Shown here: one piece after another, positions 1-64,000 of the stretch
Numbering within the stretch: position 1 is the stretch's first letter
How the letters are laid out: each line of letters starts with the position of its first letter
Assembly: GCF_003334385.1 (NCBI RefSeq)
Contig: NZ_QOWN01000005.1
Length of the DNA stretch: 64,000 nt
DNA from: Escherichia coli
GTDB lineage: Bacteria; Pseudomonadota; Gammaproteobacteria; Enterobacterales; Enterobacteriaceae
Reading direction: 5' to 3' (one strand)
Notes under the pieces: model-generated
The model's database searches: none
The model's input: the letters and a program-made list of their open reading frames with translations, nothing else
Told to the model about the DNA's origin: nothing
Program-made: the position numbers and the translations under genes

Positions 1-157
1 AATCGTGGGCATCAAAACGTTCGCCTTTCAGGGCAACAAACAGGCAGCCCGGCGTCAGTTTTCGGGTATCAGTGGTTACAGCATCAAGGGTGATATCTGC
101 ACCTTGCAGTTCACCGTTGAGAATGTCGGTAAGTTGGCTAAGGGTTACGCTAATCAT
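1..157 (-). CDS. murF: UDP-MurNAc-tripeptide--D-alanyl-D-alanine ligase MurF, 5' fragment (about 52 codons; remainder lies beyond window start)
   Basis: Reverse-strand translation from ATG at 155-157 reads [52 protein letters not shown]; ATGA start/stop overlap with murE; absent from ORF track because truncated by window edge. Confidence 0.85.
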
Positions 158-1641
158 GCAATCACCCCCAGCAGACGCGCCACCGTGACGCGATCGGAGT
201 AGTCCAGACGCTGATTGCCAACAATCTGGTAATCTTCATGGCCTTTGCCCGCGACCAGTACCACATCATTCTCTTTAGCCTGCATAACGGCGCAAGTCAC
301 CGCTTCAGCACGGCCTTCCATCACTTTGGCATGTCCGGCATCTAACATTCCCGCCAGAATATCGTTGATGATGGCACGCGGTTCTTCGGTACGCGGGTTA
401 TCGTCCGTCACCACCGCCACGTCAGCAAACTCTTCGGCAATTGCGCCCATCAGTGGACGCTTACCTTTATCGCGATCGCCACCACAGCCAAAGACACACC
501 ACAGCTTGCCCGCACAGTGCAGACGCGCCGCCTGTAAGGCTTTTTCCAGTGCATCCGGCGTATGCGCGTAATCCACCACCACCGTCGGTTTGCCTGGCGC
601 AGTGAACACTTCCATACGTCCGCAAACCGGTTGCAGACGCGCGGCGGTTTTCAGCAGATCAGCCAGTGGATAGCCGAGTGCCAACAGTGTCGCCAGCGCG
701 AGCAGCAGGTTGCTGACGTTAAAAGCGCCCATCAGATGGCTTTCAATTTCGCCATCGCCCCAACTTGAGCTAAAGCGAATCGTCGCACCGCTGTCGTGAT
801 AGTTCACTTCGGTCGCTTTCAACCAGCGTCCGTGACAGTTCGGATTAATATGATCTTCCATTGATACCGCAACCGCGTCCGGCAGTTTTGCCAGCCAGCG
901 GCGGCCCACTTCATCGTCGGCGTTAATAATCGCCTGACCGCAATGATGCTCAGAATAAAGCAGCCATTTCGCGGCTTCGTAGTGTTCCATATCACCATGA
1001 TAATCAAGGTGATCGCGGCTTAAGTTGGTAAAGACCGACGCCGCAAATTTCAATGCCGCCACACGGTGCTGTACCAGCCCGTGGGAGGAAACTTCCATTG
1101 CGCAAAACGTCGCGCCCTGATCCACCAGCCCCGCCAGCTCATGCTGAACATCGACTGCCGAACCGGTTGTATTTTCTGTCGGGATCACTTTCCCCAGCAG
1201 GCCGTTACCAACGGTGCCCATTACCGCGCTGGTTTCGCCAAGCAGTTGGCTCCACTGCGCCAACAGCTGGGTAGTCGTGGTTTTGCCGTTGGTGCCCGTT
1301 ACGCCCACGAGACGTAAATTGTCAGAGGGTTCATGGTAAAAGCGGCCCGCCAGTGCAGATAAACGCTCGTTGAGCTGGCTGAGATAGATGACCGGTACGC
1401 CGTGCATTTCACGGATTTCACCATCGGTCGCCTCATCTTTCGCCTCTGCAATAATGGCAGCCACACCTTGCGCTATCGCCTGCGGGATATATCGACGCCC
1501 GTCCGCCTGATGACCTACTACAGCTACAAAGAGATCGCCCGCCGCAGCCACACGGCTGTCGAGTGTCATCTCTCGCAGTGCTCGCGAAGGTGCGTCTGGC
1601 ACCCACGGAGCAAGAAGGTCGCGCAAATTACGATCTGCCAC
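154..1641 (-). CDS. murE: UDP-MurNAc-L-Ala-D-Glu--meso-diaminopimelate ligase
   Basis: 495-aa ORF starting [13 protein letters not shown], Mur ligase P-loop GTNGKTTT; dcw-cluster synteny. Confidence 0.95.
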
Positions 1642-3394
1642 CTGTCCCCTCGCCTTGATTAATCACAAATTCATTTTTATCGCCCGTTGTCAGCGCATCC
1701 GGCTCGATGTTCATGGTACGCAATACGCCGCCCATGATGGCACCAAAGACCGGCGCGGAAACGGCGCCGCCGTAGTATTTACCCGCCTGCGGATCGTTGA
1801 TAACAACAACCAGCGCGAAGCGCGGCTGACTCGCAGGCGCAACGCCTGCGGTATAAGCAATATATTTATTGATGTAGCGACCGTCCGGCCCGACCTTTTT
1901 CGCGGTACCGGTTTTAATGGCGATACGATAGCCTTTAATCGCCGCCTTCACGCCGCCGCCGCCTGGTAGCGCCACGCTTTCCATCATATGCACCACAGTG
2001 CGGACAATGGATTCCGGGAAGACACGTTCACCGGGAACCGGGGGGTCAACTTTGGTAATCGACAGTGGGCGATAAATGCCGTAGCTGCCGATAGTTGCGT
2101 AGACTCGCGCTAACTGTAATGGTGTTACCATTAGCCCGTAGCCGAAAGAGAAGGTGGCCCTCTCTATGTCAGACCACCGTTGTTTTTGAGGATATAAGCC
2201 ACTGCGTTCTCCGACCAACCCCAAATTGGTCGCTTTTCCCAGTCCAAAACGTGAGTAAGTATCTACTAACGCTGAGGACGGCATCGCTAACGCCAGCTTG
2301 GAAACACCGACGTTACTCGACTTCTGTAATACCCCGGTCAGGGTTAATTCGCTGTAGCGTGCCACGTCTTTGATTTCGTGGCCGTTAATTCGATAAGGAA
2401 TGGTATTGAGTACCGAGTTTTCCCGCACCACGCCACGTTGCAACGCGGTCATTACCACCATCGGTTTAACCGTTGAGCCCGGTTCAAACACGTCGGTGAT
2501 GGTACGGTTACGCATCGCCTCTTTCGGCGTGCCGCTCAGATTGTTAGGGTTGTATGACGGGCTGTTAGCCATCGCCAGCACTTCACCGGTGTTGACATCC
2601 ACCAGCACGGCGCTACCAGATTCAGCCTTGTTAAAGGCCACCGCGTTGTTCAGTTCGCGATAAACCAGCGCCTGCAGGCGTTCATCAATACTCAGCGCCA
2701 GGTTGTGCGCTGCCTGGCTGTCAGTAGAAGAAATATCTTCAATTACGCGACCATAGCGGTCTTTACGCACAATGCGCTCACCCGGCTGCCCGGTAAGCCA
2801 TTTATCGAAACTCTTCTCAACGCCCTCAATCCCTTGACTATCGACGTTAGTAAAGCCGATGAGGTGAGCAGTCACTTCGCCGGACGGATAGTAACGGCGA
2901 GACTCTTCACGCAGATGAATCCCCGGCAGTTTCAGTTTTTTGATGTAGTCCGCCATGTCAGGGTTCACCTGACGCGCCAGATAAATAAAGCGCCCTTTCG
3001 GGTTGGCGTTAATGCGGGCTGAAAGCTGATCCAGCGGAATATTGAGCGCGTTAGCCAGCGCCTTCCAGCGGTCACCGACGCTGATACCGCCAGCGTCATG
3101 CACTTCTTTCGGGTCAGCCCAAATCGCTTTTACCGGCACGCTCACCGCTAACGGGCGACCAGAACGGTCAGTAATCATGCCGCGGGAGGTGGAAACTTGC
3201 TGAACGCGAAGAGAACGCATGTCGCCCTCTTTCACCAGCATATCCGGGGAGATAACTTGTAACCACGCTACGCGTCCGAGCAGAAAAGCCAGCGCCAGGA
3301 GAATACAGCCGCATAACAACGCAAAACGCCAACTGATAAAGTTGGCATGTTCTTCCTGACGTTTTGGTTTCTGCGTTTTCGCCGCTGCTTTCAT
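1628..3394 (-). CDS. ftsI: Peptidoglycan D,D-transpeptidase FtsI (PBP3)
   Basis: 588-aa ORF; N-terminal membrane anchor; penicillin-binding motifs STVK, SSN, KTGT visible in translation; 14-nt overlap with murE start. Confidence 0.95.
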
Positions 3395-3409
3395 GCGTCG
3401 CGTTTATCC

Positions 3410-3775
3410 TTATTTTTGCACTACGATATTTTCTTGTGACGGATCAACATGCTGCATTTGCAGCTTTTCCGTGGCGATCCTTTCCACCCGGCTATGGTCG
3501 CCGAGCGCATTCTCTTCAAGGATCAGGTTGCGCCATTCAATGTCTAAAGCATCTCGCTCCAGCACCAGTTGTTCGCGCTGAGCGGTCAGTAAACGGGTAT
3601 GGTGCGCCGTGGTTACCACAGTCACCGCCGTCAAAATAATGCAAATGAACAGGCAGAGTGGCAGCTTCCCAAATCGCAAAAGATCGTCACCGATAACACC
3701 AGGCAATGCATGGCGCTCGTGGCTTCCCATCGATCCTTTAACTTTGCTTAGAGCTTCTGTCACTCTGCTGATCAT
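3410..3775 (-). CDS. ftsL: Cell division protein FtsL
   Basis: 121-aa [15 protein letters not shown]..., single TM segment, position between rsmH and ftsI. Confidence 0.93.
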
Positions 3776-4713
3776 GCATTCGTCCTCTCTGCAATACGCA
3801 GAACTGAACTACGGGCACGAGGGTTCTCAGCCACCTCTTCTTCGCCCGGCATTAACTTGCCTAGTGCTCGCAGCTGACGGCCACCCAGTTTTTTGAGCTG
3901 CTCTTCAGTCATCGGTAACCCTGCCGGAACTTGCGGACCGCGGCTGTTTTCACGCATAAAACGTTTCACAATACGGTCTTCCAGCGAGTGGAAGCTGATG
4001 ATCGAAAGCCGCCCACCCGGGGCCAGCACGTTGAGCGAGCTTTTTAGCGCCTGCTCTATCTCCTCCAGTTCACTGTTTACCCAAATGCGCACCGCCTGGA
4101 AGGTACGGGTCGCGGGATGTTTAAACTTATCTTTCACCGGCGTTGCAGCAGCCACGACTTCCGCCAGTTCTTTGGTGCGGGTCATCGGCTGTTCGCGGTT
4201 ACGCTCGACAATGGCGCGGGCAATGCGTTTGGCAAAACGCTCTTCACCATAGGTTTTCAATACCCAGGCGATATCGGCTTCTTCTGCGGTTTGTAGCCAT
4301 TCAGCGGCTGACTGCCCACGGGTTGGGTCCATACGCATGTCCAGCGGACCATCGCGCATAAAGGAAAAGCCACGTTCAGCATCATCAAGTTGCGGTGAAG
4401 AGACGCCAAGATCGAGGAGAATGCCGTCGATCTTGCCGATAAGATCGCGCTCGGCAACGTATTCGCCCAGCGCGGAGAAAGGTCCGTGGATGATGGAGAA
4501 GCGCGGATCATCAATAGTCTTCGCAACGGCGATAGCCTGCGGGTCGCGATCGATCGCCAGCAAACGCCCCTCTTCGCCAAGCTGCGAGAGGATCAGACGT
4601 GAGTGACCACCGCGACCAAAAGTCCCATCAATGTAGATGCCATCAGGACGGATATTGAGGCCATTAACGGCTTCATCCAGCAGCACCGTAGTATGTTTAT
4701 AGTTTTCCATCAT
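3772..4713 (-). CDS. rsmH: 16S rRNA m4C1402 methyltransferase RsmH (MraW)
   Basis: ORF track frame 3772..4842; annotated 313-aa protein begins at internal [18 protein letters not shown]; SAM-MTase motif DGTFGRGGH. Confidence 0.9.
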
Positions 4714-4714
4714 T

Positions 4715-5173
4715 TTATAGAGACAAGTCCTGCAGTCGCTCCGATAAGTCTCCGGTAGCCAACTGCTCTGCGTCGATATCTTCCTTGACCTGTTGATGCC
4801 AGGTTGTTTCATCCCACAGCTCAAACTTGTTGAACTGTCCAACCAGCATCACTTCTTTTGTCAGCCCGGCATGTTGCCGCAGTACTGGCGCGATTAACAA
4901 TCGACCTGCGCCATCCATCTGACATTCGCTGGCATGACCTAACAGTAGGCGCTGCACACGGCGCTCAACCGGGTTCATGCTCGACAGACGCGATAATTTT
5001 TGCTCGATAATTTCCCATTCAGGCAGGGGGTAAAGCAGCAGGCACGGGTGATAAATGTCAATGGTGCAAACCATTTGACCGGCAGCGTTCTCAAGCAGCT
5101 GTTCCCGATAACGGGTAGGCACTGATAAGCGCCCTTTGCTGTCGAGATTGACTAACGTTGCTCCCCGGAACAT
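4715..5173 (-). CDS. mraZ: Transcriptional regulator MraZ
   Basis: ORF track frame 4715..5209; 152-aa protein from [19 protein letters not shown]; first gene of dcw cluster. Confidence 0.9.
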
Positions 5174-5192
5174 GCCAGCCTCACCCCTTATT

Positions 5193-5217
5193 CCCACTTT
5201 GCCCCACAATTTCCCAC
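5193..5217 (-). promoter_or_regulatory. Three GTGGG direct repeats at 10-bp spacing in mraZ leader (MraZ operator / Pmra region)
   Basis: Minus-strand reading GTGGGaaattGTGGGgcaaaGTGGGaataagGGGTGAGG just upstream of mraZ ATG; plus-strand CCCAC at 5193-5197, 5203-5207, 5213-5217. Confidence 0.6.
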
Positions 5218-5774
5218 TGAAAGGAGTTTACGGAGCTGAGGAAAAGCTTGTCAAGCCAGTCACAAGGCATACCGAGGTAAAAAACCCGATGTTTACGGCT
5301 AATATCAGCGTTGTTTATTTTACGTCCAACGCGCGAAGCAAATTAACGTTATGAATAGCTGTAAGAAAAAATCCCTCATCGTCATCACCGTTTTAAAATG
5401 ACTCACTATTTTCCACAGCAAATATAAAGTGTCAGTTTGCGACGCGAGCGGCATTTTAGGACATATCTTCCCCGGTTAACAGTCCTTGTTACGTCTGTGT
5501 GGCGCTTGATGCCAGCGGGTTTGCGCAAAAGCAAAGAAAAGTGTTTGTTAAATCGGCAATTCATCGCCGCATGTAACAAAATAATGCAAAAACGCGCTGT
5601 CGATATCACTTAATTATTGTGAATTTCAGCTGGTGAGTTAATTAACGGGCGGGTTTAAAAGCATTTATCAATAATAGTCAGGAATAGTCTTATTTACTTT
5701 AAGCATATTGATGTCCAGTCCCGTACTCTACGCGCCAGAGGGAAATTCACCTGGCGCGTATTTTTGTTCGCGGC

Positions 5775-6779
5775 TTAGCTACGGCTGAGCACGCCGCGGC
5801 GATAGAGATTACGTTTAATGCGCGTTAAACCAGGTTTTGGCTTACGCGGTTCGTCCAGGCTTGCCAGGACAATCTCCAGCACACGCTCTGCGACATCGCG
5901 GTGACGTTGAGCCACTGCCAGCACCGGACACTGTAAGAAGTCGAGCAGTTCGTTATCGCCAAAGGTGGCAATTGCCAGGTCAGAAGGCAGTTTGCCGTCG
6001 CGACGCAGCGTGACATCCATCACTCCTTGCAACAACGCAAACGACGTTGTGAACAGCGCCTGCGGCATCGGATGCGTTTCCAGCCATTTTTCGAATAACT
6101 GGGCAGCCGCCTCCCGCTCATAGCTGTTGGCATACAGGAAATGCACTTCGCGCGGATCATCTTTCCAGGCAGTACGGAAACCTTGTTCACGCAGGAAGCT
6201 GACAGAAAGCTCCGGTAGCGCACCAAGATAAAGCACCGTCTCGGCGGGAAACTTACGTAACTCTTCCGCCAGCATTTCGGCATCATCCTGATCGGCACCA
6301 ACCACGCTGGTGAAGTGTTCACGATCGAGGGCGCGGTCCAGCGCGACAATCGGGAACGGGTCGTTAGCCCAGCGTTGATAAAAAGGATGCTCAGGAGGCA
6401 ACGACGTCGAAACAATAATGGCATCAACCTGACGCTGTAAAAGGTGCTCAATGCACCGCATTTCGTTGTCTGGCTGATCTTCTGAGCAGGCAATCAGCAG
6501 TTGATAACCCCGTTGCCGCGCTTGGCGTTCAAGATAGTTAGCGATGCGGGTATAGCTGGTGTTCTCCAGATCGGGGATCACAAGACCAATAGAACGTGTG
6601 CGTCCAGCACGAAGCCCAGCTGCCACGGCGTTCGGGTGGTAATTGTGCTCACGCACCACAGCCATGACTTTTTCAACGGTTTTGTCGCTCACACGGTATT
6701 GCTTCGCTTTGCCGTTAATAACATAGCTTGCAGTGGTCCGCGACACTCCCGCCAGCCGAGCGATTTCATCCAGTTTCAC
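5775..6779 (-). CDS. cra: Catabolite repressor/activator Cra (FruR), LacI family
   Basis: 334-aa [28 protein letters not shown] (LacI-type HTH) followed by periplasmic-binding-like effector domain. Confidence 0.95.
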
Positions 6780-6958
6780 AATTGCCCCTTGCGTAAAATG
6801 TAAAAACCATAGCCATTGTACTGGTATGGGTTAAATTCATTAACATCTAAGCGCAGAAAATTAACTGCGGCAACTGCTTTTATTCCAGGTTCCCACTGAT
6901 TTCGCAAAAAAAGCCCAACGTGACATGTTGGGCTGTAAATTGCGCATTGAGATCATTC

Positions 6959-7450
6959 TCAACGCATTATTTTATCGCCGCGCGAAAGTCCGACCACACC
7001 AGAGCGAGCAACCTCCACAATTTTCGCCACATCGCGAATCGATGCTAAAAATGCATCAAGCTTACCGCTGGTGCCTGCTAATTGAACGGTATAAAGCGAG
7101 GGTGTGACATCGATAATTTGCCCACGGAATATTTCCGTATTACGTTTCACTTCGTCACGCCCGTAACCGCTGGCCTGAATTTTCACCAGCATGATTTCCC
7201 GCTCAACATGCGCGCCCTGCCCCAACTCACTCACGCGCAAGACATCGACCAGTTTGTGTAATTGCTTTTCGATCTGCTCAAGTACTTTTTCATCGCCCAC
7301 GGTCTGGATGGTCATACGCGATAATGTCGGATCGTCGGTTGGCGCAACGGTCAGGCTTTCAATGTTGTAGCCACGCTGGGAAAAAAGGCCAATCACGCGG
7401 GATAACGCGCCTGATTCATTTTCGAGTAAGACTGATAATATCCGGCGCAT
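6959..7450 (-). CDS. ilvH: Acetolactate synthase III small (regulatory) subunit
   Basis: ORF track frame 6959..7480; 163-aa protein from [19 protein letters not shown] (ACT domain); 2-nt gap after ilvI. Confidence 0.93.
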
Positions 7451-7452
7451 AA

Positions 7453-9177
7453 TCAGGTTCTCTCCGTTTTGCTTAACCACATTTCATCCATTCCGCCCCC
7501 GCGAATCTGCATCGGGTAGACGTGCTCGCTGCCATCGACGGTAACATCAACAAACACCAGGCGATTATTGCGCACCTGTTCCAGCGCCTCGCTAAGTTTG
7601 CTTTCCAGCTCATGCGGATGAGAAATCTGGATCCCGACATGCCCATAGGCTTCCGCCAGACGGACGAAATCGGGTAGCGATTGCATATAAGATTGTGAAT
7701 GACGGCCGGAATAGATCATGTCCTGCCACTGCTTCACCATCCCCAGATAGCGGTTATTGAGATTCACCACCAGTACGGGCAACTCGTATTGCAACGCGGT
7801 AGACAGTTCCTGGATGTTCATCTGAATACTGCCGTCGCCAGTGACGCAAACCACGGTTTCTTCTGGCAACGCCATTTTGACGCCCAGTGCCGCAGGTAAA
7901 CCAAAACCCATCGTGCCGAGGCCACCGGAATTGATCCAGCGACGCGGTTTGTCGAATGGATAATAAAGTGCAGCAAACATCTGGTGCTGCCCGACATCGG
8001 ACGTCACGTAAGCGTCTCCCTTCGTCAACCGCCAAAGAGTCTCGATCACCGCCTGCGGTTTAATCTTTTCACTGTGAGTGTCATATTTCAGGCACTGACG
8101 AGCGCGCCACTGTTCAATTTGCTGCCACCAGTCGCGGATCTCATCCAGTGGTTGATGGGCGGATTCTTGCGACAAGAGTTCAAGCATTTGTTCGAGGACC
8201 TGGCGAGCATCCCCCACAATCGGGATATCCGCAGTCACGGTTTTAGAAATGGAAGTAGGATCAATATCGATATGCAGAACAGTGGCATTTGGGCAGTACT
8301 TTGCCAGATTGTTCGTCGTTCGGTCATCAAATCGTACCCCGACGGCGAAAATCACATCCGCGTTATGCATCGTCATATTGGCTTCGTAGGTACCGTGCAT
8401 TCCCAGCATGCCCAGTGCCTGACGATGCGTTGCCGGAAACGCCCCCAGCCCCATCAATGAGCAAACAACGGGCAGATTCAACGCCTCCACCGTTTCTTTC
8501 AACTGCTGATGGCAGCCCGCCGTGATTGCCCCACCGCCTACGTAGACAACCGGTTTTTTTGCCGCTACCAGCGTTTGCAGAGCACGCTTAATTTGCCCTT
8601 TATGTCCGGTAGTAGTGGGATTGTAAGAACGCATACTGACCGACTCCGGCCAGACATAGGGTAATTTGTTCGCCGGATTAAGAATATCTTTCGGTAAATC
8701 AACGACTACTGGTCCTGGGCGACCACTTGCCGCCAGCCAGAAAGCCTTTTTCAGCACCTGCGGAATGTCTTCCGTTTGCTTAACCAGAAAACTGTGTTTA
8801 ACCACCGGTCGCGAAATCCCCACCATGTCGCACTCCTGAAAGGCATCGTAACCTATCAACGAGGTCGCTACCTGCCCGGAAAGGACAACTAATGGAATGG
8901 AATCCATATAAGCGGTGGCGATGCCAGTAATCGCATTGGTCGCCCCTGGACCCGACGTTACCAGCACGACGCCGACTTCCCCGGTCGCGCGCGCCAGGCC
9001 ATCGGCCATATGCACCGCCGCCTGCTCATGACGAACTAATACATGATCAATACCACCCACGGTATGCAATGCATCATAAATATCAAGGACTGCGCCTCCG
9101 GGATAACCGAATACTTGTTTAACGCCCTGATCGATAAGCGATCGGACGACCATCTCGGCTCCAGACAACATCTCCAT
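7453..9177 (-). CDS. ilvI: Acetolactate synthase III large subunit
   Basis: ORF track frame 7453..9267; 574-aa protein from [28 protein letters not shown]; TPP-binding motif GDGS visible. Confidence 0.93.
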
Positions 9178-9494
9178 GGCCTGCCTCACTGTTTGACGGA
9201 AAAAATGTGTAAAACACATTAACCGTCCGATCTTGCTTAAGCAATTGGCAGCCAGAGACATAAACACGGGGTAATAAGAATAAACAGGAGGAAAGGTGAA
9301 AAGAAACGATAAAATCCTCCATTACAGAGGATTAAATTGATAATAAATCGGCTGAATCCCACAACTTACAGCAATTTCTCTATTTTTTTAATTAATCCTA
9401 AAATAGAGAGCCCACACATTCAGAATAAAATTCTACATTCAATAAAAAATGCAGAATAAACCAGACATTCATGTCTGACCTATTCTGCAATCAG
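9178..9494 (-). promoter_or_regulatory. ilvIH promoter/upstream control region with Lrp-type AT-rich sites
   Basis: AT-rich non-coding spacer upstream of ilvI; repeated motif gcagaata at 9421-9429, 9452-9460 and inverted at 9481-9489; cagaataaaattctac resembles Lrp consensus; site assignment from established knowledge. Confidence 0.5.
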
Positions 9495-10439
9495 TTAGCG
9501 TTTGCAAATTGAGACTAATTGCTCTTCCATCCACTGATGGCCTTTATCGCGCCCGGCAGCTTCATGCCAGGAGAGATAACAGGTTCTGCTGTTTTGTTTT
9601 AACGGCAGCGGTAATACCTGTAATTCTAAGGATTCAGCGAACTCTTCAGCCAGCCAACGCGGCGCAATAGCGACCAAATGCGTTTGCGACACCACGCTAA
9701 GTACGCTCATCATTGCCATGCCCTGATACGCGATACTGGCTTGCTTATCTACCGTGTCATACCAAGGTTGACTAAATGACGCGAAACGATCGAGCGAAAC
9801 CGCCGCATGTTGTTCGTTATAAACATCATGTTTCAGTAACGGGCCCTTAATTGTTGGATGATTTTTGCTGGCTACCAGCACCATTTCATCTTTAAATAAT
9901 GGTACGCTGGTAAATTCAGGACGATGGAAGTCTTCATAACTAATCACAAACTCCGTTTCCTGATAACGCAGCTGATGTTCAGTGTTCTGATTTAATGAAG
10001 ACTTGAACATAACATGTATATTTGGCGCAATCTGCTCAATGTGATTATAAATCTGCGAGGTCAGAATGCTGTCTAACGGGCTGCAAACACAAAGATGAAA
10101 TACACGTTCACTGCTCGCGGGTTCAAAACCTGAACCAGGCAATTCATTTTGTACTAGTTGCAATGCCTGACGAACTGAACCAAAAAGTTGAAATGCGCGA
10201 GCAGTCGGTTGAATACCACGGCCATAACGAACAAAAAGCTCGTCATTAAACATCACCTTCAGGCGTGCAACAGCGTTACTGACCGCAGGTTGCGACATTC
10301 CCAGAACATGAGCGGCACGAGTAATGTTTTGCTCCTGCATCACGGCATCGAAAACGGTTAATAAGTTGAGATCGACCATGCGTAGCTGTGGTTTGCTTAA
10401 CTCCGCCGTCTCTGGATGATCTGTTTGTACCTCTGGCAT
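9495..10439 (-). CDS. leuO: LysR-family transcriptional regulator LeuO
   Basis: ORF track frame 9495..10616; 314-aa protein from [33 protein letters not shown] (LysR HTH). Confidence 0.9.
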
Positions 10440-11098
10440 ACTTAACTCCACTGTCACACTTAACTCCCTTTCCCTTATTGGAATGCAGAGAAATAATCCT
10501 GAAGAATATGATTTATCATGCATATAAAATAAGAAAAAGCAAAATGAGTAAAATTCGGAAAACATAAAGATACGGGTTCTGATAAAAACAGAATCCATTG
10601 CCGTGGAATGAGTCATTTACCACAGCATAATAATCCATAATATTTTTGTTGCGAAAACAATCTAATCATAACTACCGCGAATACTCAATCATCTACAAAA
10701 TGGATTAAATGTGCTTATTTAATAATTAATTTATATATTTAATGCATTAATTCTTAACATTAATTGATCAATAATATTCACCAAATCAATATCAAAAAAA
10801 ATCGCAAAACATATAATTCAATACAAATCATCAGGATAGGTTTTGCAACGCGTGCATTTTGTCCCCTTTTTCCTCGTTGATTAGATGCAAAAATTTATGC
10901 TGAAATATGTCAACCGATGAAAAGCGTCGGTAGTTAAGCAGAAATTAATATCGCTTACTTTAACCACCGCAGCACAATTAGCTAATTTTACGGATGCAGA
11001 ACTCACGCTGGCGGGACGTTTTTATTGCGTCAGGGTTGACATCCGTTTTTGTATCCAGTAACTCTAAAAGCATATCGCATTCATCTGGAGCTGATTTA
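10440..11098. promoter_or_regulatory. leuO-leuL divergent intergenic region, strongly AT-rich (probable H-NS-bound silencing/promoter-relay region)
   Basis: 659-bp non-coding block; 10680-10860 is almost pure A/T (ttaataattaatttatatatttaatgcattaattcttaacattaattgatcaataatattc); role inferred from established knowledge. Confidence 0.5.
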
Positions 11099-11185
11099 AT
11101 GACTCACATCGTTCGCTTTATCGGTCTACTACTACTAAACGCATCTTCTTTGCGCGGTAGACGAGTGAGCGGCATCCAGCATTAA
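11099..11185 (+). CDS. leuL: leu operon leader peptide (28 aa) with four consecutive Leu codons
   Basis: ATG ACT CAC ATC GTT CGC TTT ATC GGT CTA CTA CTA CTA AAC ... = [28 protein letters not shown], stop TAA 11183-11185. Confidence 0.9.
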
Positions 11186-11208
11186 GCCAGCACGCAGTCA
11201 AACAAAAA

Positions 11209-11236
11209 ACCCGCGCCATTGCGCGGGTTTTTTTAT
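11209..11236 (+). terminator. leu attenuator intrinsic terminator
   Basis: acccgcgc-catt-gcgcgggt hairpin followed by T7 run, between leuL and leuA. Confidence 0.8.
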
Positions 11237-11277
11237 GCCCGAAGCGAGGCGCTCTAAAAGAGACAAGGACCCAAACC

Positions 11278-13940
<2,663 letters not shown>

Positions 13941-13942
13941 TC

Positions 13943-15959
<2,017 letters not shown>

Positions 15960-15966
15960 TCCCCTT

Positions 15967-15990
15967 GCCCGGTCAAATGACCGGGCTTTC
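15967..15990. terminator. Hairpin between convergent leuD and setA (probable terminator)
   Basis: gcccggtc-aaat-gaccgggc perfect 8-bp stem followed by tttc on plus strand. Confidence 0.55.
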
Positions 15991-16007
15991 CGCTATCGTC
16001 CACGTCA

Positions 16008-17186
16008 TCAAACGTCTTTAACCTTTGCGGTTAAAAATAATGCGACAACAGAAATAACCGCAATTACCCAGTAGACAGCAAAGTGCCCCCAACTTTGTGC
16101 AATTGCTCCCTGAATAACGCCAGCCAGAATTACCCCGGTAGAAATACTGTTAGTAAATAAGGTGGTAGCTGCCCCCGCTCTTCCAGGCATTAAATCCTGA
16201 AACCATAGCATCCCAATACCCGCAACAATGCCGATAAATACAGCGTTAAAAAGTTGCAGCGTCATCAACGCCATACGGCTATTAAAGAAAATCAATCCGG
16301 TGTAAAACAGTACTCCTGCCGCCACTGCTATGACCATCATTCGCCGCTTACCATAACGTTTGACATAGTAGCCAGCCAGAATCATTGCTGGTATTTCCAG
16401 TCCAGCTGCCGTCCCCATCAGGAAACCCGCCAGTTTGTCTGGCAATCCTAACTCGCTACTGATCCACAACGGCATATCAATAATGTACATGGTGTTGCAG
16501 GTCCACATTAACGTCGAGGCGACAAATAACATCCGTACGTTACTATCCTGCCAGCCACCTTGCATTGATAAAGCATTTTCCGACGGCAGTTCTACCCGCG
16601 CCACAGACGGAAGCATAAATGCAATCAATACCAGACTGAGTGTGAATATCCCGGCGGCAATCGAAAACATCACCGTAAAGCCGTAATTCAACGCCAGCAT
16701 AAAGGCCAACGGTGGACCGATAACCCATGCCAGAGAAAGCTGCGCACGCATCACCGAGCTAAACATCACCACTTCTCGCGCCGAGTTATCCGCATATTCC
16801 CGCGCCAGAGCAAATAACTGTGGCATTGCCGTATTGGCCAGAGATGCCAGAAGCACACCACAGGTGATAAGCGTCAGATAATGACGATTAAATGCAAACA
16901 ATAGCGCATTGCCGATAGCCATCAAACAGCAAAATATAATCAGTTTTCGCCGATCGCCCTGACTGTCAGAACGTTTTGCCAACCAGAGGCTTACGCCGAT
17001 CCCAGCAATAGCATTCACCGTATAAAAGAGGCCGATCCAGAAAGGTTGCGCGCCAACCTCACGACTCAGAAATAAGCTCAATGTAGGAGCCTGTAGCGCC
17101 CCGGCCACCCCCATCATAAAAGCGACCAGCATAAATGCCGCGTAAACACCGTTCATACGGCGAGCCATCGTCATTATCCAGATCAT
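16008..17186 (-). CDS. setA: Sugar efflux transporter A (MFS)
   Basis: 392-aa ORF MIWIMTMARRMNGVYAAFMLVAFMMGVAG, 12-TM MFS profile; immediately downstream of sgrS. Confidence 0.93.
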   Translation of the reverse strand: MIWIMTMARRMNGVYAAFMLVAFMMGVAGALQAPTLSLFLSREVGAQPFWIGLFYTVNAIAGIGVSLWLAKRSDSQGDRRKLIIFCCLMAIGNALLFAFNRHYLTLITCGVLLASLANTAMPQLFALAREYADNSAREVVMFSSVMRAQLSLAWVIGPPLAFMLALNYGFTVMFSIAAGIFTLSLVLIAFMLPSVARVELPSENALSMQGGWQDSNVRMLFVASTLMWTCNTMYIIDMPLWISSELGLPDKLAGFLMGTAAGLEIPAMILAGYYVKRYGKRRMMVIAVAAGVLFYTGLIFFNSRMALMTLQLFNAVFIGIVAGIGMLWFQDLMPGRAGAATTLFTNSISTGVILAGVIQGAIAQSWGHFAVYWVIAVISVVALFLTAKVKDV

Positions 17187-17213
17187 ACGTTCCCTTTTTA
17201 GCGCGGCGAGAAT

Positions 17214-17440
17214 AAAAAAAACCAGCAGGTATAATCTGCTGGCGGGTGATTTTACACCAATACTCAGTCACACATGATGCAGGCAAGTCAACTTTCAGAA
17301 TTGCGGTCATCCCACTGCATCAGTCCTTCAAGCATGGTTAATCGTTGTGGGACGCTTAACCAACGCAACCAGCACAACTTCGCTGTCGCGGTAAAATAGT
17401 GCTGATAAAACTGACGCATGGGGCACCCCCTTGCTTCATC
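17214..17440 (-). ncRNA. sgrS: SgrS small RNA (glucose-phosphate stress sRNA, dual-function)
   Basis: Minus-strand 3' end reads ...AAATCACCCGCCAGCAGATTATACCTGCTGGTTTTTTTT (terminator, U8 tail at 17214-17221); 5' end GATGAAGCAAGGGGGTGCCC near 17440; divergent from sgrR; contains sgrT ORF. Confidence 0.85.
17288..17419 (-). CDS. sgrT: SgrT, 43-aa peptide encoded within SgrS
   Basis: C-terminal 43 codons of ORF-track frame 17288..17587: MRQFYQHYFTATAKLCWLRWLSVPQRLTMLEGLMQWDDRNSES, ATG at 17417-17419. Confidence 0.85.
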   Translation of the reverse strand: MRQFYQHYFTATAKLCWLRWLSVPQRLTMLEGLMQWDDRNSES

Positions 17441-17507
17441 GTTAGGAATTATTGACTTAATATAGGGAAAATAAAATTGCTGTCTTTTGCACAGGAGTTC
17501 CCCTTTT

Positions 17508-19163
17508 ATGCCATCTGCTCGTCTGCAACAACAGTTCATCCGCCTGTGGCAATGCTGCGAGGGTAAATCGCAGGACACAACGCTCAACGAACTGGCAGCG
17601 TTATTGAGCTGCTCGCGTCGTCATATGCGCACCCTGCTCAACACCATGCAGGATCGCGGCTGGCTGACGTGGGAAGCGGAAGTCGGGCGCGGTAAACGCT
17701 CGCGTCTGACATTCCTCTATACCGGGCTGGCGCTTCAGCAACAGCGGGCGGAAGACCTGCTGGAGCAGGATCGTATCGATCAACTGGTGCAGTTGGTTGG
17801 CGACAAAGCGACTGTGCGGCAAATGCTGGTTTCTCATCTGGGCCGCAGCTTCCGCCAGGGGCGGCACATCCTGCGCGTGCTCTACTATCGTCCGTTGCGT
17901 AATCTGCTACCTGGCAGCGCATTGCGCCGTTCCGAAACCCATATCGCCCGGCAAATCTTCAGTTCGCTAACGCGCATAAATGAGGAAAATGGGGAACTGG
18001 AAGCAGACATCGCCCACCACTGGCAGCAAATTTCACCGCTTCACTGGCGTTTCTTTTTGCGTCCAGGAGTCCATTTTCACCATGGTCGTGAACTGGAAAT
18101 GGACGATGTGATCGCCTCTTTAAAACGAATCAATACGCTGCCGCTCTATTCGCATATTGCTGACATTGTGTCGCCGACGCCCTGGACGCTGGATATCCAT
18201 CTCACGCAACCGGACCGCTGGTTACCGTTACTGCTGGGGCAAGTTCCGGCGATGATCCTGCCGCGCGAATGGGAAACCCTCAGTAACTTTGCCAGCCATC
18301 CCATCGGCACCGGTCCGTATGCGGTGATTCGCAACAGCACCAATCAACTGAAAATTCAGGCATTCGATGACTTCTTCGGTTACCGGGCATTAATCGACGA
18401 AGTTAACGTCTGGGTTCTGCCGGAAATTGCCGACGAGCCAGCCGGAGGGCTGATGCTAAAAGGTCCACAGGGCGAGGAAAAAGAGATTGAAAGCCGCCTG
18501 GAGGAAGGTTGCTACTATTTACTGTTCGACAGCCGCACCCATCGCGGGGCGAATCAGCAAGTCAGGGACTGGGTAAGCTATGTGCTTTCTCCAACTAATC
18601 TGGTCTATTTCGCTGAGGAACAGTACCAGCAACTGTGGTTCCCGGCTTATGGACTGCTCCCCCGTTGGCACCATGCCCGCACCATAAAGAGCGAAAAACC
18701 GGCTGGCCTGGAAAGCCTCACCCTAACCTTTTATCAGGATCACAGTGAGCATCGGGTGATTGCCGGGATCATGCAGCAGATTCTGGCAAGTCACCAGGTC
18801 ACGCTGAAAATCAAAGAGATCGACTACGATCAGTGGCATACAGGAGAGATCGAAAGTGATATCTGGCTAAACAGCGCCAACTTTACCCTGCCGCTGGACT
18901 TCTCTGTTTTCGCACATTTATGCGAAGTGCCACTGCTACAACATTGCATTCCCATTGACTGGCAAGCCGACGCTGCTCGCTGGCGCAATGGCGAGATGAA
19001 TCTGGCGAACTGGTGCCAGCAACTGGTCGCCAGCAAAGCGATGGTGCCATTATTGCACCACTGGCTGATCATTCAGGGGCAACGCAGTATGCGCGGCCTG
19101 CGCATGAATACCCTCGGCTGGTTCGATTTTAAATCAGCGTGGTTTGCGCCACCGGATCCATGA
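17508..19163 (+). CDS. sgrR: Transcriptional regulator SgrR
   Basis: ORF track starts at TTG 17487; ATG 17508 preceded by aggag gives [20 protein letters not shown] (551 aa); N-terminal HTH plus solute-binding-like domain. Confidence 0.9.
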
Positions 19164-19198
19164 TTGCTGGTTGATAACAAAATCACTACACTAACGCC

Positions 19199-19291
19199 GT
19201 TCTCAACGGGGTGCCACGCGTACGCGTGCGCTGAGAAAATACCCGTCGAACCTGATCCGGATAACGCCGGCGAAGGGATTTGAGGCTCCTT
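19199..19291 (+). promoter_or_regulatory. sroA: TPP riboswitch (THI-box; sroA) in thiBPQ leader
   Basis: THI-box core ggggtgccacgcgtacgcgtgcgCTGAGAaaatACCCgtcgAACCTGATCCGGATAAcGCCGGCGaAGGGA upstream of thiB; boundaries approximate. Confidence 0.75.
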
Positions 19292-19326
19292 CTCAAGTCC
19301 TTTGCCACTCTTTTTTGAGGTGCAAA

Positions 19327-20310
19327 GTGTTAAAAAAATGTCTGCCCCTGCTGTTGCTGTGCACAGCGCCCGTTTTCGCTAAACCCGTTCTGACTGTTTA
19401 TACCTACGATTCCTTCGCCGCCGACTGGGGGCCTGGTCCGGTGGTTAAAAAAGCCTTTGAAGCCGACTGTAATTGCGAACTGAAACTGGTGGCGCTGGAA
19501 GATGGCGTTTCGCTTCTCAACCGTCTACGGATGGAAGGCAAAAACAGTAAAACCGATGTGGTGCTGGGGCTGGATAACAACCTGTTAGACGCCGCCAGTA
19601 AAACCGGACTGTTTGCCAAAAGCGGTGTGGCAGCGGATGCCGTTAACGTTCCCGGCGGCTGGAATAATGACACTTTCGTACCGTTTGATTATGGCTACTT
19701 CGCCTTCGTTTATGACAAGAACAAACTGAAAAACCCGCCACAAAGCCTGAAAGAACTGGTTGAGAGCGATCAAAACTGGCGGGTGATTTATCAGGATCCG
19801 CGCACCAGTACACCGGGGCTGGGTCTGTTGCTATGGATGCAAAAAGTCTATGGCGATGACGCCCCACAAGCCTGGCAGAAACTGGCGAAGAAAACGGTCA
19901 CGGTCACCAAAGGCTGGAGCGAAGCCTACGGCCTGTTTTTAAAAGGTGAAAGCGATCTGGTACTGAGTTACACCACCTCTCCGGCTTATCACATTCTCGA
20001 AGAGAAGAAAGATAACTACGCCGCCGCGAACTTCAGCGAAGGTCACTATCTGCAAGTGGAAGTCGCCGCCCGCACCGCTGCCAGCAAGCAGCCGGAGCTG
20101 GCGCAAAAATTCCTCCAGTTTATGGTTTCTCCGGCTTTCCAGAATGCGATCCCAACCGGCAACTGGATGTATCCGGTGGCAAACGTCACGCTGCCTGCCG
20201 GTTTTGAAAAATTGACCAAACCCGCAACCACGTTGGAGTTCACGCCAGCCGAAGTGGCGGCACAACGTCAGGCATGGATTAGCGAATGGCAACGCGCCGT
20301 CAGCCGTTAA
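19327..20310 (+). CDS. thiB: Thiamine ABC transporter periplasmic binding protein
   Basis: ORF track frame from TTG 19315; GTG 19327 after gagg RBS gives (M)LKKCLPLLLLCTAPVFA signal peptide; 327 aa. Confidence 0.9.
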   Translation: MLKKCLPLLLLCTAPVFAKPVLTVYTYDSFAADWGPGPVVKKAFEADCNCELKLVALEDGVSLLNRLRMEGKNSKTDVVLGLDNNLLDAASKTGLFAKSGVAADAVNVPGGWNNDTFVPFDYGYFAFVYDKNKLKNPPQSLKELVESDQNWRVIYQDPRTSTPGLGLLLWMQKVYGDDAPQAWQKLAKKTVTVTKGWSEAYGLFLKGESDLVLSYTTSPAYHILEEKKDNYAAANFSEGHYLQVEVAARTAASKQPELAQKFLQFMVSPAFQNAIPTGNWMYPVANVTLPAGFEKLTKPATTLEFTPAEVAAQRQAWISEWQRAVSR

Positions 20311-21896
20311 TTCCCGGCTGGTTAATTCCAGGTGTAAGCGCCACCACGCTGGTGGTAGCGGTTGCGCTGGCGGCGTTTCTCGCCCTGTGGTGGAACGCGC
20401 CGCAGGATGACTGGGTGGCAGTCTGGCAGGACAGCTATCTGTGGCATGTGGTGCGCTTCTCCTTCTGGCAGGCGTTTCTCTCGGCACTGCTCTCTGTCAT
20501 ACCCGCGATATTCCTCGCCCGCGCGCTCTATCGCAGGCGCTTTCCGGGTCGGCTGGCGCTGTTGCGTCTGTGTGCAATGACCTTGATCCTCCCGGTGTTG
20601 GTCGCTGTTTTCGGCATTCTTAGCGTCTATGGTCGCCAGGGCTGGCTGGCAACACTCTGCCAATCGCTCGGTCTGGAGTGGACCTTTTCGCCCTACGGCC
20701 TGCAAGGTATTTTGCTGGCCCATGTGTTTTTTAATCTGCCGATGGCGAGCCGCTTATTACTCCAGGCACTGGAAAACATCCCCGGCGAACAGCGTCAACT
20801 TGCCGCCCAGCTTGGGATGCGTAGCTGGCATTTTTTCCGCTTCGTCGAATGGCCGTGGTTACGGCGACAAATCCCGCCGGTTGCTGCGCTTATCTTTATG
20901 CTCTGTTTCGCCAGCTTCGCCACCGTGCTATCGCTGGGGGGCGGTCCGCAGGCGACCACTATCGAGCTGGCAATCTATCAGGCGCTGAGTTACGACTACG
21001 ATCCTGCCCGCGCGGCAATGCTGGCGCTGCTCCAGATGGTGTGCTGCCTCGGGCTGGTGCTGTTGAGTCAGCGATTGAGTAAGGCCATTGCGCCCGGCAC
21101 CACGCTGCTGCAAGGCTGGCGCGACCCGGACGATCGTCTGCATAGCCGCATTTGCGACACGGTGTTAATTGTGCTGGCGCTGCTGCTGTTGCTGCCACCG
21201 TTACTGGCGGTGATCGTCGATGGGGTAAATCGCCAGTTGCCGGAAGTGCTGGCACAACCGGTGCTGTGGCAGGCGCTGTGGACCTCGTTGCGTATTGCGC
21301 TGGCGGCAGGTGTATTGTGCGTAGTGCTGACCATGATGCTGCTATGGAGCAGTCGCGAACTGCGGGCGCGGCAGAAAATGCTGGCGGGTCAGGTGCTGGA
21401 GATGAGCGGCATGTTGATCCTCGCCATGCCGGGGATTGTGCTGGCTACCGGCTTCTTTTTACTGCTCAACAACACTATCGGCCTGCCACAATCTGCTGAC
21501 GGCATTGTGATTTTCACCAATGCGTTAATGGCGATCCCTTATGCGCTGAAAGTGCTGGAAAACCCGATGCGCGATATCACCGCCCGCTACAGCATGTTAT
21601 GTCAGTCGCTGGGGATTGAAGGCTGGTCACGCTTAAAAGTGGTGGAGCTGCGCGCCCTGAAACGTCCACTGGCGCAGGCGCTGGCCTTTGCATGCGTGCT
21701 GTCGATTGGTGATTTTGGCGTGGTGGCGTTGTTCGGTAACGATGATTTCCGCACCCTGCCGTTTTATCTCTACCAGCAAATTGGCTCCTATCGCAGCCAG
21801 GACGGTGCGGTCACCGCGTTAATTCTGCTGCTGCTCTGTTTTCTGCTGTTTACCGTGATTGAAAAACTACCGGGGCGAAATGTTAAAACTGACTGA
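20286..21896 (+). CDS. thiP: Thiamine ABC transporter permease
   Basis: 536-aa polytopic membrane [20 protein letters not shown]; start overlaps thiB end by 25 nt. Confidence 0.92.
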
Positions 21897-22578
21897 TATC
21901 ACCTGGCTTTACCACCATTTGCCGATGCGTTTTAGCTTAACGGTGGAACGCGGCGAGCAGGTGGCGATCCTCGGGCCAAGCGGCGCGGGTAAAAGTACCC
22001 TGCTGAATTTGATCGCCGGTTTTCTGACGCCAGCCAGCGGTTCGCTGACTATCGATGGCGTAGATCACACAACTATGCCGCCGTCACGCCGTCCGGTGTC
22101 GATGCTGTTTCAGGAGAACAACCTGTTCAGCCACCTGACGGTCGCACAGAACATCGGGCTGGGGCTAAATCCGGGATTGAAACTGAACGCGGTACAGCAG
22201 GGGAAAATGCACGCTATCGCCCGCCAGATGGGGATTGATAATTTAATGGCGCGGTTACCGGGCGAGCTTTCCGGCGGTCAGCGACAGCGAGTGGCGTTAG
22301 CGCGTTGTCTGGTACGCGAACAGCCGATTTTATTGCTCGATGAACCGTTCTCTGCGCTCGATCCGGCGTTACGTCAGGAGATGTTGACGCTGGTGAGCAC
22401 GAGCTGCCAGCAGCAAAAAATGACGCTATTGATGGTGTCGCACAGCGTGGAAGATGCGGCGCGGATCGCCACGCGCTCGGTAGTAGTCGCCGACGGGCGC
22501 ATCGCCTGGCAGGGTATGACCAATGAGTTGTTGAGCGGTAAGGCGAGTGCTTCGGCACTATTGGGGATTACGGGTTAG
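21880..22578 (+). CDS. thiQ: Thiamine ABC transporter ATP-binding protein
   Basis: ORF track frame 21859..22578; 232-aa protein from [13 protein letters not shown]; Walker [13 protein letters not shown] signature LSGGQRQR. Confidence 0.92.
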
Positions 22579-22584
22579 TATGCA

Positions 22585-22676
<92 letters not shown>

Positions 22677-22691
22677 GCACAAGACTATCTC

Positions 22692-23456
22692 CTAAACCCC
22701 AACCACTTTACGCAAAATATCGATATACACCGGCATCAACGGGTGGCGAATTAACACCACCAGCGCCACCACGCCGATGGCAGAAATCAACGGCGTCAGC
22801 CACAACAAACGACCGCGGGACAAATAATGACTCAAACGGTCAGTCGCTTTACCGCTGCGCCATAACCGCCAGCACAGCCAGCCACCAACCCACAAAAACA
22901 CCGCTGTTGCCAGCAGCAACCATTTAAACTCACCGCTCTGCATTCCGGCAGGAATATCGATCGCCGCGCCCGCCAGAATCCCTGGCAGGAAGTAAAACGG
23001 CGGCCACAGCAGGCAGCCGATAATATTCGGCGTAATAAATTTAGCCACCGGCAGATCCAGCATTCCCGCCACCATTGGCACCAGCGGACGCGTCGGGCCA
23101 ACAAAACGACCGACCAGAATGGTGAACATGCTGTGTTGATGCAACGCATGTTCAGTTTTATCAAGTAGTGCTTTGTTTTTCTTCAGAAATGACCAGCGAT
23201 GCAACGGCTTTTTAAAACGCCAACCCAGCCAGAAAGAAATCCAGTCGCCCATCAAGCAGCCAATAATCCCTGCCAGCCAGGCGTACCAGAAACTTAACTC
23301 GCCGCTGCCAATCAGCGCTCCCAGCCCCGCCATCAGCACCGTACCGGGTAGAATCAAACCGACCAGCGCCAGCGACTCCAGAAAGGCCACCAACACCACC
23401 GCCATCAATGAATACACGGTGGATTGGGTAATAAAGTGTTCCAGCAATGCTTGCAT
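22692..23456 (-). CDS. yabI: DedA-family inner membrane protein
   Basis: 254-aa hydrophobic ORF MQALLEHFITQSTVYSLMAVVLVAFLESLALVGLILPG (DedA/SNARE-associated signature). Confidence 0.9.
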   Translation of the reverse strand: MQALLEHFITQSTVYSLMAVVLVAFLESLALVGLILPGTVLMAGLGALIGSGELSFWYAWLAGIIGCLMGDWISFWLGWRFKKPLHRWSFLKKNKALLDKTEHALHQHSMFTILVGRFVGPTRPLVPMVAGMLDLPVAKFITPNIIGCLLWPPFYFLPGILAGAAIDIPAGMQSGEFKWLLLATAVFLWVGGWLCWRLWRSGKATDRLSHYLSRGRLLWLTPLISAIGVVALVVLIRHPLMPVYIDILRKVVGV

Positions 23457-23541
23457 AATGTGCCTGTCAAATGGACGAAGCAGGGATTCTGCAAACCCTA
23501 TGCTACTCCGTCAAGCCGTCAATTGTCTGATTCGTTACCAA

Positions 23542-24420
23542 TTATGACAACTTGACGGCTACATCATTCACTTTTTCTTCACAACCGGCACGAAACTCGC
23601 TCGGGCTGGCCCCGGTGCATTTTTTAAATACTCGCGAGAAATAGAGTTGATCGTCAAAACCAACATTGCGACCGACGGTGGCGATAGGCATCCGGGTAGT
23701 GCTCAAAAGCAGCTTCGCCTGACTAATGCGTTGGTCCTCGCGCCAGCTTAAGACGCTAATCCCTAACTGCTGGCGGAAAAGATGTGACAGACGCGACGGC
23801 GACAAGCAAACATGCTGTGCGACGCTGGCGATATCAAAATTGCTGTCTGCCAGGTGATCGCTGATGTACTGACAAGCCTCGCGTACCCGATTATCCATCG
23901 GTGGATGGAGCGACTCGTTAATCGCTTCCATGCGCCGCAGTAACAATTGCTCAAGCAGATTTATCGCCAGCAGCTCCGAATAGCGCCCTTCCCCTTGCCC
24001 GGCGTTAATGATTTGCCCAAACAGGTCGCTGAAATGCGGCTGGTGCGCTTCATCCGGGCGAAAGAAACCCGTATTGGCAAATATTGACGGCCAGTTAAGC
24101 CATTCATGCCAGTAGGCGCGCGGACGAAAGTAAACCCACTGGTGATACCATTCGCGAGCCTCCGGATGACGACCGTAGTGATGAATCTCTCCTGGCGGGA
24201 ACAGCAAAATATCACCCGGTCGGCAGACAAATTCTCGTCCCTGATTTTTCACCACCCCCTGACCGCGAATGGTGAGATTGAGAATATAACCTTTCATTCC
24301 CAGCGGTCGGTCGATAAAAAAATCGAGATAACCGTTGGCCTCAATCGGCGTTAAACCCGCCACCAGATGGGCGTTAAACGAGTATCCCGGCAGCAGGGGA
24401 TCATTTTGCGCTTCAGCCAT
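23542..24420 (-). CDS. araC: Arabinose operon regulator AraC
   Basis: ORF track frame 23542..24471; 292-aa protein from [55 protein letters not shown]. Confidence 0.95.
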
Positions 24421-26459
<2,039 letters not shown>

Positions 26460-26469
26460 GGACACGATA

Positions 26470-27972
26470 ATGACGATTTTTGATAATTATGAAGTGTGGT
26501 TTGTCATTGGCAGCCAGCATCTGTATGGCCCGGAAACCCTGCGTCAGGTCACCCAACATGCCGAGCACGTCGTTAATGCGCTGAATACGGAAGCGAAACT
26601 GCCCTGCAAACTGGTGTTGAAACCGCTGGGCACCACGCCGGATGAAATCACCGCTATTTGCCGCGACGCGAATTACGACGATCGTTGCGCTGGTCTGGTG
26701 GTGTGGCTGCACACCTTCTCCCCGGCCAAAATGTGGATCAACGGCCTGACCATGCTCAACAAACCGTTGCTGCAATTCCACACCCAGTTCAACGCGGCGC
26801 TGCCGTGGGACAGTATCGATATGGACTTTATGAACCTGAACCAGACTGCACATGGCGGTCGCGAGTTCGGCTTCATTGGCGCGCGTATGCGTCAGCAACA
26901 TGCCGTGGTTACCGGTCACTGGCAGGATAAACAAGCCCATGAGCGTATCGGCTCCTGGATGCGTCAGGCGGTCTCTAAACAGGATACCCGTCATCTGAAA
27001 GTCTGCCGATTTGGCGATAACATGCGTGAAGTGGCGGTCACCGATGGCGATAAAGTTGCCGCACAGATCAAGTTCGGTTTCTCCGTCAATACCTGGGCGG
27101 TTGGCGATCTGGTGCAGGTGGTGAACTCCATCAGCGACGGCGATGTTAACGCGCTGGTCGATGAGTACGAAAGCTGCTACACCATGACGCCTGCCACACA
27201 AATCCACGGCAAAAAACGACAGAACGTGCTGGAAGCGGCGCGTATTGAGCTGGGGATGAAGCGTTTCCTGGAACAAGGTGGCTTCCACGCGTTCACCACC
27301 ACCTTTGAAGATTTGCACGGTCTGAAACAGCTTCCTGGTCTGGCCGTACAGCGTCTGATGCAGCAGGGTTACGGCTTTGCGGGCGAAGGCGACTGGAAAA
27401 CTGCCGCCCTGCTTCGCATCATGAAGGTGATGTCAACCGGTCTGCAGGGCGGCACCTCCTTTATGGAGGACTACACCTATCACTTCGAGAAAGGTAATGA
27501 CCTGGTGCTCGGCTCCCATATGCTGGAAGTCTGCCCGTCGATCGCCGCAGAAGAGAAACCGATCCTCGACGTTCAGCATCTCGGTATTGGTGGTAAGGAC
27601 GATCCTGCCCGCCTGATCTTCAATACCCAAACCGGCCCAGCGATTGTCGCCAGCTTGATTGATCTCGGCGATCGTTACCGTCTACTGGTTAACTGCATCG
27701 ACACGGTGAAAACACCGCACTCCCTGCCGAAACTGCCGGTGGCGAATGCGCTGTGGAAAGCGCAACCGGATCTGCCAACTGCTTCCGAAGCGTGGATCCT
27801 CGCTGGTGGCGCGCACCATACCGTCTTCAGCCATGCACTGAACCTCAACGATATGCGCCAATTCGCCGAGATGCACGACATTGAAATCACGGTGATTGAT
27901 AACGACACACGCCTGCCAGCGTTTAAAGACGCGCTGCGCTGGAACGAAGTGTATTACGGGTTTCGTCGCTAA
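26470..27972 (+). CDS. araA: L-arabinose isomerase
   Basis: ORF track frame 26446..27972; 500-aa protein from [20 protein letters not shown]. Confidence 0.95.
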
Positions 27973-27989
27973 GTAGCCGCATCCGGTAT

Positions 27990-28415
27990 GTAACACCTGA
28001 TGCGACGCTGACGCGTCTTATCTGGCCTACACGCTGCGATTTTGTAGGCCGGATAAGCAAAGCGCATCCGGCATTCAACGCCTGATGCGACGCTGGCGCG
28101 TCTTATCAGGCCTACGCGCTGCGATTTTGTAGGCCGGATAAGCAAAGCGCATCCGGCATTCAACGCCTGATGCGACGCTGGCGCGTCTTATCAGGCCTAC
28201 GCGCTGCGATTTTGTAGGCCGGATAAGCAAAGCGCATCCGGCATTCAACGCCTGATGCGACGCTGGCGCGTCTTATCAGGCCTACGCGCTGCGATTTTGT
28301 AGGCCGGATAAGCAAAGCGCATCCGGCATTCAACGCCTGATGCGACGCTGGCGCGTCTTATCAGGCCTACACGCTGCGATTTTGTAGGCCGGATAAGCAA
28401 AGCGCATCCGGCACG
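27990..28415. repeat. Tandem array of five ~85-bp BIME units (paired inverted REP sequences) between araA and araD
   Basis: Unit boundaries about 27995/28080/28165/28250/28335; units 2-4 are identical 85-mers (gcctgatgcgacgctggcgcgtcttatcaggcctacgcgctgcgattttgtaggccggataagcaaagcgcatccggcattcaac), units 1 and 5 carry a few substitutions. Confidence 0.9.
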
Positions 28416-28426
28416 AAGGAGTCAAC

Positions 28427-29122
28427 ATGTTAGAAGATCTCAAACGCCAGGTATTAGAAGCCAACCTGGCGCTGCCAAAACACAACCTGGTCACGCTCAC
28501 ATGGGGCAACGTCAGCGCCGTTGATCGCGAGCGCGGCGTCTTTGTGATCAAACCTTCCGGCGTCGATTACAGCGTCATGACCGCTGACGATATGGTCGTG
28601 GTTAGCATCGAAACCGGTGAAGTGGTTGAAGGTACGAAAAAGCCCTCCTCCGACACGCCAACTCACCGGCTGCTCTATCAGGCATTCCCCTCCATTGGCG
28701 GCATTGTGCATACGCACTCGCGCCACGCCACCATCTGGGCGCAGGCGGGTCAGTCGATTCCAGCAACCGGCACCACCCACGCCGACTATTTCTACGGCAC
28801 CATTCCCTGCACCCGCAAAATGACCGACGCAGAAATCAACGGCGAATATGAGTGGGAAACCGGTAACGTCATCGTAGAAACCTTTGAAAAACAGGGTATC
28901 GATGCAGCGCAAATGCCCGGCGTTCTGGTCCATTCCCACGGCCCGTTTGCATGGGGCAAAAATGCCGAAGATGCGGTGCATAACGCCATCGTGCTGGAAG
29001 AGGTCGCTTATATGGGGATATTCTGCCGTCAGTTAGCGCCGCAGTTACCGGATATGCAGCAAACGCTGCTGGATAAACACTATCTGCGTAAGCATGGCGC
29101 GAAGGCATATTACGGGCAGTAA
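28427..29122 (+). CDS. araD: L-ribulose-5-phosphate 4-epimerase
   Basis: 231-aa [48 protein letters not shown] (class II aldolase fold). Confidence 0.95.
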
Positions 29123-29125
29123 TGA

Positions 29126-29141
29126 CTGTATAAAACCACAG
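29126..29141 (+). promoter_or_regulatory. LexA (SOS) box upstream of polB
   Basis: CTGTataaaaccACAG matches CTGT-N8-ACAG consensus; 56 nt upstream of polB GTG. Confidence 0.7.
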
Positions 29142-29153
29142 CCAATCAAACGA

Positions 29154-29182
29154 AACCAGGCTATACTCAAGCCTGGTTTTTT
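29154..29182 (+). terminator. Intrinsic terminator downstream of araD (lies inside the polB leader)
   Basis: aaccaggct-atactca-agcctggtt 9-bp stem followed by tttt(tt). Confidence 0.75.
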
Positions 29183-44598: not shown

Positions 44599-44615
44599 AC
44601 ACAGCCTGATATAGG

Positions 44616-44654
44616 AAGGCCGGATAAGACGCGACCGGCGTCGCATCCGGCGCT
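44616..44654. repeat. REP element between convergent apaH and folA
   Basis: aggccggataagacgcgaccggcgtcgcatccggcgc. Confidence 0.75.
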
Positions 44655-44675
44655 AGCCGTAAATTCTATACAAAA

Positions 44676-47201
<2,526 letters not shown>

Positions 47202-47209
<8 letters not shown>

Positions 47210-47732
47210 GATGGGCCTCCTGCCATTCCAGCAGACGTTGCTTATAGTGACGCGCCTGCCCTTCGAGGGTTTCGTCGTCACAAATAAAGGTGCAGTGCAT
47301 GGCAAACGGTGGCAGCCAGTTCAGCCCGCAGTAGATTGCCGTCGCCTGTAGCGGCTGCGACAGCACATCAAAGCCCGGATGCGCACCAATTTCAAAATGG
47401 CTTTCCCCGCCGCCGGTCGTCACCGCCCACAGCAAATGTTTGCCATGCAGCGCCGTGCCGCCATGACCGTAAGCCCAGCCGTGGGAGAAAACTTTATCGA
47501 TCCAAAGTTTGAGGAGCGGAGGAATGCTGTACCACTGCATCGGATGCTGCCAGACGATCAGATCGGCGCGAGACAGCGCCTCCTGCTCGGCGGCAATATC
47601 GATATTGAAGTCAGGATAGAGTTGATAAAGAGAGCGAATTTCGACGCCTTCCAGCGTCCTTGCCTGTTCAAGCATCCGTTTATTCGCATGGGAATGATGC
47701 GGATACGGATGCGCATAAATTATAAGAATCAT
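47202..47732 (-). CDS. kefF: KefC ancillary protein KefF (flavodoxin-like quinone oxidoreductase)
   Basis: 176-aa [27 protein letters not shown]; 8-nt overlap with kefC start. Confidence 0.93.
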
Positions 47733-47839
47733 AGGTAGCCCGCGTGATTACGCCTTTGTTTTCCCACAAAGTGTAGTCATATATTCACGCGGCTTATAGT
47801 CAATAATATTGATTCAGAAAAGAGAGAAATCTGAACAAT

Positions 47840-49171
47840 TTACCCCATTCTCTGCCCGCGGATCGTCATATTGCTGGTCTGCGCCAGTGACATCCCTCGA
47901 GTCTCCGGGGCAAACGCTACGGAAATCAACAAGCCAAACAGCGAGATACCCGCCCCCATTAGCATCGTGTTACTGATACCGTAATTATTGATAAAGATCG
48001 GTAGTGCCCAGGTCGAAACAATGGTGCCAATACGACTTAAGGACATAATCACGCCCACGGCAGAGGCGCGGATATCTGTCGGGAAGAGTTCATTAGGATA
48101 GAGCCACTGCAAATTACCCGGCCCGCCAGAGAAAAAGGCATACACCGCAAAGGCCATCACTACCAGCCAGATCCCCATATCCGGGATTAGCCCCAAAACC
48201 GCCAGCGCCAGCGTCATCATGGCAAAGCTGCCGATCAACAATGGACGCCGTCCGGCAGTGTTTAACCACAGCATCGGCGGAATACAGCCGAGCATAAAGA
48301 ACAGGCTAATCACCACATTCCCTAGTGCCGCGTTTTTGCCAACCCCCAATCCCAACAAACCAACGATTTGCGGGCCAAAGGTGTAAATGGCGAACATTGG
48401 GATCACCTGGCAGGTCCAGATGGCGGCAACAAACAGAACAAAAGGAAAATGGCGGCGATTAAACAGATCGCGAAAACGGGTTTGCTGCGGCTGCTCTTCA
48501 TCGAAAGCCACCGGTTCGCCAAACAGTTTGATCATCATCTCTTCGCACTCTTTTACTCGCCCTTTGCGTAATAACCAGCGGGGAGATTCAGGCAGTTCGA
48601 ATCGACCAATCAAAATCAACAAACAGGGGATCGCCGCGCTACCCAGCATCCAGCGCCAGCCGCCTTCCACATCATAAAGCCAGTAGCCGACCAGATCGGC
48701 ACAGGTCGCGCCGACATACCACATCGCGGCAATAAAGCTGATGGAAAACGCCCGCTGACGGGTACTGGAGAACTCGGTGATCATTGAGGTGGCGATGGGA
48801 TAATCTGCACCGATGACAATGCCGATAAGTACCCGCATCACCAACAGTTCGACGGGGGATGAAACAAACATCGTCGCCACCGATATCACGCCGATGGCGA
48901 TGATATCAATGAGGAACATTTTGCGCCGTCCGACTTTATCGGAAATATAACCAAACAGCGATGTGCCAACGAACAGCCCGGCGAGCGTTCCCGCGCCCAG
49001 CAAGCCAATCCAGTCAGCGTCCAGTTTCAGCGCCGGCGTCAGTTGCTCCAGCGCCACGCCAATCATTACCAGTACATAACCATCCAGAAACGGACCACCG
49101 CTTCCCCACAGCAAAATGCGGCGGTGAATAGAGGAGAATTTGAGATCGTCAAAGTTTCTGGACGGTTGCAT
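47840..49171 (-). CDS. yaaU: Putative MFS transporter
   Basis: ORF track frame 47840..49192; 443-aa protein from MQPSRNFDDLKFSSIHRRILLWGSG; sugar-porter-like MFS motifs. Confidence 0.88.
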   Translation of the reverse strand: MQPSRNFDDLKFSSIHRRILLWGSGGPFLDGYVLVMIGVALEQLTPALKLDADWIGLLGAGTLAGLFVGTSLFGYISDKVGRRKMFLIDIIAIGVISVATMFVSSPVELLVMRVLIGIVIGADYPIATSMITEFSSTRQRAFSISFIAAMWYVGATCADLVGYWLYDVEGGWRWMLGSAAIPCLLILIGRFELPESPRWLLRKGRVKECEEMMIKLFGEPVAFDEEQPQQTRFRDLFNRRHFPFVLFVAAIWTCQVIPMFAIYTFGPQIVGLLGLGVGKNAALGNVVISLFFMLGCIPPMLWLNTAGRRPLLIGSFAMMTLALAVLGLIPDMGIWLVVMAFAVYAFFSGGPGNLQWLYPNELFPTDIRASAVGVIMSLSRIGTIVSTWALPIFINNYGISNTMLMGAGISLFGLLISVAFAPETRGMSLAQTSNMTIRGQRMG

Positions 49172-49227
49172 GGTTATTCCTGTTTTTTGCAATGAGAGTC
49201 AGTGCGGCGTTACGTATCAAACCAACA

Positions 49228-49515
49228 TCAGCCGTAACGGAACTCCACACCAAAGGTGCCGCGCGGGTATTCCCACTGTTCCAGCGCCGACCCCAGCCCC
49301 AGAATGCGACAGGTGCCGCACTCCAGACATCCGGCGTAATCGAAGCGCACACTGCCGTCATCCTGCTTCTTGTACAGACCTGCGGGGCACGCTTTCACCA
49401 GCAGCTCCAGCGCCTGTTTATCAGCATCGGCCTTCACAACAATGTGCGGATGCTCTTCATCGACATTGAATTTATTGACGCCCAGTTTGACGTCCACATT
49501 GACGGGAGAAGTCAT
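49228..49515 (-). CDS. fixX: Ferredoxin-like protein FixX
   Basis: 95-aa ORF MTSPVNVDVKLGVNKFNVDEEHPHIVVKADADKQALELLVKACPAGLYKK with Cys cluster. Confidence 0.93.
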   Translation of the reverse strand: MTSPVNVDVKLGVNKFNVDEEHPHIVVKADADKQALELLVKACPAGLYKKQDDGSVRFDYAGCLECGTCRILGLGSALEQWEYPRGTFGVEFRYG

Positions 49516-50798
49516 AAAACGGTCACTCCTTTCATGCCATCCTTGATTAGATTGATGAAGCCCACTTTCTTGCCGTGGCGGAGGATTTTCTTGCGCATCA
49601 GTTCCGGCGCGCTGCCATCAATGGTGAACAGGTCACGCGCCACACCCACCGCCAGCTCCGGGTAGCCGCTAAACATGCGTGGGTTATCAAGGAACGCCGG
49701 TAGTTTCTGGTACATACGCATATCGCGCAGCGGACCACTCTCAAGATGCTGACGATATTCCGCCAGTTTTTGCTTACTGAAATCGTCGCTTTTCATCGCT
49801 GAAAGCACGGTTTTTGCTGCGGCTTCCCCGGCGGCAATCGCCAGATCCATACCGCGAATGGTAAAACCGAGGTTCATACACATTCCGGCGGCATCACCGG
49901 CAATCAATACGCCGTCACCAACCAACTCCGGCAGCATGTTGATGCCTGCTTCCGGCACTACGTGAGCGGAATATTCCACCAGCTTGCCGCCCGCGATCAG
50001 CGGTGCAACGGCCGGATGCTGTTTGAAATCTTCCAGCATTTGCGGCACCGATTTTTTCGCGTCATGCAGATGATGCAAACCACAAACCAGCCCCAGCGAC
50101 AGGGTGTTTTCATTGGTATAAAGGAAGCCGCCGCCCATCAGGCCATCGGTGGGTGATCCCGCAAACAGGCAAGCCGCCCCCTGATTACCCTGCAACTGAA
50201 AACGGTCTTCAATAACCGACTTCGGTAACTCGATCAGTTCCTTCACGCCAACCGCCACATCCGTCGGTTTGACGCGTTTTGCCATCCCCAATTTTTCGGC
50301 AAGGATGGAGTTCACCCCATCAGCAAGGATCACCGTTTTCGCTTCAATCACATCGCCATCGGCTTCTACACCGACGACTTTGCCATCGCGCTGTACGAGG
50401 TTATCGACGCGGATCCCGGTAATTAACTGCGCGCCCGCTTCTTCGGCCTGCTCCATCAGCCAGGCATCAAATTTACTGCGCAAAACGGAGTAAGAACGCT
50501 GGGATGGCGAGGTTTCGTCACCATTGCAGTAGTCCATAGTCATCGCTGACTTTTCCGTCATAAACGCGAGTTTTTCATGGGTGATCAGGCGTTCTACGGG
50601 GGCGGAGTCGGCGAAACCAGGAATAATGTGTTCCAGACTGTGGGCATAGAAACGCCCGCCGGTGACGTTCTTGGCACCTGCGGAATTGCCACGCTCGATA
50701 ACTAACACTTGCGCACCTTCGCGGGCGAGCACCAGTGCGGCAACCGAACCGGCAAGCCCTGCACCGACGATGATGGCGTCAAAGATATCTTCGGACAT
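49512..50798 (-). CDS. fixC: FAD-dependent oxidoreductase FixC (ETF-quinone oxidoreductase-like)
   Basis: 428-aa ORF MSEDIFDAIIVGAGLAGSVAALVLAREG (FAD-binding GxGxxG); 4-nt overlap with fixX. Confidence 0.93.
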   Translation of the reverse strand: MSEDIFDAIIVGAGLAGSVAALVLAREGAQVLVIERGNSAGAKNVTGGRFYAHSLEHIIPGFADSAPVERLITHEKLAFMTEKSAMTMDYCNGDETSPSQRSYSVLRSKFDAWLMEQAEEAGAQLITGIRVDNLVQRDGKVVGVEADGDVIEAKTVILADGVNSILAEKLGMAKRVKPTDVAVGVKELIELPKSVIEDRFQLQGNQGAACLFAGSPTDGLMGGGFLYTNENTLSLGLVCGLHHLHDAKKSVPQMLEDFKQHPAVAPLIAGGKLVEYSAHVVPEAGINMLPELVGDGVLIAGDAAGMCMNLGFTIRGMDLAIAAGEAAAKTVLSAMKSDDFSKQKLAEYRQHLESGPLRDMRMYQKLPAFLDNPRMFSGYPELAVGVARDLFTIDGSAPELMRKKILRHGKKVGFINLIKDGMKGVTVL

Positions 50799-50848
50799 AA
50801 GAGCTCCCTGTCAGCGGCAGGGCCAAAATGCAGCCCTGCCAGAGTGGA

Positions 50849-51790
50849 TCAACGCGCTAAAGCTGCGGTCAGCGCCGGAAGGATCTTCACGGCGTCGCCA
50901 ACAATGCCGTAATCCGCGTACTGGAAGATCGGCGCATTTTTATCTTTATTGATGGCGAAAATGGTTTGCGACGCGTTAGCGCCAACCATGTGCTGGATCT
51001 GCCCGGAGATCCCCACCGCCAAGTACAGTTCAGGTTTCAGCATCAGGTTGGAGATACCGACATAGCGTTCGTGCTCCATCCATTTTTCGTTTTCCGCCAC
51101 CGGACGAGAACAGGCCAACTCCGCACCTATCGCCTTGCAAAGCTGTTCTGCCAGCGCAATGTTCTCTTTGCTGCCAATACCGCGACCGACGCTGACCACC
51201 AGACGGGCTTTGTCGAGATCGACGCTGTTGCTCTGGCGCGCCTGGGTTGCCGTGCGGGTAATCGCCACAGCCGGAGCCTGCCACTCCACGGTGTGCGTTT
51301 CGCCAGTGCGTGACGCGTCTGGCTGAGCCGCATCGAACGTGCCGCTGCTGATGGTCAGTACCGCATACGGCGTGGCAATGCGTTCTTCGCCAATCGCCAG
51401 ACCACCGTAAACCATGTGTTTCACTGTCGCTTTACCGTCCTGTACGCTGACGGTGCTGGCATCGTTAGACACCGCCGCTTTAAGGCGATAACCCAGTTTT
51501 GCCGCCAGTAATTTGCCGCGACGGGTGTTTGGCAGCAGCACCAGGCCGTCTGCGCCGTGCTGGCGAATAGTGTCAGCCATGACACCGGCGTAATCTTCGA
51601 TCATCCGATCGTCCGGTTTGCCGTTTAATTTCCAGACATGATTAGCGCCGAGCTGGATTGCCTGTGCGCCGTCGGCATCATTGAGGACAAAGGTGTTGAT
51701 TTGATTAGCTAAAGCCTGCGCACCGTTCATCAGTTCCGGCAGACGAGAAGGGGTATCGCTGAATACCCAGACTTGAGAAAACGTGTTCAT
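50849..51790 (-). CDS. fixB: Electron transfer flavoprotein alpha-subunit homologue FixB
   Basis: 313-aa [33 protein letters not shown]. Confidence 0.93.
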
Positions 51791-51804
51791 AGCATCCCCT
51801 GTAA

Positions 51805-52575
51805 TTAAATGACTTTGCGAAGATTTTCAGCAAATGCGGCGATCTGTTCTTCGCCGTCGCCTTCAATCACGATGCGCTGACGTTCGCGCTGTTTCGGCGC
51901 GGCAACCTGTTGTTCTGACCAGGCTGCCTCTGCGTTAAAACCAATATCCGCCGCCGACCATACCTGGACGGGCTTTTTCGCCGCGCCGAGAATGGCTTTC
52001 ATCGAAGGAATTTGTGGGGAATTGATATCAGTGGAAACAGCAACAACCGCAGGCAGCGGAATGCTTAAGGTTTCGGTTTCATCTTCCAGTTCGCGCTCAA
52101 CGGTGAGGGTATCTGCAGTCAGGGAGATAATTTTGCTGACGCCGTTAACTGCCGGAATATTGAGGATTTCGCCTACCAGCAAACCAACCTGCTGGGCATA
52201 AAGGTCGGAAGAACCATCGCCACAGAGGATCAAATCAAAGCCTGCTTTCTGGGCGGCTGCAGCCAGTGCGCTCGCCGTTTGTTGCGGCAGTGCCTGCTCG
52301 AACTGGTCATCAATTACCACAATCAGTTCATCCGGGCCGCGCGATAACACATCTTTACGCCCTTTGGCGTTGGTCAGGGCTTTACCGCCCACACTTAAGG
52401 CTGTCACCTGCGCCTCTGCTGCCTGTTGCTTTAGCTGGCAAGCCGCTTCAATAGCGTTGAGATCGTATTGGCTTATTTTGGCATCGGCTTTGCTGAAGTC
52501 TAATGAACCATCAGCATTATTGACCGCAATATCCTGTTCATCAGGCACGCACTTATAGCAAGTAATAATCTTCAT
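51805..52575 (-). CDS. fixA: Electron transfer flavoprotein beta-subunit homologue FixA
   Basis: ORF track frame 51805..52638; 256-aa protein from [27 protein letters not shown]. Confidence 0.92.
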
Positions 52576-54562
<1,987 letters not shown>

Positions 54563-54592
54563 TTAACCCCCAAAATATCAAGAGGTTGAAAG

Positions 54593-55735
54593 ATGGATTT
54601 TAATTTAAATGATGAGCAGGAACTGTTTGTCGCCGGTATCCGCGAACTGATGGCCAGCGAAAACTGGGAGGCCTATTTTGCCGAGTGCGACCGTGACAGC
54701 GTCTACCCGGAACGTTTTGTCAAAGCACTGGCGGATATGGGTATCGACAGTCTGCTGATCCCTGAAGAGCACGGTGGTCTGGACGCGGGGTTTGTTACTC
54801 TCGCCGCCGTGTGGATGGAGCTGGGACGTCTGGGGGCACCAACCTATGTACTGTACCAGTTGCCGGGCGGGTTCAATACCTTCCTGCGCGAAGGCACACA
54901 AGAGCAGATCGACAAGATTATGGCTTTCCGCGGCACCGGTAAGCAGATGTGGAACTCAGCGATTACCGAACCGGGCGCGGGCTCCGACGTGGGTAGCCTG
55001 AAAACGACTTATACCCGTAGAAATGGTAAGATTTATCTTAATGGTAGTAAGTGTTTTATTACCAGTAGCGCCTACACCCCGTACATCGTGGTGATGGCGC
55101 GCGACGGGGCTTCTCCGGACAAACCTGTCTACACCGAATGGTTTGTTGATATGAGCAAACCGGGCATCAAAGTGACCAAACTTGAGAAGCTCGGTCTGCG
55201 TATGGATAGCTGCTGTGAAATCACCTTTGACGATGTGGAACTGGACGAGAAAGACATGTTCGGTCGGGAAGGTAACGGCTTTAACCGCGTCAAAGAAGAG
55301 TTCGACCATGAACGTTTCCTGGTAGCCCTGACCAACTACGGTACGGCGATGTGCGCCTTTGAAGATGCGGCGCGCTACGCCAACCAGCGCGTGCAGTTTG
55401 GCGAGGCTATTGGTCGTTTCCAGTTGATTCAGGAAAAATTCGCCCACATGGCGATCAAATTAAACTCCATGAAAAACATGCTGTATGAAGCAGCGTGGAA
55501 AGCAGACAACGGCACCATCACCTCTGGCGATGCAGCGATGTGCAAATACTTCTGCGCCAATGCGGCATTTGAAGTGGTGGATAGCGCAATGCAGGTGCTG
55601 GGCGGTGTCGGGATTGCGGGCAACCACCGCATCAGCCGCTTCTGGCGTGACCTGCGTGTAGACCGCGTTTCCGGAGGATCTGACGAAATGCAGATCCTGA
55701 CGCTGGGTCGTGCGGTGCTGAAGCAATACCGCTAA
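54593..55735 (+). CDS. caiA: Crotonobetainyl-CoA reductase (acyl-CoA dehydrogenase family)
   Basis: 380-aa [38 protein letters not shown]. Confidence 0.95.
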
Positions 55736-55744
55736 GTCCGTGCG

Positions 55745-55830
<86 letters not shown>

Positions 55831-55845
55831 TCATGCGCTACATAA

Positions 55846-57081
<1,236 letters not shown>

Positions 57082-57154
57082 ACGCGTGGCGTCAGTCGGC
57101 TTGCCTGACTAGCGCCCGCCCAATAACAAACGAACAAAAATGGATAGAGGTGCA

Positions 57155-58708
57155 ATGGATATCATTGGCGGACAACATCTACGTCAAATGTGGGACGATC
57201 TTGCGGACGTTTACGGTCATAAAACGGCGCTGATTTGTGAATCCAGCGGCGGAGTCGTTAACCGGTATAGTTATCTTGAGTTAAATCAGGAGATTAACCG
57301 CACGGCAAACCTGTTTTATACGCTGGGGATTCGCAAAGGCGACAAGGTTGCACTACATCTCGACAACTGCCCGGAATTTATCTTTTGCTGGTTCGGGCTG
57401 GCAAAAATTGGCGCGATTATGGTGCCGATTAACGCCCGCCTGTTACGCGAGGAAAGCGCGTGGATCCTGCAAAATAGCCAGGCGTGCCTGCTGGTAACCA
57501 GTGCGCAATTCTATCCTATGTATCAACAGATTCAGCAGGAAGATGCCACTCAATTGCGGCACATTTGCCTGACAGATGTGGCACTTCCCGCTGATGATGG
57601 CGTGAGTTCGTTTACTCAACTGAAAAATCAACAACCTGCCACCTTGTGCTATGCACCGCCGCTATCGACTGACGATACGGCGGAAATTCTCTTCACCTCC
57701 GGCACCACCTCCCGACCGAAAGGTGTGGTGATTACCCATTACAACCTGCGCTTCGCTGGATATTACTCCGCCTGGCAGTGTGCACTGCGTGACGATGACG
57801 TCTACCTGACGGTAATGCCTGCGTTTCATATCGATTGCCAGTGTACTGCGGCGATGGCGGCGTTTTCTGCCGGGGCCACCTTTGTGCTGGTCGAGAAATA
57901 CAGCGCCCGCGCCTTCTGGGGACAGGTACAGAAGTACCGCGCCACCGTTACCGAATGTATTCCGATGATGATCCGTACCTTGATGGTGCAGCCGCCTTCA
58001 GCGAACGATCGGCAACACCGCCTGCGGGAAGTGATGTTTTATCTCAACTTGTCGGAGCAGGAAAAAGATGCGTTTTGTGAACGCTTCGGCGTTCGCTTGC
58101 TGACGTCTTATGGGATGACGGAAACCATTGTGGGCATTATCGGCGATCGCCCTGGCGATAAACGACGCTGGCCGTCGATTGGTCGAGCGGGGTTTTGCTA
58201 CGAAGCGGAGATCCGCGACGATCACAATTGCCCGCTCCCGGCAGGTGAGATCGGTGAAATCTGTATTAAAGGCGTACCAGGGAAAACCATCTTCAAAGAG
58301 TATTTTCTCAACCCGAAAGCCACTGCGAAAGTGCTGGAAGCTGATGGCTGGCTGCATACCGGCGATACCGGATACCGCGACGAAGAAGGCTTTTTTTATT
58401 TCGTCGATCGCCGCTGCAATATGATCAAACGCGGTGGCGAGAATGTCTCCTGCGTGGAGCTGGAAAATATCATCGCCACCCATCCGAAAATTCAGGACAT
58501 CGTGGTTGTGGGTATTAAAGATTCGATTCGCGATGAAGCCATCAAAGCATTTGTGGTGCTGAATGAAGGTGAAACATTGAGCGAAGAGGAATTTTTTCGC
58601 TTCTGCGAACAAAATATGGCGAAATTTAAAGTGCCCTCTTATCTGGAGATCAGAAAAGATCTGCCACGTAATTGCTCGGGGAAAATAATTAGAAAGAATC
58701 TGAAATAA
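57155..58708 (+). CDS. caiC: Crotonobetaine/carnitine--CoA ligase
   Basis: ORF track frame 57140..58708; 517-aa protein from [27 protein letters not shown]; AMP-binding motif [10 protein letters not shown]. Confidence 0.93.
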
Positions 58709-58816
58709 ATGAAACGGCAGGGAACTACCCTGCCAGCTAATAATCACGCTCTAAAACAATATGCATTTTTTGCAGGAATGTTGTCGTCCCTGAAAAAGCA
58801 AAAATGGAGAAAAGGA

Positions 58817-59602
58817 ATGAGTGAATCATTACATCTGACCCGCAATGGATCAATTCTGGAAATTACCCTTGATCGCCCAAAAGCGAATGCTATTGATGCA
58901 AAAACCAGCTTTGAAATGGGCGAAGTATTTCTAAATTTCCGTGACGATCCGCAATTACGTGTCGCCATTATTACCGGTGCCGGAGAGAAATTCTTTTCCG
59001 CGGGCTGGGATTTAAAAGCGGCAGCAGAAGGCGAAGCACCGGATGCTGACTTTGGCCCGGGTGGTTTTGCGGGATTAACCGAAATTTTCAATCTCGACAA
59101 ACCAGTTATCGCAGCTGTGAACGGCTACGCCTTTGGCGGCGGTTTCGAACTGGCGCTGGCGGCAGATTTTATTGTTTGTGCCGATAACGCCAGCTTCGCC
59201 CTGCCGGAAGCCAAACTGGGCATCGTTCCTGACAGCGGCGGTGTGCTGCGTCTGCCGAAGATCCTGCCGCCTGCCATCGTCAATGAAATGGTGATGACCG
59301 GCAGACGAATGGGCGCAGAAGAGGCGCTGCGTTGGGGGATAGTCAACCGCGTGGTTAGCCAGGCGGAACTGATGGATAACGCCCGCGAACTGGCGCAGCA
59401 GCTGGTTAACAGCGCTCCGCTGGCGATTGCGGCGCTGAAAGAGATCTACCGCACCACCAGCGAAATGCCGGTAGAAGAAGCGTATCGCTATATTCGCAGC
59501 GGCGTGTTGAAACACTATCCGTCGGTTCTGCATTCGGAGGATGCCATTGAAGGGCCGCTGGCGTTTGCCGAGAAGCGCGATCCGGTGTGGAAAGGACGTT
59601 AA
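58817..59602 (+). CDS. caiD: Carnitinyl-CoA dehydratase (enoyl-CoA hydratase family)
   Basis: ORF track frame open from 58709; annotated 261-aa protein from [27 protein letters not shown]; crotonase fold. Confidence 0.88.
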
Positions 59603-59607
59603 CAACC

Positions 59608-60198
59608 GTGAGCTATTACGCCTTTGAGGGGTTAATTCCGGTGGTTCACCCGACGGCGTTTGTCCATCCCAGTGCCGTCTTGATTGGCGATGTGATTGTG
59701 GGAGCCGGTGTCTACATCGGCCCACTCGCCTCACTGCGTGGTGACTACGGGCGGTTGATCGTGCAAGCGGGAGCCAATATTCAGGATGGCTGCATTATGC
59801 ATGGCTACTGCGACACTGACACCATTGTTGGGGAAAACGGCCATATCGGGCACGGAGCGATCCTGCATGGTTGTGTGATTGGTCGCGATGCATTGGTCGG
59901 GATGAACAGCGTGATTATGGATGGCGCGGTCATTGGCGAAGAGAGCATTGTTGCCGCCATGAGCTTTGTCAAAGCGGGCTTTAGCGGCGAGAAACGCCAG
60001 TTGTTGATGGGTACGCCAGCCCGCGCTGTACGCAGTGTTAGTGACGACGAGTTACACTGGAAACGGTTGAATACCAAAGAGTATCAGGATCTTGTCGGGC
60101 GCTATCATGCATCGTTACATGAAACGCAGCCGTTGAGGCAAATGGAGGAAAATCGCCCCCGTTTGCAGGGGACAACGGATGTGACGCCTAAACGGTGA
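59608..60198 (+). CDS. caiE: Carnitine operon protein CaiE (hexapeptide-repeat/gamma-carbonic-anhydrase-like)
   Basis: ORF track frame from GTG 59587; GTG 59608 after aagga RBS gives (M)[33 protein letters not shown]; start choice uncertain. Confidence 0.85.
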
Positions 60199-60201
60199 TC
60201 T

Positions 60202-60377
60202 TGCCGGATGCGGCGTAAACGCCTTATCCAACTCTGCTGGAGAGCAACCGTAGGCCGGATAAGATGCGCCAGCATCGCATCCGGCGATAGCTGTCGGATG
60301 CGGCATAAACGCCTTATCCAACCCGGCTGGAGAGCAACCGTAAGCCGGATAAGATGCGCCAGCATCGCATCCGGCGA
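60202..60377. repeat. Two tandem ~86-bp BIME units (each an inverted REP pair) between convergent caiE and caiF
   Basis: Unit A 60202-60287 and unit B 60292-60377: t(g/t)(c/t)cggatgcggc(g/a)taaacgccttatccaac(t/c)c(t/g)gctggagagcaaccgta(g/a)gccggataagatgcgccagcatcgcatccggcga. Confidence 0.85.
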
Positions 60378-60406
60378 CCAGGTCGCACGGTATCATCGAA
60401 ATGACA

Positions 60407-60802
60407 TTAACGACGCATACTCTTTGACAACATCATCTGCCACTTCTGCTCGCGGTTAAGTTCCGTGAGCGGAACGGCAGGAATACTCGGTGTCTTTCTT
60501 ACGCCGACTAATTTTTCCCGACTGTTATTGCGCAGGCGCGCGTAAATTTGTTCATCGATATCGACCACTTTAACCAGTCGCTGACACTGGCATCCCCGCC
60601 CTTCCAGCTTATTAGGGATCATCTTAACTTCGCAGCTTATTTCTGTGACTTCCGACAGAATATAAGTCAGGGTATTAACCGCCTTGCTGTGTTCAATATC
60701 GAAATGAATAGAGATCTCTCTTGCTATCACCCACCGATTTTCAGCCATCATCCATTCGGCGATTAACAAGTAGAGTGGTTTTTCAACATATCCTTCACAC
60801 AT
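60407..60802 (-). CDS. caiF: Transcriptional activator of cai/fix operons
   Basis: ORF track frame 60407..60907; 131-aa protein from MCEGYVEKPLYLLIAEWMMAENRWVIAREISIHFDIEHSKAVNTLTYI. Confidence 0.9.
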   Translation of the reverse strand: MCEGYVEKPLYLLIAEWMMAENRWVIAREISIHFDIEHSKAVNTLTYILSEVTEISCEVKMIPNKLEGRGCQCQRLVKVVDIDEQIYARLRNNSREKLVGVRKTPSIPAVPLTELNREQKWQMMLSKSMRR

Positions 60803-60981
60803 ACGAACTCCAGTTTCACAAATTAAAAGTCTGGCTATGACTCGTTTTGAAGCAATTAAACAAGGCCATATTAAAATTGTGGATATATCGATAGTATGCA
60901 ACTTCACCGTCGATAAGTGTGAGCTAAATCCTGCTTATGTCATCAAAAATATCGATTCCCCAAAAGATTTACTTAATGGGC

Positions 60982-61010
60982 AAAAAAAAACGGTCCTCAT
61001 CAGAGAACCG
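60982..61010 (-). terminator. Intrinsic terminator downstream of carB
   Basis: Minus-strand cggttctctgatgaggaccg hairpin followed by U9 (plus-strand A9 at 60982-60990), 54 nt after carB stop. Confidence 0.75.
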
Positions 61011-61063
61011 TATTAGTTATTCGATCAAATTAGCGGATGAAAAATATCTGCCATGACACGCTA

Positions 61064-64000: not shown

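Follow-up and report, generated by a model that had tools for sequence, protein, structure and literature searches.

The closest described relatives of the junction studied here are the translationally coupled gene pairs treated by Brown and Wade (2025; PMC12548453) and Huber et al. (2019, 2023), in which, as at ftsI/murE, both genes are co-directional and belong to the same operon. Two non-exclusive models of coupling have been put forward, namely RNA unfolding and post-termination scanning (Brown and Wade, 2025; PMC12548453). ftsI/murE resembles the reviewed pairs in having its stop and start codons within one ribosome footprint and the Shine-Dalgarno (SD) sequence embedded in the upstream gene. 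However, the spacings enriched among the reviewed pairs are NTGA (-4), -1 and -8 (PMC12548453), and the -14 of ftsI/murE is not among them. As the murE start lies 11 nt upstream of the ftsI stop, a ribosome that has terminated would need to travel back along the mRNA to use it. A second comparison is offered by tmk/holB, from a genome-recoding study that also dealt with ftsI/murE (Napolitano et al., bioRxiv 10.1101/069385). In both pairs an essential gene has an AGA codon within its overlap with a second essential gene. Recoding this AGA to a synonymous codon without regard to the partner harmed that partner, and another synonymous codon avoided the damage. The two cases differ in the damage done, which was the loss of the tmk stop codon in tmk/holB and a missense change in MurE in ftsI/murE.

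The window is a stretch of 64,000 nt from an Escherichia coli contig (NZ_QOWN01000005.1). Its first 5.2 kb carry six co-directional genes on the minus strand in the order mraZ-rsmH-ftsL-ftsI-murE-murF, an order that we also found in relatives, and the locus is the ftsI-murE junction of the E. coli division and cell-wall (dcw/mra) operon. The best-matching strain, E. coli SCU-104, has a sequence 100% identical to positions 1-5400 and differs from the window in repeat copy number elsewhere. The region is present in 5,425 of 5,426 complete E. coli genomes. The block has been described as one operon (Dar and Sorek).

All of the genes were placed by RefSeq and, for the five that are complete in the window, by NCBIfam profiles. 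On the minus strand, mraZ occupies 4715-5173, rsmH 3772-4713 (313 aa, annotated ATG at 4713), ftsL 3410-3775 (with an AAGGA SD overlapping the ftsL stop), ftsI, which encodes PBP3, 1628-3394 (588 aa) and murE 154-1641 (495 aa, also seen as an open reading frame). The 5′ end of murF, read from sequence and RefSeq, lies at 1-157 and is cut by the window edge. In the mechanical list of open reading frames rsmH is longer, extending up to a TTG at 4842. The RefSeq/PGAP coordinates of the E. coli genome that is 100% identical over 1-5400 agree, for each of the six genes, with the start and end as read here. The five complete proteins of the block all score above the curated cutoffs of NCBIfam equivalog or subfamily profiles. 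MurE reaches 896.9 bits against the equivalog profile NF001123 (cutoff 586), with residues 4-494 aligned to profile positions 2-492 of 493, and FtsI reaches 1316.1 bits against NF011685 (cutoff 737), residues 1-588 covering profile positions 1-588. MurE, the UDP-MurNAc-L-Ala-D-Glu:meso-DAP ligase, also matches the E. coli structures PDB 7B53 and 1E8C (phmmer E = 0) with one visible substitution over 495 aa; at residue 137 the window encodes Thr and the K-12-derived PDB sequence has Ile.

Inspection of the junctions gave distances of +1, -4, +15, -14 and -4 nt from mraZ to murF. A sequence-only reading of this DNA had described the block as having almost no intergenic DNA, and only two gaps indeed remain, one of 1 nt between mraZ and rsmH (4714) and one of 15 nt between ftsL and ftsI (3395-3409), both read directly on the minus strand. 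The two 4-nt overlaps that it listed were also confirmed by direct reading: the TGA stop of rsmH and the ATG start of ftsL share ATGA (gcATGAtc, 3775-3772), as do the stop of murE and the start of murF (gcATGAtt, 157-154). A consensus scan of the coding strand over 1-5800 found one promoter-like site upstream of a block gene, TTGACA-18-TAAACT at 5225-5254 (minus strand) upstream of mraZ, and two weaker ones farther upstream. The same scan found no site within 1-5173, and the regional count and density of sites were at chance level. The position of the candidate site would fit an mra promoter.

At the junction itself, murE begins with a GTG at 1641-1639 and ftsI ends with a TAA at 1630-1628, a stop that follows the first base of the GTG by 11 nt. 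The overlap is the 14-nt sequence GTGGCAGATCGTAA (1628-1641, minus strand), which encodes G-G-R-S-stop in ftsI and (f)M-A-D-R-(N) in murE. Read on the minus strand, the ftsI frame runs ...CAA GGC GAG GGG ACA GGT GGC AGA TCG TAA (Q G E G T G G R S stop) and the murE frame GTG GCA GAT CGT AAT TTG (fM A D R N L), so that the two genes have 14 nt in common in different frames, as the sequence-only reading had stated and as the RefSeq coordinates confirm. That reading was silent on the murE start being GTG and not ATG. A GAGG SD core for murE lies at 1651-1648, within ftsI codons E582-G583, and is separated from the GTG by a 6-nt spacer. The murE frame is closed by a TGA at 1665-1663, 24 nt upstream of the GTG.

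Although the window does not come from K-12, the arrangement is the same as in E. coli K-12, in which ftsI (b0084) and murE (b0085) have the same relative coordinates, GTG start, 14-nt overlap and lengths of 588 and 495 aa. The overlap is already known and present in every E. coli annotation, and a failure documented during genome recoding was due to it; it therefore carries little weight as a discovery. Nor is its length unusual. Overlaps join 11 of the 44 same-strand adjacent gene pairs in the window (1, 1, 4, 4, 4, 4, 8, 14, 17, 25 and 34 nt), and the three that exceed 14 nt are thiB/thiP (25 nt), thiP/thiQ (17 nt) and a 34-nt overlap involving a pseudogene. Such overlaps are common.

The part of ftsI that takes up the murE start is one that mature PBP3 does not keep. 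The protease Prc trims PBP3 from residues 57-588 to residues 57-577 (PMC6686036). The C-terminal peptide removed corresponds to ftsI codons 578-588, which by translation lie at 1631-1663 on the minus strand. The C-terminal end of FtsI in the window is identical to that of the published Prc substrate, and the presumed processing is taken from that study (PMC6686036). Codons 578-588 contain the murE GAGG, the GTG and murE codons 2-4. The murE start region thus lies wholly inside codons whose product, an 11-residue peptide, is cut off the mature protein, which would explain why the overlap is tolerated. Between species, residues 578-585 of the FtsI tail vary (I/T/N, Q/K/R, G/N/K/A/D/E, G/A, T/S) and the final GGRS is fixed, which is the pattern expected if murE, and not FtsI, is the constraint. 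One species (L054) has a natural CAA to TAA change at Gln580 of ftsI, by which the overlap is lost and replaced by a 13-nt gap, and the GTG and GAGG are kept. In E. coli strain EA13 a shortening of A5 to A4 shifts the frame so that FtsI would end at the TGA at 1665-1663, near the Prc site; a sequencing error in the homopolymer would account for this change equally well. From the conservation patterns and the natural truncations we infer that ftsI codons 578-588 may be shaped mainly by the needs of murE. In practice, work on the 3′ end of ftsI calls for care, since every synonymous change, deletion or tag made there also affects the ribosome binding site and the first codons of the essential gene murE.

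We consider it likely that murE is translated from the GTG in the last 14 nt of ftsI by GAGG-directed initiation, boosted by translation of ftsI, in an overlap that is tolerated because it falls in the discarded peptide. MurE would then be made by two routes. The first is ordinary SD-directed initiation at GAGG/GTG, which is real and probably supplies the larger share of MurE synthesis. The second, a plausible contribution, would be a boost from the ribosomes that translate ftsI. These may open the local mRNA, or, having terminated at the UAA, may be recaptured by the SD and restart at the GUG. The geometry is compatible with coupling, as the stop lies 11 nt past the GUG, within one ribosome footprint, and the SD lies just upstream. 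A literature search found no experiment on the dependence of murE translation on ftsI translation.

Published expression figures bear on the share of each route. Copy numbers from ribosome profiling, as quoted in PMC4428075, are 201 for FtsL, 144 for FtsI and 117 for FtsW. FtsW amounts to 20-25% of MurC/D/E/F, and MurE synthesis in vivo is similar to that of MraY (PMC10214165). By these second-hand figures MurE output is about 3-4 times that of FtsI and about 4-5 times that of FtsW (PMC4428075; PMC10214165). One-for-one termination-reinitiation can therefore not deliver all MurE. Pure re-initiation requires the downstream output to be no higher than the upstream output, and at ftsI/murE it is higher. 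Re-initiation could be the main source of MurE only with unequal mRNA along the operon, and mRNA differences could contribute.

Initiation at murE in isolation has been recorded by INRI-seq, a cell-free assay with retapamulin-stalled ribosomes (Hör et al., PMC9825163). The murE transcript in that assay is synthetic and spans -30 onward, and there is no ftsI translation; the junction sequence of the K-12 oligo is the same as in the window. With its transcript at 309 CPM, the isolated murE site gave 0-7.9 CPM, compared with 16-41 CPM for ftsI (transcript at 189) and 78-120 CPM for mraY (transcript at 65) (PMC9825163). Per transcript, murE initiation in vitro is thus about tenfold weaker than that of ftsI, despite the higher output of MurE in vivo.

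The best-placed alternative is that the overlap is functionally neutral, with murE translated independently from its own GAGG/GTG and the overlap a by-product of operon compaction and of the dispensable tail end of ftsI. This is possible, though we hold it to be unlikely. In its favor, the isolated initiation region works in vitro without upstream translation, albeit weakly, and MurE is made in several-fold excess over FtsI. The weakness of that initiation next to ftsI and mraY nevertheless speaks against it, given that MurE output in vivo exceeds that of FtsI and equals that of MraY. The species in which an early stop in ftsI has removed the overlap, and which retains GAGG and GTG, likewise suits a neutral overlap; its ftsI stop is, however, only 13 nt upstream, so that coupling would still be possible there.

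A neutral overlap would also agree with what we found for RNA structure. In E. coli a predicted stem pairs the murE SD with codons 9-11 at a probability of ∼0.9, which made masking of the SD and start by RNA structure a candidate. This candidate is possible but unsupported. Shuffled sequences fold at least as stably as the stem (z = +1.15), and in alignments of 67 and 47 distinct sequences it showed 0 compensatory changes and had several pairs broken in other species. A small inner hairpin after the GTG is uninformative on covariation because it never varies. An Rfam search of 1350-1800 gave no family match even at E ≤ 1.

Comparison with other genomes, which the sequence-only reading had proposed as a check, gives evidence on both sides. 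Our species set comprised 80 Enterobacteriaceae species, as the contig scan yielded Enterobacteriaceae only, and wider taxa were sampled through representatives of 50%-identity clusters. The 14-nt overlap ending in TAA is identical in 79 of the 80 species. It is also retained, together with GTGGCAAATCGTAA, in an endosymbiont lineage (“Candidatus ...”) with a MurE that is 60% identical, which may be Hamiltonella. Such an unchanged architecture argues against a neutral overlap. More distant relatives have differing junctions. An 8-nt overlap, ATGGCTGA, is found in L098, and L097 has one of 8 nt too. Gaps separate ftsI and murE in L093 (5 nt), L094 (10 nt), L095 (41 nt) and L090 (20 nt; cluster named Candidatus Schmidhempelia bombi). 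The gaps of 5-41 nt and the different 8-nt overlap in relatives at 48-54% identity are what a neutral overlap would allow. From these varied junctions we conclude that tight spacing is a general feature and the -14 architecture a lineage-specific one.

Among E. coli genomes, a 120-nt junction query reached an identity of 99% or more in 4,860 of 5,425, and the least similar records that we sampled differed outside the overlap only. One such difference, GGG/GGT at -5, affects the wobble position of the FtsI Gly583 codon and lies two bases 3′ of the GAGG core. Over the 80 species the GAGG core is invariant and its flanking bases vary. In an alignment of 77 sequences (the window and 76 other species) the junction holds a 21-nt invariant block, GGTGGCAGATCGTAATTTGCG (1622-1642, minus strand), and no other invariant run in the 3.24 kb of ftsI and murE is as long. 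The next longest runs fall within 2323-2151. This region corresponds to an ftsI-internal stable RNA that is unusually conserved at synonymous sites (Dar and Sorek, 2018), and the method therefore recovers a known element.

Part of this conservation extends past the overlap. Of 476 degenerate murE codons, 16 are represented by a single codon across the 80 species, and 7 of these are among codons 1-8. The conservation of murE codons 1-4 and of the first two bases of codon 5 follows from dual coding with ftsI. Codons 5, 6 and 8, just past the overlap, also use one codon in 80 of 80 species, which elsewhere in the gene holds for about 2% of degenerate codons. For codons 6 and 8 and for the third base of codon 5 this points to an extra constraint, of a kind ordinary for a translation initiation region. 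A second block of frozen synonymous sites was seen at murE codons 44-54 (1486-1515). The murE-internal decRNA of Dar and Sorek was considered as its source and rejected, as that RNA begins about 470 nt into murE. An open reading frame of 86 aa on the plus strand (1402-1662) was likewise rejected as a reason for the conserved blocks. Its codons lie exactly opposite those of murE, in a register that chance often leaves open, and the murE third positions between the blocks vary freely.

A post-transcriptional control element made up of the junction block and the codon 44-54 block, setting the ratio of MurE to FtsI, seems improbable to us. Candidates for such an element would be a binding site for an sRNA or a protein, or a site of processing comparable to the ftsI-internal FtsO RNA of this operon. 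If it existed, the conservation would go beyond dual coding and the ordinary constraints of a start site.

More improbable still is strict one-to-one termination-reinitiation from mraZ to murF, with each output set by the preceding gene. The junction distances of the block would suit such a chain, and in the INRI-seq tables the starts of rsmH, ftsL and murF are without a peak on isolated fragments in vitro, that of murF being seen in vivo (PMC9825163). However, ftsI and murE do initiate on isolated fragments, and the equal synthesis rates that the chain requires are not observed in the published profiling numbers, with FtsL and FtsI at different levels and MurE at several times FtsW. The compact spacing of the dcw operon does not, by these expression numbers, imply equal or strictly coupled output. 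The sequence-only reading had called the whole block translationally coupled. The geometry permits this, and as a reasonable generalisation from the anatomy it is plausible though unproven; in the strict one-to-one form the claim is contradicted by the unequal synthesis rates.

The preferred explanation, SD-directed initiation with a boost from ftsI, takes the GTG as the true start of murE, and the sequence-only reading had noted that a different start would refute the overlap. The GTG is the 5′-most possible start, as no canonical start codon lies between it and the in-frame TGA. In all 80 Enterobacteriaceae species a TGA or TAA closes the murE frame at the aligned upstream position, and a GTG stands at the aligned start position (80/80). 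Michaud et al. are said to have reported in 1990 that the N-terminal sequence of MurE matches the gene. The NCBIfam MurE equivalog profile begins within two residues of the GTG start, and the chain in PDB 1E8C begins ADRNLRDLL, that is from residue Ala2 onward; as a recombinant protein this is supportive and no independent proof of the native N-terminus.

Initiation data agree with this placement. In the INRI-seq study a peak of retapamulin-stalled ribosomes was assigned to the annotated murE start (93166) in 3 of 5 replicates, with 5.3-7.9 CPM against a threshold of 5 and at 12-18 nt from the annotated GTG, and murE is missing from the table of non-annotated (alternative) sites (Hör et al., PMC9825163). 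Ribo-RET in vivo gave a value of 0 at the murE start, with a method that detected only 18% of annotated starts. The start-site-mapping supplement of TetRP has no murE entry. MurE is also absent from the N-terminal proteomics supplement of TRAINSPOTTER, as expected because trypsin would release its N-terminus as ADR, a peptide too small for detection. The recoding study provides genetic evidence: changing ftsI AGA1759 to CGU was recalcitrant, which was attributed to the resulting Asp3 to Val change (D3V) in MurE, and changing the same AGA to CGA, which leaves MurE intact, succeeded (Napolitano et al., bioRxiv 10.1101/069385).

In relatives at 48-54% identity murE starts with ATG and the junction DNA is unrelated, yet the same N-terminus aligns from residue 1, as in MAERNLKALLAPW of L098 and MPNITLQALISPW of L093. 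The distant homologues have an N-terminal motif in common, at the same distance from residue 1. A start farther downstream, which would abolish the overlap, has next to no chance of being correct: TTG at codon 6 (1626-1624), GTG at codon 14 and ATG at codon 25 are all in frame, TTG6 and ATG25 are conserved and the native N-terminal peptide is lacking in the proteomics supplement, but all three were rejected as largely refuted by the recoding outcome, the INRI-seq peak without a listed alternative, the motif and spacing kept by homologues with unrelated junctions and the profile, which reaches residue 4, besides which codon 14 is GTA in several species and the GAGG spacing is correct for the GTG alone. 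TTG6 lies 1 nt after the ftsI stop.

In murE, synonymous sites are frozen in a second cluster at 1486-1515 on the minus strand (codons about 43-52, +126 to +155 from the GTG start). Codons 44, 45, 47, 48, 49, 52 and 54 are each represented by a single codon in all 80 of the Enterobacteriaceae species sampled, and the cluster contains an invariant 12-nt run, CGGACGGGCGTC, at 1505-1494 (minus strand). Two explanations for this cluster were discarded. The stable RNA that Dar & Sorek described inside murE starts ∼470 nt into the gene and was therefore rejected as the identity of the cluster. Codon bias was ruled out as its cause because the frozen codons include the non-preferred CAT and GGG. In an endosymbiont relative with 60% identity, the synonymous-site conservation of the cluster was absent.

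The upstream gene ftsI also contains a conserved stretch, at 2150-2323 on the minus strand. Its sequence matches the 173-nt ftsI-internal stable RNA (ftsI-decRNA) of Dar & Sorek, who reported synonymous-site conservation for this RNA. The stretch holds four invariant runs of 14-16 nt each and includes three of the four most conserved 30-nt windows. The ftsI-decRNA is also known as FtsO.

For the start regions of murF, ftsL and rsmH (154-157, 3772-3775 and 4711-4713, respectively, all on the minus strand) we consulted the published table of INRI-seq, a cell-free profiling of initiation on isolated start regions (Hör et al., PMC9825163). None of the three isolated regions gave a ribosome peak (0 of 5 replicates), and the murF start is detected in vivo by Ribo-RET. 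This pattern would be expected if the starts in ATGA overlaps (murF and ftsL), unlike that of murE, require upstream translation.

A GTG-initiated ORF of 86 aa lies antisense to the 5′ end of murE and to the junction with ftsI (1402-1662, plus strand), in exact codon-for-codon antisense register. As the third positions of murE are free to vary across most of this ORF, we judged it to be a chance open frame.

The C-terminal tail of FtsI is naturally truncated in two of the retrieved sequences. In Enterobacteriaceae bacterium RIT714, Gln580 is changed from CAA to TAA (L054:2485-2487, in the retrieved RIT714 sequence), leaving a 13-nt gap between the early ftsI stop and the murE GTG. In E. coli EA13 one base is lost from an A5 run (position 123 of its retrieved sequence, L002) and ftsI is annotated as a frameshifted pseudogene; the predicted protein ends in ...GDKMNL at a TGA equivalent to 1665-1663 of the window, close to the site cleaved by the protease Prc. 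The EA13 frameshift may be a sequencing error. In MurE, residue 137 (codon 1231-1233, minus strand) is Thr in the window and Ile in the K-12-derived PDB entries 7B53 and 1E8C, the sole difference visible in the alignments to these entries.

In the RefSeq annotation, the thiB/thiP (25 nt; 20286-20310) and thiP/thiQ (17 nt; 21880-21896) overlaps, both on the plus strand, exceed the ftsI/murE overlap in length. Four tandem 85-nt units of naRNA4 (REP/BIME-type repeats), each reaching the Rfam gathering score, lie between araA and araD (28047-28367, plus strand), and Rfam places one further copy at 60253-60323 (minus strand). The otherwise near-identical E. coli strain SCU-104 is 170 nt shorter in the araA-araD array, corresponding to two units fewer, and a second length difference is seen near 35.84-35.94 kb. 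Three known RNA elements, whose presence was expected, are full length: SgrS (17214-17440, minus strand; 228.8 bits), the leu operon leader (11085-11234, plus strand; 145.8 bits) and the TPP riboswitch that precedes thiB (19197-19296, plus strand; 65.9 bits).

Among the dcw-region matches in our collection of complete E. coli genomes, 3 of 5,425 fall on sequences that carry a plasmid label; these presumably reflect wrongly assigned replicons or artefacts of assembly.

Follow-up and report, generated by a model that had tools for sequence, protein, structure and literature searches.

The MraZ operator at Pmra and conserved blocks in the cra–mraZ spacer of Escherichia coli

Across bacteria the DNA site of MraZ comprises three GTG(G/T) boxes spaced by six nucleotides; in M. 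genitalium one MraZ subunit occupies each box and transcription starts inside box 1 (PMC12957436). In B. subtilis these repeats – the MBRs – are required for repression by MraZ, and E. coli is cited as having the same arrangement (bioRxiv 10.1101/2022.02.09.479790). Our concern here is the cra–mraZ region of E. coli as it is found in a 64-kb stretch of DNA (64,000 nucleotides, analysed as a whole and hereafter called the window), in which the genes lie on the minus strand in the order cra, mraZ, rsmH, ftsL, ftsI. For this species Eraso et al. reportedly showed, in 2014, that purified MraZ binds three direct repeats between Pmra and mraZ, and in the same work MraZ is said to repress Pmra and an mraZ–lacZ fusion.

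Within the window cra (fruR) occupies 5775..6779 and mraZ – a gene of 152 codons' worth of protein (152 aa) according to the list of open reading frames – occupies 4715..5173, both on the minus strand. The spacer between them measures 601 bp (5174–5774) and runs from the cra stop at 5775 to the mraZ ATG at 5173. The window is reversed relative to K-12, a K-12 coordinate being 94807 minus the window position; when compared with K-12 89033–89633 the spacer shows a single base difference, at window position 5332, and both the MraZ protein and the operator are identical to those of K-12. The 601-bp stretch was found in 5424 of 5426 complete E. coli genomes, at a median of one place per genome. No annotated feature lies under it, the curated K-12 record (NC_000913.3) shows no feature between cra and mraZ, and the cra–mraZ intergenic region is named in no paper found by our literature search. 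An earlier note, made from the letters of the window alone, had described the spacer as unusually long and AT-rich in places, and both descriptions hold: no spacer between genes of the same direction is longer in the corresponding stretch of K-12, where it ranks second overall, after the divergent leuL–leuO spacer (659 bp), and its GC content drops to 0.31–0.38 at approximately 5300–5450 and 5550–5750 as against 0.5–0.6 in the flanking genes.

The operator and the leader of the main transcript

Read from 5217 to 5171, the minus strand is GTGGGaaattGTGGGgcaaaGTGGGaataagGGGTGAGGctggcATG, in which three GTGGG boxes (5217–5213, 5207–5203 and 5197–5193) follow one another at a spacing of exactly 10 bp. 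An exact match to GTGGGN5GTGGGN5GTGGG occurs once in the 64-kb window; with up to two mismatches permitted there is one more, which is this same site displaced by one repeat, where 0.10 would be expected by chance. The arrangement GTGG-N6-GTGG-N6-GTGG is kept in 79 of 79 Enterobacteriaceae spacers, with the boxes 43–45 nt before the ATG, or 52–54 nt in lineages that carry an insertion. Box 3 reads GTGG[T/C/A] outside E. coli, and among these 79 spacers its fifth base is G only in E. coli; the conserved unit is therefore GTGG, and the pentamer overstates it. That the mraZ ATG is preceded by three phased GTGGG repeats, and that these match the autoregulatory operator of MraZ, had both been claimed in the earlier note: the first claim is borne out by the sequence of the boxes, the second by their presence in all of the Enterobacteriaceae spacers and by the identity of MraZ and operator to those of K-12.

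The boxes are followed by a G-rich Shine-Dalgarno region, GGGGTGAGG (5179..5187, minus strand), which ends 5 nt before the ATG and is nearly invariant in 79 species. The insertion is found at loci L053–L081 (Buttiauxella, Cedecea, Kosakonia and relatives), where 8–10 nt, most often exactly 10 (for example GGGGAATTTA), stand between box 3 and the Shine-Dalgarno region, aligned to 5188/5187. In consequence box 1 stands 52–54 nt from the ATG instead of 44 nt, a shift of roughly one helical turn.

The core of Pmra (5225..5254, minus strand) consists of a −35 hexamer TTGACA (5254–5249), an 18-bp spacer and a −10 hexamer TAAACT (5230–5225). A promoter scan returned 10 of 12 hexamer matches, making this a near-consensus sigma-70 promoter, and hexamers and spacer are almost invariant in 79 species. 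The main start lies at 5217..5219 on the same strand (K-12 89588–89590) and has been mapped by two cap-based methods: the strongest Cappable-seq start in the spacer is K-12 89590, that is, window 5217 and the first G of box 1, with a score of 27.2 (PMC4782308 supplement), and SMRT-Cappable-seq places the starts of mraZ–rsmH–ftsL transcripts at 89588 and 89589 (PMC6131387 supplement). Older mapping in E. coli gave a 5′ UTR of 38 nt (PMC5089854). The cap-based start sits 6–8 nt after TAAACT and fits the −10 hexamer better than does the 38-nt value. We take the older start to be window 5211 (K-12 89596), as listed in RegulonDB. With 38 nt in one source and 44–46 nt in the others, the placement of the boxes against +1 carries an uncertainty of about 7 nt; on either value they span the start and roughly the first 25 transcribed bases.

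The leader of the main transcript is thus 44–46 nt long (38 nt by the older mapping), not 600 nt, and since the main start is at 5219–5217 the greater part of the 600 bp is situated upstream of the promoter. A 600-bp leader, as the earlier note had it, fails for the main mRNA; the description retains some truth for weak upstream starts, situated 274, 397 and 491 nt from the ATG, and for transcripts that read through from cra.

Near-invariance of the 18-bp Pmra spacer (5231–5248, AAGCTTTTCCTCnGCTCCG) in the 79 species is unusual for a promoter spacer. The segment is C/T-rich and complementary, with many G–U pairs, to the G-rich operator and Shine-Dalgarno region (5179–5217). RNAalifold draws a hairpin from the two. 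Only read-through or long-leader transcripts could contain it, and in these it would mask the ribosome-binding site; no covariation was found for this hairpin.

Other factors have been reported in this region. A published PdhR gel-shift probe (PMC3265435 Table 4), which we placed by eye at 5231..5274 on the minus strand, overlaps the −35 hexamer of Pmra; ChIP-qPCR showed enrichment of PdhR at the mraZ upstream region, and the gel shift was described as ‘very weak’ (PMC3265435). A genomic SELEX study includes mraZ among new CRP targets, with no site given. Inside mraZ, window position 5024 (K-12 89783) is both a Term-seq 3′ end, 149 nt into the gene, and a weak Cappable-seq start, and a further Cappable-seq start is located at 89806; the coincidence at 5024 could reflect a processing or pause site within the mraZ mRNA. 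For Corynebacterium, RNase III cleavage inside mraZ is reported by a reference cited in PMC12957436.

The identity of the repeats follows from their composition, their location and their neighbour. There are three GTG(G/T) direct repeats at 10 bp centre-to-centre; they lie downstream of a −10 hexamer that ends at 5225, at transcription starts 5219–5217, immediately upstream of mraZ, where the dcw cluster begins; the neighbouring mraZ encodes both of the DXXXR motifs, which are DSKGR (residue 11) and DGAGR (residue 87), and its homologues carry PF02381. We are therefore highly confident that the GTGG repeats correspond to an operator already in the literature, through which MraZ represses its own promoter, Pmra (5193..5217, minus strand), with the boxes placed over +1 to +25 of the Pmra transcript.

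The sequence and its conservation are direct observations, and the starts and 3′ ends are published; that MraZ binds the boxes is known from published work on E. coli K-12; the steric mechanism is our inference. RNA polymerase would use TTGACA-18-TAAACT (5254–5225) and start at 5219–5217, at box 1's first G or immediately next to it. The first gene's product, MraZ, is a ring-shaped oligomer that carries AbrB-like DXXXR motifs. With a box at every helical turn, each GTGG would be bound by a single subunit, and this occupancy of +1 to +25 would block either initiation or promoter escape. The predicted outcome is negative autoregulation of mraZ–rsmH–ftsL–ftsI and the genes that come after. The repeats amount to the rediscovery of a characterised autoregulatory operator and thus add nothing new; their usefulness is as a check, in that a reader provided with sequence only recognised a real operator correctly.

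Conserved blocks and weak starts upstream of Pmra

For comparison across species the best 80 loci from a genome scan with MraZ were taken, all of which belong to Enterobacteriaceae. At each of the 78 loci that reach far enough upstream cra lies directly upstream of mraZ, and the lengths of the cra–mraZ spacers of these Enterobacteriaceae loci range from 553 to 733 nt. The four-fold degenerate sites of mraZ from the same genomes served as a neutral yardstick: here mean identity to E. coli is 0.56, with 18% of sites at least 90% conserved and 3% invariant. Among spacer positions 27% are at least 90% conserved and 15% are invariant, and the conserved positions occur in runs. Conservation of the spacer across enterobacteria, proposed in the earlier note as a check, stands out at Pmra and the operator (5257–5174) and, besides these, at four blocks – D, A, B and C – that are nearly invariant across genera.

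Three observations concern the sampling. The proteins listed by a homologous-protein search with MraZ all have at least 84% identity. A metagenome pattern, GTCGCAAAC-N65-95-AAATATTCA, proved too loose: mraZ was present at 3 of 120 loci, all three from Enterobacteriaceae. Finally, locus L022 (CACSKA010000010.1), titled Chryseobacterium sp. 18061, carries a typical Enterobacteriaceae cra–mraZ locus that is almost identical to the Citrobacter sp. 18056 locus (L020) from the same study, and is probably a case of contamination or mislabelling of a public assembly.

All four blocks are described on the minus strand. Block D (5664..5696) contains the palindromic TAAGAcTATTCCTg at 5692–5679 and a −10 element TATTAT at 5676–5671. 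Block A (5536..5594) reads TTTGTATTATTTTGTTACAT ... TGCCGAaTTAACAAACACTT and includes the inverted repeat TTGTTA / TAACAA (I3). Block B (5420..5482) comprises a conserved CTGTTA (5482–5477) and the −10 element TAAAAT (5458–5453), and Block C (5333..5369), TTTTTTCTTACAnnTATTCATAACGTTAATTTGCTTCG, is complementary to Block B and conserved from genus to genus. Blocks D, A and B coincide with same-strand Cappable-seq starts (PMC4782308 supplement): a weak start at K-12 89143 (window 5664, score 6.2), a very weak start at 89237 (window 5570, score 2.1) and a weak start at 89360 (window 5447, score 9.4), respectively. No start is reported on the minus strand for Block C. TAAAAT of Block B is invariant in 79 of 79 species, the 89360 start lies six nt downstream of it, and the first 28 nt transcribed from that start are nearly invariant. 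Within E. coli the segment from B to C is single-copy, and is at least 99% identical in 4251 of 5424 genomes, compared with 1357 for the whole spacer.

The cra end of the spacer is marked by a hairpin (5725..5760, minus strand; inverted repeat I1) with a 10-bp stem, 5760–5751 / 5738–5729. The 3′ end of cra determined by SMRT-Cappable-seq is K-12 89082, or window 5725 (PMC6131387 supplement); since this published end maps 4 nt past the hairpin, the hairpin at 5760–5729 is the cra terminator. Around it (5725–5768) there is an A-run upstream and no U-tract on the cra strand, and a T-run, TTTTTGTT, is present on the opposite strand. The hairpin sequence is not conserved, other genera having unrelated, canonical cra-sense terminators at the same position. 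The cra terminator hairpin is leaky, and a read-through variant, cra–mraZ–rsmH–ftsL, which crosses the whole spacer, has been published (PMC6131387 supplement). Because of this read-through and of the three weak starts, the whole spacer is transcribed at a low level toward mraZ. The Term-seq table contains no 3′ end in the spacer, but the cra terminator is also missing from it and its sensitivity is therefore low; no intrinsic terminator was found by our scan of the spacer.

The approximately 550 bp upstream are, then, the cra terminator hairpin and four conserved blocks rather than the leader of the main mRNA, and three of the blocks coincide with upstream promoters, weak and conserved, that are oriented toward mraZ. 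Any function of the blocks is inferred, and as unannotated conserved elements they constitute a modest side lead. Purifying selection acts across genera on about a quarter of this 600-bp spacer, which stands in front of the essential cluster of division and cell-wall genes, and this conservation coincides with weak published start sites where nothing is annotated. If the blocks turn out to act as regulatory inputs, they would be relevant to an old question, the coupling of dcw transcription to growth or envelope status.

Possible roles of the upstream blocks

A tentative but real possibility is that the upstream blocks are DNA sites for transcription factors at the dcw promoter region and have no function as RNA, with an RcsB-type dimer at Block D and another factor on the inverted B and C copies, possibly with looping. 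Block D is palindromic (AAGAATATTCTT in Citrobacter), its core T[A/C]AGA..ATTCCT is conserved, and positions 5692–5679 match 12 of 14 positions of the RcsAB consensus (TAAGAATATTCCTA), this being the only match in 64 kb with at most two mismatches. The consensus itself – TaAGaatatTCctA, the RcsAB box reportedly being due to Wehland and Bernhard in 2000 – was matched after Block D had been seen. When up to three mismatches are allowed, Block D matches the consensus in 31 of 79 species as against 0 of 79 in a control region. Moreover the inverted repeats of Blocks A, B and C never covary, as would be expected for protein-binding sites, and PdhR and CRP have both been reported at the mraZ upstream region. 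Against these points, the box at Block D spans −28 to −15 relative to the weak 89143 start, an atypical position for an activator, our literature search found no paper linking RcsB to the cra–mraZ spacer, and no factor is assignable to Blocks A, B or C. When the blocks were compared by eye with sites for sigma-54, sigma-E, sigma-28, CRP, LexA, PurR, Cra, ArcA and OmpR, and with DnaA boxes, none of these readings was convincing. Rcs acts on ftsA1p, further down the dcw cluster; to our knowledge no Rcs site has been reported in the cra–mraZ spacer.

It is also conceivable, though in our view doubtful, that the whole spacer is a functional, long and structured 5′ leader of mraZ, made from the upstream promoters or by read-through from cra, in which a stem-loop formed by Blocks B and C modulates expression of the dcw genes, much as UpsM in Rhodobacter or the actinobacterial mraW motif would. 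The two blocks are complementary (CGC/GCG, GCAAA/UUUGC, UGAC/GUUA, AUAUUU/AAAUAU), 94% of cells being paired by a formal pair count. On the 89360 transcript the predicted B/C helix would begin at +3 and enclose a stem-loop of 116 nt; it is the minimum-free-energy prediction in nearly all species. The sense strand folds with a mean z of −2.0 as against −0.9 for the antisense strand (dinucleotide shuffles), although the paired Wilcoxon p of ~1e-5 overstates the evidence because the sequences are phylogenetically related. Block B keeps a nearly constant distance to the ATG, and a leader of this kind could draw on what has already been described above: three same-strand starts within conserved Blocks D, A and B, an invariant −10 element at the 89360 promoter, and a published transcript that runs from cra through to ftsL. 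There is also the precedent of a long structured dcw leader in R. sphaeroides (PMC5089854).

Evolutionary changes in the sequence nonetheless fail to support an RNA helix. In an alignment of 78 sequences RNAalifold found 0 compensatory pairs; the covariation score of the B/C pairing was reached by 183 of 500 shuffles; and in the most divergent sequences (L070, L072 and L061) the 3′ strand of the helix has been lost without compensation. Transcription from mapped starts is a fact, yet all three of these starts – 89360, 89237 and 89143 – are weak, with scores of 2–9 as against 27 for the main start, and no operon in the SMRT-Cappable-seq data begins at any of them. Neither does the spacer match a curated RNA family: an Rfam 15 scan of 4900–6100 at E <= 10 gave only a chance match, to sR084, of 15 bits against a gathering score of 95. 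What the data show is conserved complementarity together with a mapped weak start. RNA structure is not proven by them, and two inverted protein-binding sites explain the same facts.

A more elaborate proposal, which we consider unlikely, is that the stretch from Block B to Block C (5333–5482) constitutes an unannotated Enterobacteriaceae regulatory module: a conserved, probably factor-dependent promoter (invariant TAAAAT, start at K-12 89360), the transcript of which would open with the 116-nt stem-loop and continue into Pmra and mraZ, with Block D adding an Rcs envelope-stress input. If such a module were real, the dcw cluster would gain a second, condition-specific input, in parallel to UpsM of Rhodobacter.

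The G-tracts of the repeats might in principle form a G-quadruplex, in DNA or in the RNA of the 5′ UTR, that controls expression of mraZ, but this is very improbable. The E. coli sequence GGG-N7-GGGG-N6-GGG-N5-GGGG does fit the canonical 4xG3 motif; this motif, however, occurs in 1 of 79 species, against 79 of 79 for the GTGG phasing. It is restricted to E. coli because box 3 is GTGG[T/C/A] elsewhere, and is lacking from the other 78 species, E. albertii included; the reading was rejected on these grounds. A plus-strand small RNA, antisense to the direction of mraZ and ending at the hairpin 5729–5760, is scarcely more than a theoretical prospect and was likewise rejected. What recommends it is a GC-rich 10-bp stem followed by a T-run on the plus strand only; yet the same hairpin is used on the cra strand by the published cra 3′ end, 4 nt past it, and the T-run orientation is specific to Escherichia, other genera having canonical terminators in the cra sense. 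In addition, no promoter-like site was found on the plus strand by the scan, and the Term-seq list, from which the cra terminator is also absent, has no 3′ end at the hairpin.

That the spacer encodes a small protein – by the 67-codon ORF, a 44-codon ORF or an ORF on the plus strand – has next to no probability, although small ORFs do exist in the sequence. The earlier note had listed a weak 67-codon ORF with no obvious ribosome-binding site, and its doubt was justified: the ORF is present (5406..5609, minus strand, GTG start) and no Shine-Dalgarno sequence precedes it, just 4 of 78 other species have a comparable ORF, stops or frameshifts interrupt it outside E. coli, and with no NCBIfam match to its name it was rejected as a gene. 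The 44-codon ORF (5320–5454, minus strand), which spans Blocks B and C, has a conserved N-terminus, MPLASQTDTLY, but this coincides with invariant Block B DNA in which there is no synonymous variation, and the ORF is interrupted by stops or frameshifts even in E. albertii. Across 78 species, on both strands, none of the ORFs in the spacer is maintained as such; all lack a Shine-Dalgarno sequence and an NCBIfam match, and none is annotated in the curated K-12 record. Since the small ORFs are unconserved and lack an NCBIfam match, conservation of the spacer is not protein-coding.

Comparison with described systems

The actinobacterial mraW RNA motif is, we take it, Rfam RF01746. Like that motif, and like UpsM and the extended dcw leader of Rhodobacter sphaeroides (PMC5089854), the upstream part of the E. 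coli spacer is conserved, non-coding, placed upstream of the dcw cluster and oriented in the direction of mraZ. It differs from both in that the main start in E. coli is 44 nt from the ATG and the upstream starts are weak; furthermore, the E. coli spacer shows neither covariation nor an Rfam match, and the Term-seq table, with its low sensitivity, gives no sign of a terminator-derived sRNA.

Block D resembles an RcsAB box in being palindromic and in the conservation of its core, AAGA..ATTCC. Unlike such a box, it overlaps the core of a weak promoter approximately 470 nt upstream of Pmra, and it is a candidate site.

It is the operator that has the closest counterparts. Compared with the MBR/Pmra operator of E. 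coli K-12, as reported by Eraso et al. in 2014, locus and sequence are the same, with three GTGG boxes between the −10 hexamer and the ATG, and nothing material differs; the cap-based +1 falls on box 1, corresponding to a UTR of 44–46 nt and not 38 nt. The operator of M. genitalium, known from cryo-EM (PMC12957436), has four boxes where E. coli has three and A-rich flanks where those of E. coli are G-rich, and its MraZ is an octamer, whereas E. coli MraZ is reported to be a dodecamer. The two operators are nevertheless alike in their GTG(G/T) boxes, set six nt apart, and in the start of transcription within box 1.

Follow-up and report, generated by a model that had tools for sequence, protein, structure and literature searches.

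A conserved AT-rich trough in the leuO-leuL spacer of Escherichia coli, a region known for H-NS silencing

The spacer between leuO and the leucine operon is among the best-known H-NS-silenced regulatory regions of enterobacteria, and as such it is not new. In Salmonella, a 72-bp AT-rich element is said to be the H-NS nucleation site of the promoter relay, reportedly from the work of Chen, Fang and Wu between 1998 and 2005 and of the Bossi laboratory between 2019 and 2024. A defined H-NS nucleation region has been placed upstream of leuO in this organism, where transcription or supercoiling coming from upstream relieves the silencing more than 10-fold (PMC6797219, PMC10981669), and silencing of leuO by H-NS is reported for both Salmonella and E. 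coli. In E. coli the gene is silent in laboratory conditions owing to H-NS and StpA, and is derepressed in hns (stpA) mutants (PMC5025477, PMC3950696); it has at least two promoters, one of which, P2, is activated by BglJ-RcsB, an activation described for E. coli, and LeuO is autoregulated (PMC5025477, PMC3950696, PMC6698644). The relay running from ilvIH through leuO to leuABCD has been summarised (PMC4770239, PMC4264507), and the spacer holding the ilvIH promoter is best known as an Lrp-activated promoter (PMC10127797).

The bgl and proU loci and the casA-cas3 spacer are likewise divergent or upstream regions of high AT content, where H-NS binds and LeuO, BglJ-RcsB or SlyA act as counter-silencers, and the casA-cas3 spacer (29.5% GC) carries a LeuO palindrome near-identical to the one considered below. 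Unlike these, leuO is a core-genome gene with an amino-acid biosynthesis operon on either side, and its product is itself the H-NS antagonist, which gives rise to feedback loops. The leuL/leuO region is also one of the E. coli 'promoter islands' of the Ozoline group, with H-NS in all datasets and dense -10-like hexamers; its flanks are conserved, syntenic core genes, and it has defined functional promoters.

Location and base composition of the spacer

We analysed a stretch of 64,000 nucleotides of E. coli DNA, hereafter the window; the position, composition, duplex instability, motif clustering, cross-genus composition and promoter blocks given below were computed in this work. The earlier note had described a 659-bp AT-rich island between the divergent leuO and leuL, and its coordinates proved exact: in both the RefSeq annotation and the list of open reading frames, the spacer at 10440-11098 is the 659 bp between the two genes, and it has 32.8% GC against 52.9% for the window. 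The neighbouring features are the following:

7453-9177, minus strand: ilvI (RefSeq annotation and list of open reading frames), with ilvH below it
9178-9494: ilvI-leuO spacer, 35.6% GC, containing the ilvIH promoter region
9296-9340, plus strand: small open reading frame yabR, inside the ilvI-leuO spacer
9450-9489, minus strand: leuO terminator hairpin, inside the same spacer
9495-10439, minus strand: leuO, a LysR-type regulator of 314 aa, 45.7% GC, second lowest among the genes of the window
10715-10790: AT core of the island, with a 29-bp A/T run, the least stable duplex and many TTAAT/TpA steps
11085-11234, plus strand: leader/attenuator of the leucine operon (Rfam RF00512; score 145.8 bits, gathering score 50), including leuL
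11099-11185, plus strand: leuL, leader peptide of 28 residues, rich in Leu codons
11278-12849, plus strand: leuA (RefSeq annotation and list of open reading frames)

Gene order and orientation are those expected of the ilvIH-leuO-leuLABCD relay unit, with leuLABCD divergent from leuO and leuO in tandem upstream of ilvIH. The arrangement is the same in Salmonella Typhimurium, where the spacer measures 656 bp instead of 659 bp, with 33.7% GC instead of 32.8%, and the 100-bp AT minimum is equally far from leuO.

Over 5,501 bp around the spacer the sequence is K-12-like, with one mismatch to MG1655, at position 10642 and thus inside the spacer, which corresponds to MG1655 83709-84367 (in this part of the window, the MG1655 coordinate equals 94807 minus the window coordinate); the 659 bp are 100% identical in strain PI7. 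In its first 28 kb the window shows only about 7 single-base differences from MG1655, which are scattered; the two sequences part at 28201-28257, in the araD/araA spacer, and the source, judged by its sequence, is therefore a K-12-like strain but not MG1655.

Two details of the annotation deserve mention. The 14-codon yabR is annotated in K-12 and carries a pseudogene or 'too short' (39 nt) flag in three other E. coli strains. Moreover, the leuO frame is open for 59 codons upstream of the annotated ATG (10440-10616, minus strand), giving an open reading frame of 373 aa, which accounts for over-long LeuO models in databases (373 aa in Shigella, 355 aa in an ENA record). On the leuO strand, GGAGTTAAGT is present twice, 18 nt apart, at 10440-10467; the repeat is kept in Salmonella and Citrobacter koseri, and since an in-frame GTG comes after its upstream copy, translation of LeuO could begin at that codon, 6 codons earlier.

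As for composition, the island stands out from the whole window (67% AT against 47%; z of about -4.6 in GC for 659-bp windows, with a standard deviation of 4.4%), and the lowest-GC stretch of the 64 kb falls in it or overlaps it at 659, 181, 100 and 60 bp alike. The 100-bp minimum is 15% GC at 10716-10815, the 60-bp minimum is 10% at 10719-10778, and the longest of the window's pure A/T runs, at 29 bp, is 10715-10743. The block 10680-10860 had been called nearly pure A/T, and this was overstated: with 22.7% GC its AT content is 77%, and 90% is attained only at about 10719-10778. The description of leuO as flanked on both sides by AT-rich DNA holds for composition, with 35.6% GC in the 9178-9494 spacer as a whole and 31.2% in its leuO-proximal part, 9341-9494. 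The latter, just downstream of leuO, has the lowest GC of the 28 annotated intergenic regions of at least 50 bp, among which the island is the longest and ties for second-lowest GC.

Duplex stability was calculated from nearest-neighbour stacking energies; on this scale the least stable duplexes of the window lie at 10714-10743 (30 bp), 10715-10764 (50 bp) and 10703-10802 (100 bp), with z of about +5. That stability should be lowest at 10715-10764 is compatible with coupling of the three relay promoters by supercoiling.

The sole GATC (Dam site) of the island, at 10766-10769, lies within the AT core in TTGATCAAT, where the other four genera have TTTATCA. Elsewhere in the window, the second most AT-rich stretch, about 52450-53108 (33% GC over 659 bp), is probably the caiT/fixA divergent spacer, the mapping to MG1655 being approximate beyond about 28.2 kb. 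Further AT-rich spots of low stability were observed at 35787-35836 and 36334-36627, near yabQ/rluA and djlA/yabP, the latter spacer having 37.8% GC, and the most AT-rich gene is yabP (43.3% GC).

H-NS occupancy, promoters and regulator sites

Six matches, with up to two mismatches, to the high-affinity H-NS 10-mer, which we take to be tCG(t/a)T(a/t)AATT, are clustered within 71 bp at 10701-10771, and none with up to one mismatch was found in the island. Across the window the motif hardly exceeds chance (183 matches, 163 +/- 13 expected), and the local cluster therefore mostly reflects AT content.

Occupancy, silencing and counter-silencing are taken here from the literature. In Table 1 of PMC3661553 the leuL/leuO 'promoter island' 83898_426 is bound by H-NS 'according to all studies' (Grainger, Kahramanoglou, Oshima), and Table 2 of PMC5797941 gives leuO as H-NS-associated in G, K and O, i.e. 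in the same three ChIP datasets; PMC1636352 is a further source on H-NS occupancy of this DNA. In these published summary tables, which are not at base resolution, the spacer is thus bound in three independent datasets, the opposite of the absence from ChIP data by which the earlier note would have been refuted. The control of leuO by H-NS and the promoter relay, to which the earlier note had also appealed, is established in published work (PMC5025477, PMC6797219, PMC10981669, PMC4770239).

We infer the bases of nucleation and the individual factor sites. The AT core at 10715-10790 may well be the H-NS nucleation zone and the positional orthologue of the AT-rich silencer of Salmonella; the assignment goes by position because the site was mapped in Salmonella and the core sequence is only 68% conserved. 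The published and candidate sites within the spacer are listed here:

10440-10783: 344-bp fragment shifted by SlyA in EMSA (PMC5797941), placed by locating primers TC52/TC51 in the window
10484-10909: published promoter island 83898_426 (leuL/leuO; PMC3661553, Table 1), with coordinates mapped to the window
10503-10530, minus strand: leuO-proximal block AGAATATGATTTATCATGCATATAAAAT, conserved in five genera
10555-10562, minus strand: candidate BglJ-RcsB box core TTTTCCGA, matching wwTTCykA, inside the block 10557-10569 conserved in five genera
10627-10655, minus strand: sigma-70-like TTCGCA-17-TATTAT, candidate distal leuO promoter on weak evidence
10739-10750 and 10731-10742: predicted SlyA sites, inside the AT core (PMC5797941)
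10774-10792: candidate core of LeuO site I, ATATTCACCAAATCAATAT, of the form ATATTCA-N5-TCAATAT
10969-10986: 18-bp block GCAGCACAATTAGCTAAT, containing the 12-bp palindrome AATTAGCTAATT, about 95 bp upstream of the putative leuL promoter start
11036-11064, plus strand: putative leuL (leuLABCD) promoter, TTGACA at 11036-11041, a 17-bp spacer and TAACTC at 11059-11064, conserved in five genera

From its conservation and spacing, the TTGACA-17-TAACTC element would be the leu promoter, and the block at 10503-10530 is likely the core promoter region of leuO. The candidate BglJ-RcsB box, combined with the published motif and its 57-bp distance (PMC3950696), would put the start of P2 near 10500. The element at 10774-10792 is identical at 15 of 19 positions to ATATTCATACTGTGAATAT, the perfect 7-N5-7 palindrome of the casA-cas3 spacer, and may be the core of LeuO site I, in agreement with PMC6698644, where a 19-bp palindrome almost identical to that of the casA-cas3 spacer is assigned to LeuO site I of leuO.

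The region may also be looked at as a 'promoter island' in the strict sense, that is AT-rich DNA crowded with spurious promoter-like signals, where H-NS would suppress pervasive transcription rather than leuO specifically. The locus is catalogued as such, and -10-like hexamers number 2.58 per 100 bp, which is 6.8-fold the density of the window (0.38). On the other hand, the scan for full sigma-70 -35/-10 consensus sites over 2.3 kb gave 2 sites, below the 6.2 found in shuffles, although the leu promoter, with TAACTC as its -10, escaped the same scan, which is uninformative for the island; furthermore, specific regulators act at the spacer according to the literature, and discrete blocks are conserved across genera. 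We regard this explanation as rather improbable, and it is compatible with specific silencing of leuO rather than exclusive of it.

The 18-bp block GCAGCACAATTAGCTAAT is the only strongly conserved block in the island interior (10571-11030), and 10 of its 18 positions do not vary among five genera. It departs from the Lrp consensus by 2 mismatches, a consensus that is weak on its positive control, since it recovered just two positions in the known Lrp-bound ilvIH promoter; because of this poor performance the Lrp-like matches in the island are weak evidence. LeuO binds leuLABCD promoter DNA, and 2-isopropylmalate enhances the binding (PMC12494820). The block might bind Lrp, or LeuO in a 2-isopropylmalate-responsive manner, and thereby couple the control of leuLABCD and leuO. 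We hold it doubtful, though worth stating, that it is a regulator site with no assignment in the literature consulted and, separately, that the AT core is selected for composition and duplex instability instead of sequence.

A-tracts, TpA steps and predicted curvature

The earlier note had seen multiple A-tracts, typical of H-NS sites, in the block 10680-10860, and intrinsically curved DNA. The first of these observations is valid for the island as a whole, which has 37 AnTm tracts where composition predicts about 25, and 20 homopolymer runs where it predicts about 11 (z of about 3), the latter clustered next to leuO (10526-10588); in 10680-10860, instead, homopolymer runs equal expectation (5). 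This block is dominated by TTAAT/TpA, with 11.6 TpA per 100 bp where the window has 4.1, a 2.9-fold density; overall, TpA is 2.2-2.9 times as dense as in the window, yet slightly under the prediction from mononucleotide composition. In fact, protein-binding-microarray work, summarised in PMC8476142, indicates that H-NS prefers TpA steps over A-tracts.

Curvature was predicted as a wedge-model trajectory with Bolshoy/Trifonov parameters, and the values are indicative only. The island averaged 14.4 degrees against 10.1 for the window, and none of its peaks was in the top 15 of the window; the AT core (10700-10780) gave 10-16 degrees, near the window mean of about 10. Intrinsic curvature of the core is thus weakly supported by the model, and it is the flank at 10821-11040 that is predicted to be curved: a fragment of 200 bp at 10841-11040, lying between core and leu promoter, ranks third for curvature in the whole window (end-to-end/contour ratio 0.73; mean 0.937, standard deviation 0.043). 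The 10-11 bp periodicity of AA/TT is modest, being reached in 2.4% of the shuffled island sequences and in 1.6% of the shuffled core sequences (range 1.6-3%, uncorrected).

These data bear on a different explanation, in which the main property of the island would be intrinsic curvature from phased A-tracts with an architectural role, for instance as a bend that activates the leu promoter from upstream, H-NS binding being secondary. The island-wide excess of A-tracts, the AA/TT periodicity and the curved fragment just upstream of the leu promoter speak for it, but the core is near average in both predicted bend and homopolymer runs, the five A-runs in 10526-10562 start 7-9 bp apart (10526, 10534, 10541, 10550, 10559) and not 10.5, the wedge-model values are only indicative, and the p-values of the periodicity are uncorrected. 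We consider it improbable, and slightly more so than the promoter-island account.

Conservation of the spacer and its part in leuO regulation

The island was found in 5,400 of 5,426 complete E. coli genomes, with coverage of at least 80% in 5,379 and identity of 90-100%; 3 of the 5,404 island matches sit on records labelled as plasmids. In E. coli FDAARGOS_943 (L003:3288-4161, equivalent to about 9300-11098 of the window) an IS1A replaces leuO and about 500 bp of the island, so that only the last 161 bp (window 10938-11098) are left beside leuL; this is a natural leuO deletion strain.

Orthologous loci were found through LeuO homologues in Salmonella, Citrobacter koseri, Klebsiella, Lelliottia and Yokenella, and all five show the same leuB-leuA-leuL / leuO-ilvI-ilvH-cra order. 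In the four non-E. coli loci that were measured the spacer is 613-659 bp long with 33.7-36.9% GC, and its 100-bp minimum (17-24% GC) occupies the same relative position as in E. coli (15%). The alignment comprised E. coli and four of the loci, Lelliottia being omitted; in it, strong conservation of sequence is confined to 10503-10530, 10557-10569, 10969-10986 and 11032-11098, the last covering the leu promoter and leader. The aligned AT core has average identity (68%), yet it is 22-33% GC in every genus aligned. With Salmonella the core is only partly alignable, and neither the E. coli candidate LeuO palindrome at 10774-10792 nor the single GATC is conserved there. The core has thus kept its composition rather than its sequence, as expected if H-NS recognised it by indirect (shape) readout.

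The same comparison tells against a neutral origin of the AT-richness, whether from horizontal acquisition of leuO or from mutation bias in an unconstrained spacer, with no function of its own. Such an origin would agree with the low GC of leuO, with the call of the locus as a genomic island by GIST, and with the divergence of the spacer in three diverged E. coli strains, which is 3-5%, with differences spread throughout, against 1-3% in the flanking genes. The AT trough has nevertheless kept its length, position and depth in five syntenic genera despite sequence turnover, and silencer and nucleation experiments have been published; the neutral origin is, in our opinion, very unlikely. Least credible of all is an unannotated gene for a small protein or small RNA: several open reading frames of 30-60 aa are present and RefSeq records lack annotation under the match, but these regions show indels and low identity across genera, on which ground a hidden open reading frame was rejected, the island contains no terminator-like site, and an Rfam search at permissive E-value over 8800-11600 gave only the Leu leader and chance hits, those inside 10440-11084 being merely microRNA hits at chance level.

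Direct and inverted repeats in the island are two-copy, short and AT-rich. One 31-nt pair, 10536-10566 and 10783-10813 (77% identity), was treated as chance and is not conserved across genera.

Taken with the published work, our preferred reading, to which we assign a probability of about 0.9, is that the island serves the divergent leuO and leuLABCD as a common regulatory region, silenced for leuO by H-NS and StpA, with nucleation in the AT core. Under this reading, the flexible, easily melted and TpA-rich core (about 10700-10800) would be bound with high affinity by H-NS and its paralogue StpA, which would oligomerise from there across the leuO promoters (about 10500-10650) and keep leuO silent in ordinary growth. 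Relief could come by two routes: through BglJ-RcsB, LeuO itself, SlyA and LrhA bound at specific sites inside the island, or through negative supercoiling and transcription from neighbouring promoters, which would constitute the 'promoter relay' from ilvIH through leuO to leuLABCD. The leuL-proximal 70 bp would serve as the leu promoter, followed by the leucine attenuator.

What this analysis adds to a well-described locus is modest, namely an AT trough conserved in composition and position, and not in sequence, across five enterobacterial genera. The product of leuO is a master H-NS antagonist, with genes for CRISPR-Cas, virulence, efflux and acid stress under its control, and the silencing of leuO through this region is a textbook example of how H-NS nucleates and spreads, of counter-silencing and of supercoiling-mediated coupling of promoters.

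Follow-up and report, generated by a model that had tools for sequence, protein, structure and literature searches.

Anatomy, alternative pairings and codon conservation of the leuL leader of the Escherichia coli leuLABCD operon

Work on the leu leader goes back to about 1979-1986, and practically all E. coli genomes carry an annotation of it. This leader is an already known system, and both its mechanism and the significance of its rare codons were shown by experiment decades ago. One preprint (bioRxiv 10.1101/2021.05.27.446073) treats E. coli leuL as a case of regulation by attenuation, with reference to Wessler & Calvo 1981. According to the same preprint ribosomes pause at the four CUA codons of leuL, and the RNA-seq density drops 29-fold from leuL to leuA in control cells versus 4-fold in cells with impaired CUA decoding. 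A swap of CUA to UUA reduced the response of a reporter from 11.5-fold to 2.7-fold (bioRxiv 10.1101/2021.05.27.446073). The leuL used in that work is the K-12 sequence and is identical to the element described here.

A second source takes the leu operon for the model case of attenuation leaders that employ rare codons, and explains the choice of leader codons by the selective charging of isoacceptors (PMC1183508). The use of rare codons is not general, as thrL has the major codon ACC (PMC1183508). This source cites Carter, Bartkus & Calvo 1986 for the observation that replacing CUA by CUG in the Salmonella leu leader lowered the sensitivity to leucine limitation.

In this study we analysed one copy of this leader in its genomic context, where "window" denotes the whole stretch of 64 kb of DNA that was analysed. 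The contribution of the present analysis lies in the anatomy of the element, its three exclusive pairings, its family membership and the conservation of its CUA codons.

Anatomy and identity of the leader

The leader peptide ORF of leuL was read directly from the sequence at 11099-11185 on the plus strand. It starts with an ATG at 11099, comprises 28 sense codons and ends with a TAA at 11183-11185; a Shine-Dalgarno motif, GGAG, is located at 11087-11090 (+), 8 nt 5' of the ATG. This GGAG/GAGG block is kept across the alignment of Enterobacterales leu leaders among the matches listed. Codons 10-13 (11126-11137, +) are four CUA leucine codons in a row, so that the ORF and the run of CTA triplets are present as the original prediction had described them. 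A translatable short ORF, a Shine-Dalgarno motif and a cluster of leucine codons are thereby found together, as in an attenuator leader.

The codon CUA is rare in this DNA, which had also been claimed beforehand: in the 37 long ORFs of the 64-kb window it accounts for 55 of 1731 leucine codons (3.2%), compared to 57% for CUG. Given this codon usage, the chance of finding CUA at all four given leucine positions is approximately 1e-6. The 12-mer that forms the run, CTACTACTACTA, occurs once in the 64 kb if both strands are counted, and was absent from 100 out of 100 shuffles. Three other runs of four leucines in ordinary genes of the window are encoded with CTG, TTG and CTC. A tRNA scan of the 64-kb window returned zero tRNA genes, and the gene for tRNA-Leu(UAG) is therefore not close by.

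The intrinsic terminator, i.e. the attenuator proper (3:4 pairing), spans 11204-11234 (+) and consists of AAAAAACCCGCGC, the loop CAUU and GCGCGGGUUUUUU followed by seven T; it was assigned from sequence, folding and the stem of the Rfam model. Its G+C-rich stem has 7 bp (CCCGCGC at 11210-16 and GCGCGGG at 11221-27, closed by the loop CATT) and precedes TTTTTTT at 11228-11234. The six A located 5' of the hairpin can pair with six of the T, which extends the stem to 13 bp (11204-11233), and the energy of the hairpin is -19.6 kcal/mol. The terminator follows the leader ORF and precedes the first structural gene, as is characteristic of an attenuator. A GC-rich hairpin with a run of seven T had been predicted at 23 nt after the stop codon and within a feature ending at 11236. 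Hairpin and T-run stand, the gap is 24 nt (11186-11209), or 18 nt if the A6:U6 extension from 11204 is counted as part of the stem, and the T-run ends at 11234.

As A6 and T7 flank the hairpin, it appears terminator-like on both strands (11203-11257, -); no minus-strand gene reads into it. A Leu_leader match on the minus strand (11203-11257), which with 33.9 bits stays under the gathering score, and a weak match to Betaproteobacteria_toxic_sRNA were rejected, both overlapping this palindromic terminator. Weak matches to Thr_leader (27.6 bits) and Phe_leader (25.7 bits), which arise via the terminator, remained under the gathering score of 55. Matches to MIR2629 at 10913-10984 fall into the upstream intergenic region and are chance-like; these and the weak leader-family matches were rejected too.

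Upstream of the leader a perfect consensus -35 hexamer, TTGACA, is located at 11036-11041 (+), and it is kept in at least 95% of the 113 distinct Enterobacterales upstream regions aligned among the matches listed. A candidate -10 element with a weak match to the consensus, TAACTC (11059-11064, +), follows 17 nt 3' of it. Its leading TA is conserved in the same upstream alignment, among the matches listed, as part of a GTA.C block at the expected -10 distance. We take TTGACA and the GTA.C block as the putative leu promoter. The transcription start, which on the basis of the K-12 annotation we take to be near 11072, would make the leader RNA approximately 160 nt long. A generic promoter and terminator scan of 10600-11400 gave no call for the leu promoter or the attenuator terminator, and none on the plus strand. 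We treat these misses as false negatives of simple rules, and the scan is poor as negative evidence: the promoter was missed because its -10 matches poorly, the terminator probably because the A:U stem extension uses up the T-run.

The family assignment is in agreement with this anatomy. The Rfam model Leu_leader (RF00512, gathering score 50 bits) matches window positions 11085-11234 (+) over model positions 1-148 of 148 with 145.8 bits and E = 2.8e-33. Residues 1-28 of 28 of the peptide are covered by a match to the NCBIfam model NF007397, "leu operon leader peptide", with 80.9 bits at an equivalog cut-off of 59 bits. A second NCBIfam model, NF011328, scores 50.3 bits, under its cut-off of 63, and presumably models the leader of another lineage. 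No riboswitch or T-box aptamer family of Rfam was matched in 9000-13000, even at E <= 1. The first regulated gene, leuA (2-isopropylmalate synthase; 11278-12849, +; NCBIfam NF002084, 1047 bits), starts 43 nt past the T-run and is followed by leuB, leuC and leuD. The leucine biosynthesis genes thus stand directly downstream on the same strand, as expected in the context of RF00512 and in agreement with the K-12 annotation.

To place the locus among sequenced strains, a 301-nt query (window 10990-11290) was compared with 5426 complete E. coli genomes, 5400 of which carry it as a full-length single copy. Both leuL and leuA are annotated in every record listed among the matches to this query. The most divergent E. 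coli copies inspected (96-98% identity) retain the four CTA codons. The 301-nt stretch is a base-for-base match to K-12 MG1655, where leuL (b0075) is annotated at 83622-83708, divergent from leuO. The broader stretch 10620-12849 (2.2 kb) differs from MG1655, and the window therefore stems from a different E. coli strain. Its region corresponds to E. coli ilvI-leuO-leuLABCD, reversed relative to K-12 numbering. We conclude that the element is almost certainly the leuL leader of the E. coli leuLABCD operon, a ribosome-mediated transcription attenuator; it is the known system itself, beyond mere similarity. The reading as an attenuation sensor, made from the letters alone, is borne out by the Rfam and NCBIfam assignments, the identity with K-12 leuL and the downstream leuA. 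The element can serve as a positive control, i.e. a textbook attenuator recognised from raw sequence with the detail of its rare codons included.

Some further observations concern the surroundings of the operon. The leuO-leuL intergenic region at 10600-10900 has a G+C content of 25% compared to about 50% in its flanks, and represents a strongly AT-rich divergent control region. Between leuO and ilvI the K-12 annotation contains the 14-residue YabR (b4726), which would correspond to approximately 9296-9340 (+) of the window. The small RNA SgrS (Rfam RF00534, 228.8 bits) is found at 17214-17440 on the minus strand, flanked by a setA-like ORF (16008-17186) and an sgrR-like ORF (17508-19163). A position between setA and sgrR is the expected arrangement for this region of E. 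coli. A TPP riboswitch (RF00059, 65.9 bits at a gathering score of 54.3; 19197-19296, +) precedes the ORFs that begin at 19531; it is the sole riboswitch matched in the window and presumably the thiBPQ leader. Four tandem Rfam naRNA4 units (RF02564; 60.2 bits each, gathering score 59.5) are spaced exactly 85 nt apart at 28047-28367 (+), and a further copy with 70.7 bits lies at 60253-60323 (-). The units look like a REP/BIME-type repeat array.

Mutually exclusive hairpins of the leader RNA

The free leader was folded as the 165 nt from 11072 to 11236. Its minimum free energy (MFE) is -55.7 kcal/mol (z = -4.84 compared to shuffles), and the MFE fold consists of a large 5' domain, with the protector as its core, and the terminator. 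The core of the protector (1:2) hairpin spans 11124-11162 (+). It is formed by GUCUACU at 11124-30 pairing with GGUAGAC at 11156-62 and by CGCA at 11140-43 pairing with UGCG at 11151-54. The protector extends outward to 11109-11172 and then to the Shine-Dalgarno/start and stop regions (11085-11197), with element energies of -9.2, -21.4 and -34.8 kcal/mol. Codons 21-22 of leuL (11159-11164, +) are the rare arginine codons AGA and CGA, which make up 2.2% and 4.9% of the arginine codons in the window. The choice of these two codons is probably dictated by RNA structure, because they sit in the 3' strand of the protector (GGUAGACGAG).

The antiterminator, or preemptor (2:3), spans 11152-11216 (+), where GCGCGG at 11152-57 pairs with CCGCGC at 11211-16 and encloses a small inner helix. 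Both strands have an alternative partner. For GCGCGG at 11152-57 this is the leucine-codon region in the protector (11124-30 and 11140-43), and for CCGCGC at 11211-16 it is GCGCGG at 11222-27 in the terminator. All three exclusive pairings of the classical model, the 1:2 protector, the 2:3 antiterminator and the 3:4 terminator, are accordingly present in the predicted folds. In silico the antiterminator shares bases with the terminator and is blocked by a protector that overlaps the control codons, which is the arrangement that defines an attenuator.

The antiterminator never appeared in the MFE fold of the complete leader, neither in the plain fold nor with the ribosome masked. At equilibrium the terminator forms with P = 0.998, even if the footprint of a ribosome on the leucine codons is masked. 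In the RNA 3' of the stalled ribosome, the terminator state is favoured over the antiterminator state by 11.8 kcal/mol. As the switch is kinetic, equilibrium folds were dropped as a test of attenuation and replaced by folds of truncated transcripts. In this co-transcriptional setting the transcript ends at 11220, where the 3' arm of the terminator has not yet been made.

With a ribosome on any of codons 10-13, and only the RNA 3' of the ribosome considered, the pairs of the antiterminator form with P of 0.93 to 1.0 in the transcript ending at 11220; the energy of the antiterminator in this transcript is -19.9 kcal/mol. A ribosome stalled there has its leading edge 13 to 4 nt upstream of 11152, a geometry that fits this pairing. 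In the same transcript without a ribosome GCGCGG is locked in the protector, and the 5' arm of the terminator is for the most part single-stranded or engaged in weak pairs at other sites. If the ribosome has moved on to the stop codon, the 5' arm of the terminator is left without a partner in the transcript to 11220, and the protector is able to re-form behind the ribosome in the ribosome-masked fold of the complete leader. The antiterminator is thus seen only in transcripts that lack the 3' arm of the terminator, as a kinetic, co-transcriptional switch predicts. Its lower stability by 11.8 kcal/mol, together with the near-complete formation of the terminator at equilibrium, implies that read-through would rely on kinetic trapping of the 2:3 pairing, in keeping with established knowledge of this class of attenuators.

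Folding for alternative hairpins had been proposed beforehand as a check of the attenuator reading. Protector, antiterminator and terminator were all found, the antiterminator in the co-transcriptional folds only. The plain MFE fold alone would have led to a false rejection of the attenuator, which means that co-transcriptional folds are needed for switches of this kind.

These folds can be arranged into the following scheme. A ribosome would translate the 28-codon leader while RNA polymerase, having started downstream of the conserved TTGACA, is still transcribing the leader. With an ample supply of charged tRNA-Leu for CUA, the ribosome would pass codons 10-13 and then either cover GCGCGG at 11152-57 or, at the stop codon, let the protector (11124-11162) re-form behind it. 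Either way CCGCGC at 11211-16 would be free to pair with GCGCGG at 11222-27, the terminator would form and transcription would end in the T-run. If the charged tRNA is scarce, the ribosome would stall on the four CUA codons, and its footprint, approximately 11111-11147, would occupy the 5' strand of the protector. GCGCGG at 11152-57, located 4-13 nt ahead of the stalled ribosome, might then pair with CCGCGC at 11211-16 once the latter is transcribed. The antiterminator would pre-empt the terminator, and polymerase could proceed into leuA. The use of a rare codon, decoded by a minor isoacceptor, may allow the switch to respond early to leucine limitation. From established knowledge and the cited papers we infer that ribosome and polymerase are coupled, that the trapping is kinetic and how the operon responds physiologically. 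By analogy with trpL, we assume that polymerase pauses and thereby keeps transcription in step with the translation of the leader.

Conservation of the CUA run and its possible causes

Related leaders were collected from one genome per species with the pattern AACGCAT...TGCGC...CCGCGCNNNTGCGCGG, in which part of the protector and terminator strands is fixed and the leucine codons are left free. At least 120 loci match. Of the 120 matches listed, 119 belong to Enterobacterales and range from Escherichia to Yersinia, Serratia, Pantoea, Erwinia, Pectobacterium and Dickeya. The remaining one, from Rhizobium (L013), lacks a T-run, lies in G+C-rich sequence and was excluded as a chance match; another locus (L043), which runs off the locus edge, was also left out. 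In the 112 distinct Enterobacterales leaders among the matches listed, CUA occupies 458 of 518 control leucine codons (88%), followed by CUC (36), CUU (22), CUG (1) and UUA (1). At the other leucine codons of these same 112 leader peptides CUA occurs in 0 out of 189 cases; here TTG is partly forced by the search pattern, the 63 CTG are not.

Two leader architectures are found among the matches listed, and they differ by a one-codon indel. The LLLL type occurs in Escherichia, Salmonella, Citrobacter, Enterobacter and Klebsiella, and the LLxLLL type in Yersinia, Serratia, Pantoea, Erwinia and Pectobacterium.

An alignment of 111 sequences among the matches listed has the core helix of the protector paired in 98-100%, with a compensatory column pair (UA 56, CG 43). 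The consensus computed with RNAalifold supports the protector, and its register of the helix shows more compensatory pairs. The inner helix of the antiterminator covaries as well in these 111 sequences, e.g. AU 43 and CG 31. The closing 6 bp of the antiterminator and the core of the terminator are invariant by construction of the search pattern and do not count as covariation evidence.

The conserved CUA codons might be explained chiefly by RNA structure, with their rarity incidental, as CUACU must pair with GGUAG in the protector. We regard this explanation as possible but rather unlikely. It agrees with the pairing of CUACU at 11126-11130 with GGUAG at 11156-11160 in the MFE fold, and with a CUACU:GGUAG helix that is 98% paired across 111 leaders among the matches listed. 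In addition, (CUA)4 offers three registers for GGUAG, and the RNAalifold register differs from that of the single-sequence fold. Any one register, however, needs just 5 of the 12 nucleotides of the run. The CUA codons left over are placed in an internal loop (11131-11139), but in the LLLL-type leaders among the matches listed they are just as invariant as the paired ones. Within the same set of matches, the extra upstream leucine codons of the LLxLLL leaders are also mostly CUA, whereas the other leucine codons of the same peptides never are. Published codon swaps shifted the sensitivity, although these swaps also altered the protector helix. Most likely both structure and codon rarity constrain the CUA run. 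A more specific version, which we put forward tentatively, is that (CUA)4 is doubly constrained as the sensor for the minor tRNA-Leu(UAG) and as a register-degenerate 5' strand of the protector that offers CUACU three times, in three frames. If this holds, codon identity in the run would be partly structural and both effects would have been mixed in the classical "rare codon" swaps. It would refine a textbook system and add no new kind of element.

The two other readings that we considered dispense with attenuation altogether. In the first, the product of the short ORF would be a functional small protein, and the hairpin would be the constitutive terminator of this small gene. The leader peptide does show recognisable conservation (LLLNAS.LRG) across Enterobacterales, and an NCBIfam model is devoted to it. 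Its conserved residues, however, fall exactly on the bases that make up the strands of protector and antiterminator (AACGCAU...UGCGCGGUAG), while the N- and C-terminal thirds of the peptide vary freely and some stop codons shift. Moreover, the 5' arm of the terminator has a conserved alternative partner, and leuA follows the ORF at 43-92 nt on the same strand, without a promoter called in between. Such a protein gene is very improbable. That a chance ORF and a chance hairpin came together in intergenic DNA is practically inconceivable. Short ORFs are abundant in the window, but the probability of four CUA codons (~1e-6), their recurrence in 0 of 100 shuffles, the fold z-score of -4.84 and the Rfam E-value of 2.8e-33 all speak against coincidence, as does the conservation of the element in at least 119 genomes of other species and 5400 E. 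coli genomes. Nothing in the data speaks against the attenuator reading, and it is the one we retain.

Comparison with known attenuators

The closest described system is K-12 leuL (b0075), represented by RF00512. Peptide, four CUA codons, terminator and the place upstream of leuA are the same, and no difference is found within the element. The leu leader of Salmonella enterica (typhimurium; Gemmill et al. 1979 and Carter et al. 1986, as cited in PMC1183508) has the same architecture with identical core RNA strands. Compared to E. coli, the Salmonella leader carries a few peptide substitutions and altered outer helices. According to PMC1183508, "three CUA codons" were exchanged in the Salmonella experiments, while the sequence retrieved from S. 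enterica subsp. arizonae (L064), MSHIVRFTGLLLLNAFSVRGRRVGGIQH, contains CTA four times.

The LLxLLL leaders share the strands of protector, antiterminator and terminator with E. coli, and CUA is dominant among their control codons as well. They differ in that Gly, Ser or Val splits their five leucine codons, where E. coli has an unbroken run of four, and in the deletion of one codon relative to E. coli. In leaders of the Yersinia and Serratia type CUU or CUC often takes the place of CUA as the final control codon.

On a wider scale trpL, hisL, pheL, thrL and ilvL/ivbL resemble leuL in their leader ORFs rich in cognate codons, their 1:2, 2:3 and 3:4 hairpins and a terminator before the first biosynthetic gene. 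They are distinguished from leuL by their control codons, which are different ones.

Follow-up and report, generated by a model that had tools for sequence, protein, structure and literature searches.

The dual-function small RNA (sRNA) SgrS, together with the peptide SgrT that it encodes, is a textbook case among bacteria, and the whole SgrS/SgrT/setA system, read-through included, is already known. SgrS base-pairs with its target mRNAs, repressing ptsG and manXYZ and activating yigL, and SgrT inhibits the activity of PtsG (PMC4021124). In Escherichia coli K-12, sgrS and setA are described as an operon with SgrR-dependent co-transcription, a spacing of 27 bp and termination that is modulated by stress (Sun & Vanderpool 2011, as cited in PMC4509938 and PMC9765468). 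Read-through at this junction has been characterised since 2011 and has become a standard reporter for the efficiency of sRNA terminators. Two further systems can be compared by description. The Salmonella SgrS is likewise a dual-function RNA with sgrT, a conserved seed and control by SgrR (PMC4021124), but no 5' hairpin covers its sgrT ribosome-binding site and more SgrT is made; its SgrT has 40 aa, and its terminator lies 22 nt after the seed, as against about 10 nt in E. coli (PMC2760817). In the ryhB-yhhX pair, the terminator of an Hfq-type sRNA also acts as a partial, condition-dependent block, but co-transcription has only been suggested there, whereas for sgrS-setA it has been demonstrated (PMC4509938).

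The DNA analysed here is a stretch of 64,000 nucleotides from E. coli (the window), and it sits in a K-12-type chromosome, in the leu-sgr-thi-ara region. A 24-kb query taken round the sgrS locus is 100% identical to laboratory strains derived from K-12, and a 701-nt query running from within sgrR through sgrS into setA matches E. coli K-12 MG1655 and many other genomes with 100% identity. Compared with the sgrS/sgrT of MG1655 (RF00534; WP_001248770.1), the gene is the same and nothing differs: the two share the same 227 nt, open reading frame, seed and terminator, the divergent sgrR, and setA 27 nt downstream. The elements of the locus and its surroundings are as follows.

15354-15959, convergent with setA: leuD, from the list of open reading frames.
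16008-17186, minus strand: setA, MFS sugar efflux transporter of 392 aa with its ATG at 17186 (TIGR00899 and RefSeq).
17214-17440, minus strand: sgrS, Hfq-dependent dual-function small RNA of 227 nt (Rfam RF00534, MG1655 identity and fold).
17441-17507: divergent sgrR-sgrS control region of 67 bp, holding the sgrS promoter and SgrR-responsive sequences (coordinates from the neighbouring genes, function per PMC2760817).
17508-19163, plus strand: sgrR, transcriptional activator of sgrS and setA, 551 aa (NCBIfam NF010149 and RefSeq).
11085-11234: leucine operon leader (Rfam, 145.8 bits, above the gathering score).
19197-19296: TPP riboswitch upstream of thiB (Rfam, 65.9 bits, above the gathering score).
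60253-60323: naRNA4/REP-type element (Rfam, 70.7 bits, above the gathering score).

The protein-coding neighbours were assigned from curated models and from RefSeq, which annotates sgrR, sgrT and setA on the identical DNA of MG1655. SgrR reaches 1126.8 bits with the NCBIfam SgrR equivalog NF010149 (cut-off 476), and a 558-aa open reading frame that starts at a TTG was set aside as only a mechanical upstream extension of sgrR. SetA scores 602.6 bits with TIGR00899, above the curated cut-off of 522.3, and falls below the cut-off of the SetB equivalog model (446.7 against 693); the name setA is the one that RefSeq gives to DNA identical to that of the window. The small RNA gene is divergent from sgrR and lies between sgrR and leuD, which is the criterion of synteny applied to SgrS in PMC2760817. 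The locus is flanked by the leu operon and its leader on one side, and by the TPP riboswitch and thiB on the other; the matches to the leucine leader, the TPP riboswitch and naRNA4/REP are those expected for this region of K-12. The stop codons of the convergent genes setA and leuD leave a gap of 48 nt, in which we observed a perfect 8-bp hairpin, GCCCGGTC-ATTT-GACCGGGC (15967-15986), which is probably a bidirectional terminator and went unflagged in the consensus scan because it is without a T run. Farther away, the araA-araD intergenic region holds a copy-number-variable tandem repeat (27978-28413), whose 85-bp unit of the REP/BIME type is present in 5.1 copies in the window and within which four Rfam naRNA4 matches fall (28047-28367). 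An MG1655 assembly has 3.1 copies of this unit, 170 bp fewer than the window; the window aligns as one piece, at 100%, with assemblies of Stbl4, XL10-Gold and TOP10, and in two pieces with MG1655.

These data make it almost certain that we are dealing with the canonical E. coli K-12 sgrR / sgrS(sgrT) / setA glucose-phosphate-stress locus, together with its published mechanism, which applies because the sequence is identical to that of the experimental model, K-12. We found no sequence evidence against this explanation. For the window itself we computed the identity and integrity of each sequence element, the complementarity to ptsG and the architecture of the genes; for activation by SgrR, Hfq binding, the activity of SgrT and the read-through transcripts we rely on published work with the identical sequence.

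The RNA itself was assessed by a search of the whole window against Rfam 15. The SgrS model RF00534 matches over its full length, from 17440 to 17214 and over model positions 1-232 of 232, with a score of 228.8 bits, an E-value of 2.7e-64 and no non-canonical pairs flagged. The original prediction had named this RNA SgrS and had proposed a covariance-model search in advance as the check on that name; with a gathering score of only 37 bits the outcome was decisive, and the full-length match and the 100% identity to K-12 together bear the assignment out. No strand had been given, and the sequences that were quoted read on the minus strand, which is the strand of SgrS. The 227-nt RNA folds with a minimum free energy of -79.2 kcal/mol (z = -3.4 relative to dinucleotide shuffles). 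We placed the sgrS +1 at 17440 from the Rfam boundary and the literature; activation by SgrR and the mapped -10 and +1 of sgrS are described in PMC2760817. The sole promoter-like match upstream of sgrS, AAGACA-16-TATATT (17486-17459), was rejected as the sgrS promoter, since it ends 19 nt before the +1, too far for a -10. By eye, AATAAT at 17453-17448 appears to be a better fit to the sgrS -10; its -35 is poor, as expected for an activator-dependent promoter. Open reading frames on the plus strand over sgrS (17246-17341 and 17274-17399) and a promoter-like match on the same strand (17251-17278) had nothing in their support and were treated as mechanical or chance occurrences.

Within and directly after the RNA, we distinguish the following elements.

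17412-17438, minus strand: 5' hairpin that covers the Shine-Dalgarno and the start codon of sgrT, with a GGGG/CCCC core at 17420-17430 (local fold).
17288-17419, minus strand: sgrT open reading frame, 43 codons and a TGA, with the ATG at SgrS nt 22-24 (translation, Pfam and RefSeq).
17254-17273, minus strand: seed, the base-pairing region, SgrS nt 168-187, GUGUGACUGAGUAUUGGUGU (ptsG pairing, conservation and published genetics).
17245-17258, minus strand: small stem-loop GGUG-UAAAAU-CACC that closely precedes the terminator and overlaps the 3' end of the seed (fold of nt 168-227).
17214-17243, minus strand: rho-independent terminator and Hfq-binding module, with an 8-pair stem, a 7-nt loop and a U8 run (terminator scan, fold and Rfam terminal helix).
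17187-17213, minus strand: sgrS-setA spacer of 27 nt, AUUCUCGCCGCGCUAAAAAGGGAACGU, with AAGGGA as the likely setA Shine-Dalgarno (sequence).

An intact sgrT of 43 codons inside SgrS had been predicted, and both the translation and the protein domain agree with it. Positions 17288-17419 on the minus strand translate to MRQFYQHYFTATAKLCWLRWLSVPQRLTMLEGLMQWDDRNSES*, exactly as had been quoted, with the ATG at 17419-17417, the stop codon at 17290-17288 and a Shine-Dalgarno sequence present. A search of NCBIfam, which is without an SgrT model, gave no matches for the peptide, and Pfam was used instead: residues 3-37 match PF15894 (SgrT; E = 3.5e-13), and the identical DNA is annotated in RefSeq as 'sgrT: glucose uptake inhibitor SgrT'. 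The local fold of SgrS nt 1-45 has an energy of -12.4 kcal/mol with a z of only -1.25, so that the 5' hairpin alone is not statistically unusual; that the 5' structure of K-12 lowers SgrT translation is known from genetic evidence (PMC2760806). An alternative reading is that the K-12-type sgrT is a non-functional relic, with the RNA acting by base pairing only. The very low yield of SgrT from K-12 SgrS, which is due to the 5' hairpin (PMC2760806; PMC4021124), speaks for a relic, as do the change of the sgrT ATG to ATT in O157:H7 and the eight C-terminal residues that differ between alleles, which suggest relaxed constraint on sgrT. Set against these points, the reading frame is intact, with its ATG and Shine-Dalgarno, and matches the Pfam family, it is 100% conserved across the thousands of genomes with the K-12-type allele, and ectopically expressed sgrT of K-12 reportedly rescues growth and inhibits PtsG (PMC4021124). 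We regard a relic as unlikely, and retain the reading of SgrS as an RNA with two functions.

The 3' part of the RNA carries the seed and the terminator. When SgrS nt 158-190 were folded against the ptsG leader, taken from an E. coli genome, we recovered the 5-8-4 pattern of pairing known from PMC2760817. It spans the ptsG Shine-Dalgarno, and in it SgrS nt 168-187 pair with ptsG -28 to -8, the region of the ribosome-binding site (AGCACCCAUACUCAGGAGCAC). Only this run was informative: given full-length SgrS and the ptsG leader, RNAduplex paired the two from end to end, a meaningless result that did not surpass shuffled sequences. A search for the longest exact complement of the ptsG leader in SgrS does not single out the seed either; the top match is the 9-mer GCAAGGGGG (17426-17434), which lies in the 5' end of SgrS and is complementary to ptsG -59 to -51, which 33 of 300 shuffles equalled and which is probably due to chance. 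The raw complementarity to ptsG is not statistically exceptional, and the seed assignment rests on conservation and published genetics; the two sgrS alleles of E. coli, which differ at 27 positions across the whole RNA, are identical in the seed.

The original prediction had quoted a 39-nt string, AAATCACCC...TTTTTTTT, as the seed and terminator region. The string is exact and intact at 17214-17252, but the seed label was wrong: these are SgrS nt 189-227, the small 3' stem and the terminator, and the seed lies wholly upstream, separated from the string by a single base (17253). At 17243-17221 the terminator forms the hairpin GCCAGCAG-ATTATAC-CTGCTGGT, after which a T run extends to 17214, and the 3' module folds with -17.8 kcal/mol (z = -3.3). 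Both the terminator scan and the local fold agree that the terminator is intact, as had been predicted. A requirement for a long stretch of T residues in such a module is described in PMC4509938.

Read-through of this terminator into setA had also been proposed, and here the published co-transcription on the identical K-12 sequence supports the proposal. The setA ATG is at 17186 and the last U of SgrS at 17214, which confirms the predicted spacing of 27 bp, the same as that stated in PMC9765468. The two genes lie on the same strand with a gap of 27 nt and no intervening promoter-like match. The minus strand between the sgrS start (17440) and setA (17186) gave no sigma-70-like promoter match, a result that is consistent with the operon model. 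Sun and Vanderpool, in their 2011 work, are said to have found no setA transcript start downstream of the equivalent of 17440, and the induction of setA is reportedly lost without the sgrS promoter. Transcripts that span the terminator have been detected on the identical sequence by Northern blots, lacZ fusions and RNA-seq (PMC4509938, PMC9765468): on Northern blots, read-through shows up with the sgrS probe and with the setA probe alike, accounts for a few percent of transcripts and falls under stress (PMC4509938), and deletion of the terminator raises setA-lacZ 1.6-1.8-fold (PMC9765468). The products of read-through are non-functional as sRNAs, since their poly(U) is internal (PMC9765468).

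If setA instead had a promoter of its own, inside sgrS or just after it, the terminator would be a full stop, there would be no operon, and the adjacency of the two genes would be incidental. Such an arrangement would fit the observations that most sgrS transcripts terminate, with read-through of a few percent under stress (PMC4509938), and that the genes are separable, given that sgrS occurs without setA in about 2160 of 5426 E. coli genomes. We nevertheless consider it highly improbable, in view of the lack of any sigma-70-like match on the minus strand from 17440 to 17186, the mere 27 nt between the terminator and the setA ATG, and the published Northern blots (sgrS and setA probes) and setA-lacZ fusions, which show co-transcription from the SgrR-activated promoter (PMC4509938, PMC9765468). 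The arrangement that we prefer is an operon with a partial terminator.

Taken together with the literature, the locus would work as follows. Under sugar-phosphate stress, SgrR, which is divergently encoded 67 bp upstream, would activate the sgrS promoter, and most transcripts would stop at the hairpin-U8 terminator to give the 227-nt SgrS, whose U tail and 3' stems would bind Hfq. The seed (nt 168-187) would then pair with the ribosome-binding region of ptsG, and also with manX, yigL and others, altering translation and the stability of the mRNA. The same RNA would serve as the mRNA for the 43-aa SgrT and so lead to post-translational inhibition of the PtsG transporter, with the 5' hairpin over the Shine-Dalgarno expected to damp SgrT translation in K-12. 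A minority of transcripts would read through; with their poly(U) now internal, these would not be functional Hfq-binding sRNAs and would instead serve as setA mRNA, the ATG of which lies 27 nt downstream.

To place the locus among other E. coli, we tallied sgrS and setA across 5426 complete genomes. sgrS is present in 5400 of these, with at least 99% identity in 3230 and 80-90% in 2158; setA is found in 3241, with none detected by megablast in the remainder, and the sgrS-setA junction in 3240. About 60% of the complete genomes have the K-12-type allele and setA, and about 40% (some 2160) have a divergent allele and no detectable setA; across complete E. coli genomes, the association of allele type with setA is almost perfect. 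A dimorphism of alleles was noted for K-12, CFT073 and O157:H7 in 2009 (PMC2760817). The second allele, of the CFT073/O157:H7 type, is about 88% identical to the K-12 type. It too adjoins sgrR, its 5' two-thirds are identical bar a few bases, and the seed (nt 162-187) and terminator stem are identical; it differs in having a U6-C-U5 tail where the window has U8, and in the absence of setA. The 67-bp sgrR-sgrS control region differs between alleles by one base. The 27 differing positions within the RNA are unevenly placed: none falls in nt 162-187, 13 fall in the last eight sgrT codons and the spacer, and the rest are spread over the U tract, the loop of the terminator and the small 3' stem. 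In O157:H7 strain WS4202 (L001:3261-3520), leuD is convergent and follows 34 nt after sgrS, and the sgrT ATG is changed to ATT, as seen here and as reported in 2009 (PMC2760817). In the setA-less allele, the stretch from the terminator of sgrS to the stop codon of leuD showed no homology that would mark remnants of setA. In the same strain, a type III secretion effector gene, espY2, lies between the thiB TPP riboswitch and sgrR (L001:737-1306), an interval of about 30 bp in the window.

One might speculate from the linkage of allele type and setA that the 3' module of SgrS, with its small stem, U tract and terminator loop, co-evolved with the presence or absence of a downstream gene that depends on read-through, in which case the two alleles would differ in the efficiency of termination and in Hfq binding; we think this improbable.

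The locus proved recognisable from the raw sequence alone, and the sole context added here to a well-described system is the tally of alleles and setA across complete E. coli genomes. Because sgrS persists without setA in about 40% of E. coli genomes, the coupling of the two genes through read-through is dispensable for the function of SgrS.

Follow-up and report, generated by a model that had tools for sequence, protein, structure and literature searches.

Introduction

Escherichia coli has three TPP riboswitches, one of which, that of thiB, is a model system for co-transcriptional ligand sensing. The thiM riboswitch resembles it closely, as it belongs to the same aptamer class and acts as a translational OFF switch in which both the Shine-Dalgarno (SD) sequence and the start codon are sequestered and an anti-P1 fold is the alternative; it differs in that the thiM operon encodes a salvage kinase whereas the thiB operon encodes an importer, and in that the GUG start is a feature of thiB. 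The secondary structures of thiM and tbpA (thiB) are very similar according to the authors who studied them (PMC11487190, PMC8609307), and the mRNA-level effect of TPP needs at least 34 codons in thiM versus 12 in tbpA (PMC11487190). The thiC riboswitch is akin to that of thiB in its ligand, its aptamer class, its co-transcriptional sensing bounded by pause sites and the closing of the sensing window by an anti-P1 stem, but it is larger and its Rho-binding region lies within the riboswitch itself.

The element described here is already known, being annotated in RefSeq and treated in three experimental papers (PMC8609307, PMC10578472, PMC11487190). Known as the tbpA/thiB riboswitch and also recorded as SroA RNA, it is the type example, and it belongs to RF00059 by every feature examined. 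Its sequence is the same as the published one and the published numbered nucleotides map onto the window, by which we mean the whole stretch of 64,000 nucleotides analysed, the only discrepancy being the +1 used by two laboratories (19197 vs 19199). The element is almost certainly the E. coli K-12 thiB (tbpA) TPP riboswitch, which forms the leader of the thiBPQ importer operon and switches by the exchange of P1 for anti-P1 and by sequestration of the SD. Its value here is that of a positive control, in which the riboswitch, its gene, the GTG start and the mode of action were recognised from sequence alone, and nothing that we found changes the existing picture of it. What is new is limited to a side observation, ERIC-type repeats in the riboswitch hairpin loops of some Citrobacter, Klebsiella and Raoultella relatives.

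Results and discussion

A full-length TPP aptamer between sgrR and thiB

Scanning the whole window with Rfam 15 gave a match to RF00059 (TPP) at 19197-19296 on the plus strand, with 65.9 bits against a gathering score of 54.3 (E = 1e-10, calculated for the 64-kb window against 4227 Rfam families) and covering model positions 1-105 of 105. This is the covariance-model check that the earlier note had proposed after recognising THI-box motifs at this site, and all of the motifs which it listed were indeed found: CTGAGA at 19231-19236, ACCC at 19241-19244, AACCTGATCCGGATAA at 19249-19264, GCCGGCG at 19266-19272 and AGGGA at 19274-19278. In RefSeq, the 'riboswitch / TPP riboswitch' feature of MG1655 corresponds exactly to 19197-19296; positions 19100-19420 match E. 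coli K-12 MG1655 at 100% identity, and this stretch is present in 5400 of the 5426 complete genomes of E. coli. The three-way junction is present, with P1 closing the two arms P2/P3 and P4/P5 (Table 1), and the aptamer proper, from P1 to P1, spans 19201-19285. Standard base pairs occupy 22 of the 23 pairs of the model, the exception being G19254/A19273, and the sole departure from RF00059 is that P3 lacks the optional extra hairpin which the model has after CUGAGA, those variable positions being deleted.

Table 1. Positions of the features discussed. Coordinates are those of the window, except for the P3 inserts, where leaders of related genomes are named by their alignment handles (L).
Feature	Position	Strand	Basis
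Putative weak sigma-70 promoter of thiBPQ	19164..19192	+	sequence and published start sites
Transcription start per literature	19197 (Berman et al.) or 19199 (Lafontaine lab)	+	published numbering mapped
TPP riboswitch aptamer (THI element, RF00059)	19197..19296	+	Rfam match, RefSeq feature, conserved core
P1	19201-19206:19280-19285	+	model pair list
P2	19207-19210:19242-19245	+	model pair list
P3	19213-19231	+	model pair list
P4	19251-19253:19274-19276	+	model pair list
P5	19257-19260:19267-19270	+	model pair list
Antisequestering (anti-P1) stem, ligand-free ON state	19273..19303 (19273-19285:19291-19303)	+	folding, ortholog pairing, published mutants
Sequestering hairpin, TPP-bound OFF state	19300..19327	+	constrained fold, -11.6 kcal/mol, conserved strands
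Shine-Dalgarno GAGG	19317..19320	+	sequence; published G121C (= 19319) effect
thiB (tbpA), periplasmic thiamine/TPP-binding protein, GTG start, 327 aa	19327..20310	+	RefSeq CDS, TIGR01276
thiP	20286-21896	+	RefSeq annotation mapped to window, ORF list
thiQ	21880-22578	+	RefSeq annotation mapped to window, ORF list
SgrS, divergent from sgrR	17214-17440	-	Rfam, 228.8 bits
Leucine operon leader	11085-11234	+	Rfam, 145.8 bits
REP-type element (Rfam naRNA4), four tandem copies 85 nt apart	28047-28367	+	Rfam
naRNA4, one more copy	60253-60323	-	Rfam
P3 insert, ~125 nt (L004, L012, L030, L042, L048, L049, L057, L068)	between GGGGTGC and CTGAGA, e.g. L030:1215-1345
P3 insert, ~65 nt (L063, L065, L075)	between GGGGTGC and CTGAGA
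P3 insert, ~55 nt (L080)	between GGGGTGC and CTGAGA
P3 insert, ~25 nt (L009, L011, L014, L016)	between GGGGTGC and CTGAGA

For comparison with relatives we used 80 ThiB loci, all from Enterobacteriaceae, from a scan of one genome per species, and 70 distinct leaders were aligned. When more distant orthologs were sought by a word-indexed protein search, the matches listed all had at least 84% identity. The two ligand-sensing sequences, CUGAGA at 19231-19236 on the pyrimidine-sensor side and ACCUGAUCYGGNUAAYGCCRGCG...AGGGA at 19250-19278 on the pyrophosphate-sensor side, were invariant or nearly so among these 70 orthologs. We regard it as next to impossible that the THI box matches by chance or is a decayed copy without function, a reading which is opposed by the full-length match above the curated threshold (E = 1e-10), by an aptamer core which is unchanged in 70 orthologs, by the thiamine transporter gene directly downstream and by the function demonstrated in published experiments.

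The claim that the aptamer fills the sgrR-thiB spacer holds only in part. The aptamer does lie within the spacer, but it does not take up the whole of its 163 nt (19164-19326; sgrR ends at 19163 in the RefSeq annotation mapped to the window), and the first ~33 nt must hold the promoter. Directly after the sgrR stop codon we noticed a putative promoter with TTGCTG at 19164-19169, a 17-nt spacer and TACACT at 19187-19192, while a promoter consensus scan gave none at threshold at the thiB leader; the natural promoter here has been reported to give low expression without TPP regulation (PMC11487190). When +1 is set at 19199, the published G35, G121, U130 and C144 all fall on the right letters in the window, and when it is set at 19197 the published strands 5-9, 85-89 and 95-99 read UCUCA, UGAGG and UCUCA, respectively. 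The start sites of the two laboratories are thus two bases apart and the positions in one paper are +2 relative to the other, and 19199, from which the earlier note began the element, coincides with the +1 of the Lafontaine laboratory.

Start codon of thiB

The genes thiB, thiP and thiQ make up the regulated operon, with the aptamer 30 nt upstream of thiB on the same strand. The ORF from GTG 19327 scores 645 bits against TIGR01276, the thiB equivalog of NCBIfam (cutoff 317), and six bases separate GAGG at 19317-19320 from GTG at 19327-19329. Mutations described by Grondin et al. (2024, PMC11487190) bear directly on these positions, as G121C (19319), which destroys the SD, left expression low and unregulated, and U130A (19328), which kills the GUG start, abolished expression; G35C (19233), in the binding site, abolished regulation, and the 30S toeprint at C144 (19342, +16 from the start) was about 2.2-fold lower with TPP. 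The assignment of the thiB start to GTG 19327, made earlier from the letters, is thereby borne out by the RefSeq CDS, TIGR01276, U130A, the toeprint and a GTG which is invariant in 70/70 orthologous leaders, and that of the gagg ribosome-binding site (RBS) to 19317-19320 by the sequence together with the published G121C effect.

TTG 19315, the first start codon of the mechanically listed ORF, was considered as the thiB start and rejected, as it is not conserved (the codon at 19315-19317 is TTG in only 33 of the 70 orthologs and a stop in three), and U130A and the toeprint fix the GUG. As a separate observation, in 7/70 orthologs the codon 12 nt upstream of the GTG is an in-frame ATG which overlaps the SD (ATGAGG), from which a 4-residue N-terminal extension could result.

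Alternative folds of the expression platform

The helices of the platform were worked out here independently of the published structural details. In the sequestering hairpin CUUUGC (19300-19305) pairs with GCAAAG (19322-19327), the last base of which is the G of GUG, and GAG of the SD (19317-19319) pairs with CUC (19308-19310); when the aptamer was enforced in fold prediction, G119-G121 of the SD (19317-19319) and G129 (19327) were predicted to be paired with p > 0.96. Berman et al. (2023, PMC10578472) likewise placed the SD in a 'sequestering stem', and in their hands the TPP response was broken by a mutation that made the RBS pair less strongly. The idea of translational control by RBS sequestration is upheld by the Rfam match, the RefSeq annotation and published experiments on the same sequence. 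Two details of the earlier note needed correction. It had put the SD directly downstream of the expression platform, and the SD and GUG are in fact inside the platform hairpin 19300-19327. It had also suggested looking for pairing of the RBS with the aptamer 3' strand, but both strands read UUGAGG and are identical, not complementary; the aptamer 3' strand pairs instead with the linker in the ligand-free state.

This second pairing is the anti-P1 stem, which joins the 3' strands of P4 and P1 to the linker UCUCAAG and the first bases of the sequestering hairpin. The unconstrained fold contained a 9-bp anti-P1 core of GAUUUGAGG (19277-19285) with UCUCAAGUC (19291-19299), and extended to 13 bp (-15.5 kcal/mol) the stem uses the P4 3' strand as well as the four bases, 19300-19303, with which the sequestering hairpin begins. 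SHAPE-Seq models without TPP likewise contain an extended antisequestering stem (PMC10578472). The switch is built from two 6-nt sequences that each occur twice in exact copies: UCUCAA as the P1 5' strand (19201-19206) and as the linker 'invader' (19291-19296), and UUGAGG as the P1 3' strand (19280-19285) and in the SD region (19315-19320). Break-and-rescue mutations in the P1 5' strand, the P1 3' strand and the linker turned the switch OFF or ON as predicted; furthermore, the 3' half of the linker (nts 95-99 = 19291-19295, UCUCA) was essential, leaving the switch constitutively OFF when deleted or randomised, whereas the 5' half was dispensable (PMC10578472).

Among the 70 leaders, which come from many Enterobacteriaceae genera, little or no change is seen in the aptamer core, the linker CTCAA, CCTTTGCC and AGGTGCAAAGTG, and the loops of the anti-P1 stem and of the sequestering hairpin differ both in length and in sequence; the linker half that varies is the one found dispensable by mutagenesis, and the conserved half is the essential one. 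Aptamer pairs hold in 97.6% of ortholog cells, most columns never varying, the anti-P1 stem is paired in 94% of cells, with changes on a single side only, and the sequestering hairpin in 95%, its lower stem being invariant in 70/70, while controls in which the partner strand was slid gave 26-62% compatible cells as against 94-97% for the named helices. As the columns are invariant, this high compatibility is conservation and not covariation, and the 70-leader alignment gave no covariation for the platform helices. The sole informative pair is C19310:G19317, which is CG in 59 leaders, UG in 7 and UA in 4, so that a double change is seen in 4/70.

The duplications also allow another pairing, in which the linker UCUCAAG (19291-19297), freed when P1 forms, would itself sequester the SD by pairing with UUUGAGG (19314-19320); the linker copies the P1 5' strand and the SD region copies the P1 3' strand, and seven pairs are possible. 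We consider this reading very improbable. Such pairing adds only -3.7 kcal/mol compared with -11.6 for the local hairpin, it is compatible in 74% of ortholog cells versus 95%, and in the four genomes with a G-to-A change in the SD it is broken, whereas the partner in the local hairpin goes from C to U. Moreover, the leaders with the linker 3' half deleted or randomised are constitutively OFF (PMC10578472), which argues that sequestration has no need of the linker. On the strength of the G-to-A orthologs and the constitutively OFF linker deletion we rejected the linker as SD sequestor and retained the local hairpin. Berman et al. describe the linker as having no complementarity to the sequestering stem; it is, yet, complementary to the SD, in a pairing which is weak and unconserved.

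The calculated energies were -45.6 kcal/mol for the 9-bp anti-P1 with an intact sequestering hairpin, -39.5 kcal/mol for the bound-type fold and -35.8 kcal/mol for the extended anti-P1 with a free SD, which places the SD-free structure 9.8 kcal/mol above the best ligand-free structure. The probability of an unpaired SD was 0.20-0.25 in the free, anti-P1-enforced and aptamer-enforced ensembles alike. Nearest-neighbour energies did not reproduce a clean ligand-dependent exposure of the SD, and the SD hairpin stayed in every ensemble; that the SD is more exposed when TPP is absent is accordingly taken from the toeprint and probing experiments in the literature. In published reporters TPP lowered expression 2.3-3.9-fold (PMC11487190), which, like the 2.2-fold effect on the toeprint, is modest. 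This is consistent with a kinetically controlled, rather leaky switch, as it is described in the papers (2- to 4-fold).

Proposed mechanism and its timing

The part of the mechanism which comes from the present analysis is the identity of the aptamer, the positions of all the strands, their complementarity and their invariance in relatives. In the model that we favour, the nascent leader folds the TPP aptamer P1-P5, and TPP, if bound while RNA polymerase is between roughly +104 and +117, locks P1 and P4. The linker is then left single-stranded and the hairpin 19300-19327 forms; as both the SD (GAG) and the first base of GUG are paired in it, binding by the 30S subunit is lowered (OFF). When TPP is absent, P1 is invaded by UCUCA (19291-19295) of the linker, which repeats the P1 5' strand, and this invasion grows into the 13-bp antisequestering stem 19273-19285:19291-19303. 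The four bases at the start of the sequestering hairpin are drawn into that stem, so that the hairpin would be destabilised and the SD exposed (ON). We infer that this four-base overlap, 19300-19303, couples the formation of anti-P1 to the release of the SD.

What published work has shown is the dependence on TPP, the identity of the SD and of GUG as the start, the toeprint, the competition between P1 and the invader and the co-transcriptional sensing window. Polymerase pause sites were mapped at 83, 104, 117 and 136, i.e. window positions 19281, 19302, 19315 and 19334, in EC-117, the complex in which transcription is stalled at position 117, the Kswitch was 362 nM, and the anti-P1 stem, on forming, closes the sensing window (Chauvier et al. 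2021, PMC8609307). TPP is also sensed better during transcription than afterwards (PMC11487190).

Control at the mRNA level

A transcriptional riboswitch with an intrinsic terminator was considered and rejected, as there is no G+C-rich hairpin followed by a U-run and only full-length product was obtained in vitro (PMC10578472). No terminator-like site was found when 18900-19500 was searched, and the U-run at 19311-19316 lies in a hairpin loop and not after a stem.

Control could also be exerted mainly, or additionally, at the mRNA level, with TPP leading to Rho-dependent termination or RNase E decay in early thiB, either through blocked translation or independently of it, and two laboratories disagree on whether such control exists (PMC11487190 vs PMC10578472). 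Transcriptional lacZ fusions were repressed 1.6- to 3.9-fold by TPP, and 2.4-fold repression remained in a mutant with a dead GUG (PMC11487190); in addition, RNAP ChIP in a strain with rho R66S gave thiB a score of 3.0 for Rho termination (PMC5499598), compared with 12 for thiC. Against this, bicyclomycin left the repression unchanged and in vitro transcription yielded full-length product only, both with constructs holding only 4 thiB codons (PMC10578472), and 18900-19500 has no site resembling an intrinsic terminator. The SD mutant, likewise, showed no mRNA-level regulation, which implies that the effect depends on the ribosome-binding site. We hold mRNA-level control to be possible, while leaning somewhat against it, and it is best seen as a layer added to translational control and not as a replacement for it.

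A possible role of the leader fragment in trans

A stable SroA transcript was reportedly detected by Vogel et al. in 2003, and the leader fragment, as the SroA small RNA, might also regulate in trans, beyond its cis control of thiBPQ. In favour of such a role, the tbpA regulator has been predicted to take part in small-RNA regulation and antibiotic tolerance in Salmonella (PMC8609307), and Salmonella with sroA deleted showed a slight yet reproducible loss of fitness in mice (PMC2698986). The mouse phenotype, however, could stem from deregulated thiBPQ in cis, and there is no terminator-like site to define the 3' end of a discrete small RNA, so we regard a trans role as rather unlikely. A stable SroA fragment released from the leader is kept as a long-shot candidate for a trans-acting small RNA of thiamine status, and, separately, we give similarly little weight to an mRNA-level route which would act through ribosome docking at the SD without translation. 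Cis control by SD sequestration is the reading that we retain.

ERIC-type repeats in the hairpin loops of related leaders

A dispersed repeat is inserted in the apical part of P3 in several genomes of Citrobacter, Klebsiella, Raoultella and Pseudocitrobacter; its length differs between leaders (Table 1), and the rest of the riboswitch is unchanged. The core of the repeat, GTGAATCCCCAGGAGC...GTGACTGGGGTGAGCG, is what we take to be the ERIC consensus, and copies of the repeat with 60-87% identity lie in unannotated DNA of E. coli, the median being 13 places per genome. A literature search by title gave none pointing to an ERIC element inside a riboswitch. The repeat folds as one long hairpin which continues P3 (144 nt, -65 kcal/mol, vs 20 nt in E. 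coli). The 125-nt inserts push the aptamer below the Rfam gathering score, and annotation pipelines would thus miss these leaders, while those with shorter inserts still pass.

A different arrangement was noticed in a Pluralibacter sp. metagenome-assembled genome (MAG; L064:1380-1470), which retains only the last ~20 nt of the aptamer and the whole platform, with unrelated sequence replacing everything upstream of GGCGAAGGGA. As P1 cannot form without the upstream part of the aptamer, this switch would be locked ON; either a genuine rearrangement or an error of metagenome assembly could account for it.

In Citrobacter amalonaticus S646 (L028:1139-1470) and C. braakii ATCC 51113 (L039:1123-1450) the P3 repeat is itself split by a further insertion of ~76 nt at repeat positions 94/96, which brings P3 to about 230 nt, and neither leader gave an Rfam match. 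Lastly, the leader of Citrobacter sp. wls619 (L010:1346-1503) has, besides the P3 copy at 1142-1272, a second and reversed copy of the repeat (L010:1364-1475, 69% identity), which, flanked by CCTTTGCCACC and ATGAGGTGCAAAGTG, occupies the apical loop of the sequestering hairpin; each of the two insertions is confined to a hairpin loop, and the pairing strands are intact.

Follow-up and report, generated by a model that had tools for sequence, protein, structure and literature searches.

The embedded thiP start codon and the 25-nt overlap with thiB in Escherichia coli

In the thiBPQ operon of Escherichia coli, the permease gene thiP begins within the last eight codons of thiB, raising the question of whether such a long overlap ties permease synthesis to that of the binding protein or whether the start codon has simply been assigned too far upstream. 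The initial annotation of the window analyzed here, a stretch of 64,000 nucleotides of E. coli chromosome from contig NZ_QOWN01000005.1, had put forward both readings, either tight translational coupling or an alternative downstream start of thiP. From the comparison of orthologous junctions, we conclude with considerable confidence that thiP truly starts at ATG 20286 and that the overlap is an old, hard-to-change arrangement, with the mode of initiation proposed below. The feature as such is ordinary and already known, since an entry “b0068 thiB / b0067 thiP -25” is found in the E. coli table of PMC10666635 (Huber et al. 2023). What has been added is a small comparative point on the age of the arrangement, namely its occurrence in two states, -25 or no overlap.

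Anatomy of the junction and the start codon of thiP

In several strains, RefSeq places the genes, all on the plus strand, at window positions 19327–20310 for thiB (tbpA, periplasmic thiamine-binding protein, 327 aa), 20286–21896 for thiP (ABC transporter permease, 536 aa) and 21880–22578 for thiQ (ATP-binding subunit). The operon leader bears a TPP riboswitch (19197–19296; Rfam RF00059, 65.9 bits, E = 2.3e-12, likewise a riboswitch in RefSeq) which controls thiB translation. Both overlapping reading frames are real homologous coding genes, with ThiB matching PDB 2QRY through its last residue and ThiP having 4938 homologues at E ≤ 0.001, in agreement with RefSeq. The ATG at 20286–20288, embedded in the Glu-Trp codons GA[A TG]G of thiB, opens thiP and the TAA at 20308–20310 closes thiB, resulting in an out-of-frame overlap of 25 nt. 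In the junction sequence, GAATGGCAACGCGCCGTCAGCCGTTAA, the thiB frame reads AGC GAA TGG CAA CGC GCC GTC AGC CGT TAA, and positions 20286–20310 are dual-coding for W-Q-R-A-V-S-R-stop of ThiB and M-A-T-R-R-Q-P-L of ThiP. A weak Shine-Dalgarno (SD)-like GGA (20276–20278) is separated from the thiP ATG by a spacer of 7 nt. As the thiP frame is closed by a TAG at 20280–20282, two codons 5' of the ATG, a start further upstream is not possible. The thiBPQ segment is 100% identical to that of strain JKHS016 and is matched in all 5426 complete E. coli genomes.

Among the 11 overlaps in the window, the one between thiB and thiP is the longest. The junctions with which it had originally been compared were correctly described (murE/murF and pdxA/rsmA at -4, surA/pdxA at -1) and are indeed shorter. 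Three further overlaps exceeding 4 nt, thiP/thiQ (-17), ftsI/murE (-14) and kefF/kefC (-8), had not been mentioned. The 14-nt overlap of ftsI/murE (1628–1641) and the 8-nt overlap of kefF/kefC (47202–47209), both on the minus strand, are associated with strong SD sequences of murE (-8.0 kcal/mol) and kefC (-10.3 kcal/mol), unlike the situation at thiP.

The region just 3' of the thiQ stop (22586–22626) contains a REP-like segment of 36 nt that is found at roughly 10 sites in each genome and also on a plasmid; behind it lies a terminator-like hairpin with a T-run (22608–22626). The araA-araD intergenic region (27973–28426) comprises 454 nt here versus 114 nt in JKHS016 and 284 nt in K-12-like strains; it is made up of sequence with about 15 copies in each E. 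coli genome and looks like a variable REP/BIME-type array.

For assessing the thiP start, 80 orthologous loci from Enterobacterales were compared, one per species, with ThiP identities of 75–97% and from genera including Escherichia, Citrobacter, Salmonella, Klebsiella, Kosakonia, Buttiauxella, Cedecea, Mixta, Brenneria and Erwinia. The overlap is exactly 25 nt in all 80 species, and conservation of the upstream start codon, the check suggested in the initial annotation, was found throughout, with RTG at the aligned position in 80/80 loci (ATG in 73, GTG in 7). The claimed overlap starting at ATG 20286 is thus borne out by the sequence, by RefSeq and by all of the species compared. Within E. 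coli, 4617 of 5399 genomes share 99% identity or more over 80 nt at the junction. Judged from this constancy, the overlap is neither a product of chance nor an annotation artefact. An in-frame stop precedes the thiP start at -6 or -3 in 54 of the 80 species.

The RTG is preserved whatever ThiB residue is encoded by the embedded codon, which is variable (E, A, Q, T, S or V across the 80 loci). Where this thiB codon is four-fold degenerate (n = 41), it ends in A in 36 loci and in G in the other 5, never in C or T, compared to a background A use of only 8–14% when these codon families occur at other positions of thiP; the 41 cases are spread over several codon families but, the species being related, do not count as independent events. 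Mean column entropy is 0.26 in the overlap versus 0.87 in thiB-only and 0.81 in thiP-only sequence, a low value as would be expected for dual coding. Furthermore, thiP codons 10–22, located after the thiB stop and before the next candidate start, show entropies of 0.78/0.37/1.29 at the three codon positions, a periodicity like that of codons 23–60 (0.62/0.38/1.21), and are therefore evidently translated.

The next canonical start in the thiP frame is GTG 20352 at codon 23, and initiation there or elsewhere downstream would imply that the annotated start is wrong and that a functional overlap does not exist. Such a reading could draw on the experience that very long annotated overlaps often are start-site errors, a finding of Palleja 2008 as cited in PMC10666635, and on the presence of ATG or GTG at position +66 in many of the 80 species. 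In addition, the literature did not yield an experiment in which the thiP N-terminus or initiation site had been mapped directly, and thiP, thiB or b0067 were not found in the supplements of three start-site studies (TRAINSPOTTER N-terminomics, TetRP, Giess 2017). However, a usable SD is lacking at GTG 20352 (-0.6 kcal/mol; the nearest AGGTG is 17 nt away), and this codon lies inside the region encoding transmembrane helix 1 (TM1; 20322–20390, about residues 13–35, with a Kyte-Doolittle window maximum of 2.24 at residues 17–35), of which about 13 residues, roughly half, would be left. In three species (L060, L065 and L066), there is no other ATG, GTG or TTG within the first 50 thiP codons. With a conserved upstream start and such a replacement at codon 23, the junction does not show the signs of a misannotated long overlap. 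Since RTG is kept independently of the ThiB residue and codons 10–22 are coding, the downstream start is rejected on comparative grounds and has, in our view, hardly any chance of being correct. With the annotated start being right, the ThiP N-terminus and the first transmembrane helix are also as annotated.

Other candidates in the vicinity of the start were considered as well. An ATT at codon 9, corresponding to a start of the -1 type (TAATT), was dismissed, as this codon is not conserved. In the reading frame of thiP, a mini-ORF of two codons, ATG-GAT-TAG, occupies 20274–20282, leaving 3 nt up to the thiP ATG. Its TAG is replaced by a sense codon in some loci from Citrobacter and Kosakonia (L010, L012, L016, L020 and L063), where an ATG at -12 could give a ThiP extended by 4 residues and an overlap of 37 nt.

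The ThiB tail and the length of the overlap

Why the overlap comprises exactly 25 nt becomes apparent from more distant ThiP relatives, the genes of which were located on contigs in 11 lineages (a further relative, P0008, was not placed on any contig). Exactly 25 nt were found again in six lineages with ThiP identities to E. coli of 34–59% and GC contents of 26–64%, among them one reduced genome of 575 kb and one lineage with a GTG start; as five of these six were picked by their N-terminal motif, 6/11 does not represent a frequency of the -25 state. The other five lineages do not show an overlap, the distance between thiB and thiP amounting to 0, +4, +7, +21 and +30 nt. All 11 share the ThiB tail R..W[I/T/L/M]..W-x-x-[A/V]-x-[S/T/I]-x-stop (consensus W-x-x-A-x-S-x-stop), and in all 11 an A/GTG still extends across the codon before Trp, whether the overlap is used or not. 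This start codon is formed by the last base of the codon preceding the invariant Trp and the TG of TGG. As one base, seven codons and a stop codon add up to 25 nt, the length of the overlap is dictated by the conserved tail of ThiB. The stop codon itself is TAA in E. coli and TAA, TGA or TAG elsewhere, always at the same position.

Lineages either use the embedded start, with the tail then specifying the first eight ThiP residues M-A-x-R-x-Q-P/S-L in the second frame, or have a thiP start located behind the thiB stop. The ThiP N-termini of the five lineages without overlap are unrelated. Because the N-terminal motif M-A-x-R-x-Q-P/S is confined to overlap-using lineages, it is the ThiB tail read in a second frame. 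In its strict form, it is present in 9 of 131 full-length cluster representatives, and 45 of the 131 begin with M-[A/V]. A neighbor-joining tree of ThiP, calculated with the N-terminus excluded, has the -25 lineages scattered beside those without overlap; the -25 state has thus repeatedly been lost or gained. For the same reasons, the tree and the origin of the motif in the other frame of the ThiB tail, M-A-x-R-x-Q was discarded as proof of a single ancient origin.

Since both reading frames constrain the same 25 bases, the junction barely changes. A distance of -4 or -1 was not found at thiB/thiP among the 80 Enterobacterales and the distant lineages sampled; only two states were encountered, -25 with the start in the context of the conserved Trp codon or no overlap. 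At the neighboring thiP/thiQ junction (21880–21896), 77 of the 80 Enterobacterales species have an overlap of 17 nt, and the distant lineages have 4, 8, 8, 8, 14, 17 or 23 nt. Across the genomes compared, the thiP/thiQ junction thus drifts in length, whereas the thiB/thiP junction does not.

The lineages without overlap (L088, L092 and L093–L095) still carry the embedded A/GTG in the Glu-Trp codons of ThiB. In L088 (1560–1605), the frame opened by it is closed by TGA, and a different frame is used for thiP, which begins 4 nt past the thiB stop. In L092 (1570–1605), a GTG follows directly after the thiB TAA in the same frame. In Haloferax volcanii, HVO_0020-0022 are annotated as thiB, thiP and thiQ and have spacings of +9 and +103 nt, also without overlap (PMC10666635 supplement).

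Overlap length and translational coupling

That a longer overlap implies tight coupling, as had been proposed for this junction, is not borne out by published measurements. In the reporter series of PMC4538824, the coefficient of re-initiation peaks at 0.022 for a distance of -4, is about 0.007 from 0 to +25 and declines beyond -10, being 11.6-fold below the 0 to +25 level at -25, and the authors recommend overlaps of at least 25 nt for avoiding re-initiation coupling. In a survey of 1,695 species (PMC10666635), -4 is at least ten times as frequent as the distances outside -8 to +6. Long overlaps in the phase to which -25 belongs are several-fold rarer than those in the other one, which the authors attribute to selection for re-initiation having converted the rarer phase to -4 or -1. 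With -25, the thiB/thiP distance lies outside the range of about -8 to +6 nt by which termination-reinitiation (TeRe) pairs are defined in that study. A published experiment on coupling at the thiB-thiP junction was not found in the literature.

Tight coupling by termination-reinitiation would require that ribosomes finishing thiB slide back some 20 nt and begin anew at the thiP ATG, with ThiP synthesis strictly following that of ThiB. The overlap together with the weak SD of thiP, the occurrence of both products in one complex (“CMPLX yes” in the table of PMC10666635) and the proposal of bidirectional scanning after termination (PMC12548453; PMC4538824) are compatible with this mechanism. However, it conflicts with the low re-initiation measured at -25 and with the rarity of such distances, and the conversion to -4 or -1 expected under selection for re-initiation is not seen in any of the sampled lineages. 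We therefore regard it as improbable.

Alternatively, coupling could be brought about by RNA unfolding. The SD of thiP is weak, with a calculated energy of -3.5 kcal/mol for its duplex with the anti-SD, ranking 38 among the 49 starts of the window. For the 120-nt junction RNA of E. coli, a fold of -45.5 kcal/mol is predicted (z = -2.67), in which GGAUUAGCG (20276–20284), comprising the SD-like GGA and the spacer, pairs with CGUUAAUUC (20305–20313) from the thiB stop region, the AUG also being partly paired. In this case, the thiP ribosome-binding site would be locked in a hairpin (20276–20313), with the thiB stop region as its 3' arm, and would be opened only by thiB-translating ribosomes, relaying translational control by the TPP riboswitch from thiB to thiP. 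The same fold is predicted in Salmonella, and translation of thiB is the main target of the riboswitch, with debate as to how far it affects mRNA levels (PMC11487190). On the other hand, outer-stem pairs are broken without compensation in 20–35% of species (68 sequences), paired cells are not in excess in these sequences (87.8% versus 87.1% in shuffles), covariation beyond shuffles was not detected (28 out of 500 shuffles attained the score) and a consensus fold of the junction has only -2.96 kcal/mol. Moreover, the -25 arrangement persists in a genome of 26% GC for which the hairpin is not predicted, and the stability of the E. coli fold may be a by-product of the conserved coding sequence. 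Without covariation and with a trivial consensus fold, the hairpin was rejected as a conserved element; being lineage-local, it may act in E. coli and close relatives but is apparently not what maintains the overlap. Taken together, the hairpin as the gate to thiP translation remains a tentative and rather unlikely proposition. The SD-like GGA is invariant in 81 sequences, and its bases belong to ThiB Trp-Ile codons; as these and the Trp codon explain both GGA and TGG, neither motif argues independently for a ribosome-binding site, and the invariant GGA was not accepted as proof of a selected SD.

The explanation we favor, a genuine start codon in an overlap fixed by the ThiB tail, would go along with a low level of thiP translation, mainly by fresh initiation at the weak GGA site inside thiB. 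Ribosomes completing thiB may assist by opening local RNA structure, while re-initiation by terminating ribosomes should add little at -25. This assignment of fresh versus coupled initiation is inferred from reporter studies on other sequences. Some coupling between thiB and thiP remains plausible, since the SD is weak and the hairpin predicted for E. coli would be opened by thiB-translating ribosomes. Generally, ABC importers make their binding protein in excess, and a low amount of ThiP relative to ThiB would fit.

More speculatively, the embedded start might be kept precisely because thiP translation then depends on thiB translation, either via opening of the ribosome-binding site or via low-level backward re-initiation. 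We consider this unlikely. If true, a riboswitch whose action is confined to thiB translation would govern the transporter as a whole and would not need transcription termination, which would help to explain how a translational riboswitch governs the downstream genes of an operon. Retention or re-use of the exact embedded start in distant lineages would then reflect selection for this relay, beyond the constraint imposed by the ThiB tail.

Comparison with known overlaps

The importance of the thiB/thiP junction outside good annotation practice is small. It provides an example of a conserved protein tail fixing the length of an overlap and corrects a tempting inference, as according to the available measurements a longer overlap means weaker re-initiation.

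Among known arrangements, the junction resembles the long same-strand out-of-frame overlaps of operons (-10 to -60 nt; “phase 2” with -7, -10, -13 and so on in PMC10666635), where thiB/thiP is listed with -25. As in these cases, the genes are co-directional and the start lies within the upstream ORF, in the phase of -1 and -4. Unlike the path proposed for “phase 2”, however, thiB/thiP remains in the rarer phase, and none of the sampled lineages shows a shortening to -4 or -1. With termination-reinitiation pairs joined by ATGA or TAATG (for instance trpB-trpA and, in this window, murE/murF, pdxA/rsmA and surA/pdxA), it has in common the overlap of stop and start regions, a weak downstream SD and products assembled in one complex, but its distance of -25 is not within -8 to +6, and reporter re-initiation there is even further below that at -4 than below that at 0 to +25 (PMC4538824). 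Finally, it is similar to overprinted protein termini in that ThiP residues 1–8 are a second-frame reading of the ThiB tail, but just eight codons are involved, so that neither a new protein nor a new domain has resulted.

Follow-up and report, generated by a model that had tools for sequence, protein, structure and literature searches.

A rare five-unit BIME-2 array between araA and araD in Escherichia coli, probably a recent length variant of a three-unit allele

Introduction

What kind of repeat fills the spacer between araA and araD in the araBAD operon of Escherichia coli, how does the number of its units come to differ between strains, and is the difference likely to matter for the operon? 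The question is raised by a 64,000-nucleotide stretch of one E. coli contig (NZ_QOWN01000005.1; referred to as the window, at its full length), in which the spacer appeared to be expanded. A sequence-only reading of this DNA had described a spacer of 454 bp composed of five head-to-tail units of ~85 bp, each containing two inverted REP sequences, and had given 284 bp and three units for the MG1655 reference. The same reading proposed that the array had expanded recently by unequal recombination, that it binds gyrase and IHF, and that its copy number could affect araD expression. Length polymorphism of BIME-2 elements has been on record since the 1990s. A BIME-2 is defined by z2 and y REPs that alternate in orientation, are separated by short linkers and are arranged in tandem, with a copy number that, at any one locus, differs from strain to strain (PMC3333891; PMC1187871), and the tandem range published for this class is 2-12 REPs (PMC1187871). 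Here, we describe the anatomy of the araA-araD array, compare it with K-12 and with 5,426 complete E. coli genomes, and weigh the explanations for its additional units and their possible effects.

A tandem BIME-2 fills the araA-araD spacer

The genes araB, araA, araD and polB follow one another in this order on the + strand (NCBIfam), and the array is entirely extragenic, lodged between the araA stop and the araD start, as is typical of BIME-2 elements. Measured between the araA TAA (27970-27972) and the araD ATG (28427), the spacer is 454 bp long, in agreement with the sequence-only reading. Tandem Repeats Finder reports a repeat at 27978-28413 with a period of 85, 5.1 copies, 97% matches, 0 indels and a score of 816, and the spacer is made up of five head-to-tail 85-bp units followed by the 11-bp beginning of a sixth (Table 1). 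Each unit consists of a 36-nt palindrome that ends with CTAC (the z2 REP, GCCTGATGCGACGCTGGCGCGTCTTATCAGGCCTAC), a 13-nt linker, a 29-nt palindrome that starts with GTAG (the y REP, GTAGGCCGGATAAGCAAAGCGCATCCGGC) and a 7-nt linker. This pattern is repeated five times to give ten full REPs, the one z2 and one y of each unit standing in opposite orientation, so that the five units with two inverted REPs each had been recognized correctly, as had the base-for-base identity of units 2-4 and the few mismatches of units 1 and 5. The place given for the array, 27990-28415, also held. Its outer limits had been drawn slightly too tight, in that the array starts at 27978 (27973 with the remnant in front of unit 1 included) and the last REP ends at 28412/28413. 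Pairing between this remnant and 27995-28004 can give a hairpin (27978-27987/27995-28004) that begins 5 nt past the araA stop, as indicated by the inverted repeat and the MFE structure.

Table 1. Coordinates of the araA-araD array, its neighboring genes and other features of the window.
Feature	Position	Strand	Basis or remark
Leucine operon leader	11085-11234	+	Rfam; expected K-12 position
SgrS	17214-17440	-	Rfam; expected K-12 position
TPP riboswitch 5' of thiB	19197-19296	+	Rfam; expected K-12 position
Lone REP	near 22648-22671		
araA, L-arabinose isomerase (upstream gene)	26470-27972	+	NCBIfam NF002795, residues 9-507 of ORF 26446-27972
araA stop codon TAA	27970-27972	+	Read from sequence
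araA-araD intercistronic spacer, 454 bp	27973-28426	+	Within araBAD transcript
GTAG-led remnant GTAGCCGCATCCGGT, like both ends of y REP	27973-27987	+	Inverted repeat and MFE structure
Unit 1, decayed	27978-28062	+	7 differences from internal unit, including private SNP at 27995
Private substitution A (G27995A)	27995	+	First base of unit-1 z2 stem; G in MG1655, Stbl4 and all other alleles examined
z2-type REP of unit 1, degenerate, ends CTAC	27995-28030	+	Pattern match
Zone holding the extra 170 bp	28032-28370	+	Insertion placeable at 170 equivalent positions (28032-28201)
y-type REPs, GTAG-first	28044-28072, 28129-28157, 28214-28242, 28299-28327, 28384-28412	+	Pattern match
Units 2, 3, 4, identical 85-bp copies	28063-28147, 28148-28232, 28233-28317	+	Base-for-base comparison
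Four intact z2 REPs	28080-28115, 28165-28200, 28250-28285, 28335-28370	+	Pattern match
Unit 5	28318-28402	+	1 difference (G>A, unit position 54 = 28371); equals last unit of MG1655 allele
Sixth unit, first 11 bases only (end of last y REP stem)	28403-28413	+	Tandem Repeats Finder register
araD Shine-Dalgarno AAGGAG	28416-28421	+	Read from sequence; 5 nt 5' of ATG, 3 nt past last REP
araD, L-ribulose-5-phosphate 4-epimerase (downstream gene)	28427-29122	+	TIGR00760, 449 bits; ATG at 28427
Single z2 + y pair	~55747-55823		
BIME (site ~60250-60323)	60253-60323	-	Rfam naRNA4 match, 70.7 bits

The z2 palindrome is identical to the published K-12 Z2 unit at 35 of 36 positions (PMC2817692 Table 1). 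The y palindrome matches both stem arms of the published Y unit, with 26/30 identical positions and an apex that is 5 nt shorter (PMC2817692 Table 1), and it is closer to Y than to Z2. The presence of z2 and y REPs in alternation, with short linkers, in tandem and with variable copy number, assigns the element to BIME-2, and, judged by its sequence, the araA-araD array is a textbook member of this class with ten full REPs. Its REP types, alternation, linkers, tandem range, extragenic site and polymorphism between strains are all as in the BIME-2 family of Gilson, Bachellier and Hofnung, without structural difference; only the apex of the y REP is 5 nt below the published Y example. BIME-1 elements (RIP/RIB) likewise contain an inverted REP pair in an extragenic region. 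In contrast to the araA-araD array, which has z2 REPs and linkers of 7 and 13 nt, BIME-1 consists of one y + z1 pair with a long L linker that carries an IHF site. The IHF consensus (WATCAANNNNTTR) has 0 matches within the array, and this absence, together with linkers that are too short and the presence of z2 instead of z1, excludes a BIME-1-type or IHF-binding element. The proposed binding of IHF was therefore abandoned, as it is a feature of the long L linker of BIME-1, whereas gyrase is the documented partner of BIME-2.

The array also resembles REP325/naRNA4 (RF02564), an element of a different locus that is built from the same y + z2 unit and is characterized by a discrete small RNA that works together with HU on the nucleoid. 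The four internal y + z2 pairs on the + strand score 60.2 bits, which exceeds the Rfam RF02564 gathering score of 59.5, and the units could accordingly be regarded as naRNA4-type genes for nucleoid-associated small RNAs rather than as passive repeats. This is extremely improbable. The score is barely over the threshold, and the ordinary BIME at 60253-60323 scores higher (70.7 bits); that an unrelated BIME outscores the array indicates that the RF02564 model recognizes BIME-2 units in general and not small RNA genes. Moreover, no promoter-like site was found in or near the array, which lies within the araBAD transcript. An array of naRNA4 genes was rejected on these grounds, and the match, which is marginal, reflects the shared BIME-2 unit.

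The window carries two more units than MG1655

The possibility that the reference spacer is itself 454 bp long was examined. It did not hold: the araA-araD spacer of MG1655 (66551-66834) is 284 bp long and contains three units, precisely as the sequence-only reading had stated. It occupies the same locus between identical flanks and has the same first, internal and last unit types as the window, from which it differs in two respects: the window has two extra copies of the internal unit and the substitution G27995A. Reversion of the substitution makes the window spacer the same as that of MG1655, save for an additional stretch of internal-unit sequence of exactly 170 bp, so that the predicted difference of exactly two units is reproduced to the base. 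Because the sequence is repeated, the 170-bp insertion has 170 equivalent placements, as expected from the gain of two internal units. The substitution seems to be confined to the window, and a 48-mer that bears it has no exact match in the GTDB representative genomes.

On the left of the array 1.7 kb of flanking sequence, and on the right 1.06 kb, are identical to MG1655. Over a block of 12.5 kb (23286-35799), the window and MG1655 are identical save G27995A and the 170-bp gain, both of which lie inside the array. The concentration of both changes in the 454-bp array of a 12.5-kb block is consistent with a local mutational hot spot and suggests a much higher mutation rate in the array than around it. 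A K-12 origin of the window is ruled out: to the right of the array, 32 kb of sequence contain 97 mismatches, and the strains that match it best over 24 kb are wild ones of phylogroup-A type, e.g. CFSAN061772, with no exact match among them. CFSAN061772, the nearest relative over 24 kb, carries a three-unit allele identical to that of MG1655. Since the nearest relatives found, CFSAN061772 and K-12, have three units within otherwise identical flanks, the expansion appears to be private to the lineage of the window and recent; the identity of the added units points in the same direction, and the earlier proposal of a recent expansion is thereby borne out.

Five units is the maximum observed in complete genomes

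To place the five-unit allele in the species, the locus was examined in 5,426 complete E. coli genomes, all of which match it. The spacer with 12-bp flanks served as the query, and E-value cut-offs were set such that an alignment had to exceed a chosen number of units to pass. At least two units are present in 3,174 genomes, at least three in 2,027 and at least four in 15; exactly five are present in 3 (0.06%), and more than five in 0 of the 5,426. By subtraction, one unit is found in ~2,252 genomes (41%), two units in ~1,147 (21%), three units in ~2,012 (37%) and four units in 12 (0.2%). Two systematic samples taken down the ranking (96 genomes) agree with these values, with three units in 38 genomes, two in 20, one in 37 and a rearranged locus in 1. 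The number of units largely tracks the sequence background.

Five units are carried by Stbl4, XL10-Gold and a record labelled TOP10 (CP080620), all three of them K-12 laboratory derivatives with neighboring accession numbers. Their 454-bp spacer is the same as that of the window except at position 27995. As these genomes are K-12 derivatives and the window is not, the expansion in the window was probably independent. Four units of the K-12 type are present in GM4792, XL1-Blue, JX21CE35 and FACU 2024, and four units are also found in BL21-RIPL and one BL21(DE3) assembly. In PT62/LP5-1, in 33F4/32F4/33E and in TB06052, the four units are mutually different, so that these arrays are unambiguous, and also older. 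Four-unit arrays thus occur on at least four unit-sequence backgrounds, which indicates that gains recur. Expansion to at least four units has happened several times on differing backgrounds, yet the resulting alleles stay rare.

Some of these records have peculiarities of their own. In NZ_CP080620.1, the record labelled TOP10, leuLABCD, araC and araBAD are all intact. The published TOP10 genotype includes an ara-leu deletion, so that this record is probably another K-12 cloning strain. The BL21-RIPL array, whose accession neighbors the five-unit series, has four units, the last three of which are identical and of the last type. It lacks the T and C at unit positions 57 and 59 that are seen in the second unit of T7Express, a BL21 derivative. 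A simple gain of one unit by the three-unit BL21 allele is ruled out by the missing unit-2 variants, and the BL21-RIPL array reflects either a multi-step rearrangement or conversion, or a homogenization of the repeats in the assembly.

These observations bear on whether the strain of the window really has five units. An assembly artefact would mean that the strain has three or four units and that the run of identical 85-bp repeats was mis-resolved. Units 2-4 are identical over 255 bp, which exceeds the length of typical short reads and makes a count based on such reads unreliable. Furthermore, none of the 5,426 complete genomes is a natural isolate with five units: the three that have them are laboratory-strain assemblies with neighboring accessions, apparently from a single sequencing series, one of them labelled TOP10 despite an intact ara-leu region, and the four-unit array of BL21-RIPL without the unit-2 variants of another BL21 derivative may have been homogenized during polishing. 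However, assemblers usually collapse tandem repeats instead of expanding them, and the added length corresponds to a whole number of units, between edge units that are perfectly kept. In addition, the genuine and resolvable four-unit arrays of PT62, 33F4 and TB06052 demonstrate that the locus does expand. The identical units, together with the five-unit and BL21-RIPL records, leave a small probability that the units of the window have been miscounted, and we consider an artefact to be unlikely. The case is also a caution that assemblies may give a wrong count for tandem REP arrays.

The locus is also a site of larger change in one strain. In IH5 (NZ_CP168269.1), the araA and araD ends of the spacer are ~1 Mb apart, and the araA side adjoins a gene whose annotation is polymorphic toxin type 34 domain protein, a configuration that points to rearrangement, with one breakpoint within the array or next to it.

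Origin of the additional units

Taken as a true count, five units are probably the outcome of a recent change in a resident BIME-2 that has 1-5 units species-wide, in which a three-unit allele of the K-12 type gained 170 bp as two exact internal copies. The gain may have occurred in one step of two units or in two steps of one unit each; four-unit intermediates exist in other genomes. The identical repeats would have paired out of register, through either replication slippage or unequal sister-strand exchange, and we infer that such slippage or exchange is the most likely and simplest cause. Unequal recombination, the route named by the sequence-only reading, may have operated, as one of three candidates beside replication slippage and amplification by TnpA_REP. 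Identical 85-bp tandem repeats are classic substrates for RecA-independent slippage. The K-12 derivatives with four or five units are, by their published genotypes, recA1 strains, and if the gains happened in recA1 backgrounds, a RecA-independent route would be favored.

TnpA_REP (RAYT, yafM), the REP-associated tyrosine transposase, could instead have added the extra units by cleavage and strand transfer at REP/iREP sites. The enzyme cuts and joins BIME substrates in vitro, and models of whole-unit addition have been proposed explicitly for the copy-number variation of BIME-2 (PMC3333891; PMC2817692). The sequence gained in the window consists of whole z2 + y units. However, no sequence feature separates the transposase from slippage, with a junction that can be placed at 170 positions, and identical repeats of this kind are well suited to slippage. 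The yafM gene, moreover, lies outside the window. We regard the transposase as a rather unlikely candidate, and out-of-register pairing of the resident units is preferred.

With either route, the five-unit allele is a rare and recent variant and the longest seen at the locus, and it is an ordinary length variant of a known polymorphism that implies no new mechanism. Differences in BIME-2 length between E. coli strains have been documented already (PMC3333891). What is new here is a species-wide count of units at one locus, with five as the observed maximum. In practice, araA-araD could be of some use as a minor marker for telling strains apart.

Predicted consequences for the araBAD transcript

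The spacer RNA of the araBAD strand has a minimum free energy of -229 kcal/mol (z = -8.7 vs shuffles), and each added unit is predicted to contribute about -45 kcal/mol. A search for intrinsic terminator-like sites, i.e. a GC-rich hairpin followed by a U tract, returned 0 in 27700-28700, and no promoter-like sites were found in or next to the array, and an internal promoter or an intrinsic (Rho-independent) terminator was accordingly rejected. The araD Shine-Dalgarno and start region have a predicted unpaired probability of 0.67-0.71 at every copy number from 1 to 8. This flat accessibility leaves one obvious route for a copy-number effect, the occlusion of the araD ribosome-binding site, unsupported, and it was rejected. 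On the araA side, the first full z2 REP begins 22 nt past the TAA (27995) and the alternative hairpin 5 nt past it; both are common to all alleles and independent of copy number. Translation of the upstream gene can be lowered by REPs whose start lies no more than 15 nt from a stop codon, according to the account of Liang, Rudd and Deutscher (2015) given in PMC12306157.

REP hairpins block 3'-to-5' exonucleases and thereby stabilize the upstream mRNA, and BIMEs can attenuate transcription (PMC12306157; PMC2817692). In polycistronic mRNAs, BIMEs bring about differential expression through stabilization of the upstream gene (PMC9023263). BIME-2 is a strong gyrase site, which the enzyme binds and cleaves in vivo (Espeli and Boccard 1997, as described in PMC3333891, PMC12306157 and PMC2817692). 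By extension, the array in the araBAD mRNA would fold into ~10 stable hairpins without a U tract, which would protect the upstream araBA segment from 3'-to-5' exonucleases and could give a partial Rho-dependent attenuation, so that the level of araD would differ from that of araBA. At the DNA level, the array would be a gyrase target like other BIME-2 elements. The roles of stabilizer, attenuator and gyrase target are those that we infer for the araA-araD array from established work on REPs and BIMEs. Parallels are found in the intercistronic REPs of malE-malF and hisJ-hisQ, which, as reported from Newbury et al. (1987) in PMC12306157, also lie within one operon and are expected to shield the upstream mRNA from 3' exonucleases, with differential expression of the flanking genes. 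The araBAD array is likened to them by its sequence and position; they have one or two REPs in that account, whereas the araA-araD array has ten.

The two extra units would bring more structure of this kind. In view of the published work on REPs and BIMEs, it is plausible that copy number influences the expression of araD, as the sequence-only reading suggested; for the five-unit variant, neutrality or something close to it is most likely. A stronger proposal is that copy number is a selected tuning of AraD relative to AraB and AraA, in which further units would either lower or raise it, and that the five-unit allele is favored through the balance of toxic L-ribulose-5-phosphate. The accumulation of L-ribulose-5-phosphate is toxic, and fitness depends on the balance of araA and araB expression (PMC7269641); BIMEs can attenuate downstream transcription and stabilize upstream mRNA (PMC12306157; PMC9023263), and the locus ranges from 1 to 5 units across the species. 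However, four or five units occur in only 15 of 5,426 genomes, unlike a favored allele, the number of units largely follows the sequence background, and the predicted accessibility of the ribosome-binding site is unchanged, all of which make selected tuning very unlikely. A related proposal sees in BIME-2 copy number a quickly mutating dial that sets AraD against AraBA and would shift araD attenuation or decay and, with it, L-ribulose-5-phosphate toxicity on arabinose. It takes the unit numbers of K-12 strains (three in MG1655, four in XL1-Blue and GM4792, five in XL10-Gold and Stbl4) as change on a laboratory timescale. We consider such a dial very improbable, and near-neutrality of the five-unit variant is retained as the preferred reading.

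A further length difference affects the same spacer at its araD end. In 1,569 of the 5,426 genomes (~29%), e.g. strain D5, a 54-bp GC-rich palindromic element (…TTTTCCCCCTCGCCCCTTTGGGGAGAGGGCCGGGGTGAGGGGAAACGACCTCTC…) is present between the last REP and the araD Shine-Dalgarno, where it replaces the CGA that precedes AGGAG. The window is without this element, which is a dispersed repeat found at a median of 12 places per genome and which resembles the boxC family.

Follow-up and report, generated by a model that had tools for sequence, protein, structure and literature searches.

We found that the 108 nucleotides between caiC and caiD in an Escherichia coli cai operon are very probably an intercistronic spacer that the caiTABCDE mRNA leaves untranslated, and that caiD starts at the ATG at 58817 by means of its own Shine-Dalgarno (SD) sequence. 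All coordinates refer to the window (i.e., the whole 64,000-nt stretch of E. coli DNA that was analyzed), in which the operon runs on the + strand in the order caiT, caiA, caiB, caiC (which ends at 58708), caiD, caiE. The features of the operon and of the caiC-caiD junction are as follows.

53048-54562, + strand: caiT
54593-55735, + strand: caiA
55864-57081, + strand: caiB
58706-58708, + strand: caiC stop codon TAA, the end of the RefSeq caiC CDS
58709-58711, + strand: ATG in frame with caiD and directly adjoining the caiC stop (TAAATG), at which the former 297-aa annotation began
58709-58816, + strand: caiC-caiD intercistronic spacer of 108 nt (the 36-codon "extension"), unannotated in RefSeq and in K-12
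58716-58734, + strand: hairpin 1, GGCAGGG-AACTA-CCCTGCC, its 7-bp stem starting 7 nt past the caiC stop
58773-58792, + strand: core of hairpin 2, CAGGAA-TGTTGTCG-TCCCTG, extendable by U-run/A-run pairing to about 58762-58800
58806-58809, + strand: SD sequence GGAG, 7 nt before the caiD ATG at 58817
58817-59602, + strand: caiD, crotonobetainyl-CoA hydratase, 261 aa (RefSeq and K-12 annotation, NF002936, homology)

The frame upstream of caiD is open by chance-level expectation

The preliminary description of this DNA had drawn attention to 36 open codons running upstream of caiD as far as the caiC stop. These are indeed present: the ORF spans 58709-59602 and encodes 297 aa, and the translation quoted there for the extension, continuing into MSESLHL, matches that of the ORF exactly. 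The purine-rich stretch described before the caiD start was also found, as GGAG at 58806-58809 followed by AAAAGGA and then the ATG at 58817. The other two frames of the 108-nt spacer contain three and two stops. Shuffling the 108 nt left a stop-free frame in 8% (mononucleotide) or 11% (dinucleotide) of sequences, and 36% of the 36-codon stretches across the window are open when all frames on both strands are counted. The open frame is within reach of chance and is statistically unremarkable.

The spacer is 41% G+C, and the median number of places matched by a 126-nt query covering it is one per E. coli genome. We rejected a reading of the spacer as a dispersed repeat of the REP/BIME type because it is single-copy per genome. 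A search of Rfam with 57500-60500 at a permissive E-value matched no family in the spacer, the only hit being naRNA4/REP at 60166-60375. A promoter scan found no internal promoter within the spacer; the sole promoter-like site (58661-58689) lies inside caiC and scores at the level of shuffled sequences.

CaiD homology and initiation signals begin at Met37 of the long ORF

The 297-aa ORF is already known. A 2007 carnitine review lists the E. coli proteins CaiC, CaiD and CaiE at 524, 297 and 203 aa, respectively, and those of Proteus at 518, 261 and 197 aa (PMC2131755), and the long ORF is thus the original published annotation rather than a new possibility. Over 1 kb, several RefSeq E. coli chromosomes match the window at 100% identity; in these, caiD is a 786-nt CDS from the equivalent of 58817 and the 108 nt are left unannotated. 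In K-12 MG1655, caiD (b0036) occupies 35377-36162 and encodes 261 aa; its protein accession, NP_414578.2, stands at version 2, indicating that the record was revised. An exact-sequence look-up places the 261-aa form, whose sequence is that of the UniRef cluster CAID_ECOLI, on at least 1000 contigs; the 297-aa form is confined to a minority of GenBank records, E. coli 042 (33 contigs) among them. UniProt P31551 presumably marks such long CaiD versions as erroneous initiation. The 297-aa ORF is a historical over-extension, since corrected, that survives in some GenBank records.

The neighboring genes show over-extensions of a similar kind. For caiE, an ORF runs from the GTG at 59587 to 60198 (203 aa) and overlaps the end of caiD, and the RefSeq start is the ATG at 59608 (196 aa). 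For caiC, an ORF runs from the ATG at 57140 to 58708 (522 aa), and the RefSeq start is at 57155 (517 aa).

Profile and structure comparisons place the start of the conserved protein at Met37. The NCBIfam equivalog NF002936 matches end to end, with profile positions 1-261 corresponding to residues 37-297 of the long ORF; the score of 562 bits (cutoff, 500) identifies the protein as CaiD and leaves residues 1-36 unmatched. Solved crotonase-family structures (PDB alignments) align to the long ORF from residues 37-45 on. The gene also occupies the position of caiD, between caiC and caiE in the caiTABCDE order on the + strand, and the same arrangement is annotated by RefSeq in an identical strain. 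Related loci were scanned with one genome per species, giving 80 loci from Escherichia to Alphaproteobacteria, and homology starts at Met37 in all of them save a few of the most distant, as an ATG followed by Ser-Glu or Ser-Asp (MSE/MSD).

Initiation signals were compared by computing anti-SD pairing over the 18 nt upstream of each ATG, with all ATGs of the window as the reference. The ATG at 58817 has a duplex of -6.4 kcal/mol, in the top 5% of window ATGs. The ATG at 58709 has a duplex of -0.9 kcal/mol, as good as which is found at 67% of window ATGs, and we detected no ribosome-binding signal there. Of 54 gammaproteobacterial orthologues, 51 have GGAG at -11 or -10, and the remaining three carry AGGA/GGAA-type motifs (AAGGA, AAGGA and GGAAGG). 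Furthermore, the 7-bp GC-rich stem of hairpin 1 starts 7 nt past the ATG at 58709, inside the initiating-ribosome footprint region. The ATG at 58709 is probably not a functional start, and the comparative evidence places CaiD initiation at 58817 with a conserved SD. The 108-nt gap, together with this SD, points to independent initiation at 58817 rather than stop-start coupling. The region had also been described as a possible untranslated coupling region, and the word coupling is only loosely right: the stop and the true start lie 108 nt apart and the start has an SD of its own.

In the searchable literature we found nothing relevant on CaiD N-terminal sequencing, start-site mapping or a stem-loop in the cai operon. 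A paper on a riboswitch screen names the operon only as the neighbor of an unrelated hit.

A different hairpin lies about 10-35 nt upstream of caiD in nine Ferrimonas and Shewanella loci. It has the form GAGTCAT-N3-5-ATGACTC, with variants that carry compensatory changes, and is separated by 4-6 nt from the GGAG SD downstream of it. The 5' arm resembles the SD and the 3' arm (ACTCC/ACTCT) resembles an anti-SD, making the hairpin a candidate SD-sequestering switch.

The spacer evolves as untranslated RNA

The preliminary description had named stops or frameshifts in close relatives as evidence against a longer isoform. We looked for such changes and found them, and of the two alternatives that it offered, an untranslated region between the genes is upheld and a longer isoform is not. 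Spacer length and the number of open codons upstream of Met37 are given below.

K-12: spacer 108 nt; 36 open codons
E. albertii: spacer 109 nt (frameshift); 19 open codons
E. whittamii: spacer 109 nt (frameshift), upstream ATG changed to ACA; 5 open codons
Escherichia sp. MOD1-EC7003: spacer 108 nt, CAA changed to TAA; 5 open codons
Strain SCPM-O-B-8794: spacer 108 nt; 19 open codons
Most Citrobacter, and Intestinirhabdus: spacer 51-55 nt; 1 open codon (19 in one Citrobacter MAG)
Salmonella arizonae, Phytobacter, Pseudocitrobacter and Cedecea: spacer 73-117 nt; frame closed or unrelated

None of the other Escherichia lineages examined (four non-coli lineages) has an open frame, and the equivalent of the ATG at 58709 is missing in E. 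whittamii, which has ACA, and in every genus outside Escherichia; neither the upstream start nor the open frame is conserved in related species. Within E. coli, haplotypes with one to four differences from the window keep the frame open in most of those sampled. A CAA-to-TAA change at codon 18 closes it in E. coli 2013C-4830, and the same haplotype is found in 2012C-4227. In 2013C-4830, caiD is annotated as an ordinary, non-pseudogene CDS despite the TAA in the extension. Only two exact matches to the TAA haplotype were found, and nearly all of the ~5,400 complete E. coli genomes appear to keep the frame open.

Differences from the window were counted at codon positions 1, 2 and 3, in that order, for caiD and for the spacer.

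Window versus K-12: caiD 0, 0, 11 (all synonymous); spacer 1, 1, 1
Window versus Escherichia sp. MOD1: caiD 3, 2, 37; spacer 3, 0, 2
Window versus SCPM-O-B-8794: caiD 4, 1, 35; spacer 4, 5, 4

In caiD, third positions account for 83 of the 93 nucleotide differences, and the change is synonymous in 84 of the 91 codons affected, whereas in the spacer, over the three comparisons, 13 of the 18 changed codons are non-synonymous or nonsense and 5 are synonymous. The extension shows no third-position bias and no coding-type substitution pattern. Because its changes fall evenly over codon positions, the spacer is without coding constraint, and in evolutionary terms the 108 nt behave as untranslated RNA. 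Spacer divergence within Escherichia is 4.6-12%, at or below the third-position divergence of the flanking genes (13-18%), which suggests some non-coding constraint. The upstream frame is open in E. coli because, in this lineage, no stop happens to fall in that frame of the short, A/T-rich spacer, and the ATG abutting the caiC stop would be an Escherichia-specific coincidence.

Insertions were seen at several junctions. In E. coli 2017.18.04CC (locus L089, NZ_AP027850.1 4163836-4164540), an IS1A insertion at the caiC end takes the place of the 3' end of caiC and of spacer nucleotides 1-21, so that the 5' arm of hairpin 1 is lost; caiD is still annotated as intact downstream. In Citrobacter sp. 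MGH106 (locus L018, 2325-2500) and C. amalonaticus S646 (locus L021, 2255-2500), insertions after hairpin 1 bring the spacer to 176 nt and 246 nt, respectively. These two insertions may be similar to ERIC/IRU repeats, e.g., CCCAGGAGCATAGATAACTATGTGAATTGGGTGAGCG.

A hairpin after the caiC stop codon is conserved in Enterobacteriaceae

The constrained parts of the spacer would be RNA and translation signals, i.e., hairpin 1, the less conserved hairpin 2 and the SD. Hairpin 1 folds with -14.6 kcal/mol in a 45-nt test window (z = -4.9) and recurs 6-10 nt past the caiC stop in every Enterobacteriaceae locus. Its stem sequences differ among these loci, the variants being GGCAGGG, GGTCGG, AGCGGCA, GGGTGAA and GGCGAGAG. 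Covariation was assessed on a 9-pair helix in 31 Enterobacteriaceae sequences from seven genera. Standard pairs fill 81% of cells, versus 27-53% when the partners are slid by 1-3 columns, and seven of the nine pairs have changes on both sides, i.e., compensatory conservation. The covariation score was reached by none of 500 shuffles, in a control that ignores relatedness, and RNAalifold independently predicts the core six pairs. At the level of sequence comparison, hairpin 1 is under structural constraint.

Hairpin 2 is more variable. Its stability is -9.8 kcal/mol in this strain versus -16.7 kcal/mol in K-12; an A.C mismatch weakens it in this strain's allele, and the hairpin varies among E. 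coli strains. The other Escherichia, Pseudocitrobacter and Phytobacter retain it with G.U or compensatory changes, the Citrobacter R56 group and S. arizonae have a weak form or none, and the 51-55-nt Citrobacter spacers have lost it by deletion.

This variability would fit a spacer that is neutral filler, with hairpins that derive from shared ancestry or from an old inserted element and with no function beyond the SD, an alternative that we consider possible but unlikely. Spacer length ranges from 24 to 274 nt with IS1 and large insertions tolerated, hairpin 2 varies within E. coli and is missing from many Citrobacter, and the shuffle control for hairpin 1 takes no account of relatedness. Against neutrality, the position and pairing of hairpin 1 are kept across seven genera even though the stems differ, the pairing falls away as soon as the partners are slid, and Escherichia spacers diverge no more than flanking third positions do.

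The stable GC-rich stem immediately past a stop codon could also be read as an intrinsic terminator or attenuator that cuts transcription into caiDE, or as an antisense terminator on the minus strand. On the minus strand, a consensus scan picks out a terminator-like site (58735-58715) that consists of hairpin 1 reversed and then the tail TTTCATTTAT. However, hairpin 1 is followed on the + strand by AGCTAATAATC, with no U-tract, and the terminator scan reports no + strand site. The minus-strand tail is the complement of the A-rich caiC end and is absent in Citrobacter, Pseudocitrobacter and Salmonella (i.e., it is unconserved outside Escherichia), and no gene is annotated on that strand at hairpin 1. 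We rejected the terminator reading because the U-tract is missing on the + strand, and we regard either form of it as highly unlikely.

Under the preferred reading, in which the spacer is untranslated and carries a constrained hairpin, hairpin 1 may, like the operon's other post-stop stem-loops, block 3'-exonucleases or mark a processing boundary that separates caiTABC from caiDE. Such a boundary would set the relative stability of the two mRNA segments, and the hairpin may in addition keep the caiD initiation region structurally apart from upstream coding RNA. From its position, its conservation and analogy with known elements, we infer that hairpin 1 may stabilize the upstream mRNA.

A reinitiated, longer CaiD is very improbable

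A minor 297-aa isoform would arise if ribosomes ending at the caiC TAA reinitiated at the ATG at 58709 and read on into caiD. TAAATG is a classic termination-reinitiation arrangement in which the ATG directly adjoins the stop and shares the caiD frame, almost all sampled E. coli genomes keep that frame open, and a terminating ribosome would presumably have partly melted hairpin 1 already; nevertheless, the ATG lacks an SD and faces the GC-rich hairpin 7 nt downstream, is lost in E. whittamii, and heads a frame that is shut both in the other Escherichia examined and in two E. coli strains with caiD annotated as an ordinary CDS and not as a pseudogene, while the spacer substitutions are non-coding in pattern and the 36 residues fall outside both the family profile and the crotonase fold. 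We give this isoform very little credence, and, if made at all, it would by these comparisons be unselected. A low-abundance CaiD made in E. coli alone, with a lineage-specific basic N-terminal tail of 36 residues produced by TAAATG termination-reinitiation, is very improbable; if true, the N-terminal extension would have arisen recently and de novo, with selection yet to act on it. A separate and more plausible proposal is that the conserved post-stop hairpin sets the expression ratio of caiTABC to caiDE.

Other cai spacers also begin with stem-loops

Every long cai spacer opens with a post-stop stem-loop. The caiA-caiB spacer (55736-55863) contains a REP/BIME-like palindrome pair of -56.5 kcal/mol, and the caiB-caiC spacer (57082-57154) has a hairpin directly past the stop, at about 57088-57116. 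Between caiE and caiF, Rfam naRNA4 (REP-derived nucleoid-associated RNA) matches at 60166-60375, with the best match on the minus strand at 60253-60323 (70.7 bits; gathering score, 59.5). The post-stop structures after caiA, caiB and caiC suggest that they segment the cai mRNA, which could matter for engineering the operon toward L-carnitine production.

Comparison with known systems

These results confirm the current 261-aa caiD start, which is a useful note for curation, and provide a worked example of how an open upstream frame can be told apart from real coding sequence. The conserved stem-loop past the caiC stop is an only mildly new item. The ORF at 58709-59602 is the same object as the old 297-aa CaiD annotation, and the current K-12, RefSeq and CAID_ECOLI entries have 261 aa. 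The junction resembles stop-start translational coupling in that the caiC stop abuts an ATG (TAAATG), but that ATG is not conserved beyond part of Escherichia and the real start lies 108 nt downstream. Polycistronic mRNAs can be stabilized by intercistronic REP elements and stem-loops, a case in point being the REP elements of the malE-malF spacer. Hairpin 1 differs from the malE-malF stabilizers in being single-copy and outside the REP family, with no Rfam match, but it resembles them in being a stable, GC-rich structure without a U-tract that sits just past the upstream stop.

Follow-up and report, generated by a model that had tools for sequence, protein, structure and literature searches.

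In E. coli, REPs are found in BIMEs of more than one kind. BIME-2 elements consist of y and z2 units in tandem copies whose number varies between strains, and BIME-1 elements of a single Y and Z1 pair joined by a long conserved L linker with an IHF site (PMC3333891). Binding of the REP-associated transposase TnpAREP needs a GTAG foot and a stem mismatch; the enzyme cleaves and recombines BIMEs in vitro, and a model of BIME amplification has been proposed (PMC3333891). The araD-A BIME, a known polymorphic locus, has served as a substrate (PMC3333891). When located in 3′ UTRs, REPs block 3′-to-5′ exonucleases and act as partial Rho-dependent terminators, and the array REP325 is both a partly Rho-dependent terminator and a stabilizer of upstream mRNA (bioRxiv 10.64898/2026.03.23.713779). 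A REP is present in 207 of the 704 convergent gene pairs of K-12, such pairs are more highly expressed, and 78 REPs fall within mapped bidirectional terminators (bioRxiv 10.64898/2026.03.23.713779). The same work reports large variance from locus to locus and no uniform effect of REPs on half-life (bioRxiv 10.64898/2026.03.23.713779).

The array considered here lies near position 60,000 of a window of 64,000 nucleotides of E. coli DNA (contig NZ_QOWN01000005.1, assembly GCF_003334385.1), where caiD and caiE on the + strand are followed by caiF on the − strand, caiE and caiF being convergent. Gene identities were taken from the RefSeq annotation of near-identical genomes, in which caiE likewise has 591 nt and the same end base. 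The caiE ORF (59608..60198, + strand, with its TGA at 60196-60198) is the last gene of the caiTABCDE operon, and caiF (60407..60802, − strand, 396 nt as annotated) encodes the transcriptional activator of carnitine metabolism. Between the two gene ends, at 60198 and 60407, is an intergenic spacer of 208 bp (60199..60406), the length given in an earlier reading of this DNA from its letters alone (the sequence-only reading). The array, at 60202-60377, falls wholly inside this spacer and is strictly extragenic, as REPs are by definition. REP-derived ORFs running over it (e.g., 60208-60459 on the + strand, 83 aa, and 60115-60396 on the − strand, 93 aa) were dismissed as repeat artefacts. Across 1.2 kb, the sole mismatch between the window and ECCHD184 is at 60487, in codon 106 of caiF, where the window has T and ECCHD184, BL21, ST648 and K-12 have G; the T gives S106 instead of R106 in CaiF, and could be a private mutation or a sequencing error.

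Tandem Repeats Finder reported a single array at 60205-60377 (period 90, 1.9 copies, 95% matches, score 318), and a repeat search placed two 86-nt copies, 94% identical, at 60202-60287 and 60292-60377. The five mismatches over 86 positions are at 60204, 60215, 60233, 60235 and 60253, which bears out the sequence-only description of two near-identical units of about 86 bp in the 208-bp spacer, most of which they occupy. Unit 1 (60202..60287, + strand) is made up of a Y REP, a tail-to-tail linker and an inverted Z2-like REP, and its sequence is that of the single unit of O157:H7-type strains. Its Y-type REP (GCCGGATGCGGCGTAAACGCCTTATCCAAC, 60203..60232, + strand) matches the Y consensus with 2 mismatches (0 expected by chance) and has a degenerate foot, AAC for GGC, with no CTAC tail. 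The 17-nt tail-to-tail linker (TCTGCTGGAGAGCAACC, 60233..60249) is the most variable part among alleles. The Z2-like REP (60250..60285, − strand) has the tetranucleotide GTAG at 60250-60253 on the + strand, matches the Z2 consensus with 0 mismatches at 60254-60285, and aligns end to end with hairpin 2 (Z2) of the Rfam naRNA4 model, in which hairpin 1 is Y-like. A 7-nt head-to-head junction linker, GA-TAGC-T (60286..60292), stands between the units and is diagnostic of alleles with at least two of them. Unit 2 (60292..60377, + strand) has the same layout, with a Y REP at 60293-60322, a linker at 60323-60339, a GTAA at 60340-60343 that is a mutated GTAG, and a Z2-like REP at 60344-60375. Hence the foot tetranucleotide is intact in unit 1 and altered in unit 2, and the complementary CTAC is absent from both Y REPs; the stem mismatch is present in the predicted folds of the REPs.

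The Y consensus has three matches in the window, including 60203-60232, and the Z2 consensus has eight, including 60254-60285 and 60344-60375; neither had any match in 100 shuffles of the window. The two consensus strings agree with the Rfam naRNA4 consensus. The window has further REPs of these types at 22587, 27995-28366 and 55747-55828, the last being a Z2 and Y pair and the first (22587-22616) a lone Y-type REP. The Z2-like REPs of the caiE-caiF array have CCGG/CCGG at the stem base, whereas the Z2 consensus has CCTG/CAGG there. Repeat finding, consensus matches and the naRNA4 model agree on a tandem BIME of inverted REP pairs, as had been proposed from sequence alone. Y and Z2 alternate in orientation, as judged from the full-length alignment to the naRNA4 model, with a stem-base G rather than T in the Z2-like unit, and the tandem copies vary in number, with two here and a remnant, one, two or three elsewhere. 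The array between caiE and caiF belongs with the ordinary BIME-2 REP arrays of E. coli, a long-known repeat type. It shares with the BIME-2 family (Gilson/Bachellier, per PMC3333891) the alternating inverted Y/Z2-type units, the tandem pair, the short linkers, an extragenic site flanked by convergent genes, and strain-to-strain differences in copy number. It departs from that family in the stem base of the Z2-like REP and in the foot of the Y REPs, and because of the CCGG stem base, the degenerate Y foot and a shorter head-to-head linker it may count as an “atypical BIME” under a strict classification. BIME-1 was rejected as a class, given a linker that has only 17 nt and is not of the L type, a partner REP of Z2 length, and an element that is tandemly repeated; inspection of the linker TCTGCTGGAGAGCAACC by eye found no WATCAANNNNTTR-like (IHF-type L) motif.

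A comparable array within the window is the araA-araD BIME array (27995-28367), which has the same tandem Y/Z2 arrangement, also matches the naRNA4 model, and is likewise a polymorphic locus. It differs in having an 85-bp period, four to five near-identical copies and a position between co-oriented operon genes, and in that its Z2 REPs have the canonical CCTG/CAGG stem base, unlike those of the caiE-caiF array. Four of its Z2 REPs are canonical and identical and a fifth is degenerate; its four naRNA4-model matches, on the + strand, score 60.2 bits.

We counted units at caiE-caiF in 5,426 complete E. coli genomes. Coverage of a 601-nt query did not separate genomes with one unit from those with two, and a 60-nt junction query and a synthetic three-unit query were used. 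An 85-bp spacer of the K-12 type is present in 1,893-1,898 genomes (35%), among them MG1655 and W, and at least one full unit in about 3,258-3,499. The two-unit junction was found by the 60-nt query in 766 of the 5,426 (14%), at one place per genome, including BL21/B, C, ST648 and the allele of this window. Three units occur in 1 genome, EH10-18-47, with a 298-bp spacer. By subtraction, one-unit genomes make up about 50%, O157:H7 and the B2 strain F11 being examples. Spacers in other E. coli strains measure 85, 118, 119, 205, 208 or 298 bp. Copy number at caiE-caiF is therefore polymorphic in E. coli, with alleles of an 85-bp remnant, one, two or three units. The sequence-only reading had expected strain variability and had named an identical arrangement in all E. 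coli strains as the observation that would speak against it; the genome comparison found the contrary. It had also put forward, with low confidence, a shorter spacer in K-12, which is indeed 85 bp (34696-34780 in NC_000913.3). The K-12 allele keeps the first 10 nt of the Y REP together with a diverged Z-like REP and is a decayed remnant, and the MG1655 RefSeq record has no REP annotated in the caiE-caiF spacer. The very same two-unit allele recurs in hundreds of public genomes, those of E. coli B and C among them.

Spacer length can mislead as to unit number. In CNREC_004-43 (L004) the 205-bp spacer consists of one unit and an insert of about 87 bp, which mimics the two-unit length; alleles of this type were found in roughly 1 in 40 sampled genomes. 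The insert is 100% identical to the terminal segment of copies of IS1397, an insertion sequence known to target REPs, and it occupies the same REP position as an insertion in strain Ch1 (L065), where a full IS1397 lies in the loop of the unit 1 Z2 REP.

The duplication had been called recent in the sequence-only reading, and here the evidence goes the other way. On such a view, a one-unit BIME would have been duplicated in tandem, by slippage, in the lineage of the window alone. The view can draw on the identity of unit 1 to the single unit of O157:H7-type strains, and on the fact that a truly recent extra copy does exist, in EH10-18-47, where the middle unit differs from the third by 1 nt and the third is identical to unit 2 of the window; this three-unit allele looks like the only clearly recent amplification in the comparison. 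The two units of the window, however, differ at 5 of 86 positions and those of strain 300444 at 8 of 86, within-genome differences as large as those between alleles of different lineages. The junction GCGA-TAGC-TGTCGG is the same in all examined E. coli alleles with at least two units, that is, not only in B/BL21, C and ST648 among the 766 genomes but also in alleles with diverged surroundings: strain 300444 differs from the window at 32 of 1,201 positions, and AZ147 at 15, with a different right-hand REP. In one-unit E. coli alleles the unit is flanked by ...TGATCT (followed by TGCCGG) on one side and, beyond ...GGCGA, by CCAGG on the other, and the 4-nt linker TAGC cannot be derived from either flank by duplicating any 90-bp segment of these alleles as they now stand. 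A related junction and an identical string recur outside this set, in L011 and in Escherichia whittamii, as described below. The recent-duplication view is thus already largely refuted, and we regard it as very improbable.

Comparison beyond typical E. coli came from a CaiF scan that took one genome per GTDB species. L011, a separate species representative that carries the label E. coli, has two units in the same register, joined by GCGA-TCAC-TGTCGG. By our reading, a simple duplication of the L011 flanks (TCAT) would differ from this junction by one substitution; these flanks are 95.8-96.5% identical to the window, or about 4% diverged. In E. whittamii (L007) there is one unit, and caiE ends in ...GCGATAG followed by CTGTCGG (about 2397-2520). 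This 14-nt string, made up of the caiE stop (TAG) and its flank, matches the E. coli junction exactly; compared with the left flank of other lineages it is shorter by 2 nt. The E. albertii NBRC 107761 contig (L009) ends inside caiF beside the spacer, so that the comparison covers Escherichia lineages other than E. albertii; such a contig end is consistent with the repeat breaking short-read assemblies.

On the simplest reading of these junctions, the two-unit array would predate much of the Escherichia radiation. In E. whittamii a deletion between two GCGATA repeats may have removed unit 1, with the junction supplying the stop codon of caiE; most one-unit E. coli alleles would likewise be deletions from a two-unit ancestor, through unequal crossover between units; and the K-12/W and L008 alleles would represent independent decays of the Y REP. 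The direction assigned to these duplications and deletions relies on comparing junctions and flanks across a few lineages and could be blurred by recombination between lineages. The alleles are mosaic, unit 1 of the window being nearer to unit 2 of 300444 than to unit 1 of that strain, and from unit alignments aimed at the order of duplication, deletion and gene conversion we conclude only that the array is old and recurrently rearranged. Taken in this sense, the sequence comparisons show that the two-unit state is an old, widespread allele and not a recent strain-specific duplication. Copy number probably shifts when homologous recombination pairs the 90-bp repeats unequally or when replication slips from one to the other. 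Amplification by TnpAREP is a possible alternative route but, we consider, a less likely one at this locus, since the GTAG/CTAC required in vitro is missing from the Y REPs and from unit 2. The fixed site, orthologous throughout Escherichia, argues against recent transposition of the array.

A second set of comparisons concerns the RNA that the array might encode. The head-to-head Y/Z2 hairpin pair across the junction (60253..60323, − strand) gives a full-length match to the Rfam naRNA4 model RF02564, which scores 70.7 bits (gathering score 59.5) and covers model positions 1-77 of 77. It runs from the Z2-like REP of unit 1 across the 7-nt junction into the Y REP of unit 2, a pair that exists only because the array has two units. 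The match is on the caiF-sense strand and, if transcribed, would fall in the caiF 3′ UTR. Above-threshold matches were restricted to alleles with at least two units (73.9 bits in L011, 63.6 in L062, and 70.7 twice in L064); the one-unit alleles L002, L005, L067, L007 and L004 were below threshold, as was K-12 (L003). One could suppose from this pattern that acquisition of the second unit creates an RNA gene, the Y/Z2 pair being cut from the caiF 3′ UTR as a small RNA of the naRNA4 type that binds HU and organizes the nucleoid; naRNA4 of REP325 has been reported to bind HU and condense DNA (PMC4550694). RF02564 was built from the Y/Z2 repeats of REP325 (PMC4550694), however, and matches any head-to-head Y/Z2 pair. 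The four further matches in the araA-araD array show how generic the model is, and it is in effect a detector of such pairs. The chromosome-organizing role of REP325 is itself now disputed, in a 2026 preprint from a group to which one author of the original naRNA4 work belongs: REP325/naRNA4 had no measurable effect on nucleoid compaction and acts locally (bioRxiv 10.64898/2026.03.23.713779). The caiE-caiF array resembles REP325, the yjdM-yjdN array of K-12, in its head-to-head two-hairpin Y/Z2 unit and its 3′ UTR position, but has one such pair instead of six, lies between convergent genes and not inside an operon, and has a head-to-head linker 6 nt shorter. A nucleoid-organizing RNA born at this junction consequently strikes us as a very remote prospect.

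Both strands of the spacer form the expected REP hairpins, with a stability far above that of shuffled sequence (-96 and -102.7 kcal/mol; z = -5.4 and -5.6 relative to shuffles), and at least one strong hairpin is kept in all alleles examined. A scan for intrinsic terminators (hairpin plus T-run) found none in the spacer, 60199-60406, and the array was rejected as an intrinsic terminator on this ground, the REPs having no T-run. Like bidirectional intrinsic terminators, it sits between convergent genes and has a palindrome that can be read as a hairpin from either strand, yet the Escherichia REPs differ from these terminators in having no flanking A/T runs, and any termination at the array would be Rho-assisted or partial. 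Our literature search on caiF/caiE terminators returned nothing relevant. The nearest terminator-like sites are both within coding sequence. One, inside the caiE 3′ end (60171-60156, − strand; CCCCTGCAAACGGGGG then CGATTTTCCT), is about 30 nt past the BIME in the caiF sense and could be the end point for caiF transcripts running through the REPs; the other, on the + strand, is inside caiF at 60487-60507.

The spacer holds a hairpin in every related genus examined. In Citrobacter there is a different, single, short REP (GCCGGATGCGCTCACGCTTATCCGGCCTAC); in Pseudocitrobacter and several Citrobacter species, a plain GCCGGATGG...CCATCCGGC hairpin; and in Yokenella, Atlantibacter and Proteus, a GC hairpin with flanking A- and T-runs. 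From these comparisons, the presence of a hairpin between caiE and caiF is conserved, the REP array being the Escherichia version. In Salmonella enterica subsp. diarizonae and arizonae (L026, L027) caiF is present and the sequence downstream of it is unrelated; caiE was not found within 2 kb downstream of caiF, and the cai-fix neighbourhood appears rearranged.

Our preferred interpretation, to which we assign a probability of roughly 85%, is that this is an array of the BIME-2 kind with two 90-bp units, an old polymorphic allele whose likely role is at transcript 3′ ends. The array would be a structured 3′-UTR element common to the convergent transcripts of the caiTABCDE operon and caiF. REP hairpins in RNA from either strand would block 3′-to-5′ exonucleases at the 3′ ends and cause partial, Rho-assisted termination, limiting read-through into the convergent neighbour; by analogy with REPs between other convergent genes, a terminator/insulator role, as suggested in the sequence-only reading, is plausible. 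Extra copies would add hairpins with probably little effect, and the difference in copy number is likely near-neutral, because 35% of genomes, including K-12, manage with a remnant. The 85-bp remnant of K-12 argues that the array, and certainly its second copy, is dispensable.

As regards the second copy, this account overlaps with one in which the array is purely selfish or neutral DNA, non-autonomous REPs spread and amplified by the REP-associated tyrosine transposase, serving neither caiE nor caiF and drifting in copy number. Much at the locus is compatible with drift: both the number of units and their sequence are free to vary, K-12/W and L008 show separate decays of the Y REP, the CTAC/GTAG foot is gone from the Y REPs of the window and is GTAA at the Z2 REP of unit 2, and IS1397 insertions are tolerated. 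The activity of TnpAREP on BIMEs in vitro and the amplification model proposed with it (PMC3333891) would supply the means. Against such an account, all genera examined have retained a hairpin at this position, and at least a Z2-like REP survives in every Escherichia allele seen; this retention suggests that some 3′-end structure is under selection even if copy number is not. We therefore treat an entirely functionless array as possible but doubtful.

The finding matters little beyond annotation, as a quantified example of known BIME copy-number polymorphism, REP decay and targeting of REPs by IS1397. The K-12 reference under-represents the locus, since its remnant is not annotated as a REP, and K-12-based REP catalogues miss a caiE-caiF REP array carried by about two thirds of E. 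coli genomes. Moreover, Rfam-based pipelines call an “naRNA4” gene here only in strains with at least two units. It is also conceivable, though in our estimation unlikely, that copy number tunes caiF and the cai operon through 3′-UTR stability and reduced convergent read-through, in which case the Y/Z2 hairpin pair born at the junction might be the active module. Were this true, strains such as B/BL21 and K-12 would differ heritably in anaerobic carnitine metabolism with coding and promoter sequences unchanged. If REP arrays do tune convergent pairs, the natural alleles of a remnant, one, two and three units at this one locus would make a convenient test series.
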